Origin: Asterias rubens
Taxonomy: Eukaryota
DNA length: 64,000 nucleotides
Reading direction: 5' to 3'
NCBI RefSeq assembly: GCF_902459465.1
Contig: NC_047082.1
Coordinates: forward strand, 6,758,001 to 6,822,000
Below, piece after piece: positions 1-64,000 of the stretch. The notes beneath the pieces are model-generated. The model had not been told where the DNA came from, made no database searches, and saw only the letters and a program-made list of their open reading frames with translations. Positions within the stretch are counted from its first letter, which is position 1. Each line of letters begins with the position of its first letter. Position numbers and translations under genes: made by a program.

Positions 1-260
1 TGCGAAGTTGCAGGATAAAATTAAAGAAAAAAACACCCTTGTCACACCATGGTCACACAAAGTTGTGTGCTTTCAGATGCTTGATTTTGAGACCTCAAAT
101 TCTAAATCTGAGGTCTCGAAATCAAATTCGTGGAAAATTACTTCGTTCCCGAAAACTACTTTTCAGAGGGAGCTGTTTCTCACAATGTTTAATACTATCA
201 ACCTCTCCCCGTTACTCGTAATCAAGAAATGTTTCATGATAATAATTTCTAGGAGTAACT
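1..260. mobile_element. Kolobok-like MITE family A, partial copy
   Basis: Shares the internal gagacctc..gaggtctcgaaatc core with the full copies. Confidence 0.7.
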
Positions 261-322
261 TGGTCCTAGCTCAATGCTCTGACAGATTGCCTTGCCAGTC
301 ATCTCATCTCAATCTCATCTCT

Positions 323-344
323 CCCCCCCCCCCCCCCCCCCCCC
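323..344. repeat. Poly-C22 tract preceded by ATCTC repeats
   Basis: Direct reading. Confidence 0.9.
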
Positions 345-839
345 ATCGGCGCAAAGTTGCTCCGACAATGCACCCCCCTCCCTTTTATCTAAAGAATAAG
401 AAATATTAATCTAACTAAACAAACTCTACACTTAACCGCCTTCTGCCAGTCTGCAATCAGTATTGTACAAGATCAACAAAGCTTTTAGTTGTTTTTTTTA
501 CAGTTGCTTAATAATAAATGGCCCAGAATTGAAACTCTTTTGGATACTTCTCCAAAATAACCAAGGTCAAAGGAGAAGGATTCTCCTTCCCCCATTATTA
601 AAAAAAAATGTTGGTTGGTGTCTGCATTTGGGTTTTTTGTAAATTGTATTTGCAGATGTCAACCTTTTTTAAAGGAGTAAAGCTTGTGGGTGGTCTATAG
701 CTCCATGTTACAACAACTTTCATTCATGGAGACAGGTAGAGGTAGGATCCATAGGGGATGTAGCCCCACTACACAAGTGGGGCTAGGATCCATGGGATCC
801 ATGTAGCCCCATCCCATGCCAATGCGACCCGGAGGGGGT

Positions 840-963
840 AACTTTCCGTACGGCGCCACCACTTTTTCACTCATTTTTACAAAAAGGGATATCTCATTGA
901 GGTTAATTAAATACAATATTATTTCATATCGAATGAAAAAGTGGTGGCGCCATACGGAAACTT
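840..963. mobile_element. Short MITE with ttccgta(c/t)ggcgccaccacttttt TIRs
   Basis: Inverted ends; a second copy in the opposite orientation at ~25147-25282. Confidence 0.75.
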
Positions 964-1035
964 TTCCCAAATAAAATTATCTTTCGGTAACTTTGGAAAC
1001 CCCTATTTCTATTAATTTCGATCTCTCAGTCTCAC

Positions 1036-1180
1036 CGATTATTCTACCAACATCCCTTGAGTCAATGGGTATCGACTCTGTGTTGGAATTCCATCCCGTC
1101 CTACTCCTGCCGCTGCCATTACTCCGGTATTCTTGAGTTTGAATGCGATTTTCAAATCCATTTCTTTCAAAGTTCGACAT
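1036..1180 (-). CDS. Probable first coding exon of a KH-domain protein (N-terminus resembles DDX43-type KH-DEAD helicases); rest of the gene is not seen in the window
   Basis: ATG at 1180 in aagATG context. Encodes MSNFERNG...SIPIDSRDVGRII-G, ending at a donor ATC G|gtgaga exactly where a KH 'GRIIGxGG' motif would continue. CpG-rich DNA lies upstream. Confidence 0.6.
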
Positions 1181-1400
1181 CTTGCTTGCCGCATGAATAT
1201 TGACAGTGTGCTGCATGCATGCTGCGCGTTACGTGTGTTGCTGTTGATATACGTGATCGTGGTGTGATTGAACAATCACGTTAGCTATATAACACGTGGA
1301 GTAGGTGATTCTAGGTACTGATGTGCAATAATGAGGGGAGAAATGGAAAGGGGCCGCAGACTAAACACGATGTTGATTTTCAGTGGCCGATTTCCGCTAA
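1181..1400 (-). promoter_or_regulatory. CpG-rich putative promoter/5' UTR of the KH-domain gene
   Basis: Local CpG enrichment in an AT-rich background, CACGTG E-box at 1293-1298, directly upstream of the ATG at 1180. Confidence 0.35.
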
Positions 1401-1620
1401 TAAGATAAGTTCTAACTACTTGGACTCTTTAAAGTAGAGTCAAAAAGTTGAGGCTAGTCGAAATAATAATAAAAAAAGGTCTAGGTACTTTTTGTAGCAT
1501 AAAACACAATGGCCACAGATTTACACTTTTGAGAGGGTCTGGGTACTTTTTGTAGCACAGATTTATAATAAAGTGGTGTGCTACAAAACGTACCAAACCC
1601 TTTTCAAAGGTGCTTCATGG

Positions 1621-1785
1621 GGCCTAGGTAGACCCAGTGACTGGGGCGCTAGATTCCTTTTTTCGAAATTTTGACATTATCGTTCATTCCTTTTTTCGAA
1701 ATTTTGACAATTATGACCGATAATGTCAAAATTTTGAAAAAAGGAATCTAAATAGCGCCCAGTCACTGGGTCTAGGGCCTAGGCC
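1621..1785. mobile_element. Palindromic MITE/foldback (ggcctagg...cctaggcc)
   Basis: Long inverted arms; the left arm has a direct duplication of attccttttttcgaaattttgaca. Confidence 0.7.
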
Positions 1786-2650
1786 AACAGGGCGCACACA
1801 ACAAGTCGTAGATAATGGACATACATCACTCCCAGCAGCCGTCACTTCTGGTGTGCCACAAGGCACTGTCACTGGTCCACTTTTGTTTTTGCAACGACCT
1901 GCCAAACATCACCTCCCAGACCAGGCTTTACACAGATGACTGCCATGCTTTACACCAATTCCTATGATTAATGGGGACACCAGCACTTTGCATAATGACC
2001 TGGAACTCCTGGAAACCTGGCAAGACACTTGGTCAATGAACTGCTGCACCATGACCATAGGCAAGAGAAACCCACCCCAGCATGAATACAAATTTTGCAA
2101 TCAAGTTTTGGACAGCGTCTCAGCTCAAAAATACATTGGTTGTCATATATCATAATACCCTTAGCTGGAACATCCATGTTCAGGAGTCCATCAAGAAAGC
2201 TCAAAGAGTGCAGAATGTTATCCGCAGGAATTGTGGAGCTGTAACAGTGAAGTGAAATCAACTGTTTATTTGAGCTTAGTGAGACCACTCCTATAGAATA
2301 TGCTGCATCCGCTTGGGATCCCTCAACAAAACAGAACATAAACTCAATTGAAAGAGTCCAACGCCAAGCAGCGAGGTTTTGCACAGGAAACTACAAAAGG
2401 GATACGGGAACTGTTACAAAACTTCTAGATGACTTGGAATGGGACACACTACAGCACAGAAGAAATCAACAGAAACTATGTATGCTCTACAAGATGAAAA
2501 ATGGGTTGGTTGACATTCCACTTCACAACTTCAGCCCAATACCAGAGATACAAGGGGAAACAACCAAAAATTCACTCAAGTCAGCCATAAAGCTCGGGCC
2601 TTCAAAGATTCATTCTTCGTATCAACTGTTAAACTCTGGAACTCACTCTC
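1786..2650 (+). mobile_element. Decayed CR1/L2-group LINE reverse transcriptase fragment
   Basis: Frameshifted motifs SGVPQGTVTGPLLF, TDDC, NDLELLETWQDTWSM, EYAASAWDP, ERVQRQAARF, LEWDTLQHRR..LCMLYKM. Confidence 0.85.
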
Positions 2651-2751
2651 GTCGGCTGTAGTCTATTTCCACACGCAGTGCGCAAGTTAGCGTAGTTGTA
2701 TCCGGCAGGATATTTTGCTGACTGAACCGATGGAGATGGAGATAGGCCTTA

Positions 2752-3774
2752 TTATATAACACCCAAGCAGATCCTTGCCATTTGATTGGAGGATTGTCCA
2801 TCACGTGATAGCAAATAAAAGTACCATTGCACGCCGAGTCACTCACCGTGCTTTTTCGTTCCATCCGAAAAGTACCATTGCACGCTGGCAGCGTGCAATG
2901 GTACTTTTCGGATGGAACGAAAAAGCTGAGTAAAAACATCACTGCGTGCGCGTGTCTTTGGTAACGCAGCAGGTGTTACTGCAAGAAGGCATAGTAAAAT
3001 TACTAGCATTCGGCTTCTACAGTTGAAATTGTTTGTTTTGAAAGTTGTATCTTTCAATCAAAATGACAAAGATCTACTTGGATGTTATATAAAACAAATA
3101 ATGAATGTTTTTCATTCGTGCAATGGTGCGAATATGTTCATTCGTTAAAAGCTGGAATGTTCCATTCAACTCGGCTCCGCCTCGTTGAATAGAACATTCC
3201 ATCTTTCAACTCATGAACATATTCGCACCATTGCACTCATAAACATTCATTATGTGTATATTATATAACACCCAAGCAGATCCTTGCCGTTTGATTGGAG
3301 GATTGTCCGTCACGTGATAGCAAATAAAAGTACCATTGCACGCTGAGTCACTCACCGTGCTTTTTCGTTCCATCCGAAAAGTACCATTGCACGCTGGCAG
3401 CGTGCAATGGTACTTTTCGGATGGAACGAAAAAGCTGAGTAAAAACATCACTGCGTGCGCGTTGTCTTCGGTAACGCAGCAAGGCATAATTAGTAAAATT
3501 ACTAGCAGTCGTCTTCTACAATTAAAAATTGGAGGCCTACGCTTTGTTTGTTTAGAAAGTTGTATCTTTCAATCAAAATGACAAAGATCTACTTGGATGT
3601 TATATAAAACAAATAATGAATGTTTTTCATTCGTGCAATGGTGCGAATATGTTCATTCGTTGAAAGCTGGAATGTTCCATTCAACTCGGCTCCGCCTCGT
3701 TGAATAGAACATTCCATCTTTCAACTCATGAACATATTTGCACCATTGCACTCATAAACATTCATTATGTGTAT
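2752..3774. repeat. Head-to-tail duplication of a ~510-bp hairpin-containing element
   Basis: Unit starts at 2752 and 3261; each unit has a ~70-bp-arm hairpin around ctcggctccgcctcg. Confidence 0.85.
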
Positions 3775-4683
3775 ACTATTTACTTATCAAATGTTTCATG
3801 GGGTAAAATGGATGGTTAGCGCCATGTTATGTCACTGGAGACATTTTGCCATAAACGCCACTGCCAAATCAATTTCATTAACAAGAACTCCAACACAAAA
3901 CAAAAAAACTTGACAACAAACCTTACAGTTTGAAAAAAGAATTATATATTTATTTTTATTCCTTAAGAAACCCTGAAGCAACCTTTTAAAAAAACAGATT
4001 TGTTCTTAGAAACATATTAAAACACCTGTTAAATCTTCGATCATTTCAAACTCAGTTAATGTATAGGCATGATCAATATTTGCATATACCACTTAATTTG
4101 TATCAAGCAATAAACCAAAAGGGACACCGACTGGGTAAATTCATAAATAGTATGGGGTTGAACAAAGACAAATTAACTAGAATGGGAATCAGGATGTGGC
4201 GCTTTCTTTGTTCGTCGGCAAAATTATTAAACAAATTTCACCTAGTCAATTTCAGCAATAATTCACATCCCCATTATGACTCTGCTACCACTTCCCATGT
4301 TATATGGTAAACTTGGGTCTGATCCCTAGACTTGATTTCAAGTCTGAGAATGCGGTTATTTCTCTGCATCAGCCACACGGAATTCCCCCCGCAGATTTTC
4401 TATCACACAATCTAACTCGCAATCGCTAGGCCAATGTTTGTGATCCCTGGCTTTAGGGCAGTAACGGGTTGTATGGCTTCTGACTGGCACCCCTGAACAA
4501 AGATATTGACAAAATAAGGATACCGCTGGCACGTTAATCTAGAGGTCGTTTATTCACGCCCCGCCCTAGTTAGTTTTTCTTTATTCAATCCAAAATAAGT
4601 TCCTAGATATTATTCTTTGAGTATATTGACCATCTCTAAAGGAAGTCACATACGATCAACCCAAACATAAACCGATAACATTT

Positions 4684-5059
4684 TTAAAGGCAGTGGACAC
4701 TATTGGTAATTACTCAAAATAATTGTTAGCATTAAACCTTTCTTGGTGACGAGTAATGGGGAGAGGTTGATGGTATAAAACATTGTGAGAAACGGCTCCC
4801 TCTGAAGTGGCATAGTTTTCGAGAAAGAAGTAATTTTCCACGAATTTGATTTCGAGACCTCAGATTTCGAAACCAACCATCTAATAAACGCACACAACTT
4901 TGTGTGACAAGGGTGTTTTTTTCTTTCATTATTATCTCGCAACTTCGATGACCGATTGAGCTCAAATTTTCACAGGTTAGTCATTTTATGCATATGTTGA
5001 GATACACCAACTGTGAAGGCTAGTCTATGACAATTACCAATAGTGTCCACTGCCTTTAA
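4684..5059. mobile_element. Kolobok-like MITE family A, full copy
   Basis: TTAA at both ends; 28-bp TIR ttaaaggcagtggacactattggtaatt. TTAA plus purine-purine termini fit Kolobok. Confidence 0.85.
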
Positions 5060-5561
5060 TATATATGTATGTAAGAACATAACAAAAATACAATAGAATT
5101 TGCATTAAGTAATATATATATCTTTTTTTAAAGTCCATAATTCTGAGGATGCTGACAGTTTTCAGACAAAGCAAATACTATAGCGCTTTTCAGATAATTT
5201 AAATTGTATGGGTATATGTTATATAAACAAACTTTTGAAGTCAAGTGTGACAGCAGTTCAATGAAGGCTAGAGGAAGCACTTTGTTAACCTCACATAAGT
5301 AGTTTATAACTTTGGTAAAATGTGGCTGTTCACAGGATTTGCTAACTATTGCTTTGCTTTAACGTAATAAGAAGAATTGCACAAAGATGTGTATTGTTAT
5401 TGACAACATGTATAAGCCTGAATCTGAATTGGCGGCTATGGCTGTTGCTAAGGGTGTTGCTAAGGTTGTCCTATACCTCAATGCATGGTGACGCTGACAT
5501 CCAGCTGTAGCCATAGCTGTAGCCACTCATTCGGTCACAGCCTAAAACTAATCTGTGAGTT

Positions 5562-5773
5562 TTAAAGGAACACGTTGCCTAATGGATCGGTCGAGTTGGT
5601 CTTTGAAAAACGTTCTGTAACCGTTTGTTATGAAATGCATATGGGTAGAAAGATGTTGTAAAAGTAGAATATATCGTTCTACACAAATATGCCTATAATA
5701 TACATACAAATATACAGTTTCAAACGCTTTTTATAGACCAACTCGTCCGATCCCAGGCAACGCGTTCCTTTAA
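5562..5773. mobile_element. Kolobok-like MITE family B, internally deleted copy
   Basis: TIR ttaaaggaacacgttgcc...ggcaacgcgttcctttaa. Confidence 0.8.
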
Positions 5774-5929
5774 GTTTTGACACAAAATTATAATAAAATT
5801 TATGAAGAATTGCTTTTGCCTCAACTATAGACAAAAAATATTGCTCTCACGATGTTTTGAACATCAATTTTGGAATACGTGTATTAAATAGTATAAATCA
5901 TGTTTGTTTTCTAAAGTATACAAGTATAT

Positions 5930-6213
5930 TTTATGAATACAAGCTGTTGATAGTATAAAACATTGTGAGAAATTGCTCCCTCTGAAGTAACACAGTTTTT
6001 GAGAAAGACGTTATGTCTCACTCAAACAATTAAAGACTTCAGCTGAAGCCTTTTATTATGCATCTGAAAGCACACAAGGCTTTTTTCTCATTATTCTCTT
6101 GTAACTTCGATGAGGACTTGAGCCCAAGTTTTCAATTATGCATAAATATGTTGGGATACACCAAGTGAGAATACTGGTCTTTGACAATTATCAAACGTGT
6201 ACAGTGCCTTTAA
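5930..6213. mobile_element. MITE family A, diverged copy
   Basis: Internal similarity and right TIR ...acagtgcctttaa. Confidence 0.7.
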
Positions 6214-6502
6214 GTACAGGAATATTGGACCAATATTATGTTTATGAAATATGAAGCGCAATTGTCACACTAGATGGTGGAGAGCGCCTCACGTGGGGGT
6301 GTTTAAACGGTCGATAATGACCAGCTGGAGCTATTTATAACCGGTTGTTTCGGACTACTACGCGCACGAATGCATATCCAAAAACTGTCCCAGTCATAAA
6401 AATGCAACACACGTCCAGAGCTCAAGGACGTTGGAAAATGTATAAGTTTTACAGAGTTTCATACTTTACTATGTATTTTAACCAAAAAGGTTTTGAATGA
6501 AT

Positions 6503-6621
6503 GGGAATAAAAGAGTAGTGACTCGCTCTTAAGCTGCCATTTAAAACCTTGCAGGGTCACGGCCACGACCCTGCTTGTTATAAAAGGCAGTTTAAGAACT
6601 CGTCGCTACCCTTTTATTCCC
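6503..6621. mobile_element. Palindromic MITE 60 nt downstream of the SLC2A stop codon
   Basis: gggaataaaag...cttttattccc ends; central gcagggtc..gaccctgc stem. Confidence 0.7.
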
Positions 6622-6681
6622 TTATTAAAGCTGTTTTTCTTGAAGAGCAAAGAGAACCTTGACTTTCTACCTTCCAGTGCG

Positions 6682-6847
6682 TCAGTTTTCTGTGGTATTC
6701 TCACACACTCCTTCATCCACTCCGATGTTAACATCTGTAAAGGAGTCTGAGTGTGGTAGTCTCTGATGTGTGTTCTCATGGCAACACTGTAAACATGAAC
6801 CAAGCCGTTTAAAACAGCTGTGTCCAGAAAGCCCTGTCATGTGGGAC
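6682..6847 (-). CDS. SLC2A10/SLC2A12: SLC2A10/12-like last coding exon (SHMTGLSG...CENTTEN-stop)
   Basis: tctacag acceptor; phase 2 matches exon 12; open to TGA at 6682. Confidence 0.75.
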
Positions 6848-7856
6848 CTGTAGACAAAAGCATAGAGAAGTCTCATTTGAAAAAAAACGACAACAGACAT
6901 GGACTTTGAGGCATTGCATGGTGAGCATTGAGGTTTCAATGTATATTTCAGTTTGCAGTGACACCATGATGTGTATAAACATGTCTACTTTTCTATTGCC
7001 GCTGAGTAGATTTCAGTGTTAGGGAGACTACTTAGTTCTGAAAAGAACTGTACTGCTTTTACGTAATGGGCAGGAGGTAGGAAATCGGCCAGGACTAAAA
7101 ATATTTACTTTGTGGTTCGAGGGGGATCTGTGGTTCGAGGGGGGGTCTCAACATTTCTACTATTTTTCTCTAGTCATTGTCAAAACAAAAAACAACAAAA
7201 ACACCAATAGACAATAGCAAGTTGAAAAGAGCCATGTAACTTGGTGTGTACCTTGTATGCTTAAAGCATGTTTAGAACTCACTCCGCAGCAGTGAAGTTA
7301 ATAACAAAAAGTCCCCTTGAACCACTAAGCGCACAAAATTAGTCCGGTCCTACCTCCTACAATGTACATATACCTCCTACCTATGTAGTAGTACGTAATA
7401 AGCAGAACAGTTCTTTTCAGATCTAATATACGGTACCTCTTCTGGAGGGTTTCAAACCTATGACTCCTGCATTATATTCTGAAATGCTAGACTACCAAGA
7501 TTTCCTGGCGGCAAGCCGCCAGTTATATTGATAACTTATATTGATATAAAGAGTTCTTGTAGGTTTGTCTTGCAGCAACTCAATAACACGCATTGTTCAT
7601 GCAATGCACCATCTTCATAGGAGTTAAAACACAGTTTAGCGAGTATAGTTTGAAAACTTAACAGTAACTCAGCCATGCAGCAAATGGGAGTCCAATAAAA
7701 GGCACAGTATAGGTTACATGTAGACATTATTCATATTATGCGTACTATTTATTCACTGCTTAATGTATCCATTGCAGGATAAAAGCAGTGTTTTCCGTTA
7801 AGGCAGAGATTGGGCCCAGAACTTGAAGGTAAAAATTGAATCGATGTTACTCTTAC

Positions 7857-7989
7857 TTTTTGTTGAGCTCGGCTGATATCTGCTCTAAAGATCTGTTTTT
7901 GGTCTCTGGGACGATGAGGTAAATAAAGATGAAGGAAACTGCACATATTGCACCATATAATAGGAAGGTCCAGGATGGGCCAATACCAT
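7857..7989 (-). CDS. SLC2A10/SLC2A12: SLC2A10/12-like exon 12 (GIGPSWTFLLYGAICAVSFIFIYLIVPETKNRSLEQISAELNK)
   Basis: tag/gtaaga, 133 nt, PETK motif. Confidence 0.93.
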
Positions 7990-8038
7990 CTAAGAGAAGA
8001 GGATAAAACAGTCATGCAATTACCGGGCATTCAATCAG

Positions 8039-8702
8039 TTAAAGACACTGACACTTTCAGTAATTGAGACCAGTATTCTCACTTGGTGCGTATCCAAACA
8101 TGCATTAAACAACAATACACCATACTCCATACAATCCTACTAGAAACCTCCGTTCTGCTAACAAAGACACCCTCGTTATCCCTAAAGTTGCCACCAAAGC
8201 ATATGGTCAACGCAGTTATCAGTTTGCTGCTCCTCACTTATGGAACAATCTCCCTCTACACATCAAACAAGCGACCACGATCTCAAGTTTCAAGACTCTT
8301 CTCAAAAAATATCTATTCAAATCATCAATATACATAATTACTCTTATGTTTCCTCTGAGCACTTAAAGACTTTCTTTTGGAGGTGTTCAGCGCTATGGAA
8401 ATGCGGTTGTTATTTTTGTTATTATTATTAACAAATCTGTGAAAATTTGGACTCAATTGGTTATCGAAGTTGCAATAATGAAAGAAAACACACCCTTGCA
8501 CAAATTTGTGTGCTTTCAGATGCCTAATAAAGGCTTCAGGCCTTAAGTCTTTTATTGTTTGGTGAGAAAGTACCTCTTTCTTTACAGGGAGCTGTTTCTC
8601 ACTATGTTTTATATTATCAACAGCTCTCCATTGCTTGTTACCAAGCAAGTGTTTATGCTAACAACAGTTTTGAGTATCTACCAATAGTGTCTAGTGCCTT
8701 TA
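8039..8702. mobile_element. MITE family A copy interrupted by a LINE 3' fragment
   Basis: Left end ttaaagacactg.., body resumes at ~8430, right TIR at 8702. Confidence 0.75.
8116..8429 (+). mobile_element. 5'-truncated L2/CR1-group LINE 3' end
   Basis: Reads TRNLRSANKDTLVIPKVATKAYGQRSYQFAAPHLWNNLPLHIKQATTISSFKTLLKKYLF, followed by a (TTA)n tail. Confidence 0.8.
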
Positions 8703-9169
8703 TTGAGCAAGAAAGCAATCACAGCAACCAGTCAGTCATTAAGGAAAGTATAGTTCAAGTAATCATGCAAGCTAGCAGTTAGCCCATCACTCAGTAGTCA
8801 CTGAATCAATCAATCCAGGATGCAAACGCTCTCTTTACAGTGCTCACTGCCATTCAAATCCTCCAAGCCTAAAGAGACAGAAATCTGTTGATTGAATTGT
8901 GGTGTTTGGAGGAATCTAAAAGCAAGCCTGCATACTAATTGTATTTATTTTAATGAGAGATCACCTTGACAACAAGGCCGGAGGGCCACTTCAAGGTGTG
9001 ATTGCTACCTACATTTAACTGATTTGGGCTATCGGCCCAAATCAACCACCAAGTTGCCAATTTACCCTTTGGGCCCTTTCACAGTCCGTAAGGATGTATG
9101 TACAATGTAGGCATGGGAAACATCCACTAGGAGCAATACCTTCCCAACTTTTTACAAAGCAATTATGAA

Positions 9170-9481
9170 TGACAGTAAGTCTTCACACTTGGTGCATCTC
9201 AACATATGCACAAAATATTAAACCTGTGAAAATTTGAACTCAATTGGTCGTCGAATTTGCGAGAGAATAATGGAAGAAAAACACCCTTGTCAAAAGAAGT
9301 GTGCTTTCAGATGCTTGATTTCGAGACCTCAAATTCTAAATCTGAGGTCTCAAAATCAAATTCATGGAAAATTACTTCTTTCTCGAAAACTACATTACTT
9401 CAGAGGGAGCCGTTTCTCACAATGTTTTATACAATCAACAGCTCCCCATTACTTGTTACCAATTGTGTCCACTGCCTTTAA
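9170..9481. mobile_element. MITE family A copy, left end missing
   Basis: Internal similarity and right TIR gtgtccactgcctttaa. Confidence 0.75.
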
Positions 9482-9732
9482 GTGCTTTACTCAAGTGTCA
9501 TGACAAGGAGTCAAACCCCAAATCTGAGAAAAACGTATGTGACAGTAGCATTTCTAAGATTCAAATTTTGGGGATAAAAACTGATATCTTTTTCCATAAC
9601 TAAATCATTACTTGAAAGTGAAATAATTCTCAAAAGGCTTTATACTATGGAAAGCTGTTGTACTCTGAACTAACCAAGTAAGTCTTAATTGGCACAAATT
9701 TAAGAGTGATTACCAAGTGATGTACCTTCCCT

Positions 9733-9963
9733 TTAAATGAACATCTGTCTGCTACTCCCAATGGGTTAAATGAACATCTGTCTGCTACTCCCAATGGGTT
9801 AAATGAACATCTGTCTGCTACTCCCAATGGGTTAAATGAACATCTGTCTGCTACTCCCAATGGGTTAAATGAACATCTGTCTGCTACTCCCAATGGGTTA
9901 AATGAACATCTGTCTGCTACTCCCAATGGGTTAAATGAACATCTGTCTGCTACTCCCAATGGG
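9733..9963. repeat. Minisatellite, 7 x 33 bp perfect
   Basis: Unit ttaaatgaacatctgtctgctactcccaatggg. Confidence 0.95.
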
Positions 9964-10310
9964 TTATTAACACCTTCAAATTAATAAACTTCTCATATTT
10001 TTTATGTAATCTTGGTTGTTGCAATTAGATTGATTGTTTAAATATATTTCCCAGACCTCCTTGAACTATACAAATATATGGTTTAACATTTTATTTTGCA
10101 ATAGTCAATGTAGTTTTTCTTCCAGATATAACCTTGTTAACATTAATGTTTACATTTCAGCTGCTCAGATCGTTCTGAAAATCCTTTTGTTTCATACTTT
10201 GTCAAGATGGTCTGGGGGTCATCCATGACTGTTGAGGTTATCCTATTTCTTTAAACACGTGTTTATGTATCTATATACCTTTAATTGTAAAATGTTATGT
10301 ATTTTTATCT

Positions 10311-11074
10311 TATCAATATAAACCACAAGGGAAACTGACTGGGTAAATTTGTAAATGATTTTTGGGGTTGAACAAAGAATTGACTAGAGTGGGATTCGAA
10401 CCAACGACCTCCGGATTAACGTGCCGGCGCTCTACCAACTGAGCTATCTAGCCCTATATTGGCGGTGTCCCTATTTTGTCAATATCTTTGTTCGGGGGTG
10501 CCAGTCAGAAGCCATACAACCGTTAACTGCCGTGTAGCCAGGGATCACACCCAAATTACGATACAACCTGGGAAGCGGCAGCTAGGGGATCACCTGAAGG
10601 GGATGCGACTTTTTGTTTCAGATATCAATATAAACCACAAGGGAAACTGACTGGGTAAATTTGTAAATGATTTTTGGGGTTGAACAAAGAATTGACTAGA
10701 GTGGGATTCGAACCAACGACCTCCGGATTAACGTGCCGGCGCTCTACCAACTGAGCTATCTAGCCCTATATTGGCGGTGTCCCTATTTTGTCAATATCTT
10801 TGTTCGGGGGTGCCAGTCAGAAGCCATACAACCGTTAACTGCCGTGTAGCCAGGGATCACACCCAAATTACGATACAACCTGGGAAGCGGCAGCTAGGGG
10901 ATCACCTGAAGGGGATGCGACTTTTTGTTTCAGATATCAATATAAACCACAAGGGAAACTGACTGGGTAAATTTGTAAATGATTTTTGGGGTTGAACAAA
11001 GAATTGACTAGAGTGGGATTCGAACCAACGACCTCCGGATTAACGTGCCGGCGCTCTACCAACTGAGCTATCTA
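10311..11074 (-). repeat. Tandem array, 2.45 x 312 bp, each unit with an internal tRNA-like segment
   Basis: Unit starts at 10311, 10623, 10935; A box TAGCTCAGTTGG and B box GGTTCGAATCC on the minus strand; copies look identical. Confidence 0.9.
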
Positions 11075-11140
11075 TTTTTATCTTCTCCATTTTTTGAGGT
11101 TTTGTTGAAAAAAAAAATGGAAAAAAATGATATGACTTAC

Positions 11141-11263
11141 TTATAACATCCAGGAATGTTAGTGAGACGACAACGTTGGTGCCCCAGTTAAAAATGGATG
11201 CCAGGGAACTCGCACGACCCCGTATACCAGCAGGGAAGATTTCACTTAAAACCAGCCAGCCGA
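11141..11263 (-). CDS. SLC2A10/SLC2A12: SLC2A10/12-like exon 11 ([40 protein letters not shown])
   Basis: cag/gtaagt, 123 nt. Confidence 0.93.
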
Positions 11264-11910
11264 CTGAAAAGAAGAAAAAAAACATACAAAATACTTTCTC
11301 ACTGTGTTTTTTCATGATACATGTGCTTGTTTTGAACAGGCAAATTGGATGAAATTCAAGAGGTTTTTTTTTTGCACATTGTGGTGATTAGTTAGACATA
11401 TATGATTAGTTCTCGGGAAGATTGATGTTGGATCCATTGTGTATTTGGTTTTGTTCGTCTGGACAACACAAGGTAAGAGCGCCAACTGGTCACATGTTTA
11501 TTTGATGGGGTTTTTGTGCTGTATAGTTATTATACAATGGTGCATAACGCACCATTCTTTTGCGCATTGAGGCCCACTGGTATAAGAGCACGCTGTAAAT
11601 ATGTATTATTTTCAGTTCACGCTGTTATTGCGCAGGAATCTAGAATGGTTTTCATTTAGGTCAATAGATGATGTCGATAGAAGACCAACTGAGAGGTTCT
11701 GATTTTAACACCATTTGTCTGATTACTGCTACTATGATATTTGTTTTTTACTCATGGGCTGGAGGTTGATTCAAAAGAAAAATTGATACACAGTTCACCG
11801 TACCGGGGGCAGAATCTTCAGGGGGACAGAAGTCTCCTGCCACACCAGGAGTAACGGTCAATGAGTAAACTTAACAACATTTTACAGAACATGGAAAGAA
11901 ATATGCTTAC

Positions 11911-12547
11911 CTGGTCCAAATCCATATGAATATGCTCCGACATACAAGGTCAATGAGATAACTGCAACTATCTGCGCCAATCCAGGTCCATCCTCCATAG
12001 ACACACCACCAGTACTTGTAGACTCGGGCTTTAATGTTGTCATTAATGCACTGCCAGATTCATGTGGTGAAGTTCTATCACTGACTTGGCTTAAAGCAGC
12101 AGTTGTATAGAGATTTCCTTTCTTAGTCCAGCTTGGTTGCTCAGGTACAGTCATCCCTGTCAAAAGTCCCCCTCCTGTTACCAACGGTGATAAGGTCACT
12201 TTTGTACTACTTGATGTTGACCTTTGAACTCCAGGATCCATCAATGATAAGGTCACTTTTGTACTACTGGATGTGGACTCTTGAATTGCCTCCCGTTTAA
12301 CTCTGTCTCTTCTTGTCTCTTTAAAATAACCTTTGCTTATTGATCCAACAATGCTTAGGAGTTCTGGTGAGCTTCTAGACATTTCCTTTACTACCGAGTC
12401 AGGAATTCTCAGCAAACTGAGGTCCATTTGGTTTACCGATCTGTCCAGACGGGATGTATCTTGCATTTGAGACATGACAACAGTTGTTAGATTCTCCTCT
12501 GAGAGGTTCATAAAGCAGGTCCTCTTAGTCGTAGAGGGGAGAGAGAC
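11911..12547 (-). CDS. SLC2A10/SLC2A12: SLC2A10/12-like exon 10 (large exofacial loop 9 plus TM10, ends YSYGFGP-G)
   Basis: cag/gtaagc, 637 nt; ORF 11882-12583. Confidence 0.9.
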
Positions 12548-12689
12548 CTGACAATTCAAAATAATAAACAAAGTTTTATTCAATGTAGTTTTATTCAGAA
12601 TTCAGAAAGATGAGAAAACTTACACTCATATCGTGTACAATGTGGCAAGTCAGTTTAGGACACATGTTTACATAGACGCCTCTCTTAAT

Positions 12690-12830
12690 ATTCATGCATG
12701 ACGTCACAATTCTTACCAAAAATGAGGCCATAGGCGCACGTCACGCCAACACTAGTACCAGCCACTTGGAGTGGCTGCGCCTATGGCCTTGTTTTGGGTT
12801 AGAATTGTGACGTCATGCATAATTATTATG
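12690..12830. mobile_element. Palindromic MITE with terminal TGACGTCA
   Basis: atgcatgacgtcacaattct...agaattgtgacgtcatgcat. Confidence 0.7.
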
Positions 12831-13246
12831 CCCTTTTCACATTGTTCATGTATATCTCTTATCCCTGGGAAAGCTTTTTACCCAACTGTTACCCCTGATG
12901 CACTTTCACACTGTCCCCGCAGATGAAATCCCCAGGTCCCTAGTCCACGGGTTCCGGCTGCCTGTTTTAAGATTACCCAAGGGTTTTACTGCTCACCCCT
13001 ACCACACAGCAGGGGTGGCTATTCCCTAGGGTATGTCGGTTTGCTGGGGTAGATCAGGGGTAGACAATCCTAGTAGTGAAAGGGCCGGCCATTGTTCCCT
13101 GTGGATGCCCTTGGGAAACAGACAACTATATATCTGGCTAATGTACACAATTGTTCTGACAAAAATCTGATTTGTTAGAGAAGTAAAATAAAAAAAAATT
13201 GTTTTTTTATATCAGATTTAGAGGGTCAAAATTGTACCTCGGTGAC

Positions 13247-13900
13247 AAAACAAGGAGTGATCATACATGTATGCAGCGATAGAAGGCAAAACCAGGAGTG
13301 ATCATACATGTATGCAGCGGTAGAAGGCAAATCCAGGAGACACATACATGTATGCAGCGGTAGAAGGCAAAACCAGGAGTGATCATACATGCATGCAGCG
13401 ATAGAAGGCAAAACCAGGAGTGATCATACATGTATGCAGCGGTAGAAGGCAAAACCAGGAGTGATCATACATGTATGCAGCGATAGAAGGCAAAACCAGG
13501 AGTGATCATACATGTATGCAGCGATAGAAGGCAAAACCAGGAGTGATCATACATGTATGCAGCGGTAGAAGGCAAAACCAGGAGTGATCATACATGTATG
13601 CAGCGATAGAAGGCAAAACCAGGAGTGATCATACATGTATGCAGCGATAGAAGGCAAAACCAGGAGTGATCATACATGTATGCAGCGGTAGAAGGCAAAA
13701 CCAGGAGTGATCATACATGTATGCAGCGATAGAAGGCAAAACCAGGAGTGATCATACATGTATGCAGCGGTAGAAGGCAAAACCAGGAGTGATCATACAT
13801 GTATGCAGCGATAGAAGGCAAAACCAGGAGTGATCATACATGTATGCAGCGGTAGAAGGCAAAACCAGGAGTGATCAAACATGTATGCAGCGGTAGAAAG
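13247..13900. repeat. Minisatellite, 16 x 41 bp
   Basis: Unit aaaaccaggagtgatcatacatgtatgcagcg(a/g)tagaaggc. Confidence 0.95.
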
Positions 13901-13968
13901 CAACAGAGGCCATGGCCTGCTCTGCTATAAATAGGGCCTACAACAAGTTTGTTTTAGGTCATGTAACA

Positions 13969-14160
13969 TTAAAGACACTGGACACTATTGGTGATTGTCA
14001 AAGACCAGTCTTCTCACTTGCTGTATCTCAACATGTGCATAAAATAACAAACCTGTGAAAATGTGAGCTCAATCGGTCATCAAAATTGCGAGATAAAAAT
14101 GAAAGAAAAAACACCCTTGTCACACGAAGTGGTGTGCTTTGGGATGGTTGATTTCAAGAC
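13969..14160. mobile_element. MITE family A, partial copy
   Basis: Left TIR ttaaagacactggacactattggtgattg. Confidence 0.7.
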
Positions 14161-14422
14161 CATCCGAAATACTGGGTGAGCAAACAAAGGACTAGCCCAG
14201 AAGGATTCAGTGATATTTCAAAGAAGACAATCATTTGACACCGAAATATTGGGGAAAATGGTTCTCGTAAGAATGGCCAACGTTTTTATTATAAGCGCTG
14301 GAAGCGTTGTAGAAATAAAGGGTCACAGGGCTTTTAAGTGTGGACCAAGCGCAAATAGCGCCGCAGCGCCAGGTTATTTTCAAGCTTATGCTGACTGATA
14401 TAGAGGGTCAAAGTTGTTGTAC

Positions 14423-14539
14423 CTGGGTGACAATACCAAGAGTGAATATAATGACAGTCATGATTCCAGCTCCAACCAGGAGAAAATGGCGTCTTCCTGC
14501 CTTGTCCACAAAACAAAGACACATAAATGTCGTCACCAC
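14423..14539 (-). CDS. SLC2A10/SLC2A12: SLC2A10/12-like exon 9 (VVTTFMCLCFVDKAGRRHFLLVGAGIMTVIIFTLGIVTQ)
   Basis: tag/gtacaa, 117 nt. Confidence 0.92.
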
Positions 14540-14710
14540 CTAAAGATGGAATAAGAACAATTGTTAATTTTTATTAGGGAAAGGTAAATATTTGGTTTGG
14601 TAACTCCGAGTAAAGCACCCATGTCATCCAGCAATTTTTCCCAGTAATTGTTCTTTTTAACGATTAGACTCCTTGCACCGACCTCCCATGCAGAGCTCAA
14701 CACCTTGCGC

Positions 14711-14982
14711 ATAGACCTTTTCGTAAATACCTCAAGCATTAACTGTTGAATAAGGTGCATGCTGGTCTAGCTAGCAATCAAACTTGATCGCTAGCTTGAC
14801 CAGCATGCACCTCGTTCCATGCCTAATGCACACGTACCAAGTACTTGATCGCTAGCTTGACCAGCATGCACCTCGTTCCATGCCTAATGCACACGTACCA
14901 AGTACTTGATCGCTAGCTTGACCAGCATGCACCTCGTTCCATGCCTAATGCACACGTACCAAGTATTTGCGATAAGGTCTAT
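14711..14982. mobile_element. ATAGACC-ended MITE containing a 3 x 61-bp internal tandem repeat
   Basis: TIR atagaccttttcgtaaatac / gtatttgcgataaggtctat. Confidence 0.75.
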
Positions 14983-15454
14983 GGTGACCCATTATCAACC
15001 CCAAATGGCATACAGATATGGTTCGCATCAAAATTAAATTTAGATACTAATTTATCTACTTATTTACATAAACTTATTTGTATTCAAACGGTTACAATTG
15101 GCACCAATAACAGGATGAAAAGGAAACAAGAATAAATGTTCAGTTTTATGGGGGGAAAACCCCAATAGTAAAAACCAACGCAATCAGGTAGGAACTAAAA
15201 ACCCAATCCACAAGCAAGGCTCCGGTCTGCTATGGGATTCCAACCAAGGTCAATAAAGGTACAGAAACAACTGAGCTAAACCCAATCCCATCACGTAATA
15301 ACACACATTAAATCTGACTCCCAAAATGCTGCCACCAAGGGGTGACGATGCATTTTATAAATAAACAAGAAGCCTTACATGTACATGTAGCTGTATGTCT
15401 TAACAGTTGTAATGCATTTCATTTGTGGTATTATTTGATATCTGAGATGAAAAG

Positions 15455-15750
15455 TTGCATCCCCTTGTGGTGATCCCCTGGCTGCCGCTTCCCAGGTTTG
15501 ATCATAAACTTGCGTATGATCTCTGGCTACACGTCAGTTAATGATTGTATGGTTTCTGGCTTGCACCCCTGAACAAAGATATTGACAACATAGGGAGACT
15601 GCCAACATAGATAGCTAGATAGCTCAGTTGGTAGAGTGACAGTACACTAATACGGAGGTCATTGGTTGAAATCCCGTTCTCATCTATTTCTTTTTGCTCA
15701 ACCCCAAATCATTTCAAATTTACTAACCAGATTCACTTGTGGTTTATTAT
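15455..15750 (+). mobile_element. Dispersed, diverged monomer of the 312-bp tRNA-core unit
   Basis: Colinear with the array unit; further fragments at ~4100-4200, ~4430-4545 and ~17625-17820. Confidence 0.75.
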
Positions 15751-15774
15751 TTTCAATATATAAATACAGCTTAC

Positions 15775-15885
15775 CTTAACTATTCCAAGTCCAACTGTTG
15801 CTAAAGTAGCAGCAGTGTTACTCTCAAAACCGAGAGATTTGAAGATTGTTGGTGCATAGTATAACACATTGGTCTGGCCAGTGAA
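15775..15885 (-). CDS. SLC2A10/SLC2A12: SLC2A10/12-like exon 8 ([37 protein letters not shown])
   Basis: cag/gtaagc, 111 nt. Confidence 0.93.
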
Positions 15886-16180
15886 CTGAAACAAACAAAA
15901 ACAATGCAAGTGAGATTATGCTTTGCATGACGTTCTCATGTTTTTAATGTAATCGACTAAATAATAACGACACCGTTTGTTATTGAAAACCAGGAATGTT
16001 TCATAAATAATGAATGTTTATGAGTGATGAGAAGATTTCCATGAAGTGAAATATGTAAGATTCAGTGAGGTTAAAACCACAGTTGAATGGTACAATTCCA
16101 TCTTTCAATGAATGGAAAATAGTCTCTCCATTGCAGGGATGCAAAACATCTATTATTTGTTTTACAGGCCTATAACATCC

Positions 16181-16458
16181 AAGTCCCGGTCGTGACACTT
16201 GTGTCCCTGAGCAAGATTCTTAACTATAATTGCTTCTCTCCACCCAGGGGTAAATGGGTACCTGTGAGGGCTGAGATGGTTCTTGTGATTGATTTAGCCA
16301 AGTAGCGTATATAATTGTCGCACAGGCTGTACACTTCCCAGGGAGTTGAGATGGTTTAAGGAATGATTTAAGGCCCTGTGACCAGGGGTAATAATGTTGG
16401 AAGCGCTTTGAGAAGCCCTCAGGTGTGAAAAGCGCTATATAAAAACGGGTTATTATTA
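16181..16458 (+). mobile_element. tRNA-derived SINE (5' truncated) with conserved central domain and (TTA)n tail
   Basis: gacacttgtgtccctgagcaag...ccacccaggggtaaatgggtacc core; LINE-like tail aagcgctatataaaa. Confidence 0.8.
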
Positions 16459-16462
16459 ATTA

Positions 16463-16778
16463 ATAATAATTGGTTTTAAAATAGCACTTTATACACCCAA
16501 AGGGCGTCTCAAAGCACTTCCAACATTAGGTTTCTGGTCACTGTGCAATCTCAGCTCCCTGGGGAGTATACAGCTGTACAACACATACGCGCTACTAAGC
16601 TATCACAAGAACCATCTCTGCCCTCACAGGTATCTATTGACCCCTGGGTAGAGAGAAGATATTGCTGTTAATTGTCTAGCTCAAGGACACATGTGTCACA
16701 ATCGGGACTCAAACCAACACTCTGCTGAACAGAAACACCAGAGCTTGAGTTCGGTGCTCTTATCCGCTCGGCCATGAC
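16463..16778 (-). mobile_element. Same SINE family, inverted, tail-to-tail with the previous copy
   Basis: Reverse-complement similarity; A box gtcatggccgagcgg. Confidence 0.8.
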
Positions 16779-16897
16779 CATGATGACACCCACAGCAAAT
16801 CATTATTATTTGAGAATGAGGATGAAACTGGGAGAAAACACAGAGGAATCTGCTTTTGGGGGGATCATCTTTTGAACAAATAAACAGAAAGACATAC

Positions 16898-16984
16898 CTG
16901 CTGAAAAAAAACTAGTCCAGCACCAATAAGAAAGCGCCCTCTCATGTTGTTCACGGTACTCAGAACATCCCACACTCTGTAGTC
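16898..16984 (-). CDS. SLC2A10/SLC2A12: SLC2A10/12-like exon 7 (DYRVWDVLSTVNNMRGRFLIGAGLVFFQQ)
   Basis: aag/gtatgt, 87 nt. Confidence 0.88.
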
Positions 16985-17398
16985 CTTCAAAGACAATTCA
17001 ATTTAATTCAATTTAATTCAGCTGACTGTAATAAGAGTACATTCATTGCAACTCAATTCTTTACATGCAACACAAAATAAAAAGATGGTACTAACACATT
17101 TCGCTCAGCACTCTGAGCAAAATACAATGTGCTGCCCAGCACAGATTTCCCTCAGATTTCACTTCAGCAATGATGGCCCCATAACATCAATAACTTTGTT
17201 GAAACGCTCACCCTTGGTGGATGGACTAAATTGGATTTAGAGTCCGACCACTAAAATTGGTCTAGCTACAACACTGGTTGCACACTAGTTTTTGAGAGAG
17301 TACATTTATTGGAGATCTTTGAATTGTCAAAAATAAAAGAAACAAAGTCTTAAATAGCAACACATTTCCCGGCAGAGTTCCGTTTTCTTATTACTAAC

Positions 17399-17594
17399 CA
17401 GTTCTGTGAGTAATGAGTTTCTAATGACACTCAGTTCCCCCTCGATGAGCTCAGTGCCTCTGAGTTTCTGCAAAACCGTTCTCGCCTGTGACTCTTTCCC
17501 TTTCTGCATCAGGAACCGTGGGCTCGGAGGGAGTAAGAACATTCCAACCCCTTGGATAACAGCTGGCAATATTGATAGACCAAACATATACCGC
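17399..17594 (-). CDS. SLC2A10/SLC2A12: SLC2A10/12-like exon 6 (RYMFGLSILP...PPSPRFL...LLTEL)
   Basis: cag/gttagt, 196 nt; within ORF 17327-17773. Confidence 0.9.
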
Positions 17595-18173
17595 CTGTAA
17601 ATAATAGAGCCAACAGTTACAGGTTGAATGACTTCTGACTGGCACTCCCCAAACAAATTGAATGGGGAGACCGCCACTATAGGGCTATAGATAGCTCTGT
17701 TAGTAGAGCACCGGCTTGTTAATCCGGAAGTTGCAGGTTCAAAACCTGCTCTAGTCACTTCATTCAACCCCAAAAATGTATTGACATTTATCCAGTCAGT
17801 TTTCCTTGTGGTTTATAGCATGTACCTTAAATTTTGTGCCACAAATTCAAACCGCTGACCTACATATACATGTGACTATACAAAAAATGTTAAACATACT
17901 GTAGTGTTAGCCATGAGTGTCTGGGCGTCTTTCGGCAACCTTGTTTTAAATTTGGGCAACATGTCTTATGTTTTTTTGTTTACATAAAATTGTAACGGAA
18001 GAAATTGAACACCAAAATTTTAAATTTTCAGAAAATGTTTACACCCTTTTACCAAATCCTGCTACTTAAAAGTATTAGAACACGCAAATGCAATGAATGT
18101 GATTGTGGTATTTGATTACATGGAGGTGCATTACTGTAACACAAAACTGTATAACTTAAGGATTTATAAGCAG

Positions 18174-18415
18174 GGCCCAATTTCATAGAGCTGCTAAGCA
18201 CAAAAATTTGCTTAGCATGAGATTTCTTCCTTGATAAAAACCGGATTGCCAACCAAGTTTCCATGTGATTTTCAGGACAAGCAAACAACAGCTGAATACC
18301 AGTAAAGAGCAACATGCAATAAATGAAAATTTGGTTGGTAATCCTGTTTTCATCAAGGTAGAAATTTCATGCTAAGCAAATTTGTGTGCTAAGCAGCTCC
18401 ATGAAATTGGGCCCA
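18174..18415. mobile_element. GGGCCC-ended MITE (relatives at ~35650-35907, ~46252-46440, ~31405-31530)
   Basis: TIR gggcccaatttcatagagctgct / agcagctccatgaaattgggccc. Confidence 0.8.
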
Positions 18416-18590
18416 GGTCAAATCGTCAAAACTGTTCAAACATAGTACACATTTCAAAAGGGCCTGACTGCATGAATGATGAATTGTAATTTTAATGTTT
18501 TTAGATTCGCAAATCCAAAGTGAATTCCACTTTATATTGTTTTATGTATAAGTGTGACAATAAAACCGAATGAATGAATGAGTTACTTAC

Positions 18591-18694
18591 CATCCTGATG
18601 GCACTGATATTAAGAAGAAGTTGACAAGATACGCTACGAGGATACCTAGGGTAATTCCAACTTCATTCACACACACTAACTGACCTCGCTTTGT
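18591..18694 (-). CDS. SLC2A10/SLC2A12: SLC2A10/12-like exon 5 (TKRGQLVCVNEVGITLGILVAYLVNFFLISVPSG-W)
   Basis: cag/gtaagt, 104 nt. Confidence 0.92.
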
Positions 18695-18805
18695 CTGTTA
18701 AAGCAATCAATGGAAGCATGAGAAGAAGGATGGTATGACATGCCTACATGTGTATGTGTAGTGTAAAACAATGGTTATGGCTTTGGCTTGAGTTTGACTC
18801 GACTG

Positions 18806-19244
18806 TTAAAAGATTTGGGTACTTTTTCAAAATGTCCATAGATTTACATTGAATTTACACGGTTTGAAGATAATGTAGAAAGCTTCCCTTCAAATATTAC
18901 TTACTGAGGTGCTGTAGTTTTTGAGAAATGAGCAAAACAAGTCACACAATAATTTTCGTCTCAGTGAGACGAAAATTATTTTAGCATGTAAAAATGTTTT
19001 AACCAATTATGGTATTATACCACCATAACAGGTTAATACGCTTTTACATGTACATGTACATGCTAAAACTGAGACGAAAATTATTTTTGTGACATTGTTT
19101 TACTCATATCTCAAAAACTACAGCACCTCAGTTACTAATATTTTAAGGGAAGCTTTCTACTATCATTATCTTCAAACTGTGTAAGTTTAATGTAAATTAG
19201 TGGACATTGTGTTTTGTGTTAGAAAAAAGCACATAGACCCTTAA
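18806..19244. mobile_element. TTAA-flanked palindromic MITE family C (related fragment at ~1475-1604)
   Basis: Long internal inverted repeats, TTAA ends. Confidence 0.7.
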
Positions 19245-19969
19245 CATTACAACCAGTGGCTTCTTATATGATGCTCCAATCCGTCACTTGTGATGCTCAT
19301 TTTGTGATTGTAAAGTCTAGAGAGCTCGAAGTGCACTACAATTTCTGATGCGTTTGGTTTTTAACTTTTTAATGTTGGCAGAATAAATAAATTTAATCTA
19401 ATCTAATCTAATCTCATGGCACTCCAAAATTATTATAATTTATCTTGTTACAGTTCATGGCAAAATTTGACCTTTGCCAACAAAATGGTACAATTTTGAT
19501 AGCCATAAACTACGTTAGCTCAAGTATTTAAAAAAACAAAAATCGTGCACACGTGAAACTCATTATGGTTGGGACCAACTTATTCACTCAAGTTTGAATA
19601 TGCGTGAGACTTGCACAGTCTATGAGAGCATTAGTCAGTTAGCGGTTGCATTCCACTCTGATGATTTTAACAATATCTTTGAAAAGTTGATGGTTGGATA
19701 TTAACGATTTCTTCCAAAAACAATATTTAAGTTTCTCCTCACGAGTATCTGGAATACTTGTGAATTAACAAGGGAAACAAGAATAGTTTCAGTTTACTTA
19801 AACTCATTCTGGATCCAAACCCTCAAAAATACATCCCCTTGTTTTGCTTTATACTTTGATTGATTCAGTATTGCACAGCTAATGGTATCAGGCAATAATC
19901 TTCAAGAATGATGCAGCCATTTGTTAACCTTCCACTTAAATCAAGGCAGAAAGGGGAGAATAATATTTT

Positions 19970-20296
19970 AATAATAACAATAATAACCAGTTTTTATATA
20001 GTGCTTTTCACACCCAAGGGCTTCTGAAGGTGCTTCCGACATTATTACTGGTCACTGGGCTTTAAATCATTCCTTAAACCATCTCAACTCCCTGGGGAGT
20101 ATACAGCCTGTGCGACAATTATATGCGCTACTCGGCTAAACAAATCACAAGAACCATCTCTGCCATCACCCATTTACCCCTGGGTGGAGAGAAGCAATTA
20201 TAGTTAAGTGTCTTGCTCAGGGACACAAGTGTCACGACCGGGATTCAAAACCACACTCTGCTGAACCATTCGGTGCTCTTATGGTCTCGGCCATGA
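19970..20296 (-). mobile_element. Same SINE family, full-length copy
   Basis: Head, central domain and (TTA)n tail. Confidence 0.8.
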
Positions 20297-20491
20297 CACC
20301 CTATACAAATGATAAGTGCTCATGAGTGCAATGGTGGGAATATTTTTATGAATTGAAAGGTGAGAGATTAATGAGAGATCGCCTTACATCACAAGGCCCA
20401 CAGCAACTTCAAGATGAGAGCCTTGGTATGCGCAGTCATTTGGGTAAAAACAAAACTCATAGGTTTGATTGAAATAGGGAAAATAAATTAC

Positions 20492-20575
20492 CGATGGGGA
20501 GATTTCTGAGATGTAGATGCATTCTGCTATGGCCGACAATGAAACAGCAAATCCAACGATCAAGCGACCGAGAAT
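20492..20575 (-). CDS. SLC2A10/SLC2A12: SLC2A10/12-like exon 4 (ILGRLIVGFAVSLSAIAECIYISEISPS)
   Basis: cag/gtaatt, 84 nt, phase 0-0. Confidence 0.92.
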
Positions 20576-20593
20576 CTGAAAAGCAATAAAACC

Positions 20594-22330
20594 AAACTAG
20601 ACATTAGGTGTTTGTGAACAAACACAAAGCTGTTCCGTGTTCTTTTGGAGTCTATCACTGAAAAAAAGTTTGAACATGTTCAATAGTGTTTTGAGTTATG
20701 GTGCCACTTCCTGTTCACCTGGACATAGAGGTCGACATGGAGTCACGGTAACATAAGGCTAATCTCCAATGTAACCCTAACTGAAAAAAGTTTCAAAATC
20801 GATATTGTCCCACTTTGGGTTGACCCGGAAGTAGAGGTCAAGTTGAGGTCACGTTTTTTTTGCAATTTATCTCTAATCCCCAAGGAGTCTAAAACTACCA
20901 ACAGTCTAAAAATCGGCCGTGTACTTCTTGAGATATGGTCCCACTTCCAGTTGACCCGAAAGTAGAGGTCAACTTGAGGTCACGGTTTTTCAAAGTTTAT
21001 TTTTAACGCTTTAGGGGTCTAAAACTGAAAAAAAGTTTGAAAATCGGTTGTACAGTACTTGAGATATGGTACCACTTCCGGTTGATCCGGAAGTAGAGGT
21101 CAACTTGAGGTCACGGTTTTTCAAAATTAATCTAATCTCCAATCCCCAAGGAGTCTATAACTACAAACAGTCTGTTAAACGGCCGTGTACTTCTTGAGAT
21201 ATGGTGCTACAAAGATTTCCCAATTAAATATGTAAATGTGGGTCACGTGGTTAATTAATTACGAACTTTAACATTTTTTTGGTCGGTGGTTTGATGTTTG
21301 ATCTAGTACAAGTTGATTTCACAGAACTCTTAACCACCAAACTCTGCGCTTATGATCACCACTTGTCGCTTACTGTGTTTTGAAACCTCATCGAGTCATG
21401 CATGCACACAGGTTATGTTGGGCTAACATTTGAGAAAAAGAAAAGGCAACACTATCGATATAAAGATAAGAATCAAACTTAAATATTACAAAAAGAATTT
21501 TTATTTTAGTTTTGGGGGATAAAAAAATATTGATTCCGGACGGAGATTCGAACTCGCAATTGTCAGATGTGTAGTCGCGACTGATGACCACTAGGCTAGA
21601 AGGGAACGATGTAAAATTGGTGGGTTTTTACATGTGTGCATCAACAGAGGGGATTATGATCCGGCGAAATAATTCTTTTTTCATGATTTTGCGACCATTG
21701 TCACTGAATATGAACTGCTAACGCCTACAACTATTAAGTAGGGTTGAAATGTAGTTTTAGATGCCTTTAGGGGTTTTTGGCGACGACGTCAATGTCGTCA
21801 AAAACCCCTATCTAATTACGCACGTTCGTTTTAACGAAAACCCATGCACAGAGTAATTGGTCCAGAACGCGGTTAGAAAAACAAGGACAAATTTAACGCA
21901 CCTCCGTACTTTGTGCGTGTACAGAGTAATGTGTCCAGAACGCGGGTAGAAAACAAAATAGTATAGACTCCTCTCAAGAAGTCAACAACTCATTGAGGTA
22001 CATACTGTGTTGTATTACCAAAGAGAATGTTTCACAATAACATGAAAGTGACTGCATCAAGTTTACAAATTAAAAATTCAAATGAAGACCACGTAGTTAA
22101 TTAATTAAGAATTTTAACACTTTTTTATTAGAGTAAAGCTTATGTTCTAAGCTTCAATTTGATATATGATTTAACTCTTTTATCCTAATACTTTAGGAGT
22201 AGGGGCCTAAACAAAAACGCTGTACAAACGCTATGGGGTTTTAGGTGGAAACAAAGAATAATAATAATAATAATAAAAGTAATAAAAATCTCAACGAAAA
22301 CAATCCGACGGTAGGTCGGAACAGCTAATA
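20594..22330 (+). mobile_element. Non-autonomous Helentron/HINE-like element with ~130-bp internal tandem repeats
   Basis: Subterminal inverted repeat agctgttccg (20628) / cggaacagct (22317); 3' hairpin tccgac-ggtag-gtcgga after (TAA)n; repeated gacccggaagtagaggtcaa units. Confidence 0.6.
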
Positions 22331-23158
22331 ATATGCTGGACAATAGTCTCATTTCCGAATGTTAATTATAATAATGGTGCCCTTGAAATATTCCTTTAGG
22401 AATTCACATTGCCCTCCTACAGTGCCCTCTACGAAGAGAAACCTACCTTGCCAATTACAAGAAAAAGTATGAGGGCTGTATGGCCTGCACAGACTGCAAC
22501 ATCTACAACATCTACAAAGTTCTAGATGAGTACATTGTATTGTACACTTGTCATGACCCACAGCTCTACAGGTATTTAGGCCCTATTTGAGTTGCCGTCT
22601 ACACAGCTATGACTACGGCTGTTGCTAAGGGTGTTGCTAAGGACCTCCTATACCTCAATGCATGATGACGCGGACATCTAGCTGTAGCCGGCAATTCAGA
22701 CACAAATTCAACTCACAAGACGAAAATAAGGTCAAAAAAGTGTGTTCAATGTCACAGGCCTGTATGCTTCGTTTTTGAAAGGGCAAGGACACCAAGGCAT
22801 TTTCTCCTTGGTAAAGGGCACCGATTAGGATATTGTAAAATTCTACTGTTAGCATTTCAAGGGCACCAAGGCAATGACCAGGGCCATGGAGGCAAACGCC
22901 TTTGTTGCCTCCATGTTGTATATAGCAGGTGCTTAAAAAATGTCTGTAAATACTGCTTATTACATGATCCAAGTATAACTACCCATTGTAGAATGCAGAA
23001 AGTACCTTGCAGCACAATGCATGTCGACCAACTTTGCCCACCATTTTGGGAGTCAATTCTTTTTTGTACATTTATAGTCCCAAACTGGCGGACATCATAG
23101 GCGTTTGTAAGTACGCTGCCCATTGTGCAAGAGGTTAATAACATTACATTGTACTCAC

Positions 23159-23265
23159 AAGTATTTCATAGATAGGAGCACAGGTTAGTATGACTGCCCC
23201 AGTTATGAAGATTCCAGTATTTATAATGATGGACCAACGACGCCCGATCCAGTCCACTAGAAACC
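23159..23265 (-). CDS. SLC2A10/SLC2A12: SLC2A10/12-like exon 3 (FLVDWIGRRWSIIINTGIFITGAVILTCAPIYEIL)
   Basis: cag/gtgagt, 107 nt, DxxGRR motif. Confidence 0.92.
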
Positions 23266-23374
23266 CTGAGAAGAAATATAAAACCACAGAGTTAGAGACA
23301 GCTTTTCACTTTTTACAATAAAAACAAAACATCACCAATATTTTACAAGGAAATTGTGTCTCTTTGTAACTTAC

Positions 23375-23491
23375 CTCCAAATAAGGCTCCAATGAGAGCA
23401 CCCACCAAAAGAGAACTGACGACCATTTCTTGTTGTAGACAGGACAACTCAAATTCCTCTCTTAACTGAAGAAGGGCACCAGACACAATAC
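23375..23491 (-). CDS. SLC2A10/SLC2A12: SLC2A10/12-like exon 2 ([38 protein letters not shown])
   Basis: cag acceptor, gtaagt donor, 117 nt, phase 1-1. Confidence 0.92.
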
Positions 23492-24022
23492 CTGAGGGAA
23501 AGTTGCAACGAGTGTGAGAAAACTAACAATTCAAGTTCTCCAAATAATGGTCTGATGGAAAGATCATTAATGTCAGAAGGAGGAAGAGGTGAAACCTGAA
23601 TATGTAGGTGAATCTATTTGAGTGCACACATCATTGTACATTATCTCATCACTGTAAGCACATCTCATAACTTTCAAAGCTCTTCATGGCCTATCAGTAT
23701 CTCCTGTCTAATATATTTACTCCATATATTCCTGTTCGGACTACTTTTCCCCATAAAATTCTACATGTTCTATTGTGAAAGACGTCCATTTCATTGCACT
23801 TTTGTTATGGCATGACGTAACATTCAGGCTCGTCAAGCTGACTCTTGTCAGACTTTCAAGGGACTTTAAAAACTCATAATATTTGTTTGAGTCTTTATTT
23901 TTGCAACTTTTGCTCAATAGGCCCTATATTATTTCATTTTGATTGTTCATGTTCTGTGTTGTGCATTAAGATACCTGCATTATGTGCTCTATGATACAGA
24001 AGTTGTGCACTATTATAATTAC

Positions 24023-24161
24023 CTATATCATAGCCAAAGAGGATACCTCCCAATGCAGACATGATTGCAGCCACAACGACGAAACATGTTGTATCATCTG
24101 CCTTGCGCTCTGCATGGGTCAAAGACACCATCTCATCCCCTGCAACTTCCAGTTCCTCCAT
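24023..24161 (-). CDS. SLC2A10/SLC2A12: SLC2A10/12-like coding exon 1 (MEELEV...LFGYDI-G)
   Basis: ATG preceded by an in-frame TGA; donor G|gtaatt; 139 nt, phase 1. Confidence 0.88.
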
Positions 24162-24963
24162 TATTCAGACCTCCAAGTGCTTAGGATTTGATGTACATCA
24201 ACATGTTTATTTATAGTTAATTATTTATAGTTCATTGTCCTATCTTTTTTTACATAAACTGTTATTAACTTGTTTTTATTACTTATATTACAACCAGGTC
24301 TACGGACCACACAGTCATGAAAAGAGATGTAATAAATGAGCGTGCCGAGTAGATCGGCCCCCACAAAGTTTGTGCCGTAAAAAAATTGCAGCTTGTACAA
24401 ATAAAAAAAAGGGCCAGCTTCAAAGATTGCGCCCACCACATTATGACAAATTATTTTGTACAGTATACATCAGTGCACAAAAGTCTTTACAAGCAAGTAA
24501 GAATTCAACACTTGTCAAACGGAGACATTGATTTCCATTTTGTTTTAAAACACAAATATTGTCATCCAAAGGATAAAAACCGACAACTTGCAACCCACCC
24601 TTCGAATCAGCATCATCAAGGTAAATATGAAAAAAATGTGTAAATTTTATTCAAAATGGTCAATCAAGGACCTTTTTACCCTGGACTCATTCACGTTGTA
24701 TGCAACGGAGTAGTTGCTATGGAACCCTCCTGCCGACAGTGGCGTCGGCAGGAGGGTTACGTTATAGCAACTAGCAACGGAGGAGTCCAACCTGGGCTAG
24801 GTCACTGTGTTGTTTAAAAGTAAAGCACTACCTTATTCTGTCTTATTCACTAAATATTACACATAATATAAAAATATCTGATAAATTACACTCAGTGAGT
24901 CGTTGGACCAGTTCCGGATCATTGACCAACCACATAAGGGCCTTTAAGGCCACGTAAAATATT

Positions 24964-25118
24964 ATAGACCTTATGCACATGACGTCACTTCAGTACGGCG
25001 CCCCCGCATTGAGGTCAAAAGGAGGTTGTTCATTGGCCAATCTATGTGCGTTTCGATTGTTTCGTCACCGTTTGACCTCAAAGATGGCGGCTGGATGACG
25101 TCAATCCATAAGGTCTAT
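24964..25118. mobile_element. ATAGACC-ended MITE carrying CRE, CCAAT and YY1-like motifs
   Basis: TIRs atagaccttatg / cataaggtctat; second copy at 32600-32774. Confidence 0.8.
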
Positions 25119-25146
25119 ACCAGGTGATTGTCAAAATCAAAATGGA

Positions 25147-25282
25147 AAAGTTTCCGTATGGCGCCACCACTTTTTCATTCGATGTGAAATAAATAATATA
25201 GTCTCTAATTTACCTCAATGAGATATCCCTTTTTCTAAAAATGAGTGAGTCCCAGAAAGTGGTGGTGCCATACGGAAAGTTA
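25147..25282. mobile_element. Second copy of the 840-963 MITE
   Basis: Reverse-complement similarity. Confidence 0.7.
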
Positions 25283-25519
25283 TCCATCAAAATTACACCT
25301 GAATAAATTACTTAAACGCAAGATCACATTGCTACTTTGTTAGTGTCCACTACTCACACTGGATTCTGGAAGCACCACACACCCCCGTTCCTAATCTAGA
25401 TGCCGAACAGGCTTTGATGAGTACCGACATAGATGTAGATGTAGATCAAAACATGGAGCAATAATTGCTCCATGATCAAAGTAACTTCAGAAAGTAACAA
25501 TAACATTGACAATTCTTAC

Positions 25520-25600
25520 CAGCGAGAGCTCCTCAAAGTCTCAAGTCAAACGGTCTGAAATTACCCCTTATCTTCTCATGGATGTGTGCCAAACAGCAAC
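25520..25600 (-). other. Candidate non-coding first exon of the SLC2A gene (5' end undefined)
   Basis: Donor CTG|gtaaga at 25514-25519; possible acceptor cctaag at 24180 just upstream of the ATG; no transcript evidence. Confidence 0.25.
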
Positions 25601-26431
25601 GTTCAAGGCACAGCTAGTAGTGGTACTGTTAACAGAGCAAGGAAGCATGGAGGTGCAATGTAGATCATAAAGACAAAATTAAAACTGCTTACACAGCATA
25701 TTAAATGTAGTGAAAGTGCAAAAAAGTAGCTCTCTCTGTGCTGTACACTGTGGATGTGTAACACACATACTGTACAGCATACATCGTATGCGTTACAATG
25801 TTGACTTTATTTACACATGAATTACTACTTTGTGAAAGAACACACAAGTAGTCAGATACCCATTAGTACCAGTGCTAGTGTAACAATAACCAACGCTGGG
25901 ATACCAACGCATTTGACACTTAAAGGGACTCGCTCTTTTAAAGGGACTCCGTTTTGCATTTAAGGAAGGGGAAAAGTAGAATTTTTACAAAAATAGGCCA
26001 TCTGAAAATCTTCTTTATTTTCAGGGTAATAAAACTGTATCATCATATTTATTAGGCCGTCATGGCCGAGTGGTTTAGAGCATCAAATTTTGGTGTTTTA
26101 TTTTGATCGGGGTGTGTGGGGGTTCAAATTCTAAAGTGGCACTTGGTTGTGTTCTTTAAATGCATTTTAGCAAATTTGCTTTTAACATCCATCTTATTTT
26201 AGAATTTTCAAAGTTGCCAACTATAAAAAGGAAAATGCAAACTTGCCTCTGATTTCAGACTCGGTTGTTCCTTTGGTAAGGCCTACTCAGCTAGTTTTTA
26301 TCAGTTTTTTTTCTAGAGAATAAAAATCAGAAATCCCCCATCCCCTCATATGATTAGATATTACTGATTACAGAACAAGAACAAAAATCAAGAGAGAGGG
26401 CATGAAACATTTTGCAATACATATGTTTGTA

Positions 26432-26437
26432 TTTATT
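26432..26437 (-). terminator. Candidate distal polyadenylation signal (AATAAA) for FAK
   Basis: AATAAA on the minus strand at the end of a long U-rich stretch; several other AATAAA hexamers lie nearer the stop. Confidence 0.25.
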
Positions 26438-27053
26438 ATAATGTATAGAAACTCATCTCACACACGTATGATATGAAATGCTGACACTTCTGGGATTTCT
26501 TTAACATCAAATTTACCAAATGCAAATTATGGGTGCACCCAGAGACCATTCAAAGTAAGAAAAAAGTACTGGATTACTAAACTGTGCAAAACTGTGCATT
26601 AATAAACATCCATTATTGATAATATAAAAACCAATTTACAAATAAGACATGTTGCACTGAACTGCCATTTAGGTTTTAAATATTATACAAAAGATAATCA
26701 GGCTTGCATGCAATGTGTTTCCGACGTAAAACTTTTCATGTTCTTAATTCAGAATTTGGTTAGGCGCAACTCTCTAGCACCTGTCTGAAACGGGTGTTAC
26801 ATTATCCATCTGGGGACCATTCAATCTATTAAGTGAAGTTATATAGGGACGCCTTGTTGGTTGGTCTACCTTTCATAGAGTAGTGGCACAACACAGGCCT
26901 TCATTTTAAACACGAGGAGAGCTGTAAATTGCTCTCCTTAAAGAAAGTGAATTAAGGAGAGTAATTTGCTCTCGCTGACAAAACCCAAGTTTAATGAACA
27001 CATACTCAAGAAAATGAACACAAAAGTCACTAGTAGTTCAACTTCTTACTCAA

Positions 27054-27409
27054 TTAAAGGTAGTGGACACTATTGGTAATTGTCAAAGACTAGCCTTCAC
27101 AATTGGTGTATCCCAACATATGCATAAAATAACAAACCTGTGAAAATTTGAGCTAAATCCGTCATCGAACTTGCGAGATAATAATGAAAGAAAAAACACC
27201 CTTGTCACAATAAGTTGTGTGCAGTTAGATGGTTGATTTCGAGACCTCAAGTTCTAAATCTGAGGTCTCAAAATAAACTATGGCACTTCAGAGGGAGCCG
27301 TTTCTCACAATGTTTTATACCATCAACCTCTCCCTATTACTCGTCACCAAGAAAGGTTTTATGCTAATAATTATTTTGAGTAATTACCAATAGTGTCCAC
27401 TGCCTTTAA
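27054..27409. mobile_element. MITE family A, full copy
   Basis: TTAA-bounded, near-perfect TIRs. Confidence 0.85.
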
Positions 27410-28269
27410 CATTGGTAGCTCTGTACGCTTCATGCTGCAAAAAAACCTTAGATATGGAGCTTTGACTAATGAAAAGAAATAAATGTTTCCACTTAATAAA
27501 TATCACTAACAACTCGATTCTGAGCTAATCTTAAATAAATCTAATTCTTGAAATTCAAACTATTCAAAAAAAATAAATTAACTCTTCCCCTAATCGATGT
27601 TTTTTTTCGCCTTGACAGTGTTTCAGTCTTCAACTTGTATGCTCAATTCCTAGAACAAATATACAAATATTTAAATCTTGAATCATAATTGTTTCTTTAT
27701 TATAGTACAACTACCAGTCTTTCTTTCTCAACAAAGTTGAAGATCTTGAATATACTCCCAAGAGTAAAAACCCCCCAAAATGTACAACAAACCTTAACAG
27801 GGTAACCTCATCAAATTCTGGTAAGCATTTTTGACTAGATTGGGTTTTTAACCAAATATTATACAGGTTACTGACACCATCTCAGCTATCTCTAACCCTA
27901 GCCACTGGCCTGGTAAGCTTACCTTCTTTTTTTCCCCCTTTTTTTTCAACAAAACATTTCCTAGATGGGTATAATTGCAAAAGTATTGGGTTTGAATCCC
28001 TGTGAATTTGGAAAGCACTGAGTATACAGTGCATAAATACACATCAGTGTTCAGAAGGGTAAAAACAAATTATAACATGAAAATTCACCATGACTTTAGA
28101 TAGCTTCAAAGACTTAAAGACCTGGGACTCCCTCTCATTGATTTGATGTTTTAAACACAGTACTTGGCTCAAAAGACTTACACATGTATCTCCAATTTCA
28201 GATCTAAAAAACATGCAGCATTTCTGAAACTTAATTCAGCTCATTGTATTCACTGAATATTTCTTAGTG

Positions 28270-28815
28270 CATTAATAAGGGAATCAATGTGTGGTGAAGA
28301 GGTTTTTAAACTAGTGGTTTAATCCCAACGAGGCCTGGTTCTTGATAATTTTACCAAGACGAAGTCAAGGTAAATTATCAAGAACCAGGCCTCGCCATGT
28401 TAAAACCACTAGTTGAAAACCGATTCAACACACTTTGATTCCCACTCATAAATACCTTTTCGGTAAAAAAACATCAACACTTTTTGGTCAAAAAGTAAAA
28501 TAAATGCAAAAATTATAAATGTTCAATGATTTCTTTCAACACAACACCCCTCCAGCCATGAAATGGTAAGGCCCTCGGGTAAACAACTCCTTATAAGGGA
28601 ATGCTGTGCACGTCTCGCGTATCGCGTGATGTGGCACAACTGTTTCAGCCGTTGCTCTCGACCAATAGGAATGAAGAAACTGTCTAATAAGCACAGGTGC
28701 AAGCTCGCGTGTCACGCCCATGTTTTAACACTTTTTACTGGTCATAAACAAAGGTTTATACACACCCGCGTGACGTGCTTTCCACCAATAGGAATAGCGA
28801 AACTGTCTGAGGTAT
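28270..28815. mobile_element. Hairpin-containing interspersed element
   Basis: Long stem aggcctggttcttgataatt/aattatcaagaaccaggcct; duplicated ccaataggaat..aaactgtct; ataagggaat direct repeat. Confidence 0.55.
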
Positions 28816-31800
28816 TTATGAATGACTGACTAAAGTCAAACCCTGATCAATGTAGAACAGCAACAAAGAGTGGAAATAGTGAGCTGCTTCAATTTCAAAT
28901 TCTCCACTTATATTGATTTACTACTGAAGTACAAAATTCGGCTTAGCACAAAACAATTTTGCTAACAAAGAAAATGGTTACCAGCCAAAATACCAAGCAT
29001 AAGTATTGTTTATGACAGGTTCCCTGTTTATTTGTTCCTTGGCATAAAATGATTAGACAATAATCATCCTCTATTCTATGAAAGTGGGCCTGTTTATCAG
29101 CTTTCAAATAATACACTATTCTTTATACTGCTTGCCTTTCAACAATAAAACAGACTATCAATGTTTGCATTTATACTTCACAAAGACACAATGTTTGAGA
29201 GGTGTTAAAGTGGTCTATTTTTATGTTGGTTGTTTGTCCTTAAACAATGATACTGAATTTAAATACTTGTTAAGTTGTTAATAAACCACAAAACAAAACA
29301 AAAACTATAATAATTTTATCCCAAACATGATTTTCCTGATTCCAAATTAAGCATAATTACATTGGCACTTGTTAAATATTAAACACATATTTACAAAGAT
29401 AAACTTCTGACCAATTCTTATGTACAACTGTATTCCTTCCTTTCTTTCGCTTAACACATTTATTTGCTAAGCAAAACTAAACAAGGAACCAGTGACAAAC
29501 AGCGTACAACATCAAATATATGTAGCAGTTTTGGCAGGTAACCTGCCACTGCTTACACATGGCTAAGCAAATTCTTTTGGATTGTGCGTAGCAACTTAGT
29601 GTGTTCATGAATAAGCTCATAACCATTATACTTTCTTTATGCAGTACATTTTGGAAGGACTGTGTTATTAAACGTTGTACTAGTACTAATAACAATTTGT
29701 CATGTTTACTGTATGCACAAGTAATTATTGGTACAATTTCCCGATATATAAGCAAGGGACCAGACTACTTTAGCTCAATCAATATGGCTGTGGCTCTGAC
29801 TAACAAGCCGAAGGCTCCATGCATGATGCTAGACTACGATTAATGAATATATGTGAATTGTACAAATGTTTATAATGTAAAGTAGTTAAGATTTGTCATG
29901 TGGGTAGGATAAATCGTTGAGGCACACACTCCTGGGTAACAACTTACAAGAATATACAGTAAAAACAATCACCTTACTAAATCTGTACAACTATATATAA
30001 TAAATACATCTCTTTATGGTGTTCCTTGAAAGGGAAAATAAAAGCACCAGTTTTAATTTTATTTAGAGACATTAAAGGTGCTAAGTCATTGCATCTTCCC
30101 AGTACTATTCTGTTCACTGACTTTTGACCTTGGACCTGTACAACCTGTTATCTACATCAATAATGGCATGCCTTATAATCCATACTAGGGCTGAATCTTT
30201 TGAGCTACAAGCAACACACAATCTTGTAGAGCTGCAATTTATTCTGTTGAGCAGGAATGGTATACTTTTGAACGCTAGGTGGCAAGAGACTTACCGTACC
30301 AGACAAATGTCCATTAACAAAAACAATGGATTTACCTTGTTAAGTCTGCTGCCACCTAGCATCCCAAAAGTCCCACATTAGTCAAAAATTGATATTTTGT
30401 TTGTTTGTGTGTCATTTCTGTGGGTTACCTTTTTGTGCCGATAACCATTTTCTGAGCATATAAAATAAAATGTTGTTTTTAAATTGCCAAAGGTCAGAGG
30501 TAAGAATCTGATGTAAAGTGAAAACACAACAACATAGCACCTTTAAGGGCTTGCCCAAAACATCAACATTGGCTATGGCTACAGCCAGGTCACATGCTGA
30601 ACTGCTTGCTCAAGTATTGGCTTCATTCTACAGCCACAGCCAACTCAGACAATGCCTCCACTCCACCACAGGATGAACATTAATATGAACATAAATGTTA
30701 AATGCTGCTAGGATAATGATTAAAGTGAGTATATTGTTTCCAGATAAATTTCAGGCAAACTACATGTGGTTACTCACACTCTGAGAAAAAAATTCAAATA
30801 ACCAAATCGGTTCCATGCAACAAGAATCTATCTCAGTGTGATAAAAAATGTTTCATCTCATAGTTATAAATACTCTTAAAAATGATTCATAGTACAAAGA
30901 AACATAGTTCAACCTCAACCTCAACCTCAGCATTGAACTGGAATATCTTAGGGAAGATACCACTATACCGCATTGATAAGACACTACATTGTAAACAAGA
31001 CAAAGACCATGACAACTAATTATGAATGTCTTATATATAAATATATTTGTTCAGTCATACTTTTCGGTTCAAGTGCTTTGAGTTTTGTGAAAGAAATACA
31101 AAATGGCTGGGCCATTAACAAGAGTGTCTGATCAGAGCATGATCCCCTTCTTACAATGTACCTTCTGACATCCTCTTAAAGCATAACAAGAACAAATTGA
31201 GTCAGGGTACAATCCCATTAAGGCATTTAATACAACATATTAATAAGGCCAGTGGCATCACACAAATACATGGGATATCATTTCTCTCCCCAAACACACA
31301 CACAAGACCCTTCCCCCCACTATTAAAGAAATATCAAATGTGACATCATTTTATACACCTTAAATAGAGTTTAACATGTACAATATAAACCACTGACAAA
31401 ACATTGGGCCCAATTCCACAAAGCCACAATGGAGAAGATAGTGCTTCATAGAAAATACCATGGAACCAGTCGCAAAATAATGGTACGATACATAGTGTTT
31501 TGACGGGTACCAGCTCTATGAAATTGGTGACAAATTAATTTGTATTATTATTTTTTACAGTAACATAAAGGCATTTATAACTAACATCTTGAACCCACAG
31601 AAGAAAGTTTTGTTCGCAATGCTTAGAACAACTCATACCTCCTGGGCCTTTTAACGGGCCATTTCTGCAATATCCAACAAGAATGTTTGCAATGAGAGTG
31701 AGAATAAGAGAAGCAGACATAGCTCTCCTTGCAGTCTAGTGATGGCTACAGTTATGGCTGGGGATTGGAAAAAAAAAGGTTACATCAGTAACCTCTTCTG

Positions 31801-32599
31801 ATTCACACTTAATAGAATTCCGCACTAATCATTAAAAAAGGAAGCTACATGTAAGTACCGACCTCAGATAAATGTATCAACTTTCACTAACGCACGCGTA
31901 CGTCCAAATTGTTTGTTTACCCGCGACTAACTTCACTATTAGCCAGTTTAGCGCATCCATGATGCTGTGATCGTGTAAATGTAGGTGATGTGGCATGATT
32001 GTCCGATAGCCGGGTATTTTAAGCAAAAGTGACTTCATTAGGGTGGGCTACTATTGGCCCTAAAACGGGCCATGCTCAGAGCCATAAAGAAGTATTAAGA
32101 ATAAATGAGTAATTCATGATGGAAGACTACATTTCCTGCTTGCAGTCCCGACTTCAGTCTTCAAATTGGGGTGTAGGTTCTATCTTCGCCAAATCTTCCT
32201 AGGCCATTAAGTGGGTCTGAATAACAGCGAGTGTATGGCATAGGTGGCAGTGCCCACACTGACTGGAGGAATAAAGGTACCTTGTTGATAGCCTTAATAG
32301 TATCATACATCCTGGGCCTATATGCAGGTCTTCTTGGCAGTTGTCAAGCAAGTTCTTGGTATCAACCTATGAGACCGAGTATTCCTGTCCAAGAAGATAT
32401 TAACCTGGGCTGTTGTGGTGAAGTACTTGTTGTTAAATGTAACTGCTACAAAGGGAGACATTTCTTTTAATCTGTATCACACTTCCTGGGCGCTTAAGTG
32501 GGCCTTCTAAGAACTGTCAGACAGGTTCTTGGCACCGCCAAACGAGATCTGCTCAGTGTCAGTAGACGCTATCCAGGAGTTGTGGTGTAGTACTCTGCT

Positions 32600-32774
32600 A
32601 TAGATCTTATGCACATGATGTCATATCAAAAGGGCATCCTCACCTAGAGGTCAAAAAGCGGTCACTCATTGGCCGAACCTGTGTGCCATTCATACAAATC
32701 TGTGCATTTTGATTGTTTTGTCATCGTTCTAACTCTAAGATGGCGGCTGGATGATGTCAAAGCATAAGGTCTAT
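32600..32774. mobile_element. Second copy of the 24964 MITE, in the FAK 3' UTR
   Basis: Colinear; ends 27 nt from the FAK stop codon. Confidence 0.75.
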
Positions 32775-32801
32775 TAAGGGAGATGTGTCTTTAAATCGGT
32801 A

Positions 32802-33083
32802 TCATACTTCCTGTGCACTTAAGCGGGCCGTGTCCACAGCATCCAGTAGGTTCTTAGCATCTACAGCGAGTATGTGTCCGGCAGACAGCATGCCTTTCTT
32901 GTAGTCTTGATCTAGGGTGGTAGTAGCATAGCGTTGGGCAAGCTTCATGGCGTTGATTAGCTCAGCCATGTCTGAGCTAAGTACTTTGTGAGCCATTTGG
33001 ATGCTCCGGTGCGTCTGAGGAGGGAGGGAGCTGTAGAGACCATCTACACTGGCCAGGAGGTTCTTCAACGACAATCCGACATC
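32802..33083 (-). CDS. PTK2: FAK FAT domain terminal exon (DVGLSLKNLLASVD...AVDAKNLLDAVDTARLSAQEV-stop)
   Basis: ctgtcag acceptor; ORF 32802-33074. Confidence 0.95.
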   Translation of the reverse strand, partial: DVGLSLKNLLASVDGLYSSLPPQTHRSIQMAHKVLSSDMAELINAMKLAQRYATTTLDQDYKKGMLSAGHILAVDAKNLLDAVDTARLSAQEV

Positions 33084-33565
33084 CTGACAGAAAGAAAATG
33101 CAATATCTCGATAATGACAAAGAATATTGTTATTAGAAACATAACACTACCACTTCTTGCTTCATTTTGGCATTAACCCTGTCATCGCCGAATGCAATGC
33201 TACATGTATGAAAGTATCTGAAACAAATATTTGACATTGCATTCAATGTATACGATGCCCTAAAATGATGTACACAATGTATGCAGCATATTTTTCATTG
33301 AATGTTCAAGAGTTACTGATAAACTGTTTAAGGAAGTATCAGTTCAATCCCAAAACCCACGCAGTCAGGTAGGGACTGAAAACCAAATCCACATGTACCT
33401 GAAGAGAAGATCAGCTAGAACAAGAGTGTTCAGAGACTTTCAGGGGTTTTCCTCCCACATCTAAAACTTAAACTTCTTTCCTTGTCTTCTCTCGGTTCAT
33501 GGCTAGTATAGTGATTAAGTTTGCTTTTCTAAAGGGTCCTTGGATTACTTCACAACCAGACTTAA

Positions 33566-33919
33566 TTAAAAGCACTGTACACGATTGGTGTATCCCATCA
33601 TAAGCATATAAAATAACAAGCCTGTGCAAATTTGGGCTCAATTGGTCATCGAAGTTGCGAGAAAATTATGAAAGAAAAAACACCATTGCTGGGACGAATT
33701 TGTGTGCTTTCGGATAGGAATAAAAGACTTCTCGCTAGAAGTCTTTTGTTATTTTAGTGAGAAATAACCTCTTTTTCAAGACTAAAATACTTCAGAGGGA
33801 GTCGTTTCCCACAATGTTTTATACTCTCATCAGCTCTCCAATGCTCGTTACCAAGTCAATTTTTAAGTAAATATTTGTTTTGAGTAATTACCAAACGTTA
33901 ACATGTACCTTCCCTTTAA
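33566..33919. mobile_element. MITE family A, diverged copy
   Basis: TTAA ends and internal similarity. Confidence 0.7.
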
Positions 33920-33973
33920 ATAAAAAGACTTGCCCTAAGCAGCTGTAACATGTTAGATTCTAAGTTTCGGTAC

Positions 33974-34108
33974 CTTTACTAAGTTGACATACTGCTCCGA
34001 TCGTACTGCATGTACCATATTCACCATCTCCATAACAGCTCGTACAACCTGAGTAGTATTCTCAAATACCTCATCATTAGTACGATCTAGATCCATGGTA
34101 GGACCAAC
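33974..34108 (-). CDS. PTK2: FAK FAT domain exon 1 (VGPTMDLDRTNDEVFENTTQVVRAV...YVNLVK)
   Basis: cag/gtaccg, 135 nt. Confidence 0.93.
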
Positions 34109-34519
34109 CTGGTTAATGGGGCAAAAAAAAACACCATACTTTAAAAATGTAAAGAGAAGGTGTTACACAAGGAGGAAATTTATCCAATTGAAAAACACAA
34201 GACCACAAGGCTTGTCCCATTGTTGAGTTTACTGGCCCCATGCTAAAATCAGAGGCTCAGGCCTATGGGGCTTGTTATCCGGTGTTCATTTTGAGCCCTA
34301 TATAACAATAAGATTCATTCTTTTCAATAACTCATTCAAAGTACTAAATGTTTCTTTCCATTTGAGTTTTGTTTTTAAAGGTCAAATTGTAAAATTGTAA
34401 ATAAACTAATGCTGTGATTTGTAACATACTAACATTTAACATGTTTAAACAAAAAAAACATAAAAAGATTTGGGCATTTTTTTGTAACACAAAACACAAT
34501 GTAACCTTAAAACATTACT

Positions 34520-34700
34520 TGCTGAGGTTATGTTGTTTTTGAGAGCACACAACTTAGTGTGACAAGGGTGTTTATTCTTTCATTATTATATCGCAACTTC
34601 GAGCTCAAATTTTCAGTTTCGTTATTTTATGCATATGTTGAGATTCACCAAGTGAGAATACTGGTCTTTGACAATTACCAATAGTGTCCAGTGTCTTCAA
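34520..34700. mobile_element. MITE family A, partial copy
   Basis: Right-end ttaccaatagtgtccagtgtc. Confidence 0.65.
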
Positions 34701-34726
34701 TGAATGAAGTAAAGAATCTATCATAC

Positions 34727-34812
34727 CTGTACAGGTTGCTGAGGCTGCTGAGGTTCCTCAACCTTTGGAGGCTCAATAGGCTTTACAGGTTCAGGTATTG
34801 GCTGACGATAGT
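34727..34812 (-). CDS. PTK2: FAK proline-rich exon (YRQPIPEPVKPIEPPKVEEPQQPQQPVQ)
   Basis: tag/gtatga, 86 nt. Confidence 0.82.
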
Positions 34813-35093
34813 CTACAAATTAAAAACATCAAGGATTTATTTTCACTATCATACAATGTAATAAGATATAAGTTTGTATCACTTGTACAACAAAACTTTC
34901 ATCCAAAATACTTCAAATGAATCAAATAGTGTCCATATAAATTTATAACTAACGGAAAAGTTTAATTTTAAAACCAAAGTATACCATTGGAAGTAATTGG
35001 AGAGGAAAATGACTAGTTTCGATCTGAAAGCTCACTACACTCATATATTTCATCCAGTAACACTCCTACAGAGAAACGTTTCTCTTCAGCAAT

Positions 35094-35281
35094 AGACCGA
35101 TCCATTAGGCTCCGCAACGCACGTGTGAGCAAGAACACGTGGGGCTCTCCAACGCCTTTCTGCACAACTCTGCCGCGCTCGCCAAGATACACGCACGCAT
35201 GTCGGACCTTATTTGTCGGACATTCGTTGCTTTGTGATTGGTCAATACGCAATGGGGCGGAGCTTAATGGATCGGTCTATT
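35094..35281. mobile_element. AATAGACC-ended MITE
   Basis: aatagaccgatccattaggctccgc / gcggagcttaatggatcggtctatt. Confidence 0.75.
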
Positions 35282-35649
35282 AGCGTTCATAGACTTCCAG
35301 AAAAATCTAATTGCTTCTACCACATTCAACTAGTCTTTCACAATGAGTGTACATATTTATTACAAACTACAGGATGGGATAAACTAGAGGATGGGATTTC
35401 ATTTACTCGTCAAAAAACGTGATGTATTATCCTTGAAAGCTTACTTGGTACAAAGTCTGTACCTCTTCCAATGCCCCCAAAGAATGGTTTCTCTGATACA
35501 CTTCTTGGTTTATTCCCTGCTTTCTCTGTGTGCTTTCATTTCTATTATCTATTTCAATTTGACTATTTTTGTTACCCCAGTGTACTTGTTTATGTGTGTG
35601 GTGTTGTGAATTTGCTTTCAAGAAAGACTCTGCTAGGGTCTAAATATCT

Positions 35650-35907
35650 GGGGCCGATTTCATAGAGCTGCTTAAGCAAAACATTTGGTTAAGCACGAAA
35701 ATAGCTTGCTTATTTTACACATGTTACTGGATAAAAAAAATTGATGCCATATACATGTACATTGCTTGTGACTGGCATTGAGCCATTGTTTACTTAGCAT
35801 AACAATTGAGTTGAATCTTGCTTGGCTTGTATTCTGATTTTACTAAGCATTGATTATTTTGCTTAAACAGAATTGTGTGCTTAAGCAGCTCTATAAAATT
35901 GGGCCCA
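35650..35907. mobile_element. GGGCC-ended MITE, second copy
   Basis: Same TIR family. Confidence 0.75.
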
Positions 35908-36096
35908 GGTCATTACCGATTTGGTTGCATTTATCCCATAGGTGCTTTTTGTTGTTAAGCAGTTTGCAACAGCTAATTCTATTTTTTGCCTGGACAGGAA
36001 ATTTTCATAAGAGAATAAAAGCATTGCTAAGGTACATGTATTAAAGAGCCATTATGACAACAGGATTGGCTGTGGAGGTTAACTGTTTTTACTTAC

Positions 36097-36166
36097 CAGC
36101 AGGCTGATGGTAGGAACTAGGCCTATCAAATGGTTGATACAATGGCTGGTTGACCGGATCTTTATT
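36097..36166 (-). CDS. PTK2: FAK exon (NKDPVNQPLYQPFDRPSSYHQPA; Y861-like LYQP)
   Basis: cag/gtaagt, 70 nt. Confidence 0.82.
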
Positions 36167-36506
36167 CTGAAAACAAGTATAAGAACAAGTTTAAGATTTG
36201 AATCTTTACATGGTGGGGAGATCAAGGTAGCCTTGAGGACAAGTCAATAATGTCATGACAGCGTTTTACACTCAGCAGCTCGCTCTAGAAGACTACTCTA
36301 TCGCGAGATTACTACGCTCATGCGAGGCTGTTGGCTCCCCAACTTTAGTCATAAGAAATGTGGTATTGCAGGGTCCACCAGTCTCATGAAAACATTGCCA
36401 GTGATGCGTGAATTACGGAGAGAGTCCGAACGCTATAACCGAGAAAAAAATAAATATTTAAGGACTTGTCAACAAGTCTAAAGGAACAGGTGATTGGGTG
36501 ACAACA

Positions 36507-36760
36507 TAGAGTTATAAGAAAGGCGGCCCGGCATGCGGCCTTTTTCTAAGTTGACAAAACAGCATCCCACAATGTGTGTTTGTGCGACCATTTTGTAAGT
36601 TGACAAAACAGCATCGCGTAGCGTTCAATAAGCACAAACTCCAACGTGTACTTCATATTCAACGCGCGTACAGAATGGCGCGCGTGTCTCCTTGCGGTTC
36701 CGTTGCGTTTGTGCAAGCAGCATCACCAGTGCCTTCTAGTTCTTATATATAACTCTATGT
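36507..36760. mobile_element. CATAGAGTTATA-ended MITE (partial inverted copy at ~43300-43440)
   Basis: catagagttataag / tatataactctatg. Confidence 0.7.
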
Positions 36761-37528
36761 GTGACAACCATGCAATAATCATCTCCTTATACTAAAGTGA
36801 ATCATCTCAACTACGGTTCTTCTCAGAACCAACACTTACTCCTAGAACACATCAATATTATACTTGTACATGGTATACCTGTACAAACTAGTTCATGTAA
36901 AAATACCACAGAATATGTGAAATATGTCAAATATCTATCAAAGTTTGCTCAATATTATATTTGAGCAATCATACAGATATCCACTTCCATTAAGTCAATT
37001 CACAGTATTTTGACTGCATGGGGGCATATGTGAAACAAACTTATTTTGTGCAAAACAACTAAAACAAACTCATTTTTAGCAATTTTTGCCATTATGTATT
37101 TGGCCATTGATATAGGAAAACAAAAAATAGGCAGTCAAGATATATGATAAAACTGCAATTGTCATGCAAGGAAATTAACCTATGAAAGTGCCCTCATGTG
37201 GTAAAAAATAATCACTTGGCAGTGAATTAAACTATTATGTGGACATACCAACGAAAAACAACACCCCCCAAAAAATTCAGTCAATAGGCCAGAAATGTAC
37301 CATTACACATGTTTGACCTGTGCCAAGTTGATCATTGCTTGGGTGTATGAGCTATTCAGTTTGGGAATTGGTCACAAACAATTCACATCACATGGTATTT
37401 TGATTGATTATTCCTTGGTAAGGTGCATTATTTGTTTGTTTGATTATTTTTGAGGTTTGGTCAGCTTTGATATCACTTTGTGGTTTTGTCTGTAATATTT
37501 ATTGAGGTAATATGAATGCTTAACAAAC

Positions 37529-37588
37529 CCGATGTTGATGACTGCCATTCTGTTTGTTGATGAAGTCATTTTCTTTCGCATCTGGTCT
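37529..37588 (-). CDS. PTK2: FAK exon (RPDAKENDFINKQNGSHQHR)
   Basis: ttccag/gtttgt, 60 nt, phase 0-0; starts where vertebrate FAK has KPD. Confidence 0.7.
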
Positions 37589-37789
37589 CTGGAATAAACA
37601 GAACAGTCATAATAAAAAAGGCTGTAAGTTTATACTGTCGTGACACCCCCCTTTTTACCGTAGTGGTATGGTTCAGTGCTCAGCTTCCTCCCCTGTGGAG
37701 GATGTGGACTAGTCCAGGTCAGTGACTGTTGAGATTGACAGCTTGTTTCTTTTCAATTTGTGTTTCTTTATCAAACTTATACATGATTT

Positions 37790-38190
37790 GAGGCATTGCA
37801 TGGTGAGGTAACAATGTATTTGTTTGCTGTAACACCATGTGTGTATCTTTTTGCCAGGTAGAGTTTGTTCTTTAGAGAACTGTCTTTCTTTATTCTACTA
37901 CCGCGGAGTAGAGTCTCCCGACAACGACTAGAGCAAGCTAGTCGAAACGTTGAGACAAATTCAAGAACTGACTCCGCGGTATTGCAGTTAATTATGATCC
38001 TATAAGCTAGGTAGTAGTCCCAGCTAATTTTCTATATTTCCGCCCAGGTAGTAGTTAAAAGCAGGACAGTTCTCTTTAGAACTGAGAAGTCTCCCGAACA
38101 TCCGATAAATATACTCCGCGGTAGTAGAATAAAGAAAGACAGTCATGACAGTTCTCTAAAGAACAAACTCTACCTGGCAAGTAGATACAC
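37790..38190. mobile_element. Penelope-like pseudo-LTR/foldback remnant (related fragments at ~6900-7070 and ~7270)
   Basis: Inverted arms gtagagtttgttctttagagaactgtc; contains a hammerhead-like motif. Confidence 0.5.
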
Positions 38191-38199
38191 ACATGGTGT

Positions 38200-38640
38200 T
38201 ACCGCATACCAAATATACATTTATCAAACTTCGCATTGATGCATCACCTGTATATTTGTTGGTAAAGGAACACAAGTTGAAAAGTAACACGCTATCAATC
38301 TCAATCAATGCTTTGCATTTATATGCAATGTTTTGCATGAAGCCGCTTTGGTTTGAGAAATTCGTAATAATGAAATTGAGTTGCAAAATGTTGGCACTGG
38401 CATGATGAGATTGTTGCTTACAATGAAAGAATTAGTTGAACAATTGTTAAAATGTTGTGCTACTGATCTCAATGTGCAAACAATGATAAGAGACAAGAGG
38501 GATCCAATGAGAAAGTTCAGAAAGCTTTTTGTTGGGCCTATCATCAGAAGACATGGACTTGAAAAACTGGTAATTGATGGGCGTGTTGATGGACTCAAAG
38601 CATAGGGGCAACAAAGATTTAGGTTCTGGCACTACTATGG
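38200..38640 (+). mobile_element. Decayed RTE-type LINE C-terminal fragment
   Basis: RKFRKLFVGPIIRRHGLEKLVIDGRVDG resembles the RTE post-RT 'RKL..FGHI.R..GLEK....G.V.G' motif. Confidence 0.5.
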
Positions 38641-39019
38641 TGGATATCGGAATTGGGGGCAGAGATTAGCCCAATTTTATGGCTCTGCTTACCACAAAAT
38701 TCTGCGCTTACAATCACCGATCACTGCTTACTATGCAAGTGCCAAATTTCTGCACTAGTTGTGTAAGGGGAGAATGCCTTATACATTAATGTGGGGTACG
38801 TACGTGCACAAGCAAAAAATCCCTGCTAACCCATGAAATAATTATGCTTGACGTAAATATGGAATTCCCTGCTTCCATAAGGGCTGATTCTTTGTTTATG
38901 GTTAGCACAGATACGAAATTGGACCCAGGTTTGAGGCATGTGGTCGCCAGCATTTAGGATTTAGTACAGTGTTAGTAAGGCACACGAAGAAAAAGTAACG
39001 TATTCAAATCCTGACTGAC

Positions 39020-39205
39020 CAGTACTTGCTCGCTTGATGCTAGCCATCTTGAGTCTGCTTCACTGTCTAGTCTCTGCTGTTTTAACTTCTCTTCCATTCG
39101 CTGCATCTCGTTTAGATGCATCTCCTCAGGCAGCTCAAAATGCTGCTCAAAATGCTGCTGGTGCTGCTGCTGCTGTTGCTGTAACCTCTCAGTGTCAAGT
39201 CGCTC
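39020..39205 (-). CDS. PTK2: FAK exon with poly-Q/H tract and coiled coil (ERLDTERLQQQQQQH...DSRWLASSEQVL)
   Basis: Weak aag acceptor, gtcagt donor, 186 nt; resembles vertebrate EERL..QQ..EEDQRWLEKEERFL. Confidence 0.8.
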
Positions 39206-39636
39206 CTTCGGGTCAAAGGTCAACATGTATATATGGTTTAATACATGGAAAATTTGCATCAGGGATAAAGAATATTAATTTTTGATTTACCCATACACCG
39301 ATGTGTGCCTAAGCACTACATGTACATGTATATACTCAGTACTTTCCCTGTGACCAAAAAATTACAGGCATGTTACTCGGGTGGGATTCGAACCCATGAC
39401 CTTTGCAATTCTAGAGCAGTGTCTTACCAGGGTAGTTTTGACATTTGGTCTTCAGGAGAAGACATCAGGAACAGAGTATACTGGTGAGGCCTCAACGGCT
39501 CTTCTCACAACTAACACTTCTCCCAAAAGAGTTTTAAGGCCCGGTCAAACAGGCCCAGATAACGAGAATCAAAATGTAAACAATGCACGCCTTTGATTGG
39601 TTGAATAAGCGTGGGCGTATTCTGCGTGGAACAGTT

Positions 39637-39911
39637 AATAATAATAATAATTTGGGGGGCTAATCGTCCTTACTCGCAGCTAGGGCTGAATTGCGAAGGA
39701 CGCAGGTACAACTTGTTCGAGAAGCAGGCATGCAAGATCGAAAGTGTTTGATTTTTTCCTGAGGGAGGAAAGCCGGATAGTCTGGAAAACCCTCGTGGCA
39801 CAGTAGAGAACCAACGCACAACTCAACTCACATATGGCCCCGACCGGGAATCGAACTGGGGTCCCCTTGGTGAGAGGCGAGCGCTTTAAGCACAAGCCAA
39901 CCATGCCACCC
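39637..39911 (-). mobile_element. tRNA-derived SINE with V-domain-like core
   Basis: Head gggtggcatggttggc..gttcgattccc; tccggctttcctccc core; (TTA)n tail. Confidence 0.75.
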
Positions 39912-40053
39912 GGCTCAACAAATAGATTGCGTTCTCTTTGCGTCGTGATCGTTATCATTTTCATTATCGCTGCAGTGTGACTCGCATTTGCACATAGTTG
40001 TTTTAAACTTAGCCTTTACACATAGTTGTACCCGCAAGATACAAGTTATAGCT

Positions 40054-40387
40054 AATATTAATTTTTGGTTTTTACCCATATACACCGATGTATGTAGCAC
40101 TGTATACTCAGTACTTTCCCGAGTCCTGTGAAAAAAATCACAGGCATTTTTACTCGGGTGGGATTCGAACCCACGACCTTTGCAATTCTAGAGCAGTGTC
40201 ATACCAACTAGACCACCGAGATTGCCCGGTAGCTAGAGGCAGTTTGAATCCTATGTTTTAGCAGCGGGTACTGCAAACGATTTAATAGATGTTAAATTTG
40301 CATCGGGGATAAAGAATATTAATTTTTAATTTTTACCCATATACACCCATATTCTTTATCCCCGATGCAAATTTAACATCTATTAAA
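40054..40387 (-). repeat. Second tRNA-core unit (~261-bp period) ending in a foldback; related copies at ~39250-39430 and ~45900-46050
   Basis: gggtgggattcgaacccacgacc B-box segment; unit restarts at 40315; 40350-40387 is the reverse complement of 40281-40317. Confidence 0.7.
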
Positions 40388-40444
40388 GTTATAGCTACTT
40401 CATAAGTCTCCTATTATCTTTGAGGAAGATGAATCTGCAGTTAC

Positions 40445-40633
40445 CTGGTGTAGTTGTAGATCAGCAGGCATGGTTCTGATACCCATCAAGGCAGCCATCT
40501 CCTCTGGAGGTTTATGACCCATGTAAGGTCCTTTGATTGTACTCGTTGCTTGGTAGTGATTGGCTGTAGCCTCATACACTGCGGCTGGATTGTGACTAGG
40601 ACCTGGGTAGGTTGGGAAGCCAGGTCTTGAAGG
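40445..40633 (-). CDS. PTK2: FAK proline-rich exon (PSRPGFP...LQLHQ)
   Basis: cag/gtaact, 189 nt. Confidence 0.88.
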
Positions 40634-40995
40634 CTGTTAGCAAATGATTAAAAGCATTGTAAATTTAATCTACGCCAGATAATTTAAGTTGTATTAGGGC
40701 ATACATGTATATAGGTATTACCTTTGACCATAAAAAAAAGAGTTTAATTTTGCAAGCGCTTAAATCAAAATAGATAGAATAAGAGAAAACCGCTTATGAC
40801 TCACATACAAAAAGGTAAATGTGACAAGTTACCAACAGAATATGCAGTCAAGAACATGCCCCTTGCCAAGCTTGAAATGTTATGTAATTGTTAACTGTAA
40901 TTGTGAGCCTGTGGTCCAGTGTTAATAAGTCGAGCCCTGAAGTGGCACAATATATCTGGCACTACTTCTTAAAGAACACAATATTCTTGTCTGAC

Positions 40996-41098
40996 CTTGG
41001 GTGGTGGTTCGTCAGGGAAGCCCCACGTTGATGCAACTCTTCTCCTTTCAGTCTTCATCATTGACTCTTGCTGCTCAACCTCCTCATCACGAATCTCA
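40996..41098 (-). CDS. PTK2: FAK exon (EIRDEEVEQQ...WGFPDEPPPK)
   Basis: cag/gtcaga, 103 nt. Confidence 0.9.
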
Positions 41099-41599
41099 CT
41101 GTAATAAGGTCAGAGGTTAAACTGTCAGGTCGTAATACGTAGGTCAAAATTCATTATACATGTAAATTCAGAATGTGTGTCATCATAATGTTATACCAAA
41201 AGTATATGGACCTTCAAGGCCGGTTTGTACTTGCTTTATTTGTACGCAATGCGTGGACCAATTTATCAAAGCGCGCAGAGTGTAAATGGAAGCACAGTGC
41301 ATATTCATATTGCGCTTCTGCAATTAGGTCGTTCACATGAGTCAGATACAGCGTCAGACAAATTGAAATGTTTTAATATTTGTTGGATGCATTAGGTACT
41401 GACAGTGAATGATGGCAAGAACCTGATTAGAGGAGATGATGTATACCTGATGTATATCCAAATCTGTAAACAAAACATTTGAAAGATTACAGCAAATCTG
41501 GAAAATCCGCGATAAAGAATTGGGGGAATGCATAGACAAATCAATCAGTTAATCAAAAGATCCTTGCACTGCACGGATGTACGAACACAAGTTGACGAT

Positions 41600-41780
41600 T
41601 TTAAAGAAGTATGAACATCAAATCTGAATTTTTATTGTCAGGCTGAAGAGGTAAATTCTCAGCTTTGATAACCAATTGAGTCAAAATGTTCACAGGTTTG
41701 TTATTTTATGCATATGTTGGGATATAACAAGTGAGAAGACTGGTCTTTGACAGTTTACCAAAGGTGTCCAGTGTCTTTAA
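41600..41780. mobile_element. MITE family A, partial copy
   Basis: Right end ttaccaaaggtgtccagtgtctttaa. Confidence 0.65.
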
Positions 41781-41842
41781 GTACATGTACTCTGATCTCC
41801 TGAGAATTGAAATCTACTTTTTGAAATGATGAGACAAACTTA

Positions 41843-42493
<651 letters not shown>

Positions 42494-43044
42494 CCAGGGC
42501 TCAAATTTGGGGTAACATTTCACAAGACTGCAGGGCTTGTAGCTCTAAATTGTTGAATGACCAGAAATTTATTCACAGGATTGGAAATTATTTTACAAGA
42601 CCAGAATCTTTGATGAAAAAGAACTTGTTTCAAAGTTTCATATGAAAACGGGTAATGTGTGAAAAGCACGAAGACAATAATAGGGTTTTTAAGACAATCC
42701 TGTTATTTTGAAAGGTTGTGCATCTTCAAGTTCTTATTGTGATTTGGTAAATGGGAAATTTTGGAAAGCTGGGTGGCAGGTCGATTTCTATTGTTTCTGA
42801 CTGTGTGTGGAGAGTATGGAATGTATTGGGTATAGACCTCCTTATCAAAGACCAAGTGGTGGTTCCCAAAGAGCGACTGAAAAGGCTCATCAACATTTCA
42901 ACATGTATGTCTCAGATGACAGCATTTTGAGTAATAAGGGCCATGTCACACAGGGCAATTTACAGTCAACTGGTTCCAGTTCCAAAGTAGTCCTGTAGCA
43001 TGTACTGCAGTTGGTTGCCTCAAAGTTGCTTGTAAAGTTGTCTA

Positions 43045-43263
<219 letters not shown>

Positions 43264-43641
43264 TTAACAGGGAGAAGACAGGTTACTAGACCAAGAACGG
43301 TTGATTCCATAGAGTTATATATAAGAACTAGAGGGCGCACTGGTGATGCTGCGTGTACAAACGCAACAAGACCGCAGGAGACACGCGCGACATTATGTAA
43401 AACGAATGTTGTATGCGCGTTGAATGAAGTAGGCCTACACATCACTGTGTGTATGATAAATACATGCTATGCAATGTTGTTTTTTCAACTAACCAAATCA
43501 ACAAAAGCATAATAATAAAGAAGTTTTTCTTCCTACAAGTAGCTTAATTTACCTTCCGACCAAATTGAATTATGTCTCCACAGATTTTCTATTTAGGTAC
43601 AACTTTATAAACTTCCAACAGCAACTTAGTTTGATAATTCA

Positions 43642-43797
<156 letters not shown>

Positions 43798-43853
43798 TTA
43801 ATAATTAGTCTGTTTACCAGACTAAAGAATGGGCATCCTATTTCCTATGCAGT

Positions 43854-43970
43854 TTAAAGACACTGGACACTATTGGTAATTTTCAAAGACTAGTCTTCAC
43901 AGTTGGTGTATCTCAACATATACATAAAATAACGAACCTGTGAAAATTTGAGCTCAATCGATAGTCAAAG
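43854..43970. mobile_element. MITE family A, partial copy
   Basis: Left TIR ttaaagacactggacactattggtaatt. Confidence 0.65.
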
Positions 43971-44370
43971 TGTTATTGTGTGAACGAAACCAAATCATGC
44001 CCTTTAGAATTTGACTCGCACAAGTCTATTAAGTACACAAACTGCTCATTTCAGAGCCACTACAACTGTTACATTGAAAGAAAATACTATACTACAAAAC
44101 TCTCTAGTTTGAACAATGTTTGGTATGATTTTCTAATGTAAAATTATTTTGAGATACACTTTGAGCTGTTGATAAGTATGCTCTGGTTTTCTGGACAGTG
44201 AAACAAAATATTTATTTGTTACATTGTTAGCTCTATTATATGGCTAAGACCAACACTACTAACCGTGAGTTCTCTTCTTTACTGCTATTTTTTTAGCACA
44301 ATTTTACACACATAGTATACAAATCGACAACAGCAATCTTCTTATTGTGTGGGGGTATTTTAATGTCTTA

Positions 44371-44487
<117 letters not shown>

Positions 44488-45051
44488 CTAAACATAAAAT
44501 AAAAGTCATTTTATTCAACCATTTCAGACACAAAACATCTGAAACACAATAGCTTTGGGTTTTTTGTAACAAGCAATTGCATACAGTCATGCACAAGCTG
44601 GACCCAATCAGCCACTGAAAATATCATGTTTTTTTGGTTGTTTGAGACGATTCCTTACAAAATTTTGCTCAGGTGTCAAAAATTACTCAGCAATTGAGTT
44701 TCAATTAACAGCTTAGACAGCGTCTTATAAGGCTGGATTGCTGATGGTAGCTTGACCATTCTGCTTGTATACAATATTTATACACCAACATATCAACGGT
44801 CTGAAATCCAGGGTTACACAATAACCTCCGGAAAAGGGATATTACAAGGCATGTGTTCCAGCACCTGGTGTGTGTCTTTGTACAGGTCAAAGTGATACAA
44901 GACTTGTACATGGAAAAGTCCAGGTGAATATTTCTGTCAGCCACCCAGCTGCCAGCAAAAAAATTAAGGGAACGCTGATGTCGGAATAGAAACCGTCCAC
45001 CATGAGTACAAACGAATTAGGCAAGTATACAAGTCACCCGACATAATGTGG

Positions 45052-45431
45052 TTAAAGGCACTGGGCACCTTTGGTAATGTCAAAGACCAGTATTCTCACT
45101 TCATGTATAAAAACATATGCATAAAATAAACAATCTGTGAAAGTTTGAACTCCATTGGTCATCAAAGTTACAAGAGAATAATGAAAGTAAAAAACACCAT
45201 TGTTGCACAAATTTGTGTGCTTTCAGATGCATTAAAGGGCTTCAGGCCTTAAGTCTTCTGTCAGATTCAAATATTTGAGTAAGAAGTTACCTCTTTCTCA
45301 AAAACTACGTTTCAGAAGGAGTTGTTTCACACAATGTTTACACTGACAACAGCTCTCCATTGCTCGCTACCAAGTAAGCGTTTATGCTAATAACTATTTT
45401 GAGTAATTACCAATAGTGTCCAGTGCCTTAA
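45052..45431. mobile_element. MITE family A, full diverged copy abutting a FAK exon donor
   Basis: TTAA-bounded TIRs. Confidence 0.8.
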
Positions 45432-45449
45432 GCTGAATAAGTAACATAC

Positions 45450-45550
45450 CTCTCCAAATGGAGCCAGCTCCATGACAATCCATATAGGTGGTTCTGTACA
45501 GACTCCAATCAGCTTAATGATGTGTGGATGATCAAACTGCTTCATTATAT
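45450..45550 (-). CDS. PTK2: FAK kinase exon ([17 protein letters not shown]...ELAPFGE)
   Basis: cag/gtatgt, 101 nt. Confidence 0.95.
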
Positions 45551-46454
45551 CTGACAATTAATACCAAATTCATCGGTCAAATCACTCAAACTTGTTTTTA
45601 AATTCTTGCACTTAAAGAAATGTACTGGTACGAACACAAAGTATGTCAACAACCTTTTCTTGTACTCATACTGTACTAATTGAACTGTATTCAATTGCGC
45701 AGTTTAGGAGCAAATATTTGCTGCAAATCATTCCAGAAACATGTCATGATTATGCATGTTCACGATTTCAGTGGCAATCAATAGGTTTTGTAAGTGTAAA
45801 AAAGATCATTTTCGGTGTCTAAGGGATTAGTCAAAGTCAATTGCAGACAATAAGAACTCTTGGATAACTTTTTAAGACACATAACTTGGAAAGAAAACAC
45901 CACATACATTTTATAGATATCAAATTTGCATCGGTGATAAAGACCACCCGAGTAATACATTATACCTGTGATTTCTTTTCACAGAACTAGAGTAGGTACT
46001 GAATATACAGTGCTAACTGGTGTAAGGGTCAAAACCAAAATTAATATACCACATACATTATAAGAATCATATGCATTGTGGTTCAACTATGTTGCTATCT
46101 GGAAGGAGCGATGGCCATTTTCTTTTACAGAAAACAGGAGTTTCATTAGAGACAACAGATTTGCTAGTAATAATATAAAAAATACTGTTCCATTCATTCA
46201 TCATCATTTCAAGCTTAACCTTCAGGTTTCTTGTTTGTTTTAGATTCAAAGGGCCAAATTCCATAGAACTTTCCTAGCAGAAAATATTGCTTAACAATTT
46301 GCTGCTAAGCAGAAATCAACGGGATACCAGTCACAAATCGTCCATGTGACATGGTATGCTGGTTGGTAACCTTAGTCTAGTAAGCTTGGCATTGGTTGTA
46401 CGAAGCTACATTTTGAGCTTAAGCAGCTCGATGAAATTTATTTTCAAATCTTAC

Positions 46455-46539
46455 ATGCTTCTTCCAGGAATTTCTCTCCGAGTGTTTCAGTGCTTTCCAC
46501 TTTGCATGTTTTAATCGCAACTTCTATTGGGTTTCCCTC
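46455..46539 (-). CDS. PTK2: FAK kinase exon (VAIKTCK...KFLEEA)
   Basis: tag/gtaaga, 85 nt. Confidence 0.95.
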
Positions 46540-46716
46540 CTAGAAAAGTATAAACATATAAATACATTATTCATACCACTGATAGAGGTTTTACCAACAA
46601 AAATAACATACATAACATTATAGGCTAGAAAAATACAAAACAAATTAAAATCAGACAAACTGATTTAAGCAACCCTAGCTGAAAAGCCACTTGGACCAAC
46701 ATTGAAGATTTGGGGT

Positions 46717-47073
46717 GTGTCGTTACCGAGCGGTCTGGTCCATTGGAGACGAGTTCTGATGAGAGAATCAACGGAGTGAGGATTCAATTCCCAATCACGA
46801 CACTCATGTCCTTGAACAAGGCACTTAACCATAAATGATTCTCTTAACCCAGGCGTATAAATGGGAACCCCGAGAGGTCTGAGATAGGATTGTGTTTGAT
46901 TAACACCTTCTACGTGCAGCTATGTTGTATGCTCACCAACATGCCCAAGGATGAGAAAGTTAGAGGAATGGTCTAAGTATGCCCGATGAACAGGGATAAT
47001 ATTGTTGTAAAGGGCTTTGATCTAGCTACAAGGTTATGTGCACAGTATCACAATCGCATATTATTATTATTAT
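46717..47073 (+). mobile_element. Same SINE family, diverged copy
   Basis: tccttgaacaaggcacttaacc...cccaggcgtataaatggg core, (TTA)n tail. Confidence 0.75.
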
Positions 47074-47321
47074 TCAAGTTCAAATTAGAGTAGTGTATGG
47101 GATTGAGGACTGAACGAGATCACAATTGCATCTACAATGGGCAAGTTCAAGTAGCGGCCATACCATACTAGTCAATATTTCATGGTTACCTAAAGCATGC
47201 AATTCAACCTGGGTACCACGCAATGTCTCCCAATGGTCGACTTATAGTCCGTCGCTCGAACTTGACCAATAATGTACCTTTGTTAAACATGAGAGAAACA
47301 TGGTGTTGTTTGAGTTCCTAC

Positions 47322-47476
47322 CTCATCCTTAAAGGCACCTTTATGCACATCACCAAACTGTCCTTCTCCTATGGTAGAGATTAATGACACTTGATCCCTT
47401 GGTATCTCATAGTCTTTGGTTGCAGGTAAGGCATAATCATCATCCTCTATAATCTCTGCATAGTCATCAGAGAGGG
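47322..47476 (-). CDS. PTK2: FAK exon with autophosphorylation site (DDYAEI) and Gly-rich loop
   Basis: cag/gtagga, 155 nt. Confidence 0.95.
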
Positions 47477-48356
47477 CTGGGTAACAAATAGATAAGAAGG
47501 CACATATTAAATACTGTGGAAAGACAATTTCATGGTTCTGCTTACTGCCGAATTCTGCGCTTACAATCGCGATTCCCCGCTTGACGTGCTAGCGCCGAAT
47601 TTCTGCGCTAGCCTTGTAAGCGTAGAATGCCTAGTAACGTGAAGTACGCACGCGCACAAGCCAAAATTCGCCTCTAACCCATGAAATATGCTTGCCGTAA
47701 GCACAGAATTCGCTGCTTCCGAAAGAGCCAATTCTGTGCTTACAGAAGCAGAGCCATGAAATTGGACTCTGATATCACACTTCATGGCTCATGAATTACG
47801 TCAGAGAGTGGTCTCTAGTCTACATGTAGGTCAATCACTGTCCATAATCACCTTTCACCTACATTCATACGCAGGCAACTGAAAGTGCAGCTGCCAAACG
47901 TCACCCCGGACCAATCAAACACATATATCCAATGAAATCACTGGTTCTGATAAGCCAGTACCAGTCTACAATGGGTGTATCTTTGTGCAACCTCATTCCC
48001 ACCTTGCTCCCCCAGGCATTCTTTACTTGATCATACATGTAATCCTTGGAATTTAAGTTACCACTGTATGGTACATTTCAATAGCAGACTTTTGGGGACT
48101 CTAGGTGGCAGCAGACTTACCAGGTAAATCTATTGTACCCGGTAATGTGCACGTGCACAGAACTACGTAAACAATGGAACTTAACCTGGCAAGTCTGCTT
48201 CTACCTAGCGTTCAAATGTCTCCCATTAGGTCTGTGGATGATCTGTTCTTTGCCAATGACAGAGCATGGTACCCAGTTCTCAAGACGGACACCATTGTAA
48301 ACTGGTAAAGATAAAGAACTGCCTTCCTTTAAGTTTCAACAAAAATGCTTAAATAC

Positions 48357-48430
48357 CTGATTGCGTGATGTGTTTCCTTCTGCTAGTACTGACTTTAACT
48401 TCAGTGTAATTCTCAACACTGTCTTCACTT
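48357..48430 (-). CDS. PTK2: FAK linker exon (SEDSVENYTEVKVSTSRRKHITQS)
   Basis: tttgtag/gtattt, 74 nt, phase 2-1; bridges the flanking exons in frame. Confidence 0.8.
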
Positions 48431-49199
48431 CTACAAAGAAAAGAAGAACAAAATACTAAAGTTTAAAAATAACATTCCAACGACTAGGATCAAGCTTTAA
48501 GTACAACACCCCTCTTAAAGAAATTAAAGTTGTGTAGCACAGGTTGTGCACAAACTTCCTGGCAACATCTAATGACAATAGCATCTGCCAGGAAACCTTG
48601 CGTAACACGCAGTGTTACTATTATTACATTATCTGGTAGTGAAACCAAGAAAACTCAAGCAAACAAAATCATTGTAGCTTGGGAGTCTGAGGAAACCTAT
48701 TTACAAGGGTGCTTGCTATAATTCAAAACCACCATGGTAAACCTTGCGTTTTCTTTATTTTAAACTTGTATATAAAGAGGCGAAGTATCAGACTGAACAA
48801 GTCCAACCCAAAACACAAAGTGTAGTCTAGGGTCGTACAATGGTACAAACATGTACTCCATGTAAAGCCCCTTTCACATGAGAGAAATTTAGCACGGGTC
48901 CCTTGCTAAATTGTAGCATGGTTGTAACATTTTACAAAATGTACCTCGCGTAAAAGGACAACAATTTTGTCTACTGTCCAAGTTCTCTCGCAAAATTTTG
49001 TCAAACATTGATACAACCTATTTTACCACCATGCTATAATTAAGCGAGGGACCCCAGTTAAATTGCTGTCGTGTGAATAGCACTTAATACATTTTCAAAA
49101 AGGGTACATTTTCAAAAGAGAGCAACAAATGTTCTCTGGGGTCTATATACACATTATAAGTTTGTAGATCATAATAAATCCATTCAGTATATGGCCTAC

Positions 49200-50169
49200 T
49201 TCTTGTGTTCCTTCACTGACGTTGCTATTTTGATCTCTGGTAATGTTGACACTGGTTCCGTCGTGACTGTTTGGCTCTTTTTTAATATTGAAATTGGTTC
49301 CGTCACAAATGGTGCAGTTTTCTTTTTAGTTAATACTGAAGCTGGTTCCGCCATGAATGTTACTGTTTTTCTCTTTGGTAATGTCAGAGCTGTTTCTGCT
49401 ATGAATGGTGCAGTTTGGTTTTTTGCTAATGTTAATGCAAGTTCCGTCATGACTGTTGCAGTTTGGCTCTTTTTCAAAATCGAAATTGGTTCTGTCACAA
49501 ATGTTACACTTTTCTTTTTAGTTAATACTGAAGCTGGGTCTGCCATGAATGTTACTGTTTTCTTCTTTGGTAATGTCGGAGCTGTTTCTGCTATGAATGG
49601 TGCAGTTTGGTTCTTTGCTAATATTAACGCTGGTTCCCTCCTGACTGTTGAAGTTTGACTCTTTTTCAAAATCGAAATTGGTTGTGTCACGAATGTTGCA
49701 CTTTTCTTTTTAGTTAATACTGAAGCTGGTTCCGCCCTGAATGTTACTGTTTTCTTCTTTGGTAATGTCAGAGCTGTTCCTGCCACAACTGTTGCAGTTT
49801 GGTTCTTTGTTAATGCTAAATCTGATCCTGAGATCAATGTTGCAGATTTCATCAATGGTACATGTAAAGCTGGTTCGTCTGTTATTATTGCAGTCTGTTG
49901 AGACATTAATGCTGAATCTTGTTCTTTCGGTTCTTCGGATTCTAACGCGGTAGATTTCTTTCTCTTTAGCGAATCTTCACCTCCATCGTTGAGTAACATC
50001 ACATCAAGTTCCACCACATCCACAAAGACCCAATCCATGCCGTGGTAAGCATCCTCCAAATCAAGATCAAGAACTTCCACAACGACCCAAGCCATTGTTT
50101 TTTTCAAAGCTCCACAGCAAGATTTTGTAGAAGAATCCTCTAATCTGAGAGCACTATCCCTCCAAGCTT
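49200..50169 (-). CDS. PTK2: Candidate large alternative FAK linker exon: tandem 16-aa repeats with RVxF and SILK (PP1-docking-like) motifs
   Basis: 330-codon ORF 49196-50188. Donor AA|gtaggc is phase 2 and joins exon 48430. Possible acceptors: ctgtag (exon start 50169, phase 1) or ctctcag (50144, phase 2). Confidence 0.6.
49244..49813 (-). repeat. Coding tandem repeat: 48-bp monomers in a 192-bp higher-order unit (~3 copies)
   Basis: Period of 64 aa: RVxF Phe at ORF residues 150/214/278, SILK at 172/236/300. Confidence 0.92.
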
Positions 50170-52013
50170 CTACAGTATTTGCAGACAAATGAAAGCATTA
50201 ATCAAGCCTAATATGGAGTCGCCAATAAGTTGATGTTTAAGTGAAGCTGGGCAAGTGCATAACATCTGTTTGCAATGGATGCAAGTAACTACATGTAACT
50301 GAAGGTAGAAGCATTGTAGGTTCGGTTTTGTACTAGTTTTTCAAGGTTTATGATCAAATTTTCTAAACAGACAGATCTAATGATTCATTTGTTCTGACCA
50401 ATTCTTACCAACATTTCTAACACAACGTTCCTGACCAAGGTCATGAAGGTGTGGAGTCTGCCTCTAGCAGTATGAACCTGCAAAAGGACATGTATTTCCC
50501 ATGTGGTTTAACCAAAGGATTTGCCCAATGTCAACAATTGGCCATGACTCAAGAGATGACACTGCTATTTACCACAAGGGCTTTCCCCGAGTTGTTACTT
50601 TGGAACGGTCATTCACACTCACGCATGGGAGCTGTGAGCAGTATGTCGGGTCTGTGTGATCTGTGTGGTTGTACACATACATTGCACGCCATGAACTATT
50701 TGATGGTAAATATAACTCATCATCATGTTTATTCACATAGTTGACTACCCAAGGCAAAGGATATGATCAAAAATTGTTTGGCATCACAGTGAGATGGCAT
50801 GATTATTTACTACAAGGTTTTCCTGTACCTTTGATTTAGAAGCGCTCATTCACACAAACATCTATAGGGTCTGAGTGGTGCATGAATGACATCAACTACA
50901 TGAATCATTGTTTGCACACATAGTTGATGACTCAAGGCAAAAAGGTATCACTCAAGTTCTCATAAAAACACAAAAATATTGAAGTCATTGATGATTTATA
51001 AAGCATTAATACTATAAAGGGAAAGCTCCTAGATATGGCCAATGACAAACAGCACAAAAAATCACAGGCTGTCAAAAGCATACATGTACATGTTGTACCT
51101 GTGGTCATTAAGGCAAAAACCGCTATTCTCAAATTGGTCTATTCAGCCACAGCTGACTCTGCTCAGCAACTACCAAGGCACACAACTAAATGGTCAATTC
51201 TCGACTGAAGAACCATTTCTCAGGATGATTGACAACAATATAAACTTGATCAGACTTTCGAGTTCTTGAGCAAGGAAAGAACAAAACACATGTAAAAAGT
51301 TTAGCAATATCCCATTGCTTACATTGATGGCATCCCCTGAACTTACAGGGTATTATGAGCCGACTTGTCAAAATGTACAGTTAACTAAGCCCTAAGGGAG
51401 AACAGAGAAGCAAATAGTGCATGGCCTAGAACAACAATGATGTATCCAAATTAAAACCAACTGGTTTAACAATCTCTTCCAAGCCTCCATGTTCCTCCTT
51501 TCTTTCTGGGAAACAGAAATGCTTAACTGTCCCGGCCGCAAATTTCTTTTGTTTTTACCACACGCTGGCCATCGCATACACGCGTAAGGTATGGGCGCTT
51601 TCCCGGATCCCTTCACTGTTGACCCTGTGGCCAGCGTGTGATACGGGGGAAAAAATTGCATCCCAGCCACATTTCAAATAGCAGGATGTTTTATATTACA
51701 GCCATCATTTCCTCTATAGGGAAGTACAGCACTGGTTTCCTGCTTCACCTAGTCAGAAGGGATTGGCTTACTGCATAAGCAACGTACAATACAATATAAC
51801 GGGAACCGGCTATTAACAGAAATGACACCAACACTCATTTTGGTTTGATATTAACCCTTATTCTATTAATAGAAGTTCCTCATGTTACAGCTAACCTTGT
51901 CACATTCCCAGAGTGCTGCAACAATAATGATTACCGATTGTCATTATACCAGAAAGGAGTCATACTATAACTGTACTCAAACCTCTCCGAGACTAAACAT
52001 TTGCCTAACTTAC

Positions 52014-52053
52014 TCATTCTCAAGTGGAAGTGATGGTAGAGCCCTGTCCCCTT
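52014..52053 (-). CDS. PTK2: FAK linker exon (E-GDRALPSLPLEN)
   Basis: tttacag/gtaagt, 40 nt, phase 1-2; resembles vertebrate EGERALPSIP. Confidence 0.88.
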
Positions 52054-54039
52054 CTGTAAACAAAAACAAAAAAGTTATCATGATCAAGTAATCAGGTTAA
52101 CAAAATTTAATCATGAAACTTTCTAAGCAATCATTGGGTATTTCTAAATAGCCTAGAAAGATAAGACATTCTGATTGGTCAAGAACCTTAGCTTTGCGAA
52201 CCCCAACCAGAAACATGTTTGGGCTTTGGTTCACAAGTTCAGCTGTGTGGCAAAAAGGACGTACATGCACATGTAGCTGCTTCCACCACTTTACGTGAAA
52301 GGCTTTGTTTCATTAGATTGTATAAATTATGAAACTAATACAAATTTGTTTACATATCAATCCATGCTAAAAAAAAACAATCACTACATTGTTTTCTGAT
52401 TGTGCCGCAAGGAAATTCACTTCTCTTCTGATATTCACATGAGGTTTTAACTGGGCATAGGATGTCACTTAACCATCCAATACATTATTAAAGAAAATTA
52501 AACTAAACACTGCCTTAATGTCATTGGTGTCAACACCGATAATGTTTCTAGTTCCACATCTGTTTTCGCACATTTCTCTGAAATTGTTTTGGACAATAAA
52601 TTATACATCAGAAAGATTTTGTTTCTGATCATAAGCAAAACACATCACCAGTCTTAAACCAGCTTGAACTGGATTGTTAAATCACATCATACCGCAGTAG
52701 TTGTATCTCCATGGATACTTAATTTAAGCCAACCAATGAGAAGAATGCACTCAGGCTCTAGTTTTTACAAACTTGTCTTTGTATTGATATGTTTGCAATG
52801 AAAAATATTAGTAAATTTGCTCCCGAACACAAACACAAGTATAACAATATGAACAGGTGTTTTTTTAAAGGTACAACAGTAGATCATTTATCCTATAGCC
52901 ATGACCGGGCCATATCAAGATTACAAAAACAGAACTTTTAATTCTTCTTACATGCCTTCCGCGTACAAACTTTTAAAGAAACTGCTTTCTAGTTAATGTA
53001 GCAGAATTGAAAACAAGAAAATTAAATGGAATCTCTGCTGAGAATGATAATTTAATCAATAACCATTTAAAATATTGAGTACAGATTACCCAATCAATGA
53101 AGGTCAGAAAATAGGCTTCAATATATCTGATGCAAAAAAGCATCAACATTGAACAGCAAATATTCTGAGCAAAAGCGAGTTTTTCTTAAAATTAATTTAT
53201 TAAAGCAAACTGTCGTTGAAGATTTTGTGCAAGTTTGATCACAAATCATGAACATGCTTTTTGAAACTGCCAACTTGGTGATTGCTGTCCTTTAATCCAT
53301 GCATCTTATTCGCTTTTATTCTTTATTAAAATAAGCAATTAATAAATTGCAAAAGGGAAAATAATTGGTGAAGAAAAAAGCACTCCTGCAAAATTTTTGT
53401 CTTTTATACATAGAAATGTTATCTCAGGAGCGCCTGACTGGAATTGATGATCTTGAAATAATTTTGGAAAGTGCAGAGTAAAAAGCAAGACCTCCAAGCT
53501 GATTAAACATGACTTCCATCCCTGATGACATGTAAGTCACAGCAAACACACATTTACATGTGTTGTATCAATTGGAGATGGGTAAGAGCCAACAGATATC
53601 ACATCTGTCAAGTGCCTTTCAAACTAAAAGGTTTTTTCCACCAAGACTTGAGCCACCCACTGCAGGAAAATGGTTGGTACACGACTGGCATTTTAATGAT
53701 CTAATAACTCAACATAACATAAGTTCATTTAACTTACAGTTGATCCAACAAACATTAACTTTGGCATTGTATATTTGAAGACGAAACATGTGAATAAGTA
53801 TTTTCGTTTCAGAAACCAATTATGTACAATCCCTTTTTGATATATTTCATAAAAACTAAAGGATTGGAATGAGCACTTTTCTAAAAACTAATGATGTAAA
53901 AGAAAAGAGTACTCAAATTAGTATTTTTCTTCTACATGTAGCACCCTTTTTGTTTACTATCCCCAAGTGTTGTGAAAGTGTACTATGAGTAAAATATTGA
54001 GTTATGCAAGAGTAAATTGTATCATCAGTGTTTATGGAA

Positions 54040-56160
54040 CCTATGTGAGTGCTTATGGAATGTATCAGGAGAGATTATGGAATGTAACAAGAGTGTTTAT
54101 GGATTGTAACAGGAGTGTATTATGGAATGTAACGAGAGTGTTTATGAATGTAATAAGAGTGTATTATGGAATGTAACAAGAGTGTTTATGGAATGTAATA
54201 AGAGTGTATTATGGAATGTAACGAGAGTGTTTATGGAATGTAATAAGAGTGTATTATGGAATGTAATAGGTGTGTATTATGGAATGTAATAGGTGTGTAT
54301 TATGGAATGTAATAGGTGTGTATTATGGAATGTAATAGGTGTGTATTATGGAATGTAACGAGAGTGTTTATGGATTGTAACAGGAGTGTATTATGGAATG
54401 TAACGAGAGTGTTTATGGAATGTAATAGGAGTGTATTATGGAATGTAACGAGAGTGTTTATGGAATGTAATAGGTGTGTATTATGGAATGTAACGAGAGT
54501 GTTTATGGAATGTAATAAGAGTGTATTATGGAATGTAACGAGAGTGTTTATGGATTGTAACAGGAGTGTTTATGAATGTAATAAGAGTGTATTATGGAAT
54601 GTAACGAGAGTGTTTATGAATGTAATAGGAGTGTATTATGGAATGTAATAGGTGTGTATTATGGAATGTAATAGGTGTGTATTATGGAATGTAACGAGAG
54701 TGTTTATGGAATGTAATAAGAGTGTATTATGGAATGTAATAAGAGTGTTTATGGAATGTAATAAGAGTGTATTATGGAATGTAATAGGAGTGTATTATGG
54801 AATGTAACGAGAGTGTTTATGGAATGTAATAAGAGTGTATTATGGAATGTAATAGGTGTGTATTATGGAATGTAATAGGTGTGTATTATGGAATGTAATA
54901 GGTGTGTATTATGGAATGTAACGAGAGTGTTTATGGAATGTAATAAACGTGTATTATGGAATGTAATAGGTGTGTATTATGGAATGTAATAGGTGTGTAT
55001 TATGGAATGTAATAGGTGTGTATTATGGAATGTAACGAGAGTGTTTATGGAATGTAATAAGAGTGTATTATGGAATGTAATAGGTGTGTATTATGGAATG
55101 TAATAGGTGTGTATTATGGAATGTAACGAGAGTGTTTATGGAATGTAATAGGAGTGTTTATGGAATGTAAAAAGAGTGTATTATGGAATGTAACGAGAGT
55201 GTTTATGGAATGTAATAAGAGTGTATTATGGAATGTAATAGGTGTGTATTATGGAATGTAATAGGTGTGTATTATGGAATGTAATAGGTGTGTATTATGG
55301 AATGTAACAAGAGTGTTTATGGAATGTAATAAGAGTGTATTATGGAATGTAATAGGTGTGTATTATGGAATGTAATAGGTGTGTATTATGGAATGTAATA
55401 GGTGTGTATTATGGAATGTAATAAGAGTGTATTATGGAATGTAACGAGAGTGTTTATGGATTGTAACAGGAGTGTTTATGAATGTAATAAGAGTGTATTA
55501 TGGAATGTAACGAGAGTGTTTATGGAATGTAATAAGAGTGTATTATGGAATGTAACGAGAGTGTTTATGAATGTAACGAGTGTTTATGGAATGTAATAAG
55601 AGTGTATTATGGAATGTAACGAGAGTGTTTATGAATGTAACGAGAGTGTTTATGGAATGTAATAAGAGTTTATTATGGAATGTAACGAGAGTGTTTATGG
55701 ATTGTAACAGGAGTGTTTATGAATGTAATAAGAGTGTATTATGGAATGTAACGAGAGTGTTTATGGAATGTAATAAGAGTGTATTATGGAATGTAACGAG
55801 AGTGTTTATGAATGTAACGAGAGTGTTTATGGAATGTAATAAGAGTGTATTATGGAATGTAACGAGAGTGTTTATGAATGTAACAGGAGTGTATTATGGA
55901 ATGTAACTGGAGCATGCATTTATGATATGTAATGGGAGCATATAAGGAATGTAACAGGAGCTTTTATGGAATGTAACGGGAGTGTTTATGGAGTGTATAA
56001 TATAGAATGTATCGTGAGTGTTTATGTTATGTAATGTGAGTGTTTATGGAATGTAACAAGAGTGTTTATGAAATGTAACTTGAGTGTTTATGGAAGCTAT
56101 TGTGAGGATTTATGAAATGGAAATAGAGTGTTGATGTATTGTTTTGTTTATGGAATGTAC
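54040..56160. repeat. ~2-kb minisatellite of 22-23-bp variants with decayed edges
   Basis: Units gagtgtttatggaatgtaataa / gagtgtattatggaatgtaacga / gtgtgtattatggaatgtaatag. Confidence 0.95.
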
Positions 56161-56411
56161 ATGTATCTTGACTATCTTGTGAATGTAACATGAATGATTT
56201 CAAGAGTTGATCAATCCGTGTCTTTATTCATCTTTATTCAAGTTCTGAAAACTTTTCACCAAGGCAGTCATAGACTAATTAACTGCTAACTCCTACTGAA
56301 CAAAAGGCTCAAAAGGTTATCATTTAAATGCATTTTCCCCGATCGGTGCCTTGCCGTGTCTATACAAGTCAACCCGAATAAGTCTGAGTCATGCAAGTTA
56401 CGCAAGTGTTG

Positions 56412-56801
56412 TTAAAGGAACACGTTGCCTTGGATCGGGCGAGTTGGTCTTTGAAAAGCGTTTGTAACCGTTTGTTATAAAACGCATATGGGTAGAAAGA
56501 TGTTGTAAAAATAGAATATAATGATCCACACAAACATGCCTCGAAATTGCCTGGTTTTCCTTTTACCTTGTCGACTAACACGGTCGGCCATTTATGGGAG
56601 TCAAATTTTTGACTCCCATAAATGGCCGACCGTGTTAGTTCACACAGTAAAAGGAAAACCACGCAATTTCGAGGCAAATTTGTGTGAATCATTGTATTCT
56701 ATTTTTAAAACATCCTTCTAACCATATGCATTTTATAAGACACGGTTACAAACGCTTTTTATAGACCAACTCGACCAATCCAAGGCAACGTGTTCCTTTA
56801 A
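56412..56801. mobile_element. Kolobok-like MITE family B, full, almost entirely palindromic
   Basis: TTAA ends; symmetric about atgggagtcaaatttttgactcccata. Confidence 0.85.
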
Positions 56802-59182
56802 GATCTTGTGAATTTTGGAGTAAACTGGATCTGAATGCGACATAATGGTAAAGGCTGCGACCTGCACGTACTTAGAATCACCGGCAACTTATAACACTGT
56901 TGGATCATGAGGTTTCATGACAAATCCTGCTTTAGAAGGTTTCTGTCAAAGTTACAGTCAATCATTGGTTAGTAAGATTACCAGACAACACCTTTTATAG
57001 GCAGCGATTAGTTTATGAAGCTGTGATTAGTAAGAAAATTAGTATAAAATAAATCACACATTCAGGATTGATTAATAGCAGTTACAATGGTATGTTATGC
57101 AGCATTCAACATGGTTAGTGTCAATTTATATGCCATAAACCTTCCAGTGAACAAAATAAATTAAGTTATATAATTTACAAAGAACACAAACCACTGAGAA
57201 TGGAACTCCTTCAAACAGCACTTGTAAACACAATGTGTTACTATTTTGGGAGTAAGTTTATACCTTTTGTCTGCGTGTAATACATGTAACACACAAAGTG
57301 GTTTCAAGAGTGGCTGAGATGCAAGTACACCACATTAATTGGACTTCTAAAAACATGCACCAATACTGTCAAGCAACAGTTACCCCATTACAAAAATCTC
57401 ATCTCTGAATTATACTTTGTGACTTTGTTGAGTTTGTAACAAATTTCAAAAAATTAAGTCACAAAATTCAATAAAACCAGAAAACAGAACAAGATTTTGG
57501 TTGTTAATGTCATGTAATTTTAACTGTGACATAGCCCAGTAGATAATGATACGATTTGCAATGTGTCAGTACTGATTGGTTTGAGACCTTATTCAAGCTG
57601 GACAACATTACAAATTGGCACAAACCCAATGGAAAGACCCAGGTCCTAAGTGTCCTATGCCTGTCTGTAACCATGAGGGTTCTTACAGTCCATGCCAAAA
57701 ACTGTTTTATTATTGGTCATTACTTGAGCATTTTTATAAGTTTGCTCTAGCTTCTCTGGTATAAATTAATCGATCCTCAAGAACATGAACCATTTTTTCC
57801 CCTCGGTTATGCTTTGCTTCAAAATGCCAGTTTTACAATCAAATAACAAATTTCTGCAATTTGTATTAAAGAAAGATATGATTACACCACCATGGCCATT
57901 AGTATTGAAGTTGCCATTCGGCAGGCCTGATGCTTCAATGCCTCTGGTTATTGCCTTGGTGCCCCATGTACAATTTCCTTATAGAAGTGCTTTGGTGCCC
58001 TTGCCCTCTCAAGAAACGGCATCAGGCCAACATCAGTGACAAACAACCCTACACAAACTGAACATTGTATACTTTTTAAGGAGAAAGAAAATAGTGTTCA
58101 ACCATCCAAGCACTAGGAAAAGTCAACAGCACTTCGCACTGATGACATCACTTTTGCTCCAAATACCGGATGTCAAACAAAATTTCTACCACTCACGTGA
58201 TCACTGCATCAACGCAAGTAGATTGCACATGAGTAAACATAAATCATGACATTGGCTTAGACATGTATGAAAGCATTCCTCAGAGAAATATGACATGTAT
58301 GAGATCCATATACATGTACTTGCATGACATCCAGTAAGCTTCTATTTCTAGCACAAAGCCTGGTTTATACTTCCTGCAAGTCCCGCAAAATTGAATGTGA
58401 AACCAATTTTGACGTCAGGAGCCCTGTTTTCGCTGCGAATGTTTCACAGGAGTCAAACACATTTCAATTCATGCCAATTTTTTGTTGCGAATGCGTGACA
58501 CATTTGCAGGAAGTATGAACCTGGCTTTAGTGTGGAGTTCTATTGCCTGTGACTAGCTACATAACTACGTAGTGTTTGACTGTTTAAGTTACCTACACGT
58601 AACGTTAATAATCATTCCCCACCCATCTACTTTCTCTAACTAGAGACATCATTTTGATTGACAACTCTTATTAAGCTTAACTTTAAAAGGATGATACATT
58701 TGAATGTCTTACTTTCATACATATTCAATTTTTAAAAGTCAGTTTCAAAAAATTATTGTTACAAAAGCCATTTTGAAAGCGTCATCATAATGGCTGCTCA
58801 AATTTTAAAGAAGTAAAAACTCTTTAAACCCTATTATATAAAATGAGCCTATATACAGCACATTAGCAGTTTTTGTTTGTTTTTTATGCTATTTTGAAAG
58901 AATAACTTTGTATATCTAGTTTCTTTTATAGTGCAAAGTTAATAATTTGATACCAAAGTAGCATTGTGATACTAATGATATTGTTGTGTTAAGACCCAAG
59001 ATTTCTGTTTTATGTTTCCTGCACTAAAGAAACACCGTGTATACGCAGTACTCATTTAGTTACTAAGTGAGGATCAGTGTACAATCCTGTTGATTTGTTA
59101 CTAAGGTTAATTACTATCTACATGTACATTATGCCTGTATACCAAGATCTACAATGCTTATTATCTAGTTTACTAGCATTAC

Positions 59183-59588
59183 TTAAAAACACTGAACACT
59201 ATTGGTAATTGTCAAAGACCAGTCTTTTCACTTGCCAGTCTTCTCACTTGGTGTCTCTCAACATTTGCGTAAAATAACAAATCTGTGAAATTTTGAGCTT
59301 GATTGGTCATCAAATTTGCGAGATAATAATAAAAGAAAAAATACCCTTGTCACACGAAGTTGTGTGCTTTCAGGCTTGATTTCGAGACCTCAAAATCTAA
59401 TCACGAGGTCTCAAAATCAAATTCGTGGAAAATTACTTCTTTCTCAAAAACTATGTTACATGTACTTCAGAGGGAGCCGTTTCTCACAATTTTTTATACT
59501 ATTAACAGCTCCCCATTACTCATTACCAAGTAAGGTTTTATGCTAATTATTATTTTGAGTAATTACCAATAGTGTCCACTGTCTTTAA
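59183..59588. mobile_element. MITE family A, full copy
   Basis: TTAA-bounded TIRs. Confidence 0.8.
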
Positions 59589-61104
59589 TCAATGTTTATC
59601 AAACATGGGCCCACTTTCAAAAAGATATTTTTCATCTGTTCACTGGTTTGTTAAACAAATTACTGTGCTTCATACATGTATGGGCATAAAGGGACTTGTT
59701 TTTTATATGTTTTATATTATTTCATTCCCTCAAAATATTATTTCGCTCACCATCCCAATGTTATTTCGAGGGATTAAAATAACATTTTTGACAGAACAAA
59801 ATACCAGTTTGAGGGGGGACAAAATACTACTTTGAGAGAACAAAATAATATTTCAAGGGAACTAAACATTTCGAGGGAACACTAGATTAGTTTGAGGGAA
59901 CAGAACAATATTTTTGGGGCAACAAGAAGAAAAGAAGATTTTTCCCTTTACAGGTTCCATAATGGTGTTTATAAATACAAGATCATTTGGTTGCAAACAC
60001 CATTCTGAAAGTGCTATACAATTCTGTACATTCAACAAATTATGATTGGTCAAATCAGAAAATGCAACCATGGTCACACCTATGCATTGAAAAAGGAGTT
60101 AATGAGCTGAAATGTATTGTAAGTAACACTCCGTAATGAACATTGAATTATAATGCTTTAAAAAAAATAAACATGAGTTACATGGCTTCAAGTGGAACCC
60201 TGGTCACAACATGTAACACAAATTGTAATACTTCTAAAAATGTAACAAATGTCCGACTAAAACTGCAACTTGAAGTCATGGGAAATATGAAATAAAGGTT
60301 GTTGGTAGTATGATGAATACCAGGTAGAATGGTGTTATGTCTTTAGACTATGTTAACTTGTAATACAAACCATACACAGGCAATGTACAATACATCTCAC
60401 GCCAGTAACTTTTAGGAAACAAAAAGCAGCATCAACATGTTTTGCAGAAAATTTTGTGAATCCTACTTTATTGAAAGTAAACATGGAATGAATTGATTTT
60501 TTAACCACTTCAACATGGATTCCAGATGCTTAACAATTCCGTGGCCATGCTTCAGAATTGGATCTAATATAACAGAAAAGATTTGCCTTCCGTGTGTGTT
60601 ATGACTTATTCAGAAAATCGTTTTATTTTTGCTAACAAAATAAGCATAAAAAGTCAGTACTAACCCTAAAGAAAATGCAATTGTACACAGCTACGATAAA
60701 TTGTGTTCATACTTTTTTTTTTCTCTTCACCGATAACAATTGGTAAATACTCTTCTTCAAAATGTGTCTTGCAACCAACACAGGTTTATCCTTTGCATCA
60801 AATAAAACTTTAATTAATTATGTTTAACTCCAACACACAATTCAAATGTGGTCTAGTTCCTTGCATAGTCACACAATTGTTAAGGTGCTGTTAAGTTTTT
60901 ACAATTGGGCCAGACTAGTTTTTAATCCAACCTATGTAAATGTGATCACATGCATTTATATTGAAGGCAAATTGCGACAACATGATTAAGAACTGGGAAT
61001 AATTAACAAGATTAACAGTTTGAAGCCAGCATAATGGCCAGTGTGTGTCTTCAAAACTCATCCAAAATGGCCGACTTTGGGGTAAATATATTGGATATAC
61101 TTAC

Positions 61105-61158
61105 GCTGTGAGGACTGAGAAACAGAAACATCTCCTCTCCGTGAGGCAGCATTAAAAG
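61105..61158 (-). CDS. PTK2: Candidate 54-nt symmetric FAK cassette exon (FNAASRRGDVSVSQSSQ)
   Basis: ctaac branch site, pyrimidine tract, ttag acceptor, gtaagt donor; open in phase 1, which matches the next exon; no recognised homology. Confidence 0.4.
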
Positions 61159-63191
61159 CTAAGCAGCAGAGAAGGTTAAAGGTCATAGGTTAGTTACATA
61201 GGACAGGGGTTAGCATGTTGGAAGGGGAAAGGTTGGAAATTGGGAAAGGGGAGTTGTTTTAAAAAATAAATGGGAGAAAGAATTTTGTTTGGATGACAAG
61301 TGTGAATTTTAAAGGAATAACATTTCTAAATAATGTTGAAGTATTTACAGAGAGCAATAAAAAGACTTCCCTCAATGTATCTGAAAAACAGCTTAACTAA
61401 CTGACTTCCCTCATGGTTTATATTAACACCATAGGTCCATATAACATCAAACCGTGTCTAAACTAACCCAATCATTTTTAAATCAGTCCACATTTTCCAA
61501 AAACAGCAACTTTAAGGGCAAGTTATTCCTTTGCCTTCCCCACCTTTCCCCCCCACCCCTCACACACAAGACAGTTTACCAATGGTAAATCAATGGTAAA
61601 ACAATGATCCAGTAAGACTACATTCTTTGATCACAAGAATAGGTAAAACATTGGTTTATAAATATGGCATTTTAGTTCATTATCCGTGTTTTAGGTGCCT
61701 TGAGCGTTTTTTTCGTGGATTTTTGTGCTATATAAACCCTGTTTATTATTATTTTTTATTAATAAAGAGATACATAGAAAAACAAAATTTAAAATTTCAC
61801 AAAAGAACCATGTTAACCTTTCCTTGAACTCTGGAAAATAATAACACCTACATCGATTCCAAATAATAACGAAGGCAATTCTACAAACAATAAGAAGACT
61901 TGTTGAAAGGAAGATGTCGTATATGAAGTATAGAACCCGACAGCAAAAAGCTTTTTCTTTGACCAGACTACCAAAACACCAGTACCATAAACCCTACACC
62001 GCCCAGCTTGTTTTTAAGGTTTCAACCTTGCCACACCATGTATCCATGCAAGCTTTCCGAAATCTAAACACCCCCCCCCTTCAAAAACATTCTGAGAAAT
62101 ATCTTATTTATATTTTTGATTTGTTTTTAGATGTGGTTCTGAAACCGATCCTCTTTGAATAAAAGGTATGCAGTGTCATAACCATGGTTAAACGTTTTGT
62201 CATTAAACTGCTTTGTTATTAGACGTCATCACTGATGATACTTCTTCAAAGTTTAGATGTCCCATTTTTGAGATAATCAGCATTGTTTTCTTGTGTGAAG
62301 GCCAGGTAGTTGTGAGCTGAAGTAAAGTATACTTTAATTCTCGAGTTCTTCAAAATAGTCTTCAATGATTCAGTGTTTAAGCTCTTTTTGAAACGTTCTT
62401 TGCTGCCAGACACCCACCTTTACATCAATACAAAGGATCATTATGGCAATGCTTGTGTTCAGCAGAATCATGTTTTGCTCATGCTGAGTCTGAATTGACT
62501 GGGGTCGGCTTTGGCTATATCAAAGCAAAGAAATGTTCTTAAACATTGCTGCTGAAGCCACTGTATGAATCGGCTAGGGCTATAACCGAAAGCGCTCAAT
62601 TCAGACTCAATCTTTGCAGGTTTCCTTAATTGTGAAATAAATCAGCTTTAAAAAAAAAGTGGTTTGTCTTGCTGGTTACCGCCTGAAATAGCAACCAAAT
62701 GCATGCAAGTATCTTGGTAGGCTGCTATTTGAATTTGACCCACAGCTTACTATCAAGAAATCTTCATTGATTCACCAACGGGCAATATACAGTGAACCCT
62801 AACTGGTAACACAAACCAAACAATATGCTTTATTTTCAAAATAAAATGCTATTAACTAGGAGTCTGTTTCCACAGAGTGAGAGAGAAGTTGCTTAGCACA
62901 TAGTGCCACAAAGAAGAAGTTGCTTTAAGCACATATCGCCACAAAGAAGAAGCCCTGCCGTGCTTTTTGCTTCTGAAATAATCTCTAGGTTTGTAATTGA
63001 CATGCTTTGTTTTAAATTTTGTATTTAAGAATGCAAGTCTTTGAAAATTATTCAGAAAAAATGCATCTCTTCCCTTCCTCGTTTGCCTTTCATTGATCAA
63101 TATATCCTGCTCAGGAATCTGGAAAGTTCTTGGTTTGAATTCCATTCCATGCATTTGTGCAGTTAACAAAATCTCTAGCAACACAGGCAGT

Positions 63192-63571
63192 TTAAAGGAA
63201 CACGTTGCCTTGGATCAGTCGAGTTGGTCTTTGAAAAGCGTTTGTAATAAAATGCATATGATTAGAAAGATATTTTAAAAGTACAATATTATGATCCACA
63301 CAAGTATCACTCGAAATTGCGTGGTTTTCCTTTTACCTCGTCGACAAACACAGTCGGCCATTTATGGGAGTCAAATTTTTGACTCCCATAAGTGGCCGAC
63401 CGTGTTGGTTCGCAAAGTAAAGGGAAAACCACGCAATTTCGAGGCAAATGTGTGTGGATCTTTGTATTCTACTTTTAAAACATCTTTCCAACCATTTGCA
63501 TTTTATAACAACCGGTTACAAACGCTTTTCAAAGACCAACTCGACCGATCCAAGGCAACGTGTTCCTTTAA
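63192..63571. mobile_element. Kolobok-like MITE family B, full copy
   Basis: Same TIRs and central palindrome as 56412-56801. Confidence 0.85.
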
Positions 63572-64000
63572 CACCCCCCCCCCCTCTCACTCTGTGTAAG
63601 GCTGCTTAAAAGTAACTAAAACACATTGCATAAAACACAGTCTTGACAAGTTATGATCTATTCAATAATTGTAACAAAATTAAACTTGAAAACACACCAT
63701 CTAAGTAGAAAATAAAATGTCAGCCAAATAATAAAGAACGGTGATTTTACTGAAGCAGTTGAACACAACAAGTTACTCTACTTCAACACATCTGCCGAAC
63801 AAATACTGTGAAAGAAGTACATGTATTATCATCATTAATAAAGTGCCGATCAGATTATTAAGTAACAATGAAAGTTTCTTTCCTGAACTCCATGCTTCAT
63901 TCCATTCACCCTGACTACCTATGAATACTACATAATCCATCCCAGTGTTTTGATTGACTCTGATGAACAATCAAACAACCCCATTCCTATCACAGGGCCT

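Follow-up and report, generated by a model that had tools for sequence, protein, structure and literature searches.

The longest open frame in the window (the whole 64-kb stretch of DNA that was analyzed) is best explained as an alternative coding exon in the linker of FAK, which had approximately 55 codons ancestrally and gained its length through in-frame amplification of its tail in this lineage, probably that of a sea star. Judged from sequence, this explanation was given about an even chance of being correct. The ancestral exon would have been in phase 2 at both ends, a form that appears to be kept on two marine contigs, and its product would have consisted of a duplicated acidic-hydrophobic module, M-x-W-V-x-V-D-V-V-E-L-D-V, and a short tail rich in Lys. 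A 16-residue unit of this tail would have been multiplied in frame approximately 15 times, and the present exon would run from 50144 (or 50153 or 50159) to 49200 and encode approximately 315 residues rich in K, T, A and P. Such an exon would stand after the PR1 SH3-binding exon and before the two exons leading to Tyr-397; when included, it would move the SH3 site of PR1 away from the SH2 site of Tyr-397 and extend the autoinhibitory linker. The repeats would offer K-[KR]-K-T-V-T-F and S-I-L-K for possible docking of PP1.

Host gene and position of the open frame

The host gene is, by its sequence, FAK (PTK2). The equivalent of Tyr-397, SDDYAEII, was found in an exon at 47476-47322 that aligns with chicken and human FAK structures (PDB entries 2j0k, 2j0j and 6ty3, E 5e-13). 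A match to PK_Tyr_Ser-Thr in the exon 43642-43797, together with kinase motifs, places a tyrosine kinase downstream of the linker. On the upstream side, only the exon with RALPSLP was recognized, which carries the PR1 motif described for vertebrate FAK (PMC1570463). No end of the FERM domain was seen in a motif scan of 52-64 kb of the window, and the FERM exons may fall outside the 64 kb. The open frame lies on the coding strand, downstream of the PR1 exon and upstream of the one with Tyr-397 (Table 1). The earlier note had put the open frame just before a Tyr-397-like site; the SEDSVENY exon that follows the frame turned out not to carry this site, since SDDYAEII sits one exon further on.

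Table 1. Features of the FAK linker region, in window coordinates; a slash marks a splice junction
Feature	Position	Strand	Evidence or remark
Linker exon with PR1-type SH3-binding motif, (E)GDRALPSLPLENE	52014..52053	-	Read from sequence; PR1: PMC1570463
In-frame TAA opening the 333-codon stop-free stretch	50198..50200	-	Sequence
Candidate acceptors AG/50169 (out of phase), AG/50159, AG/50153 and AG/50144 (in phase)	50144..50171	-	Sequence
Acidic-hydrophobic module MAWVVVEVLDLDLEDAYHGMDWVFVDVVELDVMLL, MAWVVV...VMLL	49991..50095	-	phmmer, blastn, tblastx
Lys/Glu-rich tail NDGGEDSLKRKKSTALESEEPKEQ	49919..49990	-	Includes probable oldest monomer DSLKRKKSTALESEEP; donor-like sites 49981 and 49947
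Array of 16-aa (48-nt) monomers, in register	49205..49918	-	4 RVxF and 3 SILK matches inside
Candidate donor gaa/GTAGGC, last exon base 49200	49191..49200	-	Phase 2; its own TAG shuts the frame on read-through
Linker exon (K/E)SEDSVENYTEVKVSTSRRKHITQS (SEDSVENY exon), 74 nt	48357..48430	-	Phase 2 in, phase 1 out
Exon with Tyr-397 equivalent, ALSDDYAEIIEDDDYALPATKDYEIPRD...GEGQFGDVHKG, start of the kinase domain	47322..47476	-	FAK PDB matches

Candidate splice signals of the open frame

The stop-free run was found to comprise 333 codons (49199-50197, minus strand) with an ORF of 330 aa, as had been reported for this intron, and no longer one was present in the window. The claim that both ends of the frame coincide with splice signals held for the in-frame TAA and for the donor at 49200, but not for the ctgtag acceptor. 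That acceptor, with an exon start at 50169, wants 1 nt from upstream and gets 2 nt, as the PR1 exon hands on 2 nt at its donor (GA/GTAAGT at 52014, phase 2), and the resulting frame reads E-S-L-E-G-stop, that is, five codons. The phase is matched only by weak acceptors at 50159, 50153 and 50144, whose pyrimidine tracts are poor (6-7/18). An exon from 50144, 50153 or 50159 to 49200 would have 945, 954 or 960 nt, respectively, with phase 2 in and out, and would keep the FAK frame. Internal exons of approximately 945 nt are uncommon. Being in phase 2, the donor at 49200 suits the exon beginning at 48430, in agreement with the earlier note. Its score was 5.1 compared to 5.25 for the true donor of the exon that follows, and its GTAGG form recurs at the Tyr-397 exon (GAG/GTAGGA). 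Neither GC content nor CpG separated the ORF from the introns.

The TAG of the donor itself shuts the frame, and a lone AATAAA lies at 48759, approximately 440 nt downstream of the frame end. Both features would suit a terminal exon, in which splicing at 49200 would not take place, translation would end at the TAG at 49198-49196, and intronic polyadenylation would yield a kinase-less FERM-linker-repeat protein. This is very improbable: read-through of any phase-2 exon at a GTAA or GTAG donor gives a stop, as it does in both homologues of the exon described below, and the poly(A) signal is single and distant.

Two further donor-like sites were found inside the ORF. The one at 49981 (gag/GTGAAG, phase 1) had the highest donor score within the ORF, 7.35, and the one at 49947 (cgc/GTTAGA, phase 2) is degenerate. 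They are the possible ends of a short exon that would be used by itself, with the array being an intronic minisatellite open by chance. With its end at 49981, the short exon would have 164 nt, would leave in phase 1, and would be joined to 47476 as the mutually exclusive partner of the 74-nt SEDSVENY exon. Both of these exons are 3n+2 in length, are entered in phase 2 and are left in phase 1, and a shared pattern of this kind is classic for mutually exclusive exons. With its end at 49947, it would keep phase 2, and the distance from the module would be about as in the donors of the homologues.

Conservation of the 5' module

Within the ORF, only the 5' module had real homologues among 1.8 billion proteins. 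In phmmer searches it matched two short ORFs, P0004 (E 6e-5) and P0006 (E 1.8e-4), which sit on two independent marine metagenome contigs. Internally, the module duplicates the pattern M-x-W-[VI]-x-[VL]-[DEN]-[VI]-[VLF]-[DE]-[LF]-[DE]-[LV], and it opens at ATG 50095. Identity between the module and its homologues was 68-71% at the nucleotide level and 60% at the amino acid level, and the variable columns were distributed 14/8/23 over the three codon positions, the third position changing most. Both homologous ORFs end in perfect GTAAGT donors in phase 2. On one contig, L001, a strong acceptor (cag/T-ATG) with a good pyrimidine tract, likewise in phase 2, delimits an exon of 162 nt, and the homologous exons measure 162-174 nt. 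Because the contigs have just 523 and 632 nt, the homologues could not be placed in FAK genes. These findings suggest that the 5' module is coding. Moreover, the proposal of the earlier note that an alternative coding exon lies in the FERM-kinase linker draws support from the protein-level conservation of the module on two contigs and from the phase-matched canonical splice sites. The size of the homologous exons is also what a short exon without the array would predict; in contrast, their donors are in phase 2 and not in phase 1, as the site at 49981 would be.

The same comparison bears on two other readings of the 5' block. It could be a conserved non-coding intronic element, with a young tandem repeat giving rise to the long ORF incidentally; the nucleotide identity is high compared to the amino acid identity, and additional frames scored in tblastx. 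The excess of third-position changes is contrary to this, as are the perfect GTAAGT donors that shut the frames of both homologues, the phase-matched acceptors and the outcome of the Rfam search, in which no family reached threshold. A non-coding element was therefore considered very improbable.

The block could also be an alternative first coding exon that would be transcribed from an intronic promoter, have its start at ATG 50095 and be spliced into the linker exons, the array being included or not. The resulting FAK would have a new N-terminus and no FERM domain, and should be without FERM autoinhibition. Conservation sets in exactly at the ATG, with upstream identity (33-43%) at background. 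An A at -3, a G at +4 and an in-frame stop 75-102 nt upstream of the ATG are present in 3/3 sequences, that is, the module and both homologues, and the in-phase acceptors are weak in this genome. On L001, in contrast, an acceptor stands just 1 nt ahead of the ATG in a FAK-compatible phase, and both this acceptor and its pyrimidine tract are excellent. M-x-W also begins the second internal copy of the module, so this Met could belong to the motif instead of marking a start. Promoter signals for a first exon were not found. A first exon of this kind is thus unlikely.

No more homologues of the module were found in JGI metagenome contigs with peptide patterns and a degenerate DNA pattern. The whole ORF and the module alone had no match in a 5.8-billion protein set, region-restricted search included, under a length filter that leaves out full-length FAK isoforms. 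Exact-product look-ups of the ATG-started ORF and of two plus-strand ORFs were negative, and Pfam and ESM Atlas gave no match for the ORF or the module. P0001, P0002, P0003, P0005 and P0007 were rejected as homologues, being unrelated repeat proteins with low-complexity matches, a judgement made from the sequences of three of them, P0001, P0002 and P0007. One sub-threshold, plant-miRNA-like Rfam match fell on a hairpin element that lies outside the exon, and another in the upstream intron.

An AF2 model on the three-sequence alignment of the module had a pLDDT of 47 and gave no usable structure. The module bears a resemblance, and no more, to LC3- or FIP200-type W-x-x-[LIV] motifs. The duplicated acidic W-x-x-[VL] module could serve as a docking or autoregulatory element.

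Anatomy and coding-like character of the repeat array

Tandem periods of 48, 96 and 192 nt were found in the array, corresponding to the 16-aa monomers within a 64-aa higher-order repeat that had been described from the sequence (48-nt monomer, 192-nt unit). The array starts with three old degenerate monomers (58-73% to consensus), continues with approximately 2.9 young 192-nt units that span 49269-49824 and are 89% identical, and closes with a single degenerate monomer at 49252-49205. The register is held from residue 94, probably from residue 75 in the Lys-rich tail, and ends 5 nt short of the donor at 49200. The edges of the array meet the conserved module and this donor, and no monomer-like sequence was seen past them. 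A repeat 26-mer, searched within a scope narrower than the whole genome, occurred inside the array and nowhere else, and no relatives of the array were found among 1.8 billion representative proteins. An origin as a transposon interior was rejected, as no dispersed copies of the 26-mer were seen within that scope and there was neither a protein family nor a Pfam match. A single-sequence AF2 model of the exon had a pLDDT of 36, below 50 throughout, and carries little weight for order or disorder. Among the tryptic peptides expected on translation would be TVTFMAEPASVLTK.

The array contained 0 stops in about 250 codons. Its length changes were +9 and -6 nt only, all of them multiples of 3. The dN/dS ratio among the 192-nt copies was 0.22-0.50 and thus below 1, and the variable sites of these copies were distributed 3/10/14 over the codon positions (p=0.03). 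When the four monomer types were compared, the distributions were 12/9/10 and 10/8/13, without an excess at the third position. In a crude neutral simulation, 2.6% of similarly built arrays kept a given frame open. On the plus strand, too, the array is almost open, with runs of 193 and 80 codons; long ORFs thus come cheaply in tandem arrays, and other arrays in the window give ORFs of 110 codons.

The nearly open opposite strand, the ORFs of the other arrays and the missing codon periodicity among monomer types are all as expected if only the short exon were used and the array were an intronic minisatellite. That reading would, however, need a coincidence of approximately 1e-3, with the array open by chance in the frame of the module (2.6%) and the intervening sequence open as well (approximately 5%). 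It would also have to accommodate an array that begins in the Lys-rich tail of the exon and ends just before a phase-2 donor, with length changes in multiples of 3 and a dN/dS below 1 between copies. Use of the short exon alone was accordingly rated as unlikely. These findings suggest, on modest statistics, that the array resembles coding sequence and not a non-coding intronic minisatellite. For the amplified exon, the donor at 49200 was tentatively preferred to 49947 as the counterpart of the donor of the homologues, as the array lies within the exon and stops at this site.

PP1-docking-like motifs

With motif definitions from PMC9813921, the strict RVxF pattern [HKR][ACHKMNQRSTV]V[CHKNQRST][FW] was matched four times (KTVTF three times and KSVTF once) and the SILK pattern [GS]IL[KR] three times. 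All of the RVxF and SILK motifs previously claimed for the array are thus present. The first two SILKs each lie 38 residues N-terminal to the next RVxF. In composition-matched shuffles of the 64-aa unit, RVxF and SILK occurred jointly with P=3e-5. KSVTF was found in one of the three repeat copies, and neither RVxF, SILK nor the array was present in the two homologous exons. The motifs arose once or twice within the 16-aa monomer and were copied afterwards.

Since the motifs of the repeats match the two main PP1 docking motifs, recruitment of PP1 is the most concrete functional guess. If the array is translated, such recruitment is possible but doubtful. From the motif matches we hypothesize a multivalent PP1 scaffold. 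The most far-reaching form of this proposal is an old linker exon of invertebrate FAK, at least in echinoderm-like marine animals, whose tail was amplified in one lineage into a multivalent SILK/RVxF array, so that one FAK molecule could bind several catalytic subunits of PP1. Splicing, together with phosphorylation of the threonine in RV-T-F, would act as the switch of this scaffold of a tyrosine kinase and a Ser/Thr phosphatase. In this complete form the proposal is quite improbable.

Significance

The FERM-kinase linker sets the activity of FAK, and small alternative exons in it change autophosphorylation in vertebrates. In a survey of FAK by Corsi et al., such linker exons were confined to vertebrates and absent from non-vertebrates (PMC1570463). 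If the conserved invertebrate exon proposed here is real, control of the linker by splicing would be older or convergent, and the exon would encode a new conserved peptide module. The repeat extension would show how the short tail of an exon can become a long, motif-bearing tract by in-frame amplification, with no ordered structure predicted. Docking of PP1, if true, would provide the link between FAK and PP1, which is reported but has been poorly mapped, with a direct basis in sequence. Short alternative exons at this spot of the linker are already known from vertebrate FAK.

Comparison with known FAK exons and PP1 partners

In vertebrate FAK, the alternative exons 13, 14 and 16 (boxes 28, 6 and 7) flank Tyr-397 in the FERM-kinase linker; they preserve the frame and are kept across species, and boxes 6 and 7 alter autophosphorylation (PMC1570463). 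The statement of the earlier note that vertebrate FAK has no such insert was consequently too broad with regard to short alternative exons around Tyr-397; none of the boxes is a tandem repeat. Compared by position and phase, the candidate exon is like these boxes in lying after PR1, near Tyr-397, and in keeping the frame. It is also like them in being conserved across species, although this applies to the 5' module only and not to the array. The boxes have 6-28 residues, compared to approximately 55 in the candidate exon ancestrally and approximately 315 here. FRNK, a FAK isoform made from an internal promoter, is without the FERM and kinase domains (PMC1570463) and is a precedent for FAK promoters embedded in introns; in contrast to FRNK, a product started at ATG 50095 would retain the kinase.

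The array shares with the PP1 partners Inhibitor-2 and KNL1 a SILK approximately 38 residues N-terminal to KTVTF and basic residues before the RVxF; this order and spacing of SILK and RVxF is the usual one in Inhibitor-2 and KNL1. The Thr at the x position of its RVxF could be phosphorylated to block PP1 binding, as in PP1 partners. Known PP1 partners carry a single motif set, which their orthologues share, whereas in the array the set was copied three times by young duplication. A physical association of a PP1 catalytic subunit with FAK has been reported for cells of vertebrates (Bianchi et al. 2005, cited in PMC1382259). The interaction reportedly maps to the C-terminal domain of FAK, without a canonical docking-motif repeat, whereas the motifs of the array would lie in the linker.

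A long open reading frame in the FAK linker region

A FAK (PTK2) gene lies on the minus strand of the window, with kinase motifs at 47346, 46504, 43708 and 43216 on that strand, a match of exon 43642-43797 to PK_Tyr_Ser-Thr, and an alignment of the Y397 exon with the FAK structures 2j0k, 2j0j and 6ty3 over TDDYAEIIDEEDTYTMPSTRDYEIQRE...GEGQFGDVH (E 5e-13). Based on this alignment, the equivalent of Tyr-397 is SDDYAEII in that exon and not the tyrosine of SVENY in the exon before it, where the earlier note had placed the site. The latter exon is constitutive and contributes a separate tyrosine motif, SVENYTEV, which precedes SDDYAEII and may be a second SH2-docking tyrosine missing from the vertebrate linker.

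The ORF lies in the first of two linker introns, between the PR1 and SEDSVENY exons. No other open stretch in the 64-kb window is as long, the runners-up being one of 239 codons and, opposite the repeat array of the ORF, one of 193 codons on the other strand. The 192-nt unit of its repeat array was found in 2.9 copies with 89% identity and no indels (Tandem Repeats Finder), and four monomer types were seen when the protein was arranged as 16-residue rows. The strict RVxF pattern matched the ORF four times (KTVTF three times and KSVTF once) and [GS]IL[KR] three times, the first and second SILKs each lying 38 residues ahead of the next RVxF. As the ORF length, repeat periods and motif matches were all recovered, the earlier note was accurate in describing a long ORF with a 16- and 64-residue repeat, four RVxF and three SILK motifs.

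Features of the FAK linker region and of the rest of the window
Feature	Position	Strand	Description
Linker exon EGDRALPSLPLENE (PR1 exon)	52053-52014	-	donor GA|GTAAGT, phase 2
ORF	49199-50197	-	333 codons without a stop; 330 aa from first TTG, 299 aa from ATG 50095
Repeat array (Tandem Repeats Finder)	49269-49824	-	periods 48, 96 and 192 nt
Monomer type			ALTLPKKKTVTF.AEP
Monomer type			ASVLTKKKS.TFVT.P
Monomer type			ISILKKSQT.TV...P
Monomer type			AL.LAKNQTAPFIAET
Inverted repeat	48873-49077		58 nt, 81% complementary, arms 89 nt apart
Linker exon SEDSVENYTEVKVSTSRRKHITQS (SEDSVENY exon)	48430-48357	-	74 nt, phase 2 in, phase 1 out
Linker/Y397 exon ALSDDYAEII...	47476-47322	-	third in linker order
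Minisatellite	53976-55903	both	open ~110 codons, unit VLWNVTRVFMECNKS
Minisatellite	9648-9980	both	open ~110 codons, unit PLGVADRCSFN
Ser/Thr-rich open stretch	11885-12601	-	239 codons, STSSSTKVTLS duplicated internally
Sugar_tr exon	11043-11387	-	C-terminal part, E 4e-8
Sugar_tr exon	7856-8011	-	C-terminal part, E 5e-10
Direct duplication, ~310 nt	10388-10647, 10700-10959		identical open stretches of 49 and 76 codons

The two exons matching Sugar_tr (MFS sugar transporter) show that a transporter gene follows FAK downstream, in the same orientation. The Ser/Thr-rich open stretch, second longest in the window, has no Pfam match and lies just upstream of a transporter exon. Similar 'SNSWKITSFSKT' open stretches occur again at ~100, 4700, 9230 and 59330, a recurrence indicating a dispersed repeat family.

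Conservation of the 5' module

A phmmer search of 1.84 billion representative proteins returned seven matches at E up to 0.001. P0004 and P0006, both singleton clusters, are ORFs of 54 and 51 residues that open with MAWVVV and share 46-50% identity with residues 35-82 of the ORF (E values of 6e-5 and 1.8e-4, respectively). They come from marine or environmental metagenome contigs too short to be placed in FAK genes, a 523-nt Tara Oceans scaffold (L001) and a 632-nt ENA assembly contig (L002). Three long matches, judged on the sequences read, were unrelated repeat proteins. Identity between the homologues and the window at the DNA level was 68-71% along 105 nt and began exactly at the ATG, compared to a background of 33-43% upstream. 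In the module alignment, variable columns at the three codon positions numbered 14, 8 and 23 (35 columns per position), and pairwise differences were 10/6/18, 10/5/18 and 11/6/13, a third-position-heavy pattern as expected from a translated frame.

Both homologous ORFs are closed by a TAA within a perfect GTAAGT (TGG GG|GTAAGT and AAA AT|GTAAGT), and both donors are in phase 2, the phase required by FAK at the intron of the ORF. In L001, a strong phase-2 acceptor, tttgtttttttctgggaagcag|T-ATG, would give a 162-nt frame-preserving exon; in L002, an in-phase acceptor would give 174 nt, the better pyrimidine tract sitting at an out-of-phase site instead. The module is built of two internally duplicated halves, MAWVVVEVLDLDL and MDWVFVDVVELDV; no relatives were found in Pfam or Atlas, and structure prediction gave nothing confident. 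Taken as a whole, the 5' module is probably a genuine coding exon. A called 71-residue ORF adjoining the homologous exon in L002 (417-632, minus strand), truncated by the contig end and with no Pfam match, is probably noise.

Splice signals

The candidate donor after 49200, gaa|GTAGGC, leaves two bases and is thus in the phase 2 that exon 48430 needs, as had been proposed. A simple weight matrix gave it 5.1 and gave the following exon's real donor 5.25, and GAG|GTAGGA is the donor in use at the confirmed Y397 exon. In contrast, the proposed ctgtag| acceptor (exon start 50169) did not fit, requiring one base where the PR1 exon supplies two, so that translation would halt at a stop five codons on. 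The acceptors at 50159, 50153 and 50144 do match the phase, and use of 50144 would give a frame-preserving cassette of 945 nt (315 codons); the pyrimidine tracts of all three are poor, 6-7/18 compared to 17/18 at exon 48430. The top donor within the ORF, gag|GTGAAG at 49981, is in phase 1 and would yield a 164-nt exon, whose phase behaviour is identical to that of the SEDSVENY exon, so that the two could be mutually exclusive.

The inverted repeat, which begins ~120 nt past the candidate donor in the downstream direction, forms a hairpin element that looks MITE-like. Plant miRNA precursor models matched it below threshold only, and no further copies were found in the window.

Array edges and coding signal

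The array edges were mapped with a position matrix from ten clear monomers. In-register monomers reached beyond the Tandem Repeats Finder limits, at ORF residues 126, 110 and 94, these being 73, 65 and 58% identical to the consensus, respectively, compared to a peak of 52% in 48-nt windows of the flanking introns. At residue 75, DSLKRKKSTALESEEP is probably the oldest copy, at an in-frame 9-nt offset, and overlaps a Lys-rich tail equivalent to those of P0004 (IKREKEKKKSWG) and P0006 (SKGKQEKM). At the other edge, the degenerate monomer VSTLPEIKIATSVKEH (49252-49205) ends 5 nt short of the 49200 donor, and the matrix found no monomer-like sequence past 49205, toward or after the donor. Since monomers run from the tail of the module to 5 nt before the donor, the array occupies the gap between the module and the phase-2 donor. 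Besides the 9-nt offset, the array differs in length at one place only, where the last copy has lost 6 nt in frame.

Among the three 192-nt copies, dN/dS was 0.50, 0.22 and 0.23 and variable sites by codon position were 3/10/14 (p=0.03), all from small counts; 4 of 10 synonymous changes were CpG transitions. The four monomer types showed no codon periodicity when compared with one another. An array of such architecture remained open in a given frame in 2.6% of runs of a crude neutral simulation, and the chance of ~55 additional open codons was ~5%. Read on the plus strand, the array likewise has open stretches, of 193 and 80 codons, and 110-codon ORFs arise from further arrays within the window, so that the long ORF by itself is weak evidence. 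The stronger argument is the frame continuity with the independently supported module, together with array edges that coincide with candidate exon signals. Translation of the array together with the module is modestly favoured. The two minisatellites are a reminder that local tandem arrays alone generate long ORFs.

Candidate PP1-docking motifs

The K-[KR]-K-T-V-T-F and S-I-L-K of the repeats conform to published motif definitions, and phosphorylation of RV[S/T]F is known to prevent binding (PMC9813921). Joint occurrence of RVxF and SILK in one 64-residue unit had P=3e-5 in shuffles, the motifs having been picked post hoc, and a composition effect is excluded for this co-occurrence. In effect, a single RVxF and a single SILK originated and were copied afterwards; the second RVxF was found in one copy only, and both motifs are absent from the P0004 and P0006 exons. 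In vertebrates, association of PP1 with FAK has been reported in work cited in PMC1382259. Given translation, PP1 docking by the repeats would be reasonable to propose at the motif level and is nonetheless doubtful.

Probable exon history and comparison with vertebrate FAK

The ancestral form would have been an exon of ~55 codons, phase 2 in and out, made of the acidic-hydrophobic module, the Lys-rich tail and the donor, followed by in-frame amplification of the 16-residue tail unit in the Asterias rubens lineage. With the exon included, the SH3 site of PR1 and the SH2 site at Tyr-397 would be separated by an insert of ~315 residues. With a pLDDT of 36 from single-sequence AF2, no ordered structure is predicted for the exon product, which is consistent with disorder and not proof of it. 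No transcript-derived product containing the exon was found in large protein sets, metagenome scans or exact look-ups, where length filters excluded full-length FAK isoforms. The choice between a cassette, a mutually exclusive short exon, an internal first exon and a terminal exon is one of sequence logic.

In vertebrate FAK, alternative exons 13, 14 and 16 (boxes 28, 6 and 7) flank Tyr-397, and Corsi et al. did not find these exons in non-vertebrates (PMC1570463). Like these boxes, the present exon would be an alternative linker exon. In contrast, its conserved module would, as far as testable, be unrelated to them, and its repeat extension is unprecedented.
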